Shown here one piece after another: positions 1-32,000 of a stretch of 32,000 nucleotides of DNA (positions within the stretch are counted from its first letter, which is position 1; the number at the start of each line of letters is the position of its first letter). The position numbers and the translations under genes are program-made. The notes beneath the pieces were generated by a model. That model made no database searches and was not told the DNA's origin. It worked only from the letters and a program-made list of their open reading frames with translations. This stretch comes from Zestosphaera tikiterensis (lineage in GTDB: Archaea > Thermoproteota > Thermoprotei_A > Sulfolobales > NBVN01): NCBI GenBank assembly GCA_003056265.1, contig NBVN01000002.1, positions 390,001 through 422,000 of the forward strand, given 5' to 3'.

Positions 1-1
1 T

Positions 2-736
2 CAAGATGGGTTTGACCTCTACCACCATACCCTACTTTTAGACTCTAAAGGTAATTGGGTTATAGTGCAGCAAGGCATGAATACGGAGTTAAGGCTTGCG
101 AGGAGATATCACCTAGCGTGGTTTGTAAGCGATGACCTAACGTTAGAACCTCACGCAGGCGTAGCTTCAGACATAACCACAAACCCCCTAAACTTAACAG
201 TTAAAGACTCCCTAAACTGTAGGAAGGTCGTGCTGGAGTTACTTAATGAAAAACCTTCTAAAATAGTTGGGGAGTTAGGTAAGGTTAACGCCTTACTTAA
301 AGGTATTAAGCCTTTATTCGGTGAAGCACTTGTTAAAACACTCCCTACGAAACTTCCATATTATAAGCCTGTAAAGTTAAGTGAAGCTTTACTGAAGCAA
401 TTAAATAAAGCTTATGAGGTTAAGCCTGTGGATTTTAATGAAGCTTTACTTATTGCTGGACTTGGTCCTGAAACGCTTAGGGCGTTAGCTTTAATTTCTG
501 AGTTAATATATAGGGAACCACCTTCGAATAAAGACGTAGTCACACACTCTTACGACCCGTTTAAATATGCTTACGCTATAGGAGGTAAGGACGGCGTCCC
601 ATACCCCGTTAAGAAGGAGGTTGCTTTGAGGGTTATTAAAGAGCTTGAGGATTTAGTGAGTAATGCCAGGTTAGGTGATAAGGAAAGGCTTTTAGCTTTT
701 AGAGCGTTAAGTAGGTTAGCACCTAAGGACGTTTGA
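2..736 (+). CDS. Conserved hypothetical protein, 5'-truncated by the window edge (possibly DUF763-like)
   Basis: The frame of the listed ORF 65..736 stays open back to nt 2 (..QDGFDLYHHTLLLDSKGNWVIVQQGMN..ARRYH..). The DUF763 guess comes from memory of a QQGMN/RRYHW-type motif only. Confidence 0.6.
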   Translation, partial: QDGFDLYHHTLLLDSKGNWVIVQQGMNTELRLARRYHLAWFVSDDLTLEPHAGVASDITTNPLNLTVKDSLNCRKVVLELLNEKPSKIVGELGKVNALLKGIKPLFGEALVKTLPTKLPYYKPVKLSEALLKQLNKAYEVKPVDFNEALLIAGLGPETLRALALISELIYREPPSNKDVVTHSYDPFKYAYAIGGKDGVPYPVKKEVALRVIKELEDLVSNARLGDKERLLAFRALSRLAPKDV

Positions 737-782
737 GAGATTACGTCTAAAGTTAATTAACCCTAGAGCTACTACATATCTG

Positions 783-1847
783 GTGTCTTTACTGACGTTA
801 GGAACGATGTTCCCTTGCTTTAAAGGGGAATATAAAGGTGTGCCATACAGATATACAAACTTAATGCTAGGTAAGTTAGGAGGTCCTAACAACCCTAAAC
901 ACCTAACCTCCACTATATATGTAGAGAATGTCTTAAGCAAGGCCGTACTTACGCTGTTAGTAAGGGGTAGGGATTTAAAGCCTAGGATAACGCCTTGGAA
1001 AATCTCTCTCAACGACGTTACGTTATCGAGAGAGTTTAAACCGCAAACGCTGTTGGAGTTTAGTGATTCTACTTACGCCCTCCTAGCGTATGAGGTCACC
1101 CCAATAGCTACTAACCCTGGGAAATACCTTCTAAAGATATCTTCAGAAACGTCAGAAACTCTGGAAGTCCTTCAAGCAAGTTTAACAGGTGTTTCAGAAT
1201 CCATGAATGTTTTAACTGCTGTAAGCCATTACTCAGGTATTGTAGGCCTAGCTCCAGGAGAATCTACGGCATTTGAATTACCTGATAAAGGTTTCTCTTT
1301 AGGCGCATATTTAAGTGTTAAAACGCCTTCTAAAAATTCAGCCTTAGTTATAGAGCATGGAGGTATAAAATCAAGGTATGCAAACCTACTTGAAGTTGAT
1401 GAGGTAGTAATTAAAGACATGACAACAGCAGTTGATGATAAGACGTTAAAGATAAAACACGAGGTTTTAAACAATAATAACGTCGGAAGCTTAAGTGTTA
1501 AAACACTTCTCTTAAGTGACGTTTTAATATATAAACCACTCAGCAGAGGTCCACAACTTAACCTAGACTTGATTAAAGCTAGTGACGGAAGAATCGAAGT
1601 TTTAGTGTCTAATGAAGGTGATGTCAACGCGGAAAAACCGCAGTTGGTTCTCTTAGCCAACGGTAGGTTAATTAATAAATACGTTATCGATAAGTTAATT
1701 CCTGGAGAAATTAAGAATTTAGAACTTAAGTTATCGGATAATGTAAACGTAAGTGGTTTAATACTCAGGCTAATCTACAATAGCGTTTGGGGGCAGACAT
1801 ACAAGTCGGTAAGGCTTGACGACCTTCTTAAAAAAGTAAAGCCTTGA
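783..1847 (+). CDS. Hypothetical protein (beta-rich; C-terminal part vaguely CARDB/adhesin-like)
   Basis: Long ORF (354 aa) with a GTG start about 25 nt downstream of an AAGTTAATTAA TATA-like box. No motif recognised; the start is uncertain (alternatives ATG 807 and 864). Confidence 0.5.
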   Translation: MSLLTLGTMFPCFKGEYKGVPYRYTNLMLGKLGGPNNPKHLTSTIYVENVLSKAVLTLLVRGRDLKPRITPWKISLNDVTLSREFKPQTLLEFSDSTYALLAYEVTPIATNPGKYLLKISSETSETLEVLQASLTGVSESMNVLTAVSHYSGIVGLAPGESTAFELPDKGFSLGAYLSVKTPSKNSALVIEHGGIKSRYANLLEVDEVVIKDMTTAVDDKTLKIKHEVLNNNNVGSLSVKTLLLSDVLIYKPLSRGPQLNLDLIKASDGRIEVLVSNEGDVNAEKPQLVLLANGRLINKYVIDKLIPGEIKNLELKLSDNVNVSGLILRLIYNSVWGQTYKSVRLDDLLKKVKP

Positions 1848-2736
1848 GGAGTGAATCTCCTAAGAAGGCTAGGATGCCTAAAAATATCGAAACCTTAAGA
1901 TATGACCTCACCTTGCCCGCTATGACTTCAGGTTCGGAACTTCTTAACATGTTGAGAGAGTTTATTACGGAGTATATTATTAAGGCGTCAGTTGCTAACG
2001 CGAACGTTAAATACACTACTCCATATCCAAGCAGAAGAGGTAATGGTGAGATAGCTACCACGAGTAGTTGAAGCGCTATAGATATTAACGAAGCTTTCTT
2101 AACACCTAAAACCCTCGGTAAAGACTTAACTTTCCTAGCTTCATCTGCTTTGTAATCCTCTATGGTCTTAACGACTTCCCTACCTAAAAGTAGCGTAAAG
2201 GCGTATAGAGCAGGCAACATTGAGAGATTCGTAAGGTTAATATCCCCTATTTTTTCAGCAGCGGCTAAAGCCCCTAAAACTATGGTGAAAGCCCCCTCCA
2301 GCGAGACAACTACGTTACCTACGAACCCCATCTCCTTCACCTTATATGAATATAGGAAAACAACGAACGCGTTTATCAATACGAAGAACATCGTGTAAGG
2401 ACCTAAACCTATAGACGGTAAAACACCAATGACAAATAGTAAAGTGCTTAAGACTAGAGCCTCTCGTGGTGATACCCTACCTGAGGGTATAGGTCTGTAT
2501 GGTTTGTTAAGCATATCAACTTCAACGTCGAAGTAATCGTTTATGACGTAACCCGCTGAAGATATAAGACCTACTATAGCTACTGCGTAAAGCAGTGTGT
2601 CAACGCTTACGTTAACATACGCTTTAACTGATAACCACCCAACTATAGTGGTAAGTAATGACGCGACCACGTTGTGAATTCTTACTAACTCAATGTAAGC
2701 TTTAATTTTCGTAGCTACTTTACTCAAGCTTAACAC
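1828..2736 (-). CDS. UbiA-family prenyltransferase, probable digeranylgeranylglyceryl phosphate (DGGGP) synthase
   Basis: Multi-pass hydrophobic protein of 302 aa with the NDYFDVEVD (NDxxDxxxD) prenyl-diphosphate binding motif. The size is typical of archaeal DGGGP synthase. Confidence 0.8.
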   Translation of the reverse strand: MLSLSKVATKIKAYIELVRIHNVVASLLTTIVGWLSVKAYVNVSVDTLLYAVAIVGLISSAGYVINDYFDVEVDMLNKPYRPIPSGRVSPREALVLSTLLFVIGVLPSIGLGPYTMFFVLINAFVVFLYSYKVKEMGFVGNVVVSLEGAFTIVLGALAAAEKIGDINLTNLSMLPALYAFTLLLGREVVKTIEDYKADEARKVKSLPRVLGVKKASLISIALQLLVVAISPLPLLLGYGVVYLTFALATDALIIYSVINSLNMLRSSEPEVIAGKVRSYLKVSIFLGILAFLGDSLLKALLF

Positions 2737-2986
2737 CTAACTTACGTATTTTCTCGAGGAGGTCCTTCGATATACTGTAACAACCTTGACCTTTAACTAT
2801 AAGACCTAACTCAACTAAGCTTGCTATAGTTTTAACGGGATCTTTAACTTTATATAGTGCTTTTAACTCCCTATACGCTAGTAAATCACCTACGGATCTA
2901 TAACGGCAGAAATACTTTAGAGTCTTCAGTTGATCCTCATCCAAAGATTTCAGTAAAGCTCTCAAGTCTTTTTCAGAGTTGCTCAT
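2720..2986 (-). CDS. Small hypothetical protein, winged-helix-like
   Basis: 88-aa ORF overlapping the downstream UbiA gene by 17 nt, which suggests an operon. No diagnostic motif. Confidence 0.5.
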   Translation of the reverse strand: MSNSEKDLRALLKSLDEDQLKTLKYFCRYRSVGDLLAYRELKALYKVKDPVKTIASLVELGLIVKGQGCYSISKDLLEKIRKLGVKLE

Positions 2987-2996
2987 GAGCGCTACC

Positions 2997-3986
2997 CTAG
3001 TAGTAGTATGTGTTTAAGAAATTATGTTCGCTTATTCTCTCAGCAACGTCTATATTCTCACATACGTTACTTAAAGGACACGCGTCACGTCCCAAAACTT
3101 TACACTTAGGATTTACCCTAAGGCAAGTCTTCCTTCCAAACATCCATAGAAAATCATCCAGGTGAAAAACGTCTAAACCAGCTATTTTATGAAGTTCTTT
3201 ATATGCTTTCCTAACCGTCAGCCTTAAAGCTACGTCCTCACCCCATTCAAACGGTTCATTATGTTCTAACTTCTTTTTTAACAATCCATAAACGCGAACC
3301 AACCCAAGCCTTAGAGCTATACGTGTTAAGTGATTGTCTACTGGGACTTCCTTATTCCAAGGGTCTTCAATCTGAATTAGGCCTCTTCTTTCAATAAATT
3401 TAATGAAGAGATAGGCCTTCTTCTCAACAGGGTCCGAATAAGCTTTAAACACCTTCAACTTATCCACAAGTCCTTGACCATTACCCCTCTTTAAGTGGTT
3501 TCCAGAGGACTCAATCAATGAAGACACGCTACCTCCGTAAAGCACTTTAAGCTTCCGCCCTAAATCCCTAAGTAAGTCGGCACGTACTTCAGGATCCCAT
3601 ATAGTGACTCTACCTCCCTTACCATCGTCGGCGGATAGCCAAGCTTTAACTTCATCTGGCGTTAAGTTAGCCATGTTGGAAGGGTTGAAAAAACCCGGGT
3701 CTTCATTAAATTTACTCATACCGAGTCTATATAGGAGATCCGCACCGTGGTAAAACTCGTTGTTAACGTATCCTTCAAACGGTACGTACCTACTTGTTCT
3801 ATGATCTATAGCAACCATAAATATGAAATACCTTAACGTAAGTTCCTTATCAACGTCTCGACTTGGGTAGTATCTAGGATCCGTAAAAGTATCTAAGCCT
3901 GCGTTAGCTACAACGTCTCTTATAACTGGAGCTACTTTAACTAACGCAGCAGTGTTTACCTCTATATCGTAGGTCTTCACGCTCAT
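2997..3986 (-). CDS. HhH-GPD-superfamily-like protein with a C-terminal Fe-S cluster loop (putative DNA glycosylase-like)
   Basis: The motif PVDNHLTRIALRLGLV resembles the PIDTHIRRVLYRLGYI motif of the endonuclease III in this same window. The C-terminus CLRVNPKCKVLGRDACPLSNVC is a C-x6-C-x7-C-x5-C pattern. The gene overlaps the upstream dUTPase-family gene by 4 nt. Confidence 0.55.
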   Translation of the reverse strand: MSVKTYDIEVNTAALVKVAPVIRDVVANAGLDTFTDPRYYPSRDVDKELTLRYFIFMVAIDHRTSRYVPFEGYVNNEFYHGADLLYRLGMSKFNEDPGFFNPSNMANLTPDEVKAWLSADDGKGGRVTIWDPEVRADLLRDLGRKLKVLYGGSVSSLIESSGNHLKRGNGQGLVDKLKVFKAYSDPVEKKAYLFIKFIERRGLIQIEDPWNKEVPVDNHLTRIALRLGLVRVYGLLKKKLEHNEPFEWGEDVALRLTVRKAYKELHKIAGLDVFHLDDFLWMFGRKTCLRVNPKCKVLGRDACPLSNVCENIDVAERISEHNFLNTYYY

Positions 3987-4471
3987 AGATTTTCACCCTT
4001 ATAGAACCCGTCATATGCCTTAACAACCTTCTTAGGAAGCTTGAAAAACACTAGTTGAGCAACCCTAGCGTAAACCTCTAGGAAAATACCGTAGGGATTA
4101 AACACTTGAAGCAGTGCTTCACCTCTACCTACATAACCGGGGTCCCATACAGTGCACGTTAATTGAATTCCCGACCTTAGCAACGAAGATCTGGGGAAGC
4201 AGAAAGCTACGACATCCTCAGGCACTTCAACAACTTCCGAGAATCTAACCTTATAAACTCCCTGACTTAAAAACCAACCACCATCCTTAGGGGGGATCTC
4301 CTCTAGAGAGGGTAGTTCACGCGTTTGAAAACCTAACCTAGCAGAGCTTATAAACTTAAAAACCTTAGAAACAGTTAAATCCACACCTACAGGCTGTACT
4401 TGTGTGTTAACATCTATCAATCCCTTAACGAACTTCAATGCGTCATTACCTAAGATTATCGTAAACCCCAC
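3983..4471 (-). CDS. dCTP deaminase/dUTPase family protein (probable dUTP diphosphatase)
   Basis: 162 aa with VGVDLTV, PRSSLLRSG and VWDPGYVGRGE motifs typical of the trimeric Dcd/Dut fold. Confidence 0.75.
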   Translation of the reverse strand: MGFTIILGNDALKFVKGLIDVNTQVQPVGVDLTVSKVFKFISSARLGFQTRELPSLEEIPPKDGGWFLSQGVYKVRFSEVVEVPEDVVAFCFPRSSLLRSGIQLTCTVWDPGYVGRGEALLQVFNPYGIFLEVYARVAQLVFFKLPKKVVKAYDGFYKGENL

Positions 4472-4620
4472 CTAAACTAACTTGCCCTATGAGTTTATAA
4501 ACAAACCACTGGTAAGTTTTAAATAGTAGATAAATTTATTTAAAAATATTTTAATAAAAAATCAATGAACATCAAGGCATCTAATGTAATTTTTATATCA
4601 ATACATTAAGGGGAGGGTTT

Positions 4621-5067
4621 ATGGGGGATAAATTTATAAGCAAACCGTTAGAAAATTTATTGGGGGTAGCGATGACGGAAATCAGCATAATCAAAGAAAT
4701 AGGTGGAAAAAATGAAAAGTATAAAGTCTACGGAAAGCATGTCTACGGTAGCTTATACGACTGCGATCCTAAACTTCTTTCAGACCCTGAATACCTGGAA
4801 AAGACCGTCGTTAACGCTGCTAAAGTCGGTAACATGACCTTACTTGACGTTAAGGTATGGCATATAAGCCCTGGTGTAAGCGTTATTGGAATTATATTGG
4901 AATCCCACATAACTATACATACGTGGCCTGAGTACAGATTTGCGACTGTGGATGTATATTCATGCGGTCCCCACACAGATCCTTTAAAGGCGTTTAACTA
5001 TATAGTTAAGTCATTAAAAGCTGAGAGATATGAGTTAGAGGTAGCTGACAGATCGTTTGTCGAGTAA
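4621..5067 (+). CDS. speH: Pyruvoyl-dependent S-adenosylmethionine decarboxylase proenzyme (SpeH/class 1b; an arginine-decarboxylase paralogue is also possible)
   Basis: [24 protein letters not shown] core with the E-S self-cleavage site. A GGGGAGG SD lies 4 nt upstream of the ATG. Confidence 0.8.
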
Positions 5068-5172
5068 CTTTTTAGAGCTGAGAAATACCTTTAATACGTA
5101 TTTAATTTAACTGCTTGAAACTATGTATTTAAAGCTAATAACTGTGTAAAGAAACTCAACTTAGGTGGGTAC

Positions 5173-5925
5173 TTGGTTAAAATATTAGTTGGTTGCTGCG
5201 GATTTCCAATATCGCGAAGTAAGTATTACATGACTTTCAACTGCGTAGAACTTCAGGATACCTTCTACAATCCTCCGGATGTAGAGAAAATGAAAGCTTT
5301 AATGAAAGAAGCTCCTGAAGGCTTTAAATTCTCTATGAAGGCTTGGCAAGCGATAACACACCCTCCAAACATGATGACATGGCGGAGATCTAAATTTAAG
5401 CCTCCTAAAGAGGCATGGAACAGATATGGTTACTTGAAACCAACGAAAGAGAATTTTGAGGCATGGGCTTTAATAGATAAAGCAGCTAACGCGCTTTCAG
5501 TAACGTACGTAGTAATTCAACTACCTCCAACATTTAAATACATCGATGAAAACGTAAGTAACGTCAGAGAGTTCCTATCAACTATAGGGAGCACACGATA
5601 CCGCATAGGCATGGAGTTCAGAGGTGATTGGGTTGAACATCGCTTAGAGCTAAGGAAGCTTTTAAACGATTACAGTAACGTAACGCATGTTGTAGATCCT
5701 TTCAGATGGTTCCCACCAGAAACAAGTGGGGAGTATTACTTCAGGCTTCACGGTATTGGAGGTTCTGAAGTAAACTACAGGTATAAGTATACGCAGGACG
5801 ATCTACTTAGACTTAATAACATGTTGAAAGCCCTTCACGACGCTAAGGAGATCTACGTCATGTTCAATAACGTATATATGAAGGAAGACGCTCTAAACTT
5901 CATTAAAATCCTTAAGCAGCAGTAG
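5173..5925 (+). CDS. DUF72 (UPF0759) family protein
   Basis: The N-terminus ILVGCCGFP...YY..F..VELQDTFY is typical of DUF72. TTG start with an AGGTGG SD 4-5 nt upstream. Confidence 0.7.
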   Translation: MVKILVGCCGFPISRSKYYMTFNCVELQDTFYNPPDVEKMKALMKEAPEGFKFSMKAWQAITHPPNMMTWRRSKFKPPKEAWNRYGYLKPTKENFEAWALIDKAANALSVTYVVIQLPPTFKYIDENVSNVREFLSTIGSTRYRIGMEFRGDWVEHRLELRKLLNDYSNVTHVVDPFRWFPPETSGEYYFRLHGIGGSEVNYRYKYTQDDLLRLNNMLKALHDAKEIYVMFNNVYMKEDALNFIKILKQQ

Positions 5926-5934
5926 AGCTTTAAA

Positions 5935-7095
5935 TCATTGATTGACGATCTTCTTAAGGTCTTGAATTAAAGCATCTATAACTTCTTCACTTACGTGGGG
6001 CATTATAGTTATTTTTATGCCTTCCAAGGAAGGACATGAATAAACATACCATCCAAGTTCGTTAAGCTTACTCCAGATCTTTAAGTAGCTTAATCTATCA
6101 TGTTTAAAACAAAGGATAGGTAGTTCCGGCTCAACAACTTCAAACCCTTCAGAGGTTAGTCTGTCATAAGCATATTCAGTTAAACGCATTAAATCAGCGA
6201 ACATCTTACTTAAACCCTCCTTTCCGTAATACATTAAGGAAGCCCATAAGGTAGCTGCTGAACCAGCACTCCTAGACCATAGCAAACCATATTGTTTGTC
6301 TTCACCAAGGAAATACGTGGCTTTAAAAGCTATCAACTCAAGCAAGGATTTATCTTTAAGAAGTAACGCTCCTGAAGGTATCGGCGTAAGCAAGTTTTTA
6401 TGGCCGTCAACACTTATGGAAAACACTGATTCTACTCGAAAGTCGAATTCCGGATATTTACGTCCAAGTCCTTCAAGAAAAGGTATTAAGATAGCTCCGT
6501 ATGCTCCGTCGACATGTATAGGTACGTCCGGCATTTCCTCGTGGAAATCTTTAACAGGGTCGACAGCGCCGGTTTCGGTATTACCGACGGTTAACACCAA
6601 ACCAACACTTCCGACGTTATTCACTTCACGTAATTTTCTTAAAGCTGAGTTAACGTCACCTCTTAACTTACTGTCTACATCAAACACTAAGGTCTTCATC
6701 TGAAGTATTTTAGCAGCTTTAAAGACTGAAGTGTGTGCTGACTTAGGAACTAGTAAGTGTTTTACCCCTACCTCCCTCAATATATAGAGGCCTGTTAAGT
6801 TGGATTCGCTACCTCCGTAAGTTATTATCCCATCGCATTTCCTACCGTTAAACAGCTCGCAAAGCATGGATAAAGCTTCTTGAGCAAGCCTCCAAGAAGT
6901 TTTAAACCTAACGTAATCATTTAAGTTACGATCTAAAAACTCTATAAACGCTTTAACTAGTGTTGGGTTAGGCTTAGACATCATAGGACCTAAAGACTTT
7001 CTATCACCTAACTTAGGTTCCTCCTTACTCAACTCAGCAATTACTTTCAACACATCTTCTCCTAAACCCTTCTCAGGGATCGGCAGTTTCAGCAC
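5935..7095 (-). CDS. mfnA: PLP-dependent group II decarboxylase, MfnA-like (tyrosine/aspartate decarboxylase)
   Basis: 386 aa with a SISVDGHKNLLTPIPSGALL pyridoxal-lysine region and the overall archaeal MfnA architecture. Confidence 0.75.
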   Translation of the reverse strand: MLKLPIPEKGLGEDVLKVIAELSKEEPKLGDRKSLGPMMSKPNPTLVKAFIEFLDRNLNDYVRFKTSWRLAQEALSMLCELFNGRKCDGIITYGGSESNLTGLYILREVGVKHLLVPKSAHTSVFKAAKILQMKTLVFDVDSKLRGDVNSALRKLREVNNVGSVGLVLTVGNTETGAVDPVKDFHEEMPDVPIHVDGAYGAILIPFLEGLGRKYPEFDFRVESVFSISVDGHKNLLTPIPSGALLLKDKSLLELIAFKATYFLGEDKQYGLLWSRSAGSAATLWASLMYYGKEGLSKMFADLMRLTEYAYDRLTSEGFEVVEPELPILCFKHDRLSYLKIWSKLNELGWYVYSCPSLEGIKITIMPHVSEEVIDALIQDLKKIVNQ

Positions 7096-7131
7096 CTTAT
7101 ATGAAAAACCCTTAAAGCTTTAATGTTTAAA

Positions 7132-8229
7132 TTAGCGACTGAAGGATGTATAGGTATAACAACCAAGTTTGTTAAGGAAGGTAACAAATTCTTCCTTAAA
7201 CATGTATAGTTCCTCAAGGGGCTTAACGCCTTCACCTAAGGACTTAGTTAAAGCTATTTGAGACGTTACCGCAAATACAGCGGCTGTGAAAACCGTTGTA
7301 GCAGGTTCTTTAGGAGTTCCCTTAAGTATCGCTTTACTTAGATAACGCTTAGAATCTTTAGATGCTCGAACCTCAAGAATAGCTACGTCATTAACCTCCA
7401 TTTTAAGCTTCATCTCTAGAAGTCTAGCTAAAAACTTAGCAGGTATTACATCAACTTCATCAACTTTAACATGTTCCTTATCCATTAGACCGAGCTGCTT
7501 AAGTAACTTCATAGCTTTTAAGTGACCAGGCCATCTTAAAGTTACTTCAAACATGTTTCTAGCTTTTACATTACGTATAAGTGTTCTTAAACCGTCACTG
7601 TAGAACCCTTCTAAACGTCCAAAACCTTCAATATCAACCTCTAAAATCTTATCTAGTGGGTCAACGAAAGTTAACTTACCGTCTAGAATGATCCTAGCCT
7701 TCCTTAAATACTCTTCAATAAGGTCTTCAGCATTCCACGTAACAACATACCCTAACGGAGGCACTGGCTCCTGCGGTATACCACCTACGTAGATCTCCAC
7801 ATCATCTAAACCGCTTAAAACTTCTTGAGCCTCCCCAACAAGCAAGTTGCTAAATCCCGGAGCAAACCCTGCGTCAGGCACGTAAAACGTTCGACACTTC
7901 TCGACGTATGTGCTTAAAGTATAGGGATCTTCAGAAATAAATGATACATCAACTACGTTAACGCATTCCCTCAACACTCTCTCTAAGTATCTATAAGCTA
8001 CACTGGATGGTAGGGAAACCATTACTAAATCAACGCCACGTATGTATTTCAGTAAGTTAGATTCCTCCTTTAGAGTTACGAATTCAACATTATTCAAGTC
8101 TTTAACTAAGGAAGCCTTAGAAGGGTCTTTATCCACAGCCACAATCTCAACATCGTTTTTTAAAGTGGTTAAATACTTTAATGCGAAATATCCCACCCTA
8201 CCCAGACCTAAGAGTGTGACCTTAGGCAT
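7132..8229 (-). CDS. Saccharopine dehydrogenase-like NAD(P) oxidoreductase
   Basis: Rossmann N-terminus MPKVTLLGLGRVG plus a saccharopine-DH-like C-terminal domain. I prefer ATG 8229 (GGGTGGG SD 5 nt upstream) over the track start at 8259. Confidence 0.7.
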   Translation of the reverse strand: MPKVTLLGLGRVGYFALKYLTTLKNDVEIVAVDKDPSKASLVKDLNNVEFVTLKEESNLLKYIRGVDLVMVSLPSSVAYRYLERVLRECVNVVDVSFISEDPYTLSTYVEKCRTFYVPDAGFAPGFSNLLVGEAQEVLSGLDDVEIYVGGIPQEPVPPLGYVVTWNAEDLIEEYLRKARIILDGKLTFVDPLDKILEVDIEGFGRLEGFYSDGLRTLIRNVKARNMFEVTLRWPGHLKAMKLLKQLGLMDKEHVKVDEVDVIPAKFLARLLEMKLKMEVNDVAILEVRASKDSKRYLSKAILKGTPKEPATTVFTAAVFAVTSQIALTKSLGEGVKPLEELYMFKEEFVTFLNKLGCYTYTSFSR

Positions 8230-8320
8230 GTTAACCCACCCTATATTTAAACACACCAATTACCACGTCTTAACTACCTTAAAATTAAGTGTGGTTTATT
8301 AATACGTATAGAATTAGAAG

Positions 8321-9127
8321 GTGGTGATTATAGTGGGTAGCGGGTTATTCGACACGGTTTTGGTTAGACCGCCAAACGCTGAAATCATTAGGTGTGTTTC
8401 TTCACATCCCTTACGAAGTACGGTTAATTACGAAAAAGCTTTAGAACAACATAGGGAATACGTAAAAACGCTTGAAGATGAAGGTATAGAAGTTGTAGAA
8501 CTCGATCCTTTGGAAGGCTTTCCAGACTCTGTTTTTATTCAGGATACTGCTGTTGTGGGTTTAAAGACGCGTAAAGCCTTAATCTCGAGATTCGGTGTGG
8601 GGAGTAGGAGAGGGGAGGAGTTAAGCGTTGCTGAAGTGCTGGCTAAAAAAGGTTTTAAGATATTCTTTACAGAAGAACCTCATACTATCGAAGGCGGTGA
8701 CGTTTTAGTTACGGATGTTGGGGTTGTTTACGTAGGTGTTACTAGCAGGACCAACTTAGGCGGTGTTTCTAAATTAGCTGAAGTTTTTAATAACGTTACC
8801 GTAGTATCAATACCGACAGATAAGGTTTTCCACTTACTTTCGGCTGTTAACTACATAGGTGATAAAACACTAGCTTTAGTTCCTGAGCTAGTAGGCCCAA
8901 GAATGTTCGAACACTTTAAAATTTTAAGGGTTCCATTAGATGAAGCTTACGCGGCTAACATGCTCTACTTAGGTGATAAAAGGGTTCTCATACCTAAAGG
9001 CTATCGAAAAACTGAAGAAATCTTAAGGAATGCCGGCTATGAAGTCATAGCTGTGGATGTTTCCGAATTTCAGAAATGCGATGGTGGAGTTACGTGCTTA
9101 AGCTTGCCGCTATATAAGACGTTATAA
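8321..9127 (+). CDS. Amidinotransferase-fold enzyme (DDAH / arginine deiminase-like)
   Basis: 268 aa ending in the catalytic-Cys context KCDGGVTCLS. The true start may be GTG 8333, because the track start lies inside the AGGTGGTGA SD. Confidence 0.65.
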   Translation: MVIIVGSGLFDTVLVRPPNAEIIRCVSSHPLRSTVNYEKALEQHREYVKTLEDEGIEVVELDPLEGFPDSVFIQDTAVVGLKTRKALISRFGVGSRRGEELSVAEVLAKKGFKIFFTEEPHTIEGGDVLVTDVGVVYVGVTSRTNLGGVSKLAEVFNNVTVVSIPTDKVFHLLSAVNYIGDKTLALVPELVGPRMFEHFKILRVPLDEAYAANMLYLGDKRVLIPKGYRKTEEILRNAGYEVIAVDVSEFQKCDGGVTCLSLPLYKTL

Positions 9128-9143
9128 ATCTTTAGCTTGGGCA

Positions 9144-9500
9144 TCAACGCCTTAGATAGTTAAGTATTCTAGGCGTTTTGTCTTTAAGTTTACGTATTAA
9201 ATCCTCTAAAGATTCTGAAATTATGTAGAGACCGTAAGGTATGTACTCCGATTCACGGCAACTTTGAAGTAAATACGCGTAATCTGATATAGGCAATACC
9301 TTAGCGATATAACCATGGTTTAAACGTCTTTCCCTAATGACGATCCTCAACGCAACATCACCTAAAAGAAAATCGAGAGAGACGCAGTCAACTTCTTCTT
9401 TAACGTCGCATTTAGGTAGTTTTAACTCGTTAGTCAAAACCTTCTTAACTTCAGGTAGAACCTCCCTCATATACATTACCATGACCTCCCTACCTTTCAA
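9144..9500 (-). CDS. Hypothetical protein
   Basis: 118-aa ORF with no recognisable motif. It fills an otherwise empty interval. Confidence 0.45.
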   Translation of the reverse strand: MKGREVMVMYMREVLPEVKKVLTNELKLPKCDVKEEVDCVSLDFLLGDVALRIVIRERRLNHGYIAKVLPISDYAYLLQSCRESEYIPYGLYIISESLEDLIRKLKDKTPRILNYLRR

Positions 9501-9778
9501 TCTTTTTAATTGTTTCCTTCTATCCTAACAACTCCAACTACCTACCCATCTTAGTCGGAAAGAGCCCTACTCCTAGGGTATTATTAATCAGTCCCGAGGA
9601 TTAAAGTCTATCGTAAATCAAGTAGTTAGAAGTCATGCTGTACGTTAGCAGGAAAGATTATAAGAATCGCAATCCTATCCTCACATTAAAAGACTAGGCT
9701 TCCGGTTGTATGGGTGGTTGGCGATTTATGAAGCTTATATACTGTGTTATGGATAAATCCTATACTGGGGTCGACGTC

Positions 9779-10519
9779 ATGAACGCTCCGAAGGTGTTGG
9801 GGATAAACGCCTCACCAAGGAAGTACGGCAATACGTTTAAACTACTTAAGGTTGCTTTAAATACAGCTGAACTCTATGGAGCCTCTACGGAGGTTATACA
9901 TCTTTATGACTACGAGATAAAACCGTGTGAAGGTTGTTTAAGTGATGAGCAACTAGCCTGTAGACCTCCATGTCTTGAAAACGACGGAAGTTGGCCGGTC
10001 TTGAAAAAAATTTTAGATGCTGACGCATTAATCATATCTACCCCCGTGTATTGGTATGGTCCTTCAGGACATCTTAAAAACTTACTGGATAAGATGACGG
10101 TGTTTGAGAATATGATCTTCATAGACGGTAAGTCTTGGGTCGAAGGTAAGGTAGCTGGTATAATAGCTGTTGGCGCTGAAGCCGGTGCCGTGATGACGAT
10201 CTCATACTTAATGAGCGTGTTGAACTCCATGGGTTATTTAATCCCTCCATGGGCTTTAGCCTACTATCAAGGCTTAGATGACGTGTTAAAAAGCAGGGAG
10301 GCAGTGATGGATTCAGCTAACATAGGGAGGATCGTCGTTGAAACCGTTAACATACTTAAGAATAACACGATATCTAAATGGTATGATCCTCAAATAATGA
10401 AAGTACTTGAAGTCAATAATGTGCTTGAGAAAGTACGTAAAGAAGTTGAGGAGCTTAAGAAAAACCAACTTGAGGAAAGGGAGAGAAAGATAAGGGATAT
10501 GCTTAGGAAGAGAATTTAG
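9779..10519 (+). CDS. NADPH-dependent FMN reductase / iron-sulfur flavoprotein-like protein with a C-terminal coiled-coil tail
   Basis: Flavodoxin-like pattern VLGINASPRKYGNT..PCEGC..ADALIISTPVYWYGPSG. I prefer ATG 9779 (MNAPKVLGINASP); the track ORF starts at 9710. Confidence 0.7.
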   Translation: MNAPKVLGINASPRKYGNTFKLLKVALNTAELYGASTEVIHLYDYEIKPCEGCLSDEQLACRPPCLENDGSWPVLKKILDADALIISTPVYWYGPSGHLKNLLDKMTVFENMIFIDGKSWVEGKVAGIIAVGAEAGAVMTISYLMSVLNSMGYLIPPWALAYYQGLDDVLKSREAVMDSANIGRIVVETVNILKNNTISKWYDPQIMKVLEVNNVLEKVRKEVEELKKNQLEERERKIRDMLRKRI

Positions 10520-10574
10520 ATTTTTAAAAGGTTATATGCGATTTCAGCATAAGAAACTACTGTGGTGAAGCCAC

Positions 10575-11852
10575 GTGAAGGCAATCTACTTAGTTTTAGA
10601 CGGTGTGGCCGACCGTTTAGAAGATCAGCAAACCTCCCTTAAAATCGCTAGGAAGCCTTTCCTAGACTTAATATCTAGAGCCGGCATATGTGGGGTAGTT
10701 TACACGGTTGGTAAGGGTATTGCGCCGGAATCCGATGCTGCCGTTATGAGTATATTGGGTTACGACCCACATAAACACTACACTGGTAGAGGGCCTGTAG
10801 AAGCCGTCGGGGCTGGTTTAGAGTTTACTGAAGGTCGCGAAGTAGCTTTCAGAGCTAATTTCGCGACTGTCGATCCAAACACTATGAAGTTAGTGGATAG
10901 GAGGGTGGGTAGATCTCTCACGACGGAGGAGGCTTTAGAGCTTGCTAAAGCTTTAGATGGGTTAGAGCTTAAGAGGTATGGTGGCTATGTTCGGTTTAAA
11001 GCTACTGTAGCTCATAGGGCGGTGGTCGTTTTAGGCAGTAGGGAGTATGCGTTAAGCGATAACGTAGATAATACAGACCCAGCCTATAGGAAAGTAGGGA
11101 GTATATCAGTTGCTGAGAAGGTTTTCAACCCTTATGTAAAGCGTTCAGAACCCTTAGACAATTCGTTGGAGTCAAGAATTACTGCTGAGCTCGTTAATGA
11201 GTTTACAGTTGAAGCTGTGAAGGTGTTGGAGAATCATCCAATAAATAGGGAGAGGGAAGCTAGAGGATTGCTTAAAGCTAATGTCGTGTTAGTTAGAGAT
11301 GCCGGGTCTAGATTGCCTAAGTTAAAACCTATTAAGGAAGTTTACGGCCTAGAATTTGGTTCGGTAGCTGAAATGCCTGTTGAGAAAGGAATCGCTAAAA
11401 TACTTGGGATGCGTTCTATTGAGATACCACCACCTACTGAAGATAAAGAGAGTGATTATAGGATAAGGCTTGAAGCCACGTTAAAATTACTTAATGAGGT
11501 TGACGTAGTTTACGTTCATTTAAAAGGACCTGACGAGCCCGGTCATGACGGCGACTTAAGAGGCAAGGTTAAAGCGATAGAGGACATAGACAAGTTCTTC
11601 GTGCGTGAGTTACTTGCGTCCGTAGACTTAAGCAATATAGCTTTAATAGTTACAGCAGATCACGCCACACCACCCTCTGTTAAAGCTCATACAGATGATC
11701 CCGTACCTATAGTGTTGACAGGACTTAATGTCACTCCAGATAAGGTCGTGAAGCTAACTGAGGAGGAGTGCTATGCTAAGGGTAGCTTAGGCGTTATAGA
11801 GCATGGTTGGGAAGTACTGCATAGGATGTTAAGCTTGATTAAGGCGGTTTAA
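10575..11852 (+). CDS. apgM: Cofactor-independent phosphoglycerate mutase, archaeal type
   Basis: 425 aa with LVLDGVADR at the N-terminus and the metal-site segments HLKGPDEPGHDGD and TADHATP. GTG start with a GGTGA SD. Confidence 0.85.
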   Translation: MKAIYLVLDGVADRLEDQQTSLKIARKPFLDLISRAGICGVVYTVGKGIAPESDAAVMSILGYDPHKHYTGRGPVEAVGAGLEFTEGREVAFRANFATVDPNTMKLVDRRVGRSLTTEEALELAKALDGLELKRYGGYVRFKATVAHRAVVVLGSREYALSDNVDNTDPAYRKVGSISVAEKVFNPYVKRSEPLDNSLESRITAELVNEFTVEAVKVLENHPINREREARGLLKANVVLVRDAGSRLPKLKPIKEVYGLEFGSVAEMPVEKGIAKILGMRSIEIPPPTEDKESDYRIRLEATLKLLNEVDVVYVHLKGPDEPGHDGDLRGKVKAIEDIDKFFVRELLASVDLSNIALIVTADHATPPSVKAHTDDPVPIVLTGLNVTPDKVVKLTEEECYAKGSLGVIEHGWEVLHRMLSLIKAV

Positions 11853-11875
11853 ACCCTTAACAGGTGTTTAACTTA

Positions 11876-12556
11876 ATGAAAAACACCTTGAATGACGTTA
11901 TTGAGGTTTTAACGGTCGAGTACCAAAAACACTTACTCCAAGAAGACTTTATACCTTTGAAAAGTAGGGAGTTAGGTTTAACACCGTTAGAACAGTTAAT
12001 AGGGATCATACTGTCTCAAAATACTACAGATAGAAACGCGTTTAACGCCTTAACAAACTTAATTAAACATATGAGCGGTAGGGTAACCCTCAGTAAGCTA
12101 AGGGATATTAACGTGGTGGAATTAGCTTCGGTTATTAGGAAAGCCGGCATGCAGATGTTGAAAGCGAGAACTATTAAAAAACTTGCTGAAGTACTCAATA
12201 GTGAAGAAGAGTTAATGGTTTTAGACGTGAGTGAGTTGGTTAAGAAATTAAGAGGCGTTAAAGGAATAGGACCTAAGACTATTGACGTATTCCTAGCTAA
12301 CGTTAGGAACATCCCCATATTTCCTATAGATACTCACATAAGGAGGGTTCTTTACAGGCTTGGATACATTAGAAGTAAAAATGAAGAGTATGAAGTAATC
12401 AGGGATAAGGTGGTTAAGGACTTACCTCCTGAGAAGCTCTTAACCGCGCATTACATACTCATACTTCACGGTAGAAAAACATGCAAAGCTAGGAAGCCTC
12501 TATGTAACTCCTGTGTAGTTAATAATCTATGTGATAAAGTTGGTGTAGTTAACTAA
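11876..12556 (+). CDS. nth: Endonuclease III (HhH-GPD DNA glycosylase/AP lyase)
   Basis: Has LRGVKGIGPKTIDVFL (HhH), PIDTHIRRVLYRLG and the 4Fe-4S loop CKARKPLCNSCVVNNLC. I prefer ATG 11876, since the track start at 11864 overlaps the GGTG SD. Confidence 0.85.
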   Translation: MKNTLNDVIEVLTVEYQKHLLQEDFIPLKSRELGLTPLEQLIGIILSQNTTDRNAFNALTNLIKHMSGRVTLSKLRDINVVELASVIRKAGMQMLKARTIKKLAEVLNSEEELMVLDVSELVKKLRGVKGIGPKTIDVFLANVRNIPIFPIDTHIRRVLYRLGYIRSKNEEYEVIRDKVVKDLPPEKLLTAHYILILHGRKTCKARKPLCNSCVVNNLCDKVGVVN

Positions 12557-12636
12557 ACAACCTTTGCGCGTTTAGATGTAATCATTCCACCTAAAGATTT
12601 AAGTTTATCGAAAACTGTTTTTATTGGTGTTAATAT

Positions 12637-13293
12637 TTGGTGTTGATTAAATGGCATGGCCACGCATGTTTTGAAGTCGTGGATTCTAAAGGTTTTTCGA
12701 TAGTTATAGATCCACATGATGGCGCTAGTTTAGGCCTCCCGACACCTTCAGCTAAAGCCGACGTTGTCCTAATAACGCATGAACACTTCGATCATAACGC
12801 ATATAACGTCGTGTTAAAACCTAGCGGGAAATATTACTCAATGAAGGAAGGAAGTTTTCAGGTGGGGCCGCATTCTGTGGTGGGTATACCAGCATACCAC
12901 GATAAATTTAAGGGGAGAAGGAGAGGTAAAGTAGTTATGTATTTACTCGATGTTGAGGGTGTGAAGATACTTCATGTAGGTGATTTAGGGCACGTGTTAG
13001 AACCTTCCGAGATTAAAGGTGTTGATACACCGCATGTGTTAATGGCTCCTATAGGTGGGACCTTCACAATCGATGCTAAAGAAGCTTTAAACTTACTTGA
13101 ATTAATTAAACCTAAGGCATTTATACCTATGCATTACTGGGTCTCAGGCGTGAACCTCCCATTAGCGCCACTTGAAAATTTCTTAAACTTAACGAATTTA
13201 GAAGTGATTAAGGTAGGTAAGGAGTGGCAGATATCTAAAGAAGACTTAGAAGGTTGGGTAAAAACCAAAATAGTTGTATTTTCTTTTAAATAA
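12637..13293 (+). CDS. UPF0173-type metallo-beta-lactamase-fold hydrolase
   Basis: KWHGHACF N-terminus, THEHFDH metal motif, about 218 aa. Confidence 0.75.
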   Translation: MVLIKWHGHACFEVVDSKGFSIVIDPHDGASLGLPTPSAKADVVLITHEHFDHNAYNVVLKPSGKYYSMKEGSFQVGPHSVVGIPAYHDKFKGRRRGKVVMYLLDVEGVKILHVGDLGHVLEPSEIKGVDTPHVLMAPIGGTFTIDAKEALNLLELIKPKAFIPMHYWVSGVNLPLAPLENFLNLTNLEVIKVGKEWQISKEDLEGWVKTKIVVFSFK

Positions 13294-13316
13294 CTATACA
13301 TAACAAAATTACATCT

Positions 13317-13508
13317 TTAAGTGAGTACTACATGCTTTACTTTGATTCCGGGTTTCTTCAAAAATTTGTTTTCCTGTGAAATATAGTTAAGTAGCGCTAA
13401 TCTAATAACTTCAGAGCGAGTCAAACCTAACTTCAAAGCTAGCTCATCAAGCTTGCTTAAGAGATCTTCATCAACCTTAAATGTAACTATTCTCAAACCC
13501 ATACCCAA
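13317..13508 (-). CDS. CopG/ribbon-helix-helix DNA-binding protein
   Basis: 63 aa. IVTFKVDEDLLSKLDELALKLGLTRSEVIRLAL is a canonical RHH pattern. Confidence 0.65.
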   Translation of the reverse strand: MGMGLRIVTFKVDEDLLSKLDELALKLGLTRSEVIRLALLNYISQENKFLKKPGIKVKHVVLT

Positions 13509-13625
13509 TAATGTATTAGGCCCACAGATTTACAATACACGGTGTCCATCAACTTCATGTCTAGTCATTAAATAACGTATACATTACAAGAGGTAATTTT
13601 ATATATTACTCTTACAATATTATTC

Positions 13626-13976
13626 TTGAGGAGATCAGATATACCGACAGTCCACATTTCACTTCCAGAAAAAGTCTACGAAGAATTGAAGAGCTTAGCT
13701 GGTAGTATGGGGATTCAGATAACGGACTTAATAAAGATGTTCATAAAACAAGGCCTTTACGGTAATATCAATGCTGACGCCCCAGCCTTACAAAAACTAA
13801 AAACTTACGAGGACGAGTTAACATATGTTAAAGGCAAGTTATACCTGCTTGAAAGCTTACTAAATGAGACCGTATCTAGATTGGAAGACCTTGAGAAAAG
13901 ACTTGAAGAACTTGAATCGCCAGACGTTTTGATAAAAGCGCGTAGATCTAACAGCGGTAGACTTAATAAACCTTAG
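13626..13976 (+). CDS. Ribbon-helix-helix-like protein with a coiled-coil C-terminus
   Basis: VHISLPEKVYEELKSLAGSMGIQITDLIKMFIKQGL (RHH-like) followed by a heptad-rich tail. A TTTATATATT box lies about 18 nt upstream of the TTG start. Confidence 0.55.
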   Translation: MRRSDIPTVHISLPEKVYEELKSLAGSMGIQITDLIKMFIKQGLYGNINADAPALQKLKTYEDELTYVKGKLYLLESLLNETVSRLEDLEKRLEELESPDVLIKARRSNSGRLNKP

Positions 13977-13990
13977 AAGAAATTATTATT

Positions 13991-14052
13991 GGCCCCACAG
14001 AAGTTCCCCGTGTCTCGGGGTATTGTGAAGTGGGGAGGGCCACCCCCGGCCC
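13991..14052. other. G+C-rich hairpin element in a convergent intergenic gap
   Basis: GGCCCCAC-agaaguu-CCCCG-ugucu-CGGGG-uauugugaa-GUGGGG-agGGCC, followed by ACCCCCGGCCC. Strand and function are unknown. Confidence 0.25.
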
Positions 14053-14092
14053 TTCTATTCCTCATTCAACAATAGAAAAACAACTATCTCCT

Positions 14093-14317
14093 CTACTTTT
14101 TCTCTTTTGATTTGCTTATCTCCTTTATGTTGCTGCATTTCAGTTGTTTAATGAACGCATCTACTTCATCTAAAGGTATTTTTATCGTGTATAAGTAACG
14201 TTTAGTCCTAGCTTTAACTTTAGCTATATCCTTTTTTCTTACGACCCTACACTCTATGGCTCTACTACTTAACTCAATGAATTTATTCCTATCAGTTATC
14301 TCTACAGGCATTTTCAC
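14093..14317 (-). CDS. rpl38e: Ribosomal protein eL38
   Basis: About 72 aa. KARTKRYLYTIKIPLDE matches the eukaryotic eL38 core (K.R.SRYLYTLVI). A GGTGA SD is upstream. The start could be 14311 (MPVEI). Confidence 0.7.
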   Translation of the reverse strand: MKMPVEITDRNKFIELSSRAIECRVVRKKDIAKVKARTKRYLYTIKIPLDEVDAFIKQLKCSNIKEISKSKEKK

Positions 14318-14429
14318 CGACCACTTAGCTAAATTTAAAAGACCTTAATAACTGTTTCACCTCGGTATTTAAGACTTCACTATTTAGAGCAGGTAAAACC
14401 TACAGTTTTCATTACCCTATAATTGACGT

Positions 14430-14590
14430 GTTGGGTGCGGGCAACTGTAGCATAGAATGAGCTCCATGCCTTCTCGAAGCTGACAATAGGAGCTGAAGCA
14501 TGAAACTCCCTTAATAAGGGACTTCAGAGAAGCTATGGAAGCCCTAGGGAGAGAACCTCTCCATCATAAACGTCAGGGCTGTTAACGTCT
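14430..14590 (+). ncRNA. Unclassified structured RNA, copy A (AT-drifted paralogue of copy B, possibly decaying)
   Basis: It aligns to the reverse complement of 21409-21568; the first 51 positions align without gaps and differ at 10 sites. Most differences fall in predicted helices and are pair-compatible. G+C is about 50% by my count, and its TATA-equivalent is degraded (TTTTCATT). Confidence 0.5.
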
Positions 14591-14609
14591 TGAGGATTTA
14601 AATAGACCT

Positions 14610-15161
14610 TTAAATCTTAGGGTTGCTGTAATATTCGTTAGGGTTTAACCACGGTAGGAGGGCTGTAATAACCGCTAACTTCACTAAGTACTTTCTATCT
14701 ATTAAACCTTGGCTAAGTATGTGTATAATGCCTTCACGCTCTCCTATGTTTTTAACTCCACGTAACTTCTCAATAACTTCCTCAAGTTCCTTAACCTCGC
14801 CAGACATGATCATTTCCACGTAAGACTTAGGTAGGGGAAAGCCTGGAGAGAAACCTATAGATTCCTTTCCATCTCTCCCTATTATAAATGCTGCTTGAAT
14901 ATCTACATATGCGTTACCTACGTTGAATATGCCTGCCTCTATACCTACGTAGAAGTTGCAATCATGTATCTTCATAGCTTTTAAGGCTCTGGACTTAGCT
15001 CCGTTGACTATAGAGTCTAAACCGATTGGCTGAGGGTTTACTGCTTGATAATCTACTGAAAGCACTACGACGTCTTTCTTAAAAACCTCCTTGAAAGCTT
15101 CCTCAACTCCAGATAGTTTGGTGGGGTTTTTAGTACCTACGCATACCTTCATCTTCATCAC
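14610..15161 (-). CDS. Non-canonical purine NTPase (inosine/xanthosine triphosphatase, YjjX/DUF84 family)
   Basis: The N-terminus KVCVGTKNPTKLSGVEEAF matches the VGSxNPxKxxAV signature; about 180 aa. Confidence 0.7.
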   Translation of the reverse strand: MMKMKVCVGTKNPTKLSGVEEAFKEVFKKDVVVLSVDYQAVNPQPIGLDSIVNGAKSRALKAMKIHDCNFYVGIEAGIFNVGNAYVDIQAAFIIGRDGKESIGFSPGFPLPKSYVEMIMSGEVKELEEVIEKLRGVKNIGEREGIIHILSQGLIDRKYLVKLAVITALLPWLNPNEYYSNPKI

Positions 15162-15227
15162 TCCAGGTATTTAAACTTTAGTTAGTCTTAAAACTTAGTT
15201 GAGTAAGGCTTCATTAAGGTGTGTTCC

Positions 15228-15974
15228 GTGCTTAAAATAACGGCCTTAGGTGTTGGTGGGTGGGTTTCCCACCCTAGCTTCGGACAGTCCGGGTATGTCG
15301 TAAGTGATGGTAAAAGGAATGTCCTATTAGACTGTGGTGAAGGCACATACTACAAATTAAGCGCTTGCGGTATAAATATAAAAAACCTTGACTACATAAT
15401 CCTAACGCACATCCACGGAGATCACGTTCTAGGGCTGCCAACGTTAGCTCAAATAGCTGCTCATGAAAACCTAAGCTTAAAAGTTGTGACTTTAGAGGAG
15501 GTCTTTAAAAACATCGTTAAGTTATTTGAGGTTTTAGCCATAGAAAAATATTTAAACCATATCTCGTTTATGGAGCTTCCATTAAATGATGAGTTAGTTT
15601 TAGAGGATGATTTAATCGTTAAAAGCTTTAAGGCTTTACATCCAGTTCTAGCTACGTCTTTGTTAATTAGGATAGGTGAGTATCGAGTAGCTTACAGCGG
15701 TGATACAGCAGTTAATAAAGATTTTCTATTAGCTTCTGAAGGTGTTGACGTGTTACTACATGAGGTCTCCTTACCTGAGTTGTATGATAGTTTAAAGATA
15801 AGGATAGGTCATACTTCAGAGAAAGATTTAAAGGATATAGTAAACATAGCTAAACCTAAAACCTTCATACCGGTTCATTTCTACATGGAGCCTCCTAAGG
15901 TAAGACTGGATAACTACTTAAAGAATACTAAACTTGTTTACCTACTTCCATGTTCTAGCGTAGTTATAGAATGA
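15228..15974 (+). CDS. Metallo-beta-lactamase-fold hydrolase (RNase Z/BN-like)
   Basis: ILTHIHGDHVLGLP (HxHxDH) motif. I prefer GTG 15228, since the track start at 15219 lies in the GGTG SD. Confidence 0.65.
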   Translation: MLKITALGVGGWVSHPSFGQSGYVVSDGKRNVLLDCGEGTYYKLSACGINIKNLDYIILTHIHGDHVLGLPTLAQIAAHENLSLKVVTLEEVFKNIVKLFEVLAIEKYLNHISFMELPLNDELVLEDDLIVKSFKALHPVLATSLLIRIGEYRVAYSGDTAVNKDFLLASEGVDVLLHEVSLPELYDSLKIRIGHTSEKDLKDIVNIAKPKTFIPVHFYMEPPKVRLDNYLKNTKLVYLLPCSSVVIE

Positions 15975-16079
15975 AGTTTTAAGTATATTTACACTGCAAA
16001 AACTTACTAATACATATTATAGCAATTAATACCTCGATTTATGCTTAATTAAACTTTTTAAACCCGAAACGAGAAGATA

Positions 16080-17186
16080 TTGGTGCTAGATTTGCCTGAA
16101 GTGAGGAGGATACAGAAATTCGGTAAGTCAACTTTGATGGTTTCCCTACCCGCTAGTTGGGTTAAGGCCATGGGGTTGGTTTCAGGTGATAGCATAAGTA
16201 TTGAAGTTATGGAAGACGGCACCTTAAGGCTTGCCCCGCTACAGCTAGTTCAAAGAAAGGGAGAGAAGAGATTAAGAGTTAAGGTTAGTAGGGGGTCTTC
16301 AGAAGCTTTATTGACTAGAAGCATCATAGCTGGATACCTACTTGGAGTTGACGTAATAACAATAGACGCTATGGATGGCGTCTTAACGGAGACTCACTTG
16401 AAAAACATTAGAAACGTGGTTAAAGATTTGTTAGGTGCTGAAATCATAGAGAACACGCCGAGTAGGATATCCATTCAAGTCTTAGTGGATCCAAGCAAAT
16501 ACTCAGCAACGAACTTACTTAACAGAGTTATAAACTTAGTTAGGTTTATGCTTCAACATATTCAAACAGCTTTACTTGATAGAAAAATCTACTTACTTAG
16601 TGAAGTTCAGGAGATGGAGAAAGAGGTTGATAGACTTCATGCTTTAGCTGTGAGGCAATTCCTTCAGGCTCAAAACGATAGAAGCTTAGCCAAGCATTTA
16701 GGCATAAAAAGTTCTTTAATTCCTGAATACAGAGGTATAATTAAAGCTTTAGAGGAGGCTGCTGACGCACTCAGCAATCTAGCACAAATATTAAGCGATG
16801 AGAGGAATCAAGACATTATAGATGTGTTACGTTTGAATGTGGACATACTTAAAGAGTGTTTAGACTACATACTAATGGTTATTGACAGACTCGATAAGGT
16901 CTTTAAGACGTTGGATCCGTATATAACTAACGGCGTACTTAATATGATATCTGAATACTACATACTTATAAGGAAGTACGATGAAATGATGTTTAAATCT
17001 TTAAAAGCTATTGAAGCTACTACAGGGAAGGAAATGTCTGTAGATAAGAAATACCTCCACTTACGTGAATTTATAGATAAGCTGATTGAAGTAGGTAGGA
17101 TGATGGAATCCGCTGCTGAATCAGCGTTCGATATTTCAATAGATAAGACAGGGGAAATCTTAGACATAAGTAGGATTTTCCTGTGA
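16080..17186 (+). CDS. AbrB/SpoVT-domain plus PhoU-domain regulator
   Basis: The N-terminus RRIQKFGKSTLMVSLPASWVK is an AbrB swapped-hairpin pattern, followed by long helical PhoU-like repeats. The exact start is uncertain. Confidence 0.65.
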   Translation: MVLDLPEVRRIQKFGKSTLMVSLPASWVKAMGLVSGDSISIEVMEDGTLRLAPLQLVQRKGEKRLRVKVSRGSSEALLTRSIIAGYLLGVDVITIDAMDGVLTETHLKNIRNVVKDLLGAEIIENTPSRISIQVLVDPSKYSATNLLNRVINLVRFMLQHIQTALLDRKIYLLSEVQEMEKEVDRLHALAVRQFLQAQNDRSLAKHLGIKSSLIPEYRGIIKALEEAADALSNLAQILSDERNQDIIDVLRLNVDILKECLDYILMVIDRLDKVFKTLDPYITNGVLNMISEYYILIRKYDEMMFKSLKAIEATTGKEMSVDKKYLHLREFIDKLIEVGRMMESAAESAFDISIDKTGEILDISRIFL

Positions 17187-17279
17187 CTTAATACGTAGCA
17201 ACTCAAGTGAAGCAACACACCATTTTCAAACTAAAGTTATGTTTTAGGGCTGTGACCTATTTGATGTTCGGAGATAAAG

Positions 17280-17287
17280 TTTATAAC
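17280..17287 (+). promoter_or_regulatory. TATA box (TTTATAAC) for RNA locus C
   Basis: Preceded by AAAG, 16 nt upstream of GTTGGG. Confidence 0.4.
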
Positions 17288-17303
17288 GCTGGTGTTTAAG
17301 TAT

Positions 17304-17505
17304 GTTGGGAATCCGCTTAGGCGATGGGAGCAATGCTCCAAGCCTAGGTGGGGGTGAGCACAACATAGATGGGAGGGTCGTGCCGTTACCCTCGACAGCC
17401 ACCCATGAACCTACGGGATGAGCTAAGCGAGCCCTCTAGGTGGAGGCGGAACTCCCTAGATGAGATCATGAAAACACATAAAATGATTGAAATGAGCATC
17501 TAGGG
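17304..17505 (+). ncRNA. Unclassified structured RNA, locus C
   Basis: It has the same AAAGTTTATAA promoter, GTGTTTAA spacer and GTTGGG 5' end as copy B. Helices: GCUUAGGC/GCCUAGG enclosing GGAGC-AAU-GCUCC; GAGGGU..ACCCUC; UCUAG..GGAG-GCGGAA-CUCC-CUAGA; and a terminal 9-bp stem CCCUAGAUG/CAUCUAGGG. Confidence 0.45.
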
Positions 17506-17656
17506 AGAAACGGAATGCAATCTTTAACTTAAAGAAATAGCTTAAGACTTAATGATGGAGCAAAATAAGGATTAACTTCATCTCTGAATATACGGTTGCC
17601 TAGCGAAGCAGTTTTAAGTTTTATAGGTGTTGAATAGGTATTAATAGTGCTTCATT

Positions 17657-17664
17657 TAGTGGTG
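17657..17664 (+). promoter_or_regulatory. TATA box (TTTATAAG) for RNA locus D
   Basis: Preceded by GGTGGG, as in copy B, and 26 nt upstream of GGTTGGG. Confidence 0.45.
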
Positions 17665-17697
17665 GGTTTATAAGTTTTGCTAGCGCTATCGTAAAGT

Positions 17698-17907
17698 GAG
17701 GGTTGGGTTGACGATTCGATGAGGAGACGGAGGTAAGGATGAAACCCAACCTAATGAGGCCCTACCTTCGCTTGAGGGAGTCTAGCGGAGCGATGCGGAA
17801 GTCTAAGGCAATGAAGCTAAGCTCTCGAAAAACGGGGGTGGAGTAAAGATAGGGGCGATGAGTACCTATGTATGTAGATCAAAGCTTACATAGGTACGAA
17901 CCCTTTT
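17698..17907 (+). ncRNA. Unclassified structured RNA, locus D (shares a module with 29372-29470)
   Basis: A GGTGGGTTTATAAG promoter lies 26 nt upstream of GGTTGGG. It has a 9-bp stem GGUUGGGUU/AACCCAACC, the hairpin CUCUCG-AAAAA-CGGGGG and a perfect 10-bp stem UACCUAUGUA/UACAUAGGUA flanked by GAUGAG and CGAA. It ends in CCCTTTT (oligo-T). Confidence 0.5.
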
Positions 17908-17946
17908 AAAACATTCCGGCTAGGTTAAGACTATTTAAGGGGGTAT

Positions 17947-18879
17947 TTGGTTAGGTTTGAATTGCCTGAAGCTCCTGAAGAAGTTCGTGAGGAGAGTTTA
18001 TGGAAGGCTTTGGAGGTTTTTCTTACGTACTTAGAAGGGACTGGGGCATCGCCTAAAACAGTTAAGGCCTATAAGCACGGTATTAAAGACTTCATTAAAT
18101 TTATTAATAAAGAGAAGGTTAAAGACCTAACGCCTGAAGACTTCAACAAATGGAAGCTTGAGAGATTGAGGAGCGGGTTTATTAAAGGTAGTAAGGATAA
18201 GAGGAGGATTCAAACGACTCTGCACTACTACTCACTTTACGTAAGATCTTTCTTAAGTTGGTTAGGTATTGTTAAGAAAGCTCCAGCTGTAGCTAGACCT
18301 AAAGGGAAGAAGGTAATACAAGCGCTTTCAAACGAGGAAATCTATAAAATGCTTAACGCCTCTAGAGATATTCTCGACCTACTCATACTTGCGCTAATGT
18401 TTGAAACTGGTTTGCGGGCGCAGGAACTCTTATCACTTAACGTGGAAGACATCAACTTAAGCACTAAGGAAATATTAGTTAAAAACGCTAAGTTCGGTGA
18501 GGAAAGGATAGTGTTCTTTGGTAGCTTAAGTGAGAAAGTACTTAAAGAATACCTCAGTAGGTATGGTGTAAACCAAGGTAAGCTTATAAACATAAGCTAT
18601 AACGGGCTTTATAAAAGGCTTAAAACTCTAGCTAAGAAAGCTGGCGTGGATCCTGCTAAAGTAAGGCCTCATATTTTAAGACATACATTCGCTACGGAAG
18701 CTTTAAGAAGAGGTGTTAACATCATAGCTCTGCAGGCGTTATTAGGTCATAAAGACTTGAAAACCACTCAAGTATATCTACACCTCCTTAAGGAAGATCT
18801 AAAGAAACTTTACGAAGCAGCATTTAACTACACACCGCAAACGCTTAACGTAAGCAACGCTGCGATATCCAACGCCTGA
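17947..18879 (+). CDS. xerA: Tyrosine recombinase XerA
   Basis: ETGLRAQELLSL (Arg box I), HILRHTFAT and LLGHKDLKTTQVYLHL (box II with catalytic Tyr). TTG start with an AAGGGGG SD. Confidence 0.85.
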   Translation: MVRFELPEAPEEVREESLWKALEVFLTYLEGTGASPKTVKAYKHGIKDFIKFINKEKVKDLTPEDFNKWKLERLRSGFIKGSKDKRRIQTTLHYYSLYVRSFLSWLGIVKKAPAVARPKGKKVIQALSNEEIYKMLNASRDILDLLILALMFETGLRAQELLSLNVEDINLSTKEILVKNAKFGEERIVFFGSLSEKVLKEYLSRYGVNQGKLINISYNGLYKRLKTLAKKAGVDPAKVRPHILRHTFATEALRRGVNIIALQALLGHKDLKTTQVYLHLLKEDLKKLYEAAFNYTPQTLNVSNAAISNA

Positions 18880-19031
18880 TTTTCAACAACCAGTGAGCTT
18901 GAATTTAAGATAATATGTTGTTGGTTAGTAAGTTAAAGCGATGTCCAGACCCGAACCCCTTACTTAAGGGGAGTTAATATGATTAAAGCTTATAACTCTT
19001 GGTTTCCTTAACCTTTAGAGAAGGTGGTGTG

Positions 19032-19682
19032 ATGCCTGAGTTTAAAGTGGTGGTTTCCGATCCTGAGGCTGGAGAACCAAAACCTATTTTAGTTAAGGTC
19101 GTCAGCAGCAATGATTTAGCGTATGAAGAACAGCACAAAACAGGTAAGGTCTTACCCATATGCAGGGTCAACCCTAAAACCGCTGAATTAATTAAATCAC
19201 CTTACGGGATATGCACGTTAAGGATCTGGAAGAATAAAGCCACTAAAGAGAAGGTAAACCTAACCGTGAAACTTGTTACAGACCCTTCAATACCTGAAGA
19301 CGTGGCTGTCGTTCCTGCGAACTTCTTAAGTGAGAAAATCGGAGCTGAAACAGTGTTGGGGGAGCTTTTCAGAGCTAACTCGTTCCAAATAACGTTAACC
19401 GACGACAAAGCTAGGGTATTCTTAGGCAAGAAAATAGGTGATTTTGTTGAAGCGTCCATCGTCGGCTTGCCCGCTGGTAAGAAGTTATTAATAACGGGAG
19501 GCTCTGATAATACCGGATTCCCGATGTTACCAACGCTGCAAGGAGGTGTTAAAAAGGCTTTATTACTTGAAGAACCACCAGGTTTCCACCCTCAAGATAA
19601 AGGCGAGCGTAGGAGAAAATACGTTAGAGGAAACACAATAACTGAGGAGATAGTGCAGATAAACACTAAGTTAGTCAGCTAG
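19032..19682 (+). CDS. rps6e: Ribosomal protein eS6
   Basis: MPEFKVVVSDPE N-terminus, GGSDNTGFPM motif, RRRKYVRGN. I prefer ATG 19032 with a GGTGGTG SD; the track start is 18999. Confidence 0.85.
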   Translation: MPEFKVVVSDPEAGEPKPILVKVVSSNDLAYEEQHKTGKVLPICRVNPKTAELIKSPYGICTLRIWKNKATKEKVNLTVKLVTDPSIPEDVAVVPANFLSEKIGAETVLGELFRANSFQITLTDDKARVFLGKKIGDFVEASIVGLPAGKKLLITGGSDNTGFPMLPTLQGGVKKALLLEEPPGFHPQDKGERRRKYVRGNTITEEIVQINTKLVS

Positions 19683-20105
19683 CATAACCTTAGCTTTAAC
19701 CATAGCTTCCTTAAAACTTGGGCAATCAACTCTTTCACCTACTTCAACGACCTTAACTATAGCACCGTCTGTGATTAACTGCGTGTCGCATAAACTCTTT
19801 AAACGACATTTACTGTCGCAGAAAACCTTCCTATATTTGAACTTAAGACCTTCAACCGCGTATTTCTTAGGTATTACGACTTCCACAGGTATTTCCTCAA
19901 CTTCAACGGTTACGACGTATTCGTTTATCTTACATGGGTTTTTAATATTCATTACTTTAACCACTCTATATACGTGGTTAGGTTTCAACTTATCAACGCA
20001 GACACTCTTAAATCTACAATTAACGCATTCCTCACCCGGACGACTTGCTACGAAAGTATAACCTTCCTTAGCCGCTACATAACTTACTAACGTTATTACT
20101 CCCAA
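19671..20105 (-). CDS. UPF0179 family cysteine-rich protein
   Basis: 144 aa with conserved Cys pairs (CVNCRFKSVC, CDSKC, CD..) typical of archaeal UPF0179. TTG start. Confidence 0.6.
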   Translation of the reverse strand: MGVITLVSYVAAKEGYTFVASRPGEECVNCRFKSVCVDKLKPNHVYRVVKVMNIKNPCKINEYVVTVEVEEIPVEVVIPKKYAVEGLKFKYRKVFCDSKCRLKSLCDTQLITDGAIVKVVEVGERVDCPSFKEAMVKAKVMLAD

Positions 20106-20230
20106 CTCACTACCCTCTCTAAATGTAATGTAGAGCCAGCGAAGGTTATAATTTTTATGGGTTTAACGAGCTTGCAACTTAAAGCCTCGCTTTTTAAGGT
20201 GGGGAGAGGGTCATCTTAATCGGATAGCAT

Positions 20231-21289
20231 CTATTCTATAACGCCTGTTCTCCTAGCTAATGCTTCAGCGGCTTCATACGTTAATCCGGTGTCGCCAAGT
20301 ATAGTGTACCTTTCAGGTCTTATCTTATGAGCCATCGTAAGGGCTTCAATTATGTCTACATCTTTAACGCCTAACTCCTTAGCTGTTGTTGGCAAACCAA
20401 TACGTTTTAAAGTGTCTTTAATTTTCCTCCAATTCCTCCCGTGGAGGTAAGACATCATTATAGTCCCTACCGCCACTTGCTCTCCATGCAATGCTGGGTG
20501 GTTTGCTACTATGTCTAGAGCGTGGCTAAATAGATGTTCTGAACCACTTCCCGGCCTCGAAGACCCCGCTATACACATAGCTACGGAAGAGCTTACTAAA
20601 CCCTCGATGATTATGCTCGCTGACTCTACACCACCGGCGGATATCACATCAGCTGACGTGATGACATGCTTTGCTGAAAGCAGGGCAAGTTGAGCTGAGT
20701 AATCGCCGTAATACTCTCCCTTAAGTCTGTGAGCAAGTCTCCAATCAAGCACGGCAGTTAACTTACCTAGTAAGTCACCTGCCCCAGATATTAAAAGTCT
20801 TTTAGGGGCGTTGGAAATCACGTCTAAATCCGCGATTACAGCTACGGGCGGTTTAGCCATAACGGAAGTAACTTTCTCTAAACCTCTTATGGAGGCAAAA
20901 GGTGATGCTATCCCATCATGTGAGGCTGTGGTTGGGACGCTTATGAACGGTATTCCAAGCTCCGCTGAAACATACTTGGCAGCGTCTATAGACTTACCAC
21001 CGCCTAAGCCTATGATGACGTCAGGTGTTCTAACCCTAACCTCATCCCAAACCTCCCTAACATCGCCTACGTTTGAAGACTTAACCAAGCTAACTTCATA
21101 TTCGAAGTCAGATTCATTCAAAACTTCATCTATGACTTTATTGAGTATTTTAAATACGTTAGGACCTGTTACCACGTGTATTTTACGCCCTAGCTTAAGA
21201 TCCTTAATAACTAACGGGATCCTCTTAAGAACTCCACGCCCTACAATCACCTTCTTAGGCAGCTCTATTACGTGCGGGTCCTTCCTCAA
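20231..21289 (-). CDS. egsA: sn-Glycerol-1-phosphate dehydrogenase
   Basis: GLGGGKSIDAAKY and TTASHDGIASPFASI motifs, 352 aa, apparent TTG start. Confidence 0.85.
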   Translation of the reverse strand: MRKDPHVIELPKKVIVGRGVLKRIPLVIKDLKLGRKIHVVTGPNVFKILNKVIDEVLNESDFEYEVSLVKSSNVGDVREVWDEVRVRTPDVIIGLGGGKSIDAAKYVSAELGIPFISVPTTASHDGIASPFASIRGLEKVTSVMAKPPVAVIADLDVISNAPKRLLISGAGDLLGKLTAVLDWRLAHRLKGEYYGDYSAQLALLSAKHVITSADVISAGGVESASIIIEGLVSSSVAMCIAGSSRPGSGSEHLFSHALDIVANHPALHGEQVAVGTIMMSYLHGRNWRKIKDTLKRIGLPTTAKELGVKDVDIIEALTMAHKIRPERYTILGDTGLTYEAAEALARRTGVIE

Positions 21290-21408
21290 CTTAATTACCT
21301 AAACAGTAATTCTCTCTCAAGCTTTTATGCCTGAAACCCATCGTTAACTGCAGGATAACCTATATAACCTATAAGAAACCTTATTAACGGTGTTAAGGAA
21401 GGAGTTTA

Positions 21409-21568
21409 GAGCTGACGGCCCCTGTTGTTTATGGCAGGGGTTCTCCCCCTAGGGCTACCATCACCTCTCTGAAGCCCCTCACCGGGAGTGCATCATCTAT
21501 CAGCTCCCGCCGCCAGCTTCGGGAAGGTGTGGGTCTCATCCCAAGCTACGGTTGCCCACACCCAACCA
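21409..21568 (-). ncRNA. Unclassified structured RNA, copy B
   Basis: Non-coding island with 98/159 G+C by my count, between AT-rich flanks. A TTTATAAG box lies 20 nt upstream of the GGTTGGG 5' end. It contains an 8-bp helix GGUGUGGG/CCCACACC, hairpins GGGAG..CUCCC and GGGG-AGAA-CCCC, and the closing stem GCCCU/GGGGC. It is paralogous to 14430-14590. Confidence 0.6.
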
Positions 21569-21587
21569 TGACTTAATTAAACACAAA

Positions 21588-21595
21588 CTTATAAA
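21588..21595 (-). promoter_or_regulatory. TATA box (TTTATAAG on the minus strand) for RNA copy B
   Basis: An A-rich BRE-like AAAAG precedes it, and it lies 20 nt from the GGTTGGG 5' end. The same octamer precedes locus D. Confidence 0.45.
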
Positions 21596-21640
21596 CTTTT
21601 ATCCCACCTTTAAAAACGAGGCTTTCAGTTTAGAGGTGAT

Positions 21641-22237
21641 ATGTTGATGAACGTTATTCACGGAACAACAACCGTTGGTATGAAGGTAAAGGACGGTGTA
21701 GTAATGGCGGCAGATAAAAGAGCGAGTCAAGGTTACTACATAGCACATAAGAAAGTCAAGAAAATCGTTAAAATAGACGATCACGTAGTTATGTCTATAG
21801 CTGGGTTAGTTGCTGACGCGCAGATCCTAGCATCTCAACTGCAGTACCTAGCTAGGCAACATAAGTATGAATTTGGAAAACCTATATCCGTTAAGTCACT
21901 TGCTTCATATTTGGGTTTACTCCTCAACGCCTATAAATACTTCCCGTTTGAAGTGCAGCTGTTGATAGGTGGTTATGACGACCTGCCAAGACTATATGCC
22001 GTTCAATGGTTTGGAGAATATTTCGAGGAGGACTACTCCGTAACGGGGTCCGGAAGCCCTATAGCTGTTGGGTTAATCGAAAGCAGGTATAGTAGAGACT
22101 TACCCCTTGATGAAGCTGTTAAACTAGCTGTAGAGGCGATAAGAGCTTCAGTTAAGAGGGACGTTTTCAGCGGTGAAGGGGTGGACGTAGCCGTCGTTAC
22201 GAAGCAGTCTGTGAACTTCTTAAGTTTTTCTTTATGA
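21641..22237 (+). CDS. psmB: Proteasome beta subunit
   Basis: A short propeptide followed by GTTTVG (catalytic Thr), then DKRAS. Confidence 0.9.
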   Translation: MLMNVIHGTTTVGMKVKDGVVMAADKRASQGYYIAHKKVKKIVKIDDHVVMSIAGLVADAQILASQLQYLARQHKYEFGKPISVKSLASYLGLLLNAYKYFPFEVQLLIGGYDDLPRLYAVQWFGEYFEEDYSVTGSGSPIAVGLIESRYSRDLPLDEAVKLAVEAIRASVKRDVFSGEGVDVAVVTKQSVNFLSFSL

Positions 22238-22253
22238 AGGGGGATTGACATAA

Positions 22254-24191
22254 GTGGCTCTTCAAGATAAGGTTAGACGTAAAATCGTTGAAGAGATCTT
22301 CAAGAACGTACCGCCAGAGGCTAAAATAACTAAAATCGAGTTTGAAGGCCCTGAGATAGTAATATATTTGAAGGATGTTAAATCCGTTATAGAAAATGAA
22401 GAAGTCATTAAATCAATAGCTAAGGTAATTAAGAAGAGGTTGGTCGTTAAAGTCGATGAAGACTCAAGGAAAAAAGAGAAAGACGCCGTTAAAACAATAC
22501 TTAGCTTAGTTCCACCTGAAGCTGGTGTTGAGGAGGACGACATAACTTTTGACGACGTACTAGGTGAGGTGATGATTAGAACTCCAAATCCGCAAATATT
22601 CTTTAAAGATAGGAAGGCTCTCTACAATAAGATATTCGCCGAGACCGGATGGAGGCCTAAAATAGTTAGGAAACCACCCCTAAAATCAACTATCTTGGAG
22701 TCAACACTTAAGTATTTGATAAAGCAATCTGATGAGAGGCGTGAGGTCTTAAGATACGTAGGTGAGAGGATACATAGAGACACTTTATTTAAAGATCCTT
22801 ATGTACGAGTAACGGCTTTAGGCGGTTTCCAAGAGGTTGGGAGGTCAGCAATACTAGTTGAAACTCAAGAGTCTAAAGTCCTTCTAGACTTCGGTTACAA
22901 CCCATCAGCACCCTCCCTCAAGCAATCCATGCCTAGGCTTGACGCATTAGGCATTTCCTTAGAGGATATAGACGCTGTTGTCGTCACGCACGCCCATTTA
23001 GACCACTGCGGTTTAGTCCCCCTACTATATAAATACGGTTACGAAGGACCTGTATACACAACCCAAGCTACTAGAGACCTTATGGTGCTTCTACAGTTAG
23101 ATCTTCTAGACATATCTAAGAAGGAGGGGAAACCGCTTCCATACGATCTTAGGGATGTTTATAAAGCGTTACTTCATACCATAACGCTTAAATACGGTGA
23201 GGTTACGGACATAGCTCCGGATATTAGGTTAACGTTCTATAAAGCAGGTCACGTATTAGGTTCTGCGATGGCGCATTTACATATAGGGGTTGGACTCCAT
23301 AACATAGTTTATACAAGCGACTTCAAATACGGGAAAACCAGACTCTTAGATGAAGCCAATAAGGAATTCCCTAGAGTGGATACGTTAATAATGGAGTCAA
23401 CCTACGGCAATGCTAAGCAGTTACCTAGGGATGAAGCTGAGGAGAAGTTTATAAGCGTTATAAACGCGACAATAGAAAGGAAGGGTAAGGTTTTAATACC
23501 TACTTTAGCTGTGGGACGCGCTCAAGAAGTCTTAGCTGTGCTGGCGTTCGCTATGGAGGAAGGTAAAATACCTGAAGTTCCCGTATATATTGAAGGTATG
23601 ATAAATGAGGTAACGGCTATACATACAGCATATCCTGAACTGTTATCAAGCGAGATAAAAGACAAGATAGAGGAGGGTAAGAATCCATTCCTACATAAAT
23701 CCTTCAAGATAGTTGAGTCGGGGAAGCCAAGAACGGAAATCGTAGATTCCGACGAACCAGCAATAATACTAGCTACTTCTGGTATGCTTACAGGCGGTCC
23801 GGCAGTAGAGTACTTTAAGTTTATGGCTCCAGACCCTAGAAACACCATAATCTTCGTTAACTACCAAGTTGAAGGTACGTTAGGTAGGAAGGTAAAGGAT
23901 GGGTTAAAGAGCGTTAACCTAGTTGTTGAAGATAAGATAGAGACCTTAACCATAAACATGCAGGTTGAGGCTATCGAAGGCTTTTCAGGGCATTCAGATC
24001 AAGACCAGCTTATAAACTACTTAAAAGACTTAACACCTAAACCGAAGAAGATCATATTAAACCATGGAGAAGCTGAAGCTACGAACAGACTTTATATGGA
24101 AATTGAAAAACGAATAAAGAGTAAAGAGTTACCTGCCGGTATAGAGGTCTATAAGCCTAGGGTTTTAGATGCTTTATCCCTAGTTATATAG
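22254..24191 (+). CDS. aCPSF1: KH-domain beta-CASP metallo-beta-lactamase ribonuclease
   Basis: 645 aa with N-terminal KH-like repeats, the HAHLDHCG motif and beta-CASP segments. GTG start with an AGGGGGA SD. Confidence 0.9.
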   Translation: MALQDKVRRKIVEEIFKNVPPEAKITKIEFEGPEIVIYLKDVKSVIENEEVIKSIAKVIKKRLVVKVDEDSRKKEKDAVKTILSLVPPEAGVEEDDITFDDVLGEVMIRTPNPQIFFKDRKALYNKIFAETGWRPKIVRKPPLKSTILESTLKYLIKQSDERREVLRYVGERIHRDTLFKDPYVRVTALGGFQEVGRSAILVETQESKVLLDFGYNPSAPSLKQSMPRLDALGISLEDIDAVVVTHAHLDHCGLVPLLYKYGYEGPVYTTQATRDLMVLLQLDLLDISKKEGKPLPYDLRDVYKALLHTITLKYGEVTDIAPDIRLTFYKAGHVLGSAMAHLHIGVGLHNIVYTSDFKYGKTRLLDEANKEFPRVDTLIMESTYGNAKQLPRDEAEEKFISVINATIERKGKVLIPTLAVGRAQEVLAVLAFAMEEGKIPEVPVYIEGMINEVTAIHTAYPELLSSEIKDKIEEGKNPFLHKSFKIVESGKPRTEIVDSDEPAIILATSGMLTGGPAVEYFKFMAPDPRNTIIFVNYQVEGTLGRKVKDGLKSVNLVVEDKIETLTINMQVEAIEGFSGHSDQDQLINYLKDLTPKPKKIILNHGEAEATNRLYMEIEKRIKSKELPAGIEVYKPRVLDALSLVI

Positions 24192-24292
24192 TTGAGCGAA
24201 ATAAAACATTCAATATGCCGCGAGTTAGGGAATGCTTCAAATTCTTTTAACGTTTAATTTCATGACGGCATTTAATTAATGGGTGTACGTAC

Positions 24293-24829
24293 GTGGTTTG
24301 GAATGAAGTAAAAAGGGCAGTGTTTCCAGGGAGGTTTCAACCTATACACTTAGGGCATATGAATGTAATACTTTGGAGTTTAGATAAAGTTGATGAGTTG
24401 ATAATAGCCATAGGTACAGCGCAGGAGTCCCACACGTTAGTTAACCCGTTTACGGCGGGTGAGAGGGTTTTTATGATTAGAGAAGCTTTAAAAGAGTTTA
24501 ACGTCGACTTAAGTAGGGTGTATATAATACCTGTTCCAGACATACTAATGAATTCCGTTTGGCCTAACTATCTTCAAATGTACGTTCCTAAGTTTCACTA
24601 CGGCATAGCTAGGAATCCACTAGTTATTAGGTTGTTTAGGGAAGCGGGATATGAGGTTTTAATACCTCCACCTTACGAAAGGGGTTTATACTCCTCAACA
24701 ACCATAAGGAAGCTTATTCTATTAGGCGACAATAGATGGAAAGAACTCGTGCCTAAGTCTGTAGCTCAAGTGATTGAAGAACTTAAAGCTACAGATAGAA
24801 TACGTGAAGTTGCGGGCATAGATAGGTAG
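24293..24829 (+). CDS. nadM: Nicotinamide-nucleotide adenylyltransferase
   Basis: GRFQPIHLGH nucleotidyltransferase signature and SSTTIR motif. GTG start with a GGGTG SD. Confidence 0.85.
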   Translation: MVWNEVKRAVFPGRFQPIHLGHMNVILWSLDKVDELIIAIGTAQESHTLVNPFTAGERVFMIREALKEFNVDLSRVYIIPVPDILMNSVWPNYLQMYVPKFHYGIARNPLVIRLFREAGYEVLIPPPYERGLYSSTTIRKLILLGDNRWKELVPKSVAQVIEELKATDRIREVAGIDR

Positions 24830-24858
24830 GATAGCTTAGGTGAGGGTTAGAAACAGCT

Positions 24859-25920
24859 ATGTTGGTTATAGATGGTTCTTACGGTGAGGGAGGAGGACAA
24901 ATACTTAGAGTTGCTTTAGCGTTATCATGTATCTTAGGCGTTGATATTAAAGTAGAGAGGATTAGGGCTAAGAGGGATAATCCCGGTCTACGACCTCAGC
25001 ATTTAACAGCCGTTAAAGCTGTAAGTGAGTTATGCCATGCTGAAGTTGAGGGTCTGAACGTAGGTTCTCAAAGCCTGGTTTTCAAGCCTGGAAGCATTCG
25101 CGGGGGTTTATTCAAATTTAACATAGGTACAGCCGGCTCGATAACTTTAGTTCTTCAGACGTTACTTCCGGTTATGGCGTTTAGTCATAGCCCAGTAGAA
25201 GTAGAGTTAATCGGGGGTACAGACGTTCCGTGGTCACCGCCTATAGACTACGTTAGATATGTCTTACTACCTCACTTAAGTAAGTTAGGTTATGAAGTTA
25301 ACCTAACCCTAGTTAGACGTGGTCATTATCCTAAAGGAGGCGGTTTAGTTAAGGTTAGAACTGTAAACCAACCTAGAGGCTTTAACGCTATAGTACTCGA
25401 TAGGAGAGGCGATGTTTCATTAATTAAGGTTTTCTCGCATTGTGTTAAACTACCTAAGGATGTAGCTGTAAGGCAAGCCAACGCAGCTGAGAAAACCCTT
25501 AAGGATGCCGGCATTAAAGCTCCCCTTGAAGTAAATCTGGAGTTTTACGAACCTAATAAAGACCCTCACTTAGGCCCCGGATCAGGTGTGGTGTTAGTAG
25601 CTCACGCGGGTGATGCTATCTTAGGTAGCGATGCTTTAGGAGCTAAAGGTAAGAGGGCTGAAGTAGTAGGTTCTGAAGCGGCTGAGAAGCTAATTAAAGA
25701 TTTAAATACTAATGCCGCGTTAGACACGCATATGTCCGACAACATACTCATATATCTGTCCCTATCTAAAGGTAAGTCAGTAATAACTGGTGCTGAGTTA
25801 AGTATGCACGCTCAAACAGCGTTGTGGGTTATAAAGCAGTTTATCGACGTAGAATATGTTATAAGCGGTGAGTTAGGCAATCCATTTAAATTAGAGATAC
25901 TTCCACGTACTTCAACGTGA
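24859..25920 (+). CDS. rtcA: RNA 3'-terminal phosphate cyclase
   Basis: IDGSYGEGGGQILR N-terminal signature, 353 aa. Confidence 0.9.
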   Translation: MLVIDGSYGEGGGQILRVALALSCILGVDIKVERIRAKRDNPGLRPQHLTAVKAVSELCHAEVEGLNVGSQSLVFKPGSIRGGLFKFNIGTAGSITLVLQTLLPVMAFSHSPVEVELIGGTDVPWSPPIDYVRYVLLPHLSKLGYEVNLTLVRRGHYPKGGGLVKVRTVNQPRGFNAIVLDRRGDVSLIKVFSHCVKLPKDVAVRQANAAEKTLKDAGIKAPLEVNLEFYEPNKDPHLGPGSGVVLVAHAGDAILGSDALGAKGKRAEVVGSEAAEKLIKDLNTNAALDTHMSDNILIYLSLSKGKSVITGAELSMHAQTALWVIKQFIDVEYVISGELGNPFKLEILPRTST

Positions 25921-25969
25921 TGTGTTGAGAGCTTATATACATGTCTAAAATTATTCTTTGGTGTGTGGA

Positions 25970-26710
25970 ATGGCGTTTAAGAACGGCGACATGCTACTAG
26001 TAAACTACTCGATATACGTTAAAGATAGTGGAGAGTTAGTCGACACTACAGACGAGAACGTGGCTAAACTTCATAAGAAATTCGAGGAAGGGAGGATTTA
26101 CGAACCTGAACTAGCTATAGTGGGTGAGGGAAGATTCATTAAGGGATTCGAAGAAGCTTTATCTAACGCTGATGAGTTAGGTAGAACTTACGAGGTTGAG
26201 ATACCGCCTGAGAAAGGTTATGGGGAGAGGGATCCTAATAAAGTTCGCGTATTACCCACCAGAGCTTTTATCAGAAGTAATATAACCCCGGAAGTCGGTA
26301 AGGAAGTAACTATTGATAACATGGTGGGTAGGATAATATCGGTTTCTGGGGGTAGGGTGACGGTAGATTTTAACCATCCCTTAGCTGGTAAAACCCTACT
26401 CATAAGATTTACTGTGGTGAAGAAGTTAGATGACTTAATCGAGAAAGTTAAGTATTTAGTTAAGAGAAGGGTGAGAAGGGCAAGCTTAGAAAGTATTAAA
26501 GTAACGTATAGAGAGGATTCTAACTCCGTGGAGGTTGAGTTACCTAAGGAATTTAGGTTGGATGAAAACATTCAAATAGCTAAATACTTAATATCAAGGG
26601 ATATCAGTAGGTGGATAAACCAGGTGAAGGAGGTAGTTTTCATCGAAAGGTTTGAATCATCTGAATTTAAGTTAGGTGAATCTGTTGAGCAACCTAAAGA
26701 AACAGCCTGA
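25970..26710 (+). CDS. FKBP-type peptidyl-prolyl cis-trans isomerase (long archaeal type)
   Basis: GYGERDPNKV and NHPLAGKTL motifs. I prefer ATG 25970 (GGTG SD 6 nt upstream, TTATATAC box further up); the track start is 25958. Confidence 0.8.
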   Translation: MAFKNGDMLLVNYSIYVKDSGELVDTTDENVAKLHKKFEEGRIYEPELAIVGEGRFIKGFEEALSNADELGRTYEVEIPPEKGYGERDPNKVRVLPTRAFIRSNITPEVGKEVTIDNMVGRIISVSGGRVTVDFNHPLAGKTLLIRFTVVKKLDDLIEKVKYLVKRRVRRASLESIKVTYREDSNSVEVELPKEFRLDENIQIAKYLISRDISRWINQVKEVVFIERFESSEFKLGESVEQPKETA

Positions 26711-27911
26711 AGTTAATATAGGCGTAGTTGGTCATGTAGATCATGGGAAAACAACCTTAGTTCAAGCCCTCACCAGGATATGGACCGCTAGACATTCTGA
26801 AGAACTTAAAAGAGCTATGACTATAAAGTTAGGTTACGCTGATGGCGACATATACGAATGTTTAGAGAATCCTCCATACGCTAGGTTTGTCCCGCAACCT
26901 ACGTGCCCTGATGCTGTATATAGGAGGAGCGTTTCCTACGTCGATGCGCCAGGCCATGAAGTGCTTATGGCCACTATGTTGTCTGGAGCTGCTTTAATGG
27001 ATGGAGCTTTACTCGTGGTTGCCGTTAATGAGCCATTCCCACAACCTCAGACTAGAGAGCATTTCGCAGCGTTGAATATCATAGGCGTTAAAAACGTTAT
27101 AGTAGTTCAAAATAAAGTTGACGTGGTACCGCCTGAGAAAGCTAAGGAGAACTACAGGTTAATTAAGGAGTTTCTCAGAGGTACTTTCGCTGAGAACGCC
27201 CCTATAGTGCCTGTAAGTGCTCTACATAAGGTTAACGTTGACGTATTAACCACGTTTATTGAAAAAACCATACCAACACCGGAGAGGGACTTACACTCAC
27301 CGCCGTTAATGTTTATCGTTAGGTCGTTCGAAGTCAACAGACCTGGAACCGCACCTAACGAATTAAGAGGTGGCGTGGTTGGAGGGTCTCTACTTAGAGG
27401 TGTTTTAAGGGTAGGTGACGAAATAGAGATAAAGCCAGGTTTGAAAATTAAGAAAGGGACTCAAGAGGTTTACGAACCAATAACAACTGAAGTTACTTCC
27501 ATAAGGTTTGGTGAAAGGGAGTTTAATGAAGCAAAGCCCGGCGGGCTTGTGGCTATAGGTACGAAGTTAGATCCGGCGTTAACTAAAAACGATAAATTAG
27601 TAGGTAATGTGCTAGGTAAGGCAGGGTCGATCCCCGATCCAGTAAACCATGCTAGGATAGAATATGGTTTGCTTGAGAGGGTTTTAGGTACTAAAGAGTT
27701 GGTTAAGGTAGAGCCTCTTAAGGTTGGTGAGAACTTACTCATAACAGCTGGTGCTGCTGTAAGTTTAGCCGCACTTAAAAACTTAACGAAAGAATATGCT
27801 GAGATAGAGTTTAAGAGACCTACGGTAGTTTGGGATGGTATGCGTGTCGCAATAAGTAGGCAGGTCTTAGGAAGGTGGAGACTTATAGGTTGGGGCGTGA
27901 TAAGGCATTAG
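26676..27911 (+). CDS. eif2g: Translation initiation factor aIF2 gamma
   Basis: GVVGHVDHGKTTL, DAPGHE and NKVD GTPase motifs, 411 aa. The start overlaps the end of the FKBP gene. Confidence 0.9.
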   Translation: MNLLSNLKKQPEVNIGVVGHVDHGKTTLVQALTRIWTARHSEELKRAMTIKLGYADGDIYECLENPPYARFVPQPTCPDAVYRRSVSYVDAPGHEVLMATMLSGAALMDGALLVVAVNEPFPQPQTREHFAALNIIGVKNVIVVQNKVDVVPPEKAKENYRLIKEFLRGTFAENAPIVPVSALHKVNVDVLTTFIEKTIPTPERDLHSPPLMFIVRSFEVNRPGTAPNELRGGVVGGSLLRGVLRVGDEIEIKPGLKIKKGTQEVYEPITTEVTSIRFGEREFNEAKPGGLVAIGTKLDPALTKNDKLVGNVLGKAGSIPDPVNHARIEYGLLERVLGTKELVKVEPLKVGENLLITAGAAVSLAALKNLTKEYAEIEFKRPTVVWDGMRVAISRQVLGRWRLIGWGVIRH

Positions 27912-27938
27912 TCGGTGAGTGCGTGGGTACGTTATTCA

Positions 27939-28343
27939 ATGAAGTTTTGTAAAGTGCTTCTCGACACAAGCGCTTTCCTTCTGGTTGCTGAAGGTATAGA
28001 TTTACTAGATGAGTTAAATAGGGTACTTGAATGCGAGGGAATCGAGCTCTACACACTTCAAGAAGTTGTTAAGGAGTTAAGAAATATTGCTGGTAGTAGA
28101 GCAAGTCGTAAATCACCAGCCGCTACCATAGCTTTAGACTACATATTCCGAAAGAATAAAGTCAAGGTAATTCCATCAGACGTCGAATTCCATACAGCTG
28201 ATGAAGCCATAATAGACTTCACTAAAGCGAATAACGACTTCATAGTTGTTACGTTAGATAGGAGGTTGAAGAAAACTTTAAAGTCTATGAACGTTAAGGT
28301 TTTAACGTGGTGGTATAGCAGACGGAGGTTTTCAAGAGCTTAA
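27939..28343 (+). CDS. PIN-domain protein (Fcf1/COG1412-like) of the aIF2gamma-Rpo7 operon
   Basis: VLLDTSAF N-terminal acidic PIN motif and VVTLDRRL. Its position between eif2g and rpo7 is conserved in archaea. I prefer ATG 27939. Confidence 0.7.
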   Translation: MKFCKVLLDTSAFLLVAEGIDLLDELNRVLECEGIELYTLQEVVKELRNIAGSRASRKSPAATIALDYIFRKNKVKVIPSDVEFHTADEAIIDFTKANNDFIVVTLDRRLKKTLKSMNVKVLTWWYSRRRFSRA

Positions 28344-28381
28344 ATATCTCGATATTTCCTTTATAAAGGAGTGCGGTCAAT

Positions 28382-28906
28382 ATGTTTAGAATAGTTACGA
28401 TAGAGGATGTGATTAGAATACCTCCAGACAGATTTGGTGAAGACCTACATATGGTAGCGTTTCAACAGTTGAAGGAGAAATACGTCGGTAGGGTGGATCC
28501 TGAAATAGGATTGACTGTGTTGGTTTGGAGGGTTGACATAGATCCGGAAGGAACTATACTACCTGAAGACGGCGCCACATACCATAAAGCCATTGCCGAT
28601 TTAGTTACTTTCTATCCTGTTCAGCATGAAGTCATAGAGGGTGAGGTAGTTGACGTTAAGAGAATAGGTTTATTCATTAACATAGGTCCTGTAGATGCTT
28701 TCGCACATATAAGTCAGTTAGCAGACGATAAATTCAAGTATGATGAGTTAAGAGATACGTTAGTTGGGGAGGAATCTAAAATCACGTTTAAGAAGGGAGA
28801 CATCGTTAGAGGTAGGGTGGTGAACGTTTCCCTTTCTTCACCAGCACACATAAGAGTCGGGTTAACTTTAAGACAACCTGCATTAGGGAAGATTAAAGAG
28901 GGATAG
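28382..28906 (+). CDS. rpo7: RNA polymerase subunit Rpo7 (E')
   Basis: The N-terminal domain starts MFRIVTIEDVIRIPPDRFG, followed by a C-terminal S1 fold (GDIVRGRVVNV). Confidence 0.9.
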   Translation: MFRIVTIEDVIRIPPDRFGEDLHMVAFQQLKEKYVGRVDPEIGLTVLVWRVDIDPEGTILPEDGATYHKAIADLVTFYPVQHEVIEGEVVDVKRIGLFINIGPVDAFAHISQLADDKFKYDELRDTLVGEESKITFKKGDIVRGRVVNVSLSSPAHIRVGLTLRQPALGKIKEG

Positions 28907-28909
28907 TGA

Positions 28910-29134
28910 ATGCCAGCTAGGAGAGAAAGGAAACCCCCATTTAAAGCATGTACTAACTGTAGGTTCCTAGTAAGCCATGAAACAGTAAAATGTCCAAACT
29001 GCGGTAGTACATCATTTACGGATGAATGGTCTGGTATGATAATATTAGTGAATCCAAATCATTCCGAAGTAGCGCTACTATTAGAAATAAAAAGTAAGGA
29101 AGGGGGTAAATTCGCTATAAGACTCGGAACTTAA
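28910..29134 (+). CDS. spt4: Transcription elongation factor Spt4 (RpoE'')
   Basis: KACTNCRFLV..CPNCGS zinc ribbon, 74 aa, immediately after rpo7. Confidence 0.85.
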   Translation: MPARRERKPPFKACTNCRFLVSHETVKCPNCGSTSFTDEWSGMIILVNPNHSEVALLLEIKSKEGGKFAIRLGT

Positions 29135-29188
29135 AACATGACTGTCTTTTAACCACTTCAGTATTTAAACACCCTGAAGTTTATTGAG

Positions 29189-29196
29189 TTTATATA
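29189..29196 (+). promoter_or_regulatory. TATA box (TTTATATA) for RNA locus E
   Basis: It is the only strong TATA-like octamer between the spt4 stop codon and the G+C-rich island. Confidence 0.35.
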
Positions 29197-29217
29197 GTGA
29201 CCTTACCTTACAACTGA

Positions 29218-29500
29218 AAGCCTCCCTTCCACACGAATTCTCGAGTCCTTCAGGGATAGGGGTAATGGGTTGGAGGCCCGGCCCGGAGGTGAATGGGGAG
29301 AGATGTACCTCCAAACCAATAAATTGCCTGAGGAAGAACCCCATCCTTCAGGATGAACCGCCTTTTGCCGTAGGGAGTTCGGTGAAGTCCTAGGCAACTA
29401 AGGTGTATGAGCTCCCGCAGACGGGGGATGGAAAGCCGTGATGAGCTCGGCTGTACCGAATCCGAAACATGAAGGCACGGCTCGAGCAAACGGTTATGGC
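29218..29500 (+). ncRNA. Unclassified structured RNA, locus E, between spt4 and rps24e
   Basis: A 400-nt non-coding gap inside a normally compact operon. A TTTATATA box at 29189-29196 predicts a start near 29219. Helices: GGUUGGAGG/CCUCCAAACC, CCUGAGG/CCUUCAGG, CUCCCG-CAGA-CGGGGG and GCCGUG/CACGGC. The three overlapping ORFs on both strands look like G+C artefacts. Confidence 0.5.
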
Positions 29501-29534
29501 ATAGCTAAACATTATTTAAGGCTACCAGTAAATT

Positions 29535-29867
29535 ATGTTAGGTGTGTATGAGGTGAATGGAGGGGCTCTCAAATCTATAACCTTGCAAAATGGGTCGACG
29601 CTTAACGTAGTATCTGAAAGGATAAACAGGTTAGTTGGTAGAACAGAAGTTTTCTGTGAGGTTATTCACACAGGCATGAGCACACCATCGCGGAAGGATA
29701 TTAAGCAGGCGTTATCTAAGCTTTATGGAAGGCCTGAAGACCTTATAGTAATAAAGTATGTTAAAGGGGAGTTCGGAGCCTATAAGTCGAGGGTTAGGGC
29801 AAACGTATACGATTCTGAAGATAGGCTTAAACTCTTCGAACCTGAATACCTGTTGAAGAGGGGTTAG
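29535..29867 (+). CDS. rps24e: Ribosomal protein eS24
   Basis: SERINRLVGRTEVFCEVIHTGMSTPSRKDIKQAL matches the eS24 core. A TATA-like ATTATTTAAG box about 20 nt upstream of the ATG suggests a leaderless or near-leaderless mRNA. Confidence 0.85.
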   Translation: MLGVYEVNGGALKSITLQNGSTLNVVSERINRLVGRTEVFCEVIHTGMSTPSRKDIKQALSKLYGRPEDLIVIKYVKGEFGAYKSRVRANVYDSEDRLKLFEPEYLLKRG

Positions 29868-29869
29868 AT

Positions 29870-30040
29870 TTGGCTGAGAGGCATAAGCTTTACGAAATAG
29901 ATCCAACCACGCGAGCTATAAAGCTTAAAAACAGGTTATGTCCCAAATGCGGTAGGGTTATGGGGTACTATAAACACCCTCAGCCTAGATGGTACTGCGG
30001 TTACTGTCACCACGTAGAATATGAAAGAACGGGAAAATAG
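29870..30040 (+). CDS. rps27ae: Ribosomal protein eS31 (S27ae)
   Basis: Not in the ORF track (56 aa). My translation from TTG 29870 is AERHKLYEIDPTTRAIKLKNRLCPKCGRVMGYYKHPQPRWYCGYCHHVEYERTGK, with a CPxCG...CGxC zinc ribbon. The position after rps24e is canonical. Confidence 0.75.
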   Translation: MAERHKLYEIDPTTRAIKLKNRLCPKCGRVMGYYKHPQPRWYCGYCHHVEYERTGK

Positions 30041-30043
30041 GAC

Positions 30044-31045
30044 ATGATTGTTTTAGGGATTGAGTCTTCAGCGCATACGTTCGGAGTCGGCGTAGTTAAG
30101 GATGAAGAACCATACATACTTGCTGACGTGAGGTCTGTATACACGCCTAAGTCAGGTGGGATACATCCTAAGGAAGCGGTGAGTTACTTCATCGAGAAAG
30201 CTCCCGACACAATAGTTAAGGCTTTAGATGAGGCTGGAATCGCTATAGATAAAGTTGACGCTATAGCAGTTACTTTAGGCCCAGGCTTAGGTCCCTGCCT
30301 TCGCGTAGGCGCTACCATAGCTAGAGCTTTAGCTACTTACTACGGCAAACCTTTAATTCCAGTAAATCATGCAGTAGCTCATGTGGAGATTGGAAAGCTA
30401 ATCTTCAGGTTTAAAGACCCTTTAGTAGTGTACTTATCAGGAGGTAATACTTTAATTACGTCATTATCTGAAGGGAGGTATAGGATATTTGGGGAGACTT
30501 TAGACATATCCTTAGGTAACTTCTTAGACACCTTAGCTAGGGAGTTAAGACTAGCACCTCCTTATGTGGTTTCAGGCCTGCATCAAATAGATCGCTGCGC
30601 TCAGGAAGGCAGGAATTTCCTAGATTTACCCTATGTGGTGAAAGGTCAGGACGTCTCGTTCTCAGGCCTTTTAACAGCTGCTTTAAAACTTTACAAAACT
30701 GGTAAGGTTAACTTACCAGATCTATGCTATAGCGTAAGGGAAATCGCCTATTCAGCCATAGTTGAAATTTCTGAAAGGGGTTTAGCACATACAGGCAAGA
30801 AAGAAATGCTTGTTGTGGGGGGTGTTGCTTCAAGTCCTGTGTTGAGAAGCAAACTTGAAGCTATGGCTTCAGTAAGAAACGTTAACTTAGGTATAGTACC
30901 GCCTAAATACGCCGTAGATAATGGAGTTATGATTGCTTGGACAGGTTTGCTAATGTTCAAACATAACATATCTGTAAGGCCTGAAGAAGCCTATGTTAAG
31001 CAGAGGTGGAAAATTGATCAAGTCGATATTCTGTGGGCCACTTAA
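30044..31045 (+). CDS. kae1: tRNA N6-threonylcarbamoyl-adenosine synthesis protein Kae1
   Basis: LGIESSAHTFGVG, VNHAVAHVE and YLSGGNT ASKHA-fold motifs. Confidence 0.9.
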   Translation: MIVLGIESSAHTFGVGVVKDEEPYILADVRSVYTPKSGGIHPKEAVSYFIEKAPDTIVKALDEAGIAIDKVDAIAVTLGPGLGPCLRVGATIARALATYYGKPLIPVNHAVAHVEIGKLIFRFKDPLVVYLSGGNTLITSLSEGRYRIFGETLDISLGNFLDTLARELRLAPPYVVSGLHQIDRCAQEGRNFLDLPYVVKGQDVSFSGLLTAALKLYKTGKVNLPDLCYSVREIAYSAIVEISERGLAHTGKKEMLVVGGVASSPVLRSKLEAMASVRNVNLGIVPPKYAVDNGVMIAWTGLLMFKHNISVRPEEAYVKQRWKIDQVDILWAT

Positions 31046-31688
31046 GTTAATAGCTTTAGGTGCGGAAGCAGCCCTTTACCGCACGTGTTTTGAGGACTTA
31101 GATGCGTTGGTTAAGGTCAGGCTTCCTAAACCCTATAGAGATCCTACCTTAGATAAGATGCTTAGGTCTAGAAGAACCGAACTTGAAGGTAAAATCTTAG
31201 CTGAGTTAAGGTTGAAAGGGCTTAAAGTCCCAGCACTTTATTACGTAAACTTAGAAAACGCTTTGTTAATTATGGAGTTTATAGAGGGTCTTACATTACG
31301 AGATTTGGTGTTTATGAAGGGGGGTCAGGTAACTAAATACTTTAAATATTGGGGTGTTTTCACAGCTTTAATGCATGAAACTGGTATAGTACATGGAGAC
31401 TTAACCACCTCAAACGTTATAGTTAAGGATGAGGAGATCTACGTCGTGGATTTTGGATTAGCAAAATACAGCAATAAAGTAGAGGATAGAGCTACTGACA
31501 TACATTTAATGATTAGAGCTGTTGAAAGCACCCATTACACAGTTAAGGAAGCTTTATTGAAAGCCTTTTCAGAAGGTTATAAGGAGGTATTAGGTGAGCA
31601 AACGTTTAAGGAGTTACTTGAGAAAGTGAAAGAGATTAGGATGCGGGGGAGGTACGTTGAGGAAAGGAGAATGCGAAAAAACATTTAA
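30993..31688 (+). CDS. bud32: Bud32 (KEOPS) atypical protein kinase
   Basis: IALGAEAALY, HGDLTTSN and VVDFGL kinase motifs. It overlaps the kae1 3' end, so the exact start is uncertain (TTG 31014 is possible). Confidence 0.85.
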   Translation: MLSRGGKLIKSIFCGPLKLIALGAEAALYRTCFEDLDALVKVRLPKPYRDPTLDKMLRSRRTELEGKILAELRLKGLKVPALYYVNLENALLIMEFIEGLTLRDLVFMKGGQVTKYFKYWGVFTALMHETGIVHGDLTTSNVIVKDEEIYVVDFGLAKYSNKVEDRATDIHLMIRAVESTHYTVKEALLKAFSEGYKEVLGEQTFKELLEKVKEIRMRGRYVEERRMRKNI

Positions 31689-32000
31689 ACTTCATATCCT
31701 TACGGGAAATAAAGGTAAGTTAGTAGAGTTTCAAACCCTTGGTTTAAGTGAGTGCGTTGACGTCGTTAAAATCGACGTACCTAAAGTTGAAATACAGTCT
31801 GATGATATTAGGAAGGTAGTTTTATTCAGTGCTTCTCAAGCTTTACAACATGTTAGAATGCCTTTCTTCGTTGAGGATGCTGGTCTCTTCATAAAAGCAT
31901 TGAACGGCTTTCCAGGACCTTACAGTAGTTACGTATTTAAAACTTTAGGGAATGAAGGTATTTTAAAGCTTATGAAGTATGTTGAGGACAGAGAAGCTTT
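31657..32000 (+). CDS. Ham1/RdgB non-canonical purine NTP pyrophosphatase, 3'-truncated by the window edge
   Basis: My translation is ..KLHILTGNKGKLVEF..PFFVEDAGLFIKALNGFPGPYSSYVFKTLGNEGILKL, which matches the Ham1 core. The start is uncertain (TTG 31657 is the first in-frame candidate). Confidence 0.7.
   Translation, partial: MRKGECEKTFKLHILTGNKGKLVEFQTLGLSECVDVVKIDVPKVEIQSDDIRKVVLFSASQALQHVRMPFFVEDAGLFIKALNGFPGPYSSYVFKTLGNEGILKLMKYVEDREA

What the first reader, a model, noticed from the sequence alone, without database searches (positions are those of the whole stretch)
14430..14590. Second copy of the same RNA 7 kb away on the opposite strand, with pair-preserving substitutions and AT drift (copy A)
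The reverse complement of 21409-21568 aligns along its length to 14430-14590. The first 51 positions align without gaps and have 10 mismatches. Seven of those ten fall in the two predicted 5' helices. Position 17:25 switches U-A (A) to C-G (B), a true compensatory pair. Positions 34, 38 and 39 turn G-C, G-C and U-A pairs of B into G.U, G.U and U.G wobbles in A. Only position 9 breaks a pair (C x A). In the 3' domain both copies keep a closing stem (GCCCU/AGGGC versus GCCCU/GGGGC) around a hairpin with a different stem sequence (GGAGAG/CUCUCC versus GGGG/CCCC). Between them sits a conserved single-stranded CAUAAAC. A purine tract differs only by transitions (GACAAUAGG versus GGCGGCGGG). Copy A is only about 50% G+C and its TATA-equivalent is degraded (TTTTCATT). 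It may therefore be a decaying or functionally relaxed paralogue. Together the two copies are the best direct evidence in this window for selection on RNA structure.
Basis: seen in the sequence. Interest (0 to 1): 0.65.

Follow-up and report, generated by a model that had tools for sequence, protein, structure and literature searches.

The report
Strain-variable small RNA gene cassette, two copies
The two look-alike 160-base RNA-like sequences are real, but they behave like copies of a small insertable cassette: one is intact yet missing from a sister strain, the other is decaying, and the substitutions between them do not show selection on RNA structure.

Summary
Window 14430-14590 (+) and 21409-21568 (-) are homologous: 71% identity, alignment z=48, and 10 mismatches in the first 51 positions, exactly as described. 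The structural interpretation is not supported. Copy A keeps no more of copy B's predicted pairs than random placement of the same substitutions would (35/53 against a null of 38). The consensus fold is not better than column shuffles. This organism's mutations are about 14:1 transitions, so G.U wobbles arise readily by chance. Only B folds significantly well (z=-2.9; A z=-0.8). Between strains, A changes about three times faster than its surroundings, and 5 of 6 changes move away from the B-like state, so A is a decaying copy.

The new finding is that copy B is a clean 215-nt cassette. It comprises a BRE/TATA promoter plus the RNA, flanked by a perfect 9-bp direct repeat (CTCTAAACT). A 98.9%-identical strain has the empty site with a single repeat copy. 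Both copies are absent from the syntenic spacers of the nearest sister species. No Rfam family, tRNA, ORF, terminal inverted repeat or homologue elsewhere was found.

The best reading is a lineage-specific, insertable sRNA-gene cassette with K-turn/K-loop-like motifs. Its function is unknown.

The parts
14430..14590 (+). Copy A RNA body: 49% G+C, a degraded paralogue
   Evidence: Aligns to B at 71% identity. Fold z=-0.83. Diverges 4.35% between strains against a 1.3% background. Present in same-species contigs L087-L091 and absent from sister species L092/L093.
14406..14414 (+). TTTTCATTA, a weak TATA-like box about 16-24 nt upstream of copy A
   Evidence: Read from the sequence. A similar TTTTGTTTA may exist in the sister species spacer, so it may belong to the flank rather than to the element.
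14487..14513 (+). Copy A central hairpin tip with the K-loop-like motif GGAG-CUGA-AGC-AUGA-AA-CUCC
   Evidence: CUGA (14493-14496) and AUGA (14500-14503) are conserved with B. The motif reading is an inference.
21409..21567 (-). Copy B RNA body: 61% G+C, three hairpin domains, well folded
   Evidence: MFE -73 kcal/mol, z=-2.89, 1 of 200 shuffles as good, and the centroid is nearly identical to the MFE. No Rfam hit.
21412..21626 (-). Copy B cassette of 215 nt (promoter plus RNA), present in the window strain and absent from strain L100
   Evidence: L100 aligns to window 22918-21627 and 21411-17902, with the two blocks overlapping by 9 nt in L100, at 98.9% identity.
21627..21635 (-). Left direct repeat CTCTAAACT
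   Evidence: Exact 9-mer at both cassette ends and a single copy in L100. It is the longest direct repeat in the flanks (shuffle P=0.015).
21403..21411 (-). Right direct repeat CTCTAAACT
   Evidence: As for the left repeat.
21589..21600 (-). BRE/TATA of copy B (AAAAG TTTATAA), centred about 25 nt upstream of GGUUGGG
   Evidence: Read from the sequence. It is 28/32 identical to the promoter of the neighbouring GC-rich island at 17296 (z=6.7).
21526..21562 (-). B hairpin 1: 8-bp stem GGUGUGGG/CCCACACC capped by CAA-CCG(UAGCU)UGG-GAU-GA, a non-consensus K-turn-like cap
   Evidence: The middle pair of the 3-bp cap stem is C-G in B, U.G in L088 and U-A in A.
21483..21509 (-). B hairpin 2 tip: CGGGAG-CUGA-UAG-AUGAUG-CA-CUCCCG, resembling a C'/D' K-loop
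   Evidence: There is a weak sub-threshold Rfam match of 21477-21523 to C/D sRNA sR58 (18.6 bits against a gathering score of 55, E=0.09).
21418..21455 (-). B hairpin 3: GCCC/GGGC stem around GGGG-GAGAA-CCCC and the single-stranded GCCAUAAACAAC

Best explanation
Copies A and B belong to a lineage-specific, ORF-free cassette of about 215 bp. It consists of a strong archaeal BRE/TATA promoter driving a GC-rich RNA of about 160 nt that folds into three hairpins. Two hairpin tips carry tandem-GA motifs of the K-turn/K-loop type, the kind bound by L7Ae in archaeal guide RNPs. The cassette enters or leaves intergenic DNA as a DNA unit and leaves a 9-bp direct repeat. B is an intact copy, probably recent, that is still polymorphic among strains. 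A is an older copy, no longer under constraint, that is drifting towards AT by G>A and C>U transitions and small indels. Shown here: the homology, the clean 215-nt indel with its 9-bp repeat, absence from syntenic sites in relatives, the stable fold of B only, the fast unconstrained change of A, and the absence of an ORF or any known RNA family. Inferred, not shown: transcription, protein binding at the GA motifs, how the cassette moves, and what the RNA does.
For: A and B are homologous. Strain L100 (98.9% identity in the flanks) has the empty site, with one CTCTAAACT where the window has CTCTAAACT + 215 nt + CTCTAAACT. Zestosphaera relatives have a 109-nt egsA-proteasome spacer with no room for the RNA. 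The nearest sister species lacks both copies: its NTPase-L38e spacer is 127 nt against 292 nt, and its egsA-proteasome spacer holds unrelated 27%-GC sequence. The B promoter is a textbook BRE/TATA and closely matches that of another local GC-rich island. B folds significantly well and A does not. A shows strain-level acceleration and AT drift. No ORF is shared by A and B, and the indels between them are not multiples of 3. The CUGA...AUGA and GAUGAG motifs are conserved in both copies. Mobile or duplicating sRNA genes have precedent in archaea (PMC6009581, read).
Against: Only two copies were seen, so a multi-copy family is not demonstrated. No terminal inverted repeats were found and no transposase lies in the window, so the mobilisation route is unknown. 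Copy A has no significant flanking repeat, and its upstream 57 nt is only marginally similar to B's (P=0.057). The L100 state could be a deletion between the repeats rather than the pre-insertion state. The sister species L081 has a different 141-nt insert at the same site between CTCTAAACT and GTAAACT, which fits an old insertion that later decayed equally well. There are no expression data. The K-turn in hairpin 1 is non-consensus (A.A at the 2b.2n position plus a bulged base).
Confidence: 0.45

Rival explanations
1. B is an ordinary host small-RNA gene, for example an L7Ae-bound RNA related to modification guides. It was duplicated once, leaving A as its pseudogene. It was lost from strain L100 by recombination between two short repeats and lost or relocated in the sister species. 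No mobile element is involved.
For: B has a strong consensus promoter shared with neighbouring RNA-like islands. Its fold is significant and its G+C is 61% in a 40% genome. It carries K-loop-like motifs and gives a weak C/D-like Rfam match. The sister species has an insert with the same TATA between similar repeats at the same site, which is compatible with an ancestral gene that decayed there. A is clearly a decaying duplicate.
Against: The deleted segment in L100 is exactly promoter plus RNA, bounded by a perfect 9-bp repeat, which is what a target-site duplication looks like. No orthologue was found at either syntenic site in any relative, or anywhere in about 1.5 Mb of fetched loci. A gene dispensable in a 98.9%-identical strain is not a core function.
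Confidence: 0.3
2. The copies are non-functional pieces of foreign, higher-GC DNA (from a virus, plasmid or another archaeon) captured in intergenic DNA. Their GC-richness and fold reflect their origin, not selection, and both are decaying.
For: No test shows structural constraint. A decays at about the neutral rate or faster. The copies are absent from relatives.
Against: B carries a well-placed BRE/TATA, and the RNA body starts at the expected transcription start. B's fold is well defined (z=-2.9, centroid nearly identical to the MFE). Searches of phage, plasmid and IMG/VR sequences found no source, and the single viral hit was a chance match.
Confidence: 0.15
3. The central hairpin is a box H/ACA-type pseudouridylation guide, and the two copies guide different targets.
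For: In B the hairpin has a 6-bp lower stem (GAAGCU/GGCUUC), a 5/6-nt internal loop, a 6-bp upper stem, an apical K-loop, and AGA directly after the lower stem. There is a very weak match to Pyrobaculum H/ACA-like sRNA 207 (13.8 bits, E=7.4).
Against: The published constraints (PMC2377435) require H1 of at least 7 bp and an ANA-to-target distance of 14-15 nt. B has 6 bp and only 12 nt between H2 and AGA. A has a 4-bp lower stem. AGA can also pair into a longer irregular stem. The two 'guide' strands and the upper stem are largely self-complementary.
Confidence: 0.07

Closest known systems
MITE-like C/D box sRNA element of Pyrobaculum calidifontis (Lui et al. 2018, PMC6009581)
   Same: A small, ORF-free element carrying an sRNA-like sequence. 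It is species-specific, sits in intergenic regions that do not align with related genomes, and its copies decay.
   Different: That element has conserved terminal inverted repeats and at least 15 copies, and its core is a recognisable C/D sRNA. Here there are no inverted repeats, only two copies were seen, the unit carries its own promoter, and the RNA is about 160 nt without canonical terminal C and D boxes.
Archaeal box H/ACA sRNAs (e.g. Pyrococcus Pab/Pf RNAs, PMC2377435)
   Same: GC-rich hairpins of 60-70 nt with an internal loop, a 5-6 bp upper stem, an apical K-turn/K-loop and an ANA triplet after the stem. One to three hairpins per RNA, for a total of 70-220 nt.
   Different: The lower stem is too short and the ANA distance too short. 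Hairpins 1 and 3 have no pocket. The 3' end has no ACA in copy A. No Rfam H/ACA model matches.
GC-rich ncRNA islands in AT-rich hyperthermophile genomes (Klein, Misulovin and Eddy 2002, the Hgc RNAs; from my own knowledge)
   Same: A discrete island of 100-300 nt at about 60% G+C, without an ORF, in a genome of about 40% G+C. This is the classic signature of a structured RNA gene.
   Different: The Hgc RNAs are conserved among related species. This one is strain-variable and absent from the sister species.
Box C/D sRNA internal C'/D' K-loop
   Same: CUGA, then 3-5 nt, then (A)UGAUG, with tandem G.A pairs possible. There is a sub-threshold Rfam match to sR58.
   Different: The flanking 'guides' pair with each other. 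There is no RUGAUGA/CUGA pair at the termini, and the spacing is not about 12 nt.

Membership tests
Any Rfam 15 family | Covariance-model score at or above the gathering threshold | tested here: not met
   No hits at gathering threshold over the window. No hits at E<=1 over the window. Only chance-level hits at E<=10 in 401-nt local searches; the best was sR58 at 18.6 bits against a gathering score of 55.
tRNA / tmRNA | Cloverleaf detectable by ARAGORN | tested here: not met
   No genes were found in the window.
Archaeal box H/ACA sRNA | Lower helix H1 of at least 7 bp | tested here: not met
   6 bp in B (GAAGCU/GGCUUC, including one G.U). 4 bp plus a mismatch in A. Criterion taken from PMC2377435.
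Archaeal box H/ACA sRNA | Upper helix H2 of 5-6 bp, and an internal loop of 5-11 nt on each strand | tested here: inconclusive
   Met in B: CGGGAG/CUCCCG, with loops GGCGG and GUGAGG. In A, 5 of 6 pairs form in one register or 4 bp in another, and a competing CCC/GGG hairpin exists in both copies.
Archaeal box H/ACA sRNA | K-turn or K-loop in the apical part | tested here: met
   CUGA...AUGA(UG) at the hairpin tip is conserved in both copies. This is a motif-level match only; protein binding was not tested.
Archaeal box H/ACA sRNA | ANA triplet 14-15 nt from the target position | tested here: not met
   AGA follows the stem, but only 12 nt separate H2 from AGA in B.
Archaeal box H/ACA sRNA | Pocket complementary to an rRNA/tRNA site flanking a U | not testable with these tools
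   No rRNA of this organism or of a close relative is held. Only a Methanoregulaceae 16S is present among the loci.
Archaeal box C/D sRNA | Terminal C box (RUGAUGA) and D box (CUGA) brought together by a terminal stem, with guides of about 12 nt | tested here: not met
   By inspection, only an internal D'/C'-like pair is present. GUGAUGG in B is GCUAUGG in A, and no CUGA lies near the 3' end.
MITE (miniature inverted-repeat transposable element) | Terminal inverted repeats | tested here: not met
   The best local match between the first 45 nt and the reverse complement of the last 45 nt is at chance level (P=0.24 for B, 0.90 for A).
MITE (miniature inverted-repeat transposable element) | Target-site duplication and occupied/empty alleles | tested here: met
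   This holds for B only: a perfect 9-bp CTCTAAACT on both sides and a single copy in strain L100. A has no significant flanking repeat.
MITE (miniature inverted-repeat transposable element) | Many copies per genome | not testable with these tools
   Two copies lie in the 32-kb window, and none in about 258 kb of same-species and near-relative loci. The rest of the genome is not available.
IS200/IS605 TnpB omega-RNA | Lies at the 3' end of a tnpB gene or transposon right end; insertion makes no target duplication | tested here: not met
   There is no TnpB or OrfB ORF next to either copy. A 9-bp duplication is present at B. TnpB fragments exist only in distant relatives L085/L086 and show no similarity to the RNA.
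Protein-coding remnant | A shared reading frame | tested here: not met
   B's 36-codon ORF stops after 8 codons in A. Indels between the copies are 1-2 nt.

The most novel reading that the evidence does not exclude
This Zestosphaera-like archaeon may carry a so-far undescribed class of promoter-bearing, inverted-repeat-less mobile RNA-gene cassettes. Each would deliver a GC-rich K-turn RNA, make a 9-bp target duplication, and rewire neighbouring promoters; copy B sits between the proteasome gene and its former promoter. The other local GC-rich islands (17296-17510, 17698-17900, 29205-29500) share the promoter module and are also missing from the sister species, so they would be further members.
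Probability: 0.2. Interest if true: 0.7.

Novelty: new variant of a known kind. Interest (0 to 1): 0.45.

Why it matters
If the cassette reading is right, the window shows an archaeal small-RNA gene caught in three states: a fresh insertion (B), an empty allele in a sister strain, and a decaying copy (A). That gives a direct view of how small-RNA genes are gained, moved and lost in hyperthermophilic archaea. It also shows how such insertions can replace the promoter of an essential neighbouring gene. There is a methodological caution as well: in a genome with a roughly 14:1 transition bias, wobble-preserving differences between two paralogues are not evidence for structural selection.

Tried and rejected
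- **Known RNA families.** Rfam was searched at gathering and permissive thresholds over the window and locally and gave nothing usable. ARAGORN found nothing. I considered RNase P RNA (a CR-I-like GGAAGCCC) and SRP RNA from memory and dropped both, because no RNase P or SRP model scores even at E<=10.
- **Homologues elsewhere.**
  - nhmmer and blastn found nothing in the 80 loci around FttA from GTDB genomes.
  - Nothing turned up in syntenic loci of relatives.
  - Two exact-pattern scans of metagenome contigs gave 0 hits. These scans did not return L090, a 2.7-kb JGI contig (fetched) that carries copy A and the first scan's pattern, so this collection evidently lacks such short contigs.
  - Two IMG/VR scans gave one hit, L096, which is a chance match in a GC-rich phage.
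  - blastn against the phage and plasmid collections found nothing.
- **Decayed remnants in the sister species.** By eye there were suggestive G>A patterns, but global alignments of L081 and L092 spacers to A and B are at chance level (z 0.3, 0.6, 0.0, -1.1). Only the promoter-like AGTTTATAAG segment matches.
- **Element boundaries.** No terminal inverted repeats. The direct repeat for copy A is not significant (P=0.30), and an ATTTAAA(T)AGACCTT repeat lies in TATA-like low-complexity sequence that the sister species also has.
- **Relatedness to the other GC-rich islands.** None at sequence level in the RNA bodies.
- **Contig breaks in Logan assemblies as element boundaries.** The breaks fall inside the islands as well as at their edges, so they may reflect coverage or microdiversity.
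- **Coding potential.** Rejected.

Full report
**1. The observation**

Window 14430-14590 (+) and the reverse complement of 21409-21568 are clearly homologous. The first 51 positions align without gaps and have 10 mismatches, at positions 9, 17, 23, 25, 27, 33, 34, 38, 39 and 45. Over the full length there are 113 identities, 35 transitions, 12 transversions and 4 gap columns. The local alignment scores 112 against 15.6 for shuffles, z=48. The shared 22-mer occurs nowhere else in the window, with 0 expected. G+C is 49% in A and 61% in B, in a window of about 40%.

**2. Context and organism**

The window is core genome of a crenarchaeon. Around copy A lie ribosomal protein L38e and a DUF84 NTPase. 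Around copy B lie glycerol-1-phosphate dehydrogenase (egsA), proteasome beta and FttA/aCPSF1. The nearest named relatives are Zestosphaera (Desulfurococcaceae) MAGs at 75-78% proteasome identity, and one unnamed MAG reaches 92%. Neither copy overlaps an ORF shared by both. The indels between them are 1-2 nt, and B's 36-codon ORF stops after 8 codons in A. There is no tRNA and no Rfam family at any threshold.

**3. Is there selection on structure?**

B alone folds well: -73 kcal/mol, z=-2.89, and the centroid is almost identical to the MFE. A does not (z=-0.83).

I took B's MFE structure as a reference chosen without sight of A. A's 47 substitutions preserve 35 of 53 pairs, whereas placing the same substitutions at random positions preserves 38.2+/-2.3 (P=0.95). 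Substitutions are not depleted in paired positions: 34 of 47 fall there, against 66% of positions paired. The RNAalifold consensus energy of A+B has z=-1.0 against column shuffles, and the structure conservation index is 0.55 against 0.59. A helix set that I hand-picked for compatibility looks good (94% paired, five double-sided changes, 5/500 shuffles), but that is circular.

The background mutation spectrum between strains is 82 transitions to 6 transversions. Any transition in a Watson-Crick pair gives a wobble half the time. For the 5' helices, five pair-preserving steps out of six has P about 0.11. The all-transition purine tract simply reflects the spectrum.

The best single case is pair 17:25. 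It is C-G in B, U.G in strain L088 and U-A in the window's A, a textbook path through a wobble. One pair is not a test.

**4. Copy A is decaying**

The same species was found in several public assemblies. L087, L089 and L090 carry A identical to the window. L088 (98.6% identical overall) differs at 7 columns, or 6 events, in the 161 nt of A. That is 4.35% against a 1.3% background (Poisson P=0.006), and three of the events are indels. At five of the six events L088 has the B-like state. The window's A has therefore moved away from the B-like state by G>A, C>U and small indels. Overall, B-to-A changes are 29 strong-to-weak against 10 weak-to-strong.

**5. Copy B is an insertable cassette**

Strain L100 comes from the same sample as L088 and is 98.9% identical to the window in the flanks. 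Its egsA-proteasome spacer is only 133 nt. L100 aligns to window 22918-21627 and to 21411-17902, and the two blocks overlap by 9 nt in L100.

Read on the minus strand:
- Window: ...CAC[CTCTAAACT]GAAAGCC...AAAAGTTTATAAG...GGTTGGG...GGGGCCGTCAG[CTCTAAACT]CCTTCC.
- L100: ...CAC[CTCTAAACT]CCTTCC.

The variable unit is therefore 215 nt (21412-21626), consisting of promoter plus RNA and flanked by a perfect 9-bp direct repeat. That repeat is the longest in the flanks (shuffle P=0.015).

- The promoter is canonical: BRE AAAAG and TATA TTTATAA, centred about 25 nt upstream of GGUUGGG.
- There are no terminal inverted repeats.
- No transposase lies nearby.

**6. Relatives lack both copies**

Zestosphaera MAGs have a 109-nt egsA-proteasome spacer. 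The nearest sister species has a 127-nt NTPase-L38e spacer where the window has 292 nt. At the B site it has a 141-nt, 27%-GC insert between CTCTAAACT and GTAAACT. That insert shares only AGTTTATAAG..TTTA.TTAA with the cassette. Alignments of these spacers to A or B are at chance level.

Two histories therefore remain open:
- (a) a recent insertion of B in the window's strain, plus an independent or different insertion at the same site in the sister species;
- (b) an old insertion that decayed in the sister species and was precisely deleted between the repeats in L100.

Either way the 9-bp repeat looks like a target-site duplication.

**7. Anatomy and likely working**

B has a possible terminal stem (GUUGG/UCAGC) and three hairpins.
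- **Hairpin 1** is an 8-bp stem capped by CAA-CCG(UAGCU)UGG-GAU-GA. This can be drawn as a K-turn, though with A.A at the second G.A position and a bulge.
- **Hairpin 2** ends in CGGGAG-CUGA-UAG-AUGAUG-CA-CUCCCG, a good C'/D'-type K-loop. This region gives a weak, sub-threshold match to C/D sRNA sR58 (E=0.09).
- **Hairpin 3** encloses the single-stranded CAUAAAC.

The GA motifs are kept in both copies. I tested hairpin 2 against the published H/ACA rules (PMC2377435). The upper stem, the loop sizes, the K-loop and an ANA triplet fit in B. The lower stem (6 bp, where at least 7 is required) and the ANA distance (12 nt, where 14-15 is required) do not fit, and A is worse. Canonical terminal C/D boxes are absent.

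I therefore do not file it in either family. At most it resembles them in being a likely L7Ae-type RNP RNA, and that is inference.

**8. Verdict**

The best explanation (0.45) is a lineage-specific, promoter-carrying sRNA-gene cassette with one young copy and one decaying copy. The main rival (0.30) is a host sRNA gene with a pseudogene copy and repeat-mediated losses.

The closest precedent is the MITE-like sRNA element of Pyrobaculum calidifontis (PMC6009581). This cassette differs from it in lacking inverted repeats, carrying its own promoter and encoding a longer RNA of no recognised family. Only two copies were seen and there are no expression data, so interest is moderate.

Noticed in passing
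window 17296-17510 (+): Another GC-rich, ORF-free island. Its promoter (GATAAAGTTTATAACGCTGGTGTTTAAGTAT) is 28/32 identical to copy B's, and it also starts GUUGGG. The RNA body is unrelated to A and B, and Rfam gives no hit. Its AT-rich 3' part (17452-17507) has an 8-bp terminal stem CUCCCUAG/CUAGGGAG and weak C/D-like boxes. The island is absent from the sister species, whose PhoU-XerA spacer is 70 nt.
   Followed up: partly
window 17698-17900 (+): A third GC-rich island. It lies behind a GTTTATAAGTTT promoter, starts GGGUUGGGUU...AACCCAACC with GAUGA motifs, and ends in a perfect 11-bp hairpin GUACCUAUGUA/UACAUAGGUAC. It has no Rfam hit and is absent from the sister species.
   Followed up: partly
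window 29205-29500: A GC-rich island of about 290 nt between spt4 and rps24e with no Rfam hit. It contains GUGAUGAG and GGAAAGCC motifs. The sister species has only a 180-nt AT-rich spacer here. The 98.9%-identity strain (L097) has 3 SNPs in the first 80 nt or so, against a 1.1% background.
   Followed up: partly
window 21589-21641 and 21340-21400: In the empty-site strain L100, the AT-rich TATA-like stretch GTTAATAAGG lies about 35-45 nt upstream of the proteasome-beta start codon. In the window the B cassette pushes it 224 nt further away. The cassette's near-palindromic TATA (TTTATAA/TTATAAA) now lies about 45 nt upstream of the ATG, so it may act in both directions.
   Followed up: no
loci L087, L088, L097-L100, L103 (same species, Logan assemblies): Contigs repeatedly end at or inside the GC-rich islands, at window positions 17249, 17286, 17802, 17902, 21440, 21567, 29220 and 29282. 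The cause is unknown; possibilities are a coverage drop in GC-rich hairpins, microdiversity or repeats.
   Followed up: partly
window 13985-14065: A short GC-rich hairpin region (CCCCAC...CCCCG UGUCU CGGGG...GUGGGG) between the convergent RHH gene and L38e gene. The spacer length (117 nt) is the same in the sister species, so unlike the other islands it may be conserved.
   Followed up: no
L081 1150-1310 (sister species, egsA-proteasome spacer): A 141-nt, 27%-GC insert at exactly the site of copy B, between CTCTAAACT and GTAAACT, carrying the same AGTTTATAAG box. It is either a fully decayed cassette or a second insertion at a preferred target.
   Followed up: partly
L085 1286-2244 and L086 1960-2918 (Zestosphaera MAGs): Fragmented TnpB-like (Cas12f1-like_TNB) ORFs interrupt an RsmB-type methyltransferase gene region. 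This shows that IS200/IS605-type elements are active in the wider lineage. They have no similarity to the A/B RNA.
   Followed up: no

Follow-up and report, generated by a model that had tools for sequence, protein, structure and literature searches.

The G+C-rich "RNA gene" located between psmB and egsA of Zestosphaera tikiterensis is the cargo of a 217-bp mobile element, and the RNA probably belongs to a transposon rather than to the housekeeping RNAs of the host, because the ends of the element resemble those of transposon-derived RNA elements of the HgcC/PATE type. The stretch of DNA analyzed here (32,000 nucleotides, hereafter the window) carries egsA, whose product is an exact match to PUA33466.1 of Z. 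tikiterensis. In the preliminary description of this DNA, the egsA-psmB gap of about 350 nt was said to hold an island of about 62% G+C, at positions 21409-21568 of the minus strand, that was read as a stand-alone RNA gene. The gap is indeed 351-nt long (21290-21640), and the 160-mer has a G+C content of 61.3%, versus 40.55% for the whole 32-kb window, in which only three regions, this island (hereafter B) being one of them, reach at least 56% G+C in 120-nt windows. The extent given for the island holds except at its end, since the conserved unit stops at 21412 (...GGGGCCGTCAG) and not at 21409. Instead of an ordinary chromosomal RNA gene, however, the island is part of a 217-bp insertion that has inverted ends, is flanked by a duplicated target, and is absent from two conspecific contigs and from the relatives examined.

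The insertion was called from alignments A1 and A3 of the window against conspecific contigs. In two of these, L081 (Logan SRR16893496) and L093 (JGI 3300020567), the flanks are about 99% identical and the psmB-egsA spacer is empty and 133-nt long. A synteny search for orthologues, which covered 80 egsA loci of GTDB genomes together with contigs taken from Logan, JGI and ENA, found no B at psmB-egsA of the sister species and of the more distant relatives examined, where the spacers measure ~95-135 nt. The native sequence, CACCT(C)TAAACTCC, is uninterrupted in these relatives, and therefore the empty site is the ancestral state; B is not a conserved host gene. The parts of the insertion are as follows (a slash in CCAC/ marks the boundary).

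21412-21628, minus strand: inserted element of 217 bp (left end, promoter region and RNA gene), absent from L081 and L093
21629-21635, minus strand: left target copy, CTCTAAA on the minus strand (direct repeat D1)
21405-21411, minus strand: right target copy, from which native sequence runs on into the egsA promoter region (repeat and L173 junction)
21620-21628, minus strand: left inverted end, CTGAAAGCC
21412-21420, minus strand: right inverted end, GGCCGTCAG (RNA sense), which together with CTGAAAGCCTCG represents the element ends
Empty-site sequence: CCAC/CTCTAAACTCCTTCC...

The empty site reads CATGCCACCTCTAAACTCC, with the target in single copy. Around B the target repeat extends to 9 bp (21627-21635), with 12 matches out of 13 over 21627-21639, so that the element measures 215-224 bp depending on how the repeat is assigned; direct repeat D1 is AGTTTAGAG[C/G]TGA, with a spacing of 224. 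The insertion point lies 14 bp upstream of the psmB start codon and adjoins a TCAC, which precedes the left target copy on the RNA-sense strand. The inverted ends agree at seven of nine positions (CTGAAAGCC / CTGACGGCC) exactly at the element boundaries, and no longer inverted-repeat alignment of the two ends of B was significant beyond 9 bp. Only four CTGANNGCC sites exist in the 32 kb, two of them being the ends of this insertion, in inverted orientation. The final bases of the right end, which are also those of the RNA core, are TCAG.

That B is a discrete unit with its own promoter and not a leader of egsA, as had been claimed, was supported by this comparison: the 120 nt that separate B from egsA make up the whole native egsA/psmB promoter spacer seen in the island-free strains. 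An egsA cis-acting leader or riboswitch could be suspected from the shared strand and from the position 120 nt upstream of the gene, but B is absent upstream of egsA in conspecifics, in the sister species and in the other relatives examined, and its paralogue sits in an unrelated spacer, antisense to both neighbours. Neither is B an assembly artefact, since the right junction is 100% identical in an independent read assembly (L173), and repeats of 9-13 bp are too short for de Bruijn mis-joins. Both explanations are hardly credible and are refuted by the comparative data.

Within the element, a promoter-like motif is followed by an RNA core with three hairpins.

21588-21600, minus strand: BRE/TATA-like promoter AAAAGTTTATAAG for the RNA (sequence motif)
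21412-21567, minus strand: RNA core, GGUUGGG...GGGGCCGUCAG, ~156 nt, 61% G+C (nhmmer match to copy A)
21526-21562, minus strand: hairpin 1, with GGUGUGGG/CCCACACC as its 8-bp stem, CAA/GAUGAGA as internal loop and CCG/UGG as inner stem (MFE folds)
21471-21520, minus strand: hairpin 2, with a lower stem GAAGCU/GGCUUC, an internal loop and an upper stem CGGGAG/CUCCCG at 21483-21509 (folds at 37-80 C)
21413-21463, minus strand: hairpin 3, with a closing stem UGAUGG/CCGUCA, then GCCCU/AGGGG, beside the element end (MFE folds)
21437-21449, minus strand: small hairpin GGGG-GAGAA-CCCC inside hairpin 3

The archaeal promoter that had been proposed 20 nt upstream of GGTTGGG (21561-21567, minus strand) is in place at 21588-21600. 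The arrangement TTTATAA-N12-32-GTTGGG occurs three times in the window, versus 0.08 occurrences expected, and the promoter block of B is common to another island, C. The minimum free energy of B was -70.5 kcal/mol, versus -60.3 +/- 4.3 for 200 dinucleotide shuffles (z = -2.36), two of which folded as well as B; hence, folding of the island is better than chance, though not overwhelmingly so. The 8-bp helix described before lies at 21555-21562 / 21526-21533, and the remaining helices described with it appeared in the MFE folds at 37, 60 and 80 C. Hairpin 1 may alternatively adopt a GNRA-hairpin fold. The apical loop of hairpin 2, CUGA-UAGA-UGAUGCA, is K-loop-like, and hairpin 3 contains a single-stranded UGCCAUAAACAAC. 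No coding potential was apparent in B, whose ORFs are of 36 aa at most with none kept between copies A and B; a micro-ORF of 10-16 aa (M[V/E]ALG.EP...) was rejected, as it is frame-shifted in L085 and its AUG overlaps a Shine-Dalgarno-like motif.

The island had been labelled copy B, and nhmmer detected a copy A 7 kb away.

14430-14586, plus strand: copy A, an older, decayed paralogue, 48.7% G+C (nhmmer E = 3.9e-21)

The RNA core is the sole part of B common to copy A. The two copies are 78.8% identical over 151 aligned positions, and 23 of the 32 differences are GC-to-AT changes in A, with five in the AT-to-GC direction; the fold of copy A gave z = -1.3. Conservation between them stops at ...GYYGUYAR/, which is the insertion boundary of B, and a TCACCTC lies 73 nt upstream of GTTGGG in copy A, an offset identical to that in B. 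The left and right flank motifs are TCAC/...TCAG/ in B and TCAC/...TTAA/ in A, with TCAA/ at the right in L085 (two copies only), and the motif differs in island E (TTAC) and in L020 (GAGA), the element considered below. No convincing target duplication was found at C, D, A, E or L020. Copy A is present in the conspecific contigs L084-L088, with variants in L085 and L088, and absent from the sister-species contigs L089 and L090. A fixed copy that is decayed and a polymorphic one that is intact correspond to the life cycle expected of a selfish element. Searches for further members left the family at two copies: an A+B profile run with nhmmer detected only copy A, in conspecific contigs, the loci of relatives (1.44 Mb in all) yielded no more copies, phage and plasmid records were without a blastn match, a four-pattern scan of viral contigs gave chance matches only, and exact patterns of the 3' and 5' conserved blocks had 0 matches in metagenome contigs. 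At least five such islands were observed in the 32-kb window, and the sister species has none of them.

We then considered whether the homologues preserve the fold. Across copies, the inner pair of hairpin 1 changes from C-G to U-A to U-G, and a by-eye reading of the alignments gives a G-C / A-U / G-U series in the small hairpin of hairpin 3, for which the nearest pair by tool count on alignment A5 was GU:3 GC:1. Under the fold of B, 88% of the cells pair in the A copies and three pairs change on both sides, a number matched by 21 of 500 shuffles; seven of the 14 changed pairs are broken in copy A. Covariation support is weak because only four sequences are available, and the structure-preserving substitutions expected by the preliminary description amount to a weak signal only.

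As had been anticipated, the RNA has no known family: no Rfam 15 family was matched at the gathering score anywhere in the window. Gathering and permissive scans were run on B, A, C/D and E, and B was matchless at gathering. The best sub-threshold matches of B were sR58, with 18.6 bits (gathering 55), and PyrR207, with 13.8 bits (gathering 60), and neither HgcC nor sot0042 matched B at E <= 10 in scans of 451 nt and, permissively, of 173 nt. A tRNA, split-tRNA or SINE identity was discarded, since ARAGORN detected no tRNA in the window and B had no sub-threshold tRNA match. C/D box sRNAs carry terminal C (RUGAUGA) and D (CUGA) boxes with 10-12-nt guides; the sR58 alignment places GAAGCUG at the box C position and GUGA at the box D position of B, and this class was rejected. 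In H/ACA RNAs, a stable lower stem is followed by an ACA/ANA box that lies 14-16 nt 3' of the pocket; no such box is present here, the only candidate being an AGA separated from the upper stem by 13 nt in B and by 15 nt in A. This AGA falls within a possible CUUC/GARG extension, and the lower stem has 5-6 bp in B and 4 bp in A. The earlier statement that no C/D or H/ACA signature fits was essentially right; a K-loop-like CUGA-N4-UGA is conserved in both copies. This loop caps a 5-6-bp stem in A and B, its CUGA and (A)UGA being kept while the 4 nt between them differ in A, and it would have the tandem G.A pairs 7-8 bp above it.

These features raise the question of whether B is a cellular gene for an L7Ae-bound, H/ACA-like guide sRNA, with guide strands on either side of a K-loop hairpin, which illegitimate recombination brought to this site and which acts in RNA modification or as an RNP scaffold. 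Like the archaeal H/ACA guide RNAs (PMC11077068; PyrR207), hairpin 2 has a 5-6-bp upper stem, a GA-rich CUGA...UGA loop and unpaired strands that differ between copies, these being the strands of the flanking internal loop. The GAUGAG motif adjoins helices, and the sR58 and PyrR207 matches, though weak, point in the same direction. However, all the Rfam scores are far under gathering (~14 bits vs 60 for PyrR207), the lower stem is short or weak (4-6 bp), no ACA/ANA box stands in the right context, with the AGA inside a possible helix and its distance from the upper stem varying from 13 to 15 nt between copies, and the differences in the "guide" are nearly all GC-to-AT transitions, which suggests decay rather than retargeting. 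Furthermore, an H/ACA RNA of crenarchaea consists of one hairpin of 60-80 nt (PMC11077068), the RNA of B is three times longer, and the gene is strain-specific and dispensable in conspecific strains. A guide of this kind would pair in two parts with rRNA or tRNA around its target U; the window and the fetched loci contain no rRNA or tRNA of this lineage. A guide sRNA is therefore quite unlikely.

The nature of the element was approached from its ends. The 13-mer AACTGAAAGCCTC is the left terminus of both B and island E, and ACTGAAAGCCTCG is a terminus common to B and the L020 element, which comes from a related Desulfurococcaceae MAG and has perfect 13-bp inverted ends. L020 contains an RNA whose score is 35.7 bits with the HgcC model (E = 1.8e-6) and 34 bits with that of sot0042 (E = 4.7e-7); island E is homologous to this RNA (nhmmer E = 4e-6). 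The end of L020 has the layout CCCCGCCC-TTAA-GGGCGAGG-CTT-TCAG, i.e., a hairpin + TCAG module, and no target duplication flanks this element. By eye, the left 27 nt of B and the right end of L020, CCCCGCCCTTAAGGGCGAGGCTTTCAG, are identical at 21 of 27 positions, and all six mismatches are GC-to-AT transitions. The left end of B is a GC-to-AT-decayed version of the end that bounds the HgcC-like L020 element.

21602-21628, plus strand: decayed "tetraloop hairpin + TCAG" end TCCCACCTTTAAAAACGAGGCTTTCAG, facing psmB (by-eye comparison with L020)

The left-end hairpin can no longer fold. At the right end, a hairpin is followed by a cleavage-type motif ([GCCCU...AGGGG]-CCG-UCAG), so that a sub-terminal hairpin preceding a cleavage motif, as in IS200/IS605 elements, is seen at both ends, the left one decayed. 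The similarity to HgcC-like elements is limited to the ends and does not reach the RNA body. In addition, TTTAAAAA now precedes the psmB ATG by 24 nt, the position expected of a replacement TATA box, and it may serve as such.

An ordinary DDE-type MITE would account for part of these observations. In this case a transposase encoded elsewhere would move the 217-bp element, and the promoter boxes and the fold would be by-products or outward promoters devoid of RNA function. The MITEs SM1-SM4 of Sulfolobus, reportedly described by Redder, She and Garrett in 2001, are said to be non-autonomous, 80-350-bp long, and to have inverted ends and target duplications; they are also said to be internal-deletion derivatives of known DDE insertion sequences, A+T-rich and without a promoter-RNA cargo. 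The inverted ends of B (7/9, at the exact boundaries), its exact 7-9-bp duplication, a size typical of archaeal MITEs, the presence/absence polymorphism together with a decaying old copy, and the non-significant covariation all agree with such an element, for which there is also a MITE-like precedent in a crenarchaeon (PMC6009581). On the other hand, the L020 relative has perfect 13-bp inverted ends without a target duplication, none is recognizable at copy A or E either, and hairpin + TCAG ends are typical of IS200/IS605-type right ends. A 61% G+C core with a near-consensus BRE/TATA at the right distance, as in two other structured islands, and the fact that the RNA core but not the ends was well kept between A and B also argue against it. 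No parent insertion sequence with the termini of B was found in the window or in the fetched loci. We consider the DDE-type MITE unlikely.

The precedent just mentioned comes from Pyrobaculum calidifontis, whose MITE-like sRNA elements (Lui et al. 2018, PMC6009581, section 22) resemble B in being species-specific, multi-copy, inverted-repeat-flanked and crenarchaeal; their sRNA-like core is transcribed, and they occupy unstable intergenic regions that do not align with relatives. The two differ in that the P. calidifontis elements have a C/D sRNA core of ~60 nt and inverted repeats that are long and conserved, whereas B has a 156-nt three-hairpin RNA without C/D boxes and 9-bp ends (7/9).

A different route of mobility, compatible with any function of the RNA, would be the integration of a mini-circle by a site-specific (tyrosine) recombinase. 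The joined ends, GGCCGTCAG-[CTCTAAA]-CTGAAAGCC, would place two 9-bp arms, inverted to each other, on either side of a 7-bp overlap with the sequence of the chromosomal CTCTAAA, and a Campbell-type integration would leave the overlap on both sides. This would jointly explain the inverted ends, the exact 7-bp repeat and the conservation of the innermost arm bases in the target (CAC/CTCTAAA/CTC), and a XerA-like integrase gene lies 2.5 kb off, adjoining island D. However, no match is seen in the repeats that flank the L020 element, E and copy A. The integrase, moreover, is syntenic both in the sister species and in strains that lack B, C or D, and hence has the appearance of the housekeeping XerA. 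To our knowledge, no recombinase moves 0.2-kb circles in archaea. We regard this route as very improbable. An IS110 bridge RNA and a SINE-like retroposition were discarded as well, since neither a recombinase nor a reverse transcriptase is nearby and the promoter is inside the inserted DNA.

The reading that we favor, with somewhat less than even confidence, is that B is a PATE/MITE-like non-autonomous element whose own promoter drives an omegaRNA-like ncRNA that reads into the flank. On this reading, a small non-autonomous element entered the psmB-egsA spacer of a Z. tikiterensis strain next to TCAC, carrying a degenerate, outward-facing "tetraloop hairpin + TCAG" end, the BRE/TATA promoter, a strong archaeal one, and the ~156-nt three-hairpin RNA. 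Its ends tie B to the HgcC-like / PATE-type elements, relatives of the IS200/IS605-IS1341 right ends that give sotRNA/omegaRNA, and therefore a non-coding RNA of the element itself would be the most likely function. Since the last conserved base of the RNA (...GGGGCCGUCAG) is the last base of the element, transcripts would run into the flanking DNA.

21392-21411, minus strand: flank CUCUAAACUCCUUCCUUAAC, 20 nt, candidate guide-like 3' tail of a read-through transcript

Downstream of the element, no run of three or more T precedes GGTTTCTT, ~33 nt on. The RNA may be an orphan, omegaRNA-like scaffold that takes its guide from the neighbouring ~16-20 nt of flank and is used in trans by a transposon-encoded RNA-guided nuclease that would keep or spread the element. 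The guide role of the 3' flank is proposed by analogy with omegaRNA/sotRNA (PMC10055086, PMC4615843), and we infer likewise the transcription of the RNA, its 3' extension, the partner nuclease and the chemistry of integration.

Such a mode of life has counterparts. A tetraloop resembling that of right ends is common to HgcC, to the sotRNAs at tnpB 3' ends and to an intergenic RNA derived from a PATE, and sotRNAs are reported to have their own promoter (PMC4615843), as B has; PATEs often encode omegaRNAs, which are necessarily used in trans (PMC10055086). Compared with the PATE and IS200/IS605-IS1341 elements with their sotRNA/omegaRNA (HgcC, RF00062; sot0042, RF02656), B is likewise a short protein-less mobile unit with a G+C-rich RNA in an A+T-rich hyperthermophile, and its conserved RNA stops at the element end (...GUCAG/ in B; the HgcC consensus ends ...GGAGGUCAG and is then variable). 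B has a hairpin + TCAG end module, and, judging from two copies, its TCAC at the left and TCAG at the right resemble the TAM/TEM pairs of IS200/IS605 (PMC10055086). The differences are an RNA body without detectable similarity to HgcC or sot0042, ends that are inverted to each other, a 7-9-bp duplication, which is not made by peel-and-paste, and the lack of a visible tnpB/tnpA partner. Neither the window nor the conspecific and sister-species contigs annotated with Pfam revealed a tnpB, tnpA or other transposase gene, and no TnpB/IscB nuclease or TnpA is among the annotated genes of the window and ~3 kb more of the genome. IS200/IS605 insertion leaves no target duplication, an exact repeat of 7-9 bp flanks B, and L020 has none, so that the mechanism does not look uniform.

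A doubtful further proposal is that B and its paralogue form a new family of archaeal "guide-RNA-only" elements, comprising a promoter, a ~156-nt scaffold with read-through into the flank and IS200/IS605-derived ends arranged as inverted repeats, which would integrate next to TCAC with a 7-9-bp target duplication and whose decayed end hairpin would give psmB a replacement TATA for its displaced promoter. We know of no described transposition pathway that yields this combination of inverted IS200/IS605-type ends, TCAC and a 7-9-bp duplication. If this were true and a TnpB-like nuclease, or another one, bound the RNA, a hyperthermophilic crenarchaeon would have provided a new class of omegaRNA.

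With these results, what was taken for an orphan gene of a structured RNA becomes an element that was mobile recently and whose presence is polymorphic within one species; polymorphisms of this kind give direct access to transposition in archaea. If its RNA is an omegaRNA-like guide, B would provide a compact scaffold that comes from a hot-spring archaeon and has a promoter of its own, implying a partner nuclease in the same genome, and it would be of interest for the mining of TnpB-type genome editors. The screen that equates a G+C island in an A+T-rich hyperthermophile with an RNA gene also catches transposon-derived RNAs; HgcC, which was found by such a screen, has been tied to IS200/IS605 right ends by a common tetraloop motif (PMC4615843). 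Given the number of islands in the window, all of them missing in the sister species, much of the turnover of intergenic DNA may originate from small elements that bear RNAs, and so may many new promoters beside essential genes like psmB.

The G+C-rich island that the preliminary description had placed between egsA (20231-21289, minus strand) and psmB (21641-22237, plus strand) is real: the 160-mer at 21409-21568 (minus strand) has 61.3% G+C against a window mean of 40.55%, the gap that holds it measures 351 nt, and this 160-mer, which belongs to copy B (the putative RNA together with its insertion), is one of three regions of the window in which a 120-nt segment reaches at least 56% G+C. The minus-strand promoter motif was likewise borne out.

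21588-21600, minus strand: promoter motif AAAAGTTTATAAG of copy B, 20 nt upstream of GGTTGGG

The proposed helices are present and recur in the minimum-free-energy folds at 37, 60 and 80 °C, which have three domains (hairpins 1 to 3), and the fold is better than that of shuffled sequences (z = -2.36; 2 of 200 shuffles were as good). As had been supposed, no known family was recognized: Rfam 15 gave zero families at the gathering score over the whole window, no tRNA was found there, and a permissive scan of copy B returned just two matches, sR58 with 18.6 bits against a gathering score of 55 and PyrR207 with 13.8 bits against 60. The RNA might possibly be an H/ACA-like guide bound by L7Ae, but it shows few of the defining features of such guides. 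The sequence AGAGGUGAU, at 21460-21468 (minus strand) between hairpins 2 and 3, is identical to the psmB Shine-Dalgarno leader 170 nt away (21632-21640, plus strand), is near-complementary to the 16S 3′ end and is not kept in the paralogous copy A; an AUG overlapping it starts a micro-ORF of 10-16 aa.

The earlier reading of an unassigned, stand-alone, promoter-equipped RNA was right in part, and it missed that the RNA is carried by a recently mobile element. The window EgsA matches PUA33466.1 from Zestosphaera tikiterensis exactly. At the psmB-egsA locus of the relatives examined (55-70% EgsA identity) the genes are divergent, the spacer is ~95-135 nt and the island is absent. In L081 (Logan SRR16893496) and L093 (JGI 3300020567), both conspecific contigs, the spacer is 133 nt and the flanks are ~99% identical to the window; aligning them leaves one clean extra segment in the window. 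The empty site reads ...CAACATGCCACCTCTAAACTCCTTCC... and the filled site ...CAACATATCACCTCTAAACT(GAAAGCC...GGGGCCGTCAG)CTCTAAACTCCTTCC..., with the segment in parentheses; because the native sequence CACCT(C)TAAACTCC is unbroken in the examined relatives, the empty site is taken as ancestral. The element is flanked by an exact 9-bp direct repeat, AGTTTAGAG (plus strand; 12 of 13 over 13 bp, spacing 224), and is bounded by the inverted ends CTGAAAGCC and CTGACGGCC; only four CTGANNGCC sites occur in the 32 kb, two of which are these ends. It can be drawn as 217 bp (21412-21628) with 7 bp duplicated or, just as well, as 215 bp with 9 bp duplicated. An assembly artefact is out, because L173 (SRR17771679), assembled from independent reads and 100% identical over 21440-17802, reproduces the right junction. 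Peel-and-paste transposition generates no target duplication, whereas 7-9 bp are duplicated here, and on the two copies available the junction would be accounted for equally well by a DDE-type MITE or by Campbell-type integration of a mini-circle with abutted ends, GGCCGTCAG-(CTCTAAA)-CTGAAAGCC. Neither a transposase nor a tnpB gene was found in the window or in the annotated conspecific and sister-species contigs. The insertion puts 224 bp between psmB and its native promoter, and TTTAAAAA, which belongs to the decayed end hairpin of the element, now lies 24 nt ahead of the psmB start codon ATG, at the position expected of a TATA box, and might serve as a replacement; the strong promoter motif of the B RNA is oriented towards egsA.

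The left terminus of copy B was found again at two places, in island E, where AACTGAAAGCCTC (13 nt) forms the start at 29214 (plus strand), and in the egsA locus of a Desulfurococcaceae MAG (L020; EgsA identity 63%), where it is present as ACTGAAAGCCTCG.

11470-11813 of L020 (MAG CAYTXX010000016.1): L020 element, 344 bp, between the S6e and Pelota genes

The inverted ends of this element, 13 bp each and perfect, are CTGAAAGCCTCGC (11470-11482) and its complement (11801-11813), and no target duplication was found at it. Its RNA, which carries the hairpin CCCCCGCCC-UUAA-GGGUGGGG followed by AGGAGGUCAG, scored below threshold with Rfam HgcC (35.7 bits, E = 1.8e-6; gathering 50) and with sot0042 (34 bits, E = 4.7e-7, also sub-threshold), and L020 has a second copy at a distance of 4 kb (15477-15642; E = 2e-10), which suggests that HgcC-type RNAs of Desulfurococcaceae ride on elements bounded by inverted repeats. 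The left 27 nt of copy B on the plus strand, TCCCACCTTTAAAAACGAGGCTTTCAG, match the right end of the L020 element, CCCCGCCCTTAAGGGCGAGGCTTTCAG, at 21 of 27 positions, all six mismatches being GC-to-AT transitions, so the left end of copy B is a decayed version of this "tetraloop hairpin + TCAG" module. The right end of copy B is built alike, with a GCCCU...AGGGG stem followed by CCG and then UCAG. Copy B is flanked by TCAC on the left and ends in TCAG on the right, copy A has TCAC and TTAA (TCAA in L085), and in each of the two copies TCACCTC precedes GTTGGG by exactly 73 nt. Paired transposon-adjacent (TAM) and transposon-encoded (TEM) motifs have been described by Meers et al. (PMC10055086), and a common right-end-like tetraloop is found in the sense-overlapping RNAs of tnpB (IS1341-type) 3′ ends, in HgcC and in a PATE-derived intergenic RNA (Gomes-Filho et al., PMC4615843). 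On sequence grounds the ends of copy B are related to those of HgcC/PATE-type elements; in its RNA body the permissive scan detected nothing similar to HgcC or sot0042. In the egsA-UPF0179 spacer (125 nt, against 62 nt in the sister species), ACTTAAAGCCTC at 20177-20188 (plus strand) is one mismatch from the element terminus and may be a relic of another element end.

Three further G+C-rich, well-folding islands lie in the same 32 kb, all absent from the sister species.

17250-17512, plus strand: island C, G+C-rich putative RNA of ~210 nt, fold z = -3.76
17602-17905, plus strand: island D, inserted block directly upstream of a XerA-like integrase gene, fold z = -3.59
29214-29503, plus strand: island E, HgcC-like element in the Spt4-S24e spacer, starting with CTGAAAGCCTCCC, the B terminus

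The conspecific L093 lacks islands C and D. The motif TTTATAA-N12-32-GTTGGG is common to copy B and these two islands (three occurrences in the window, 0.08 expected), and the promoter of island C, GGAGATAAAGTTTATAACGCTGGTGTTTAAGTAT followed by GTTGGG, is near-identical to that of copy B. Island C folds with a terminal 11-bp hairpin (CTCCCTAGATG/CATCTAGGGAG) and has no Rfam match; the PhoU-integrase spacer of the sister species, which lacks it, is only 70 nt, and junction microhomology is limited to 2-3 nt. In island D, the TATA box GGGTTTATAAG precedes a putative RNA that begins at GGGUUGGGUU, contains several GAUGA(G/A) motifs and closes with an 11-bp hairpin and then CCCUUUU; no Rfam match and no homologue among the relatives' loci were found for it. 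Island E is homologous over 29240-29354 to the L020 HgcC-like RNA (nhmmer E = 4e-6; 35 of 42 in the local alignment) and has the hairpin CAUCC-UUCA-GGAUG at 29342-29355, the Rfam scan giving no HgcC match; where the window has the 369-nt segment 29138-29506, the sister species has an unrelated stretch of ~130 nt. Four independent short-read assemblies (L081, L084, L085 and L173) break at or inside B, C and D, at the window equivalents 17249-17286, 17802, 17902 and 21440, a pattern expected of multi-copy or polymorphic sequence. Within 17180-17262, the PhoU stop region CCTGTGACTTAATACG recurs 70 nt further downstream as GGGCTGTGACCTATTTGATG, where the C insertion begins; in the sister species CTATGACCTATTCC lies directly at the PhoU stop, and the window carries a local duplication. 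A comparable case has been described in Pyrobaculum calidifontis, whose MITE-like sRNA elements are species-specific and lie in intergenic regions that are unstable (PMC6009581, section 22).

With copy B as query, nhmmer found a single relative within the window, copy A (14430-14586, plus strand; E = 3.9e-21), which lies between an NTPase gene and the L38e gene, antisense to both. Clear alignment is limited to a core of ~156 nt with 78.8% identity, and 23 of the 32 substitutions have G/C in B and A/T in A. At 48.7% G+C, copy A does not fold better than its shuffles (z = -1.3); under the 80 °C fold of copy B, 30 of 45 pairs are unchanged, seven are broken, and those still formed include five changed on one side and two on both. 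We read this as evidence that copy A is decaying. Structure-preserving substitutions in homologues, raised in the preliminary description, gave a weak signal and weak support for a fold common to A and B: in the four sequences available (B, A and the A variants of strains L085 and L088), pairing is kept in 88% of cells and three pairs changed on both sides, a result that 21 of 500 shuffles matched. Three small features are best conserved: the apical loop of hairpin 2 (CUGA-N4-UGA), the inner stem of hairpin 1, with a pair that is C-G, U-A or U-G over the copies, and the small GGGG/CCCC hairpin, in which one pair, as read by eye from the alignments, is G-C, A-U or G-U. Copy A occurs in every conspecific contig (L084-L088) and is missing from the sister-species contigs L089 and L090, where the spacer is 127 nt against 292 nt. 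Between strains (L085 2657-2825 and L088 1179-1300 against window 14430-14586), ~6 positions or indels differ in 155 nt, at an overall strain identity of 98.6%. Both variants are nearer to copy B, with GGGGGAGAAC in each and, in L085, CAGGGGC and UCAAC as well; either decay was faster in the window copy or there is sequence exchange among the copies. The C-terminus and stop of the NTPase (PF01931) also differ, with 180-183 aa (...NPKI*) here against 188 aa in the sister species (14598-14612 against L089 10540-10567), and the point of divergence coincides exactly with the loss of homology to the sister spacer beside copy A; the last NTPase codons may have been replaced through the insertion.

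PATEs often encode omegaRNAs that TnpB has to use in trans (Meers et al., PMC10055086). Our tentative reading, held at slightly under even confidence, is that copy B is a PATE/MITE-like non-autonomous element whose cargo would be a promoter-driven, omegaRNA-like RNA of ~156 nt. This RNA would end at the element boundary and read on into the flank (CUCUAAACUCCUUCC...), where no run of at least three T was found for ~33 nt past the element end; the geometry would be that of an omegaRNA scaffold with a flank-derived guide, presumably used by a nuclease acting in trans. The tnpB 3′-end RNAs of Gomes-Filho et al. correspond to the omegaRNAs of later work. It is improbable, in our estimate, that copy B represents a new class of guide-RNA-only elements with an undescribed mode of integration. 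Since the polymorphic copy B is intact and the fixed copy A has decayed, a selfish element fits better than a host gene.
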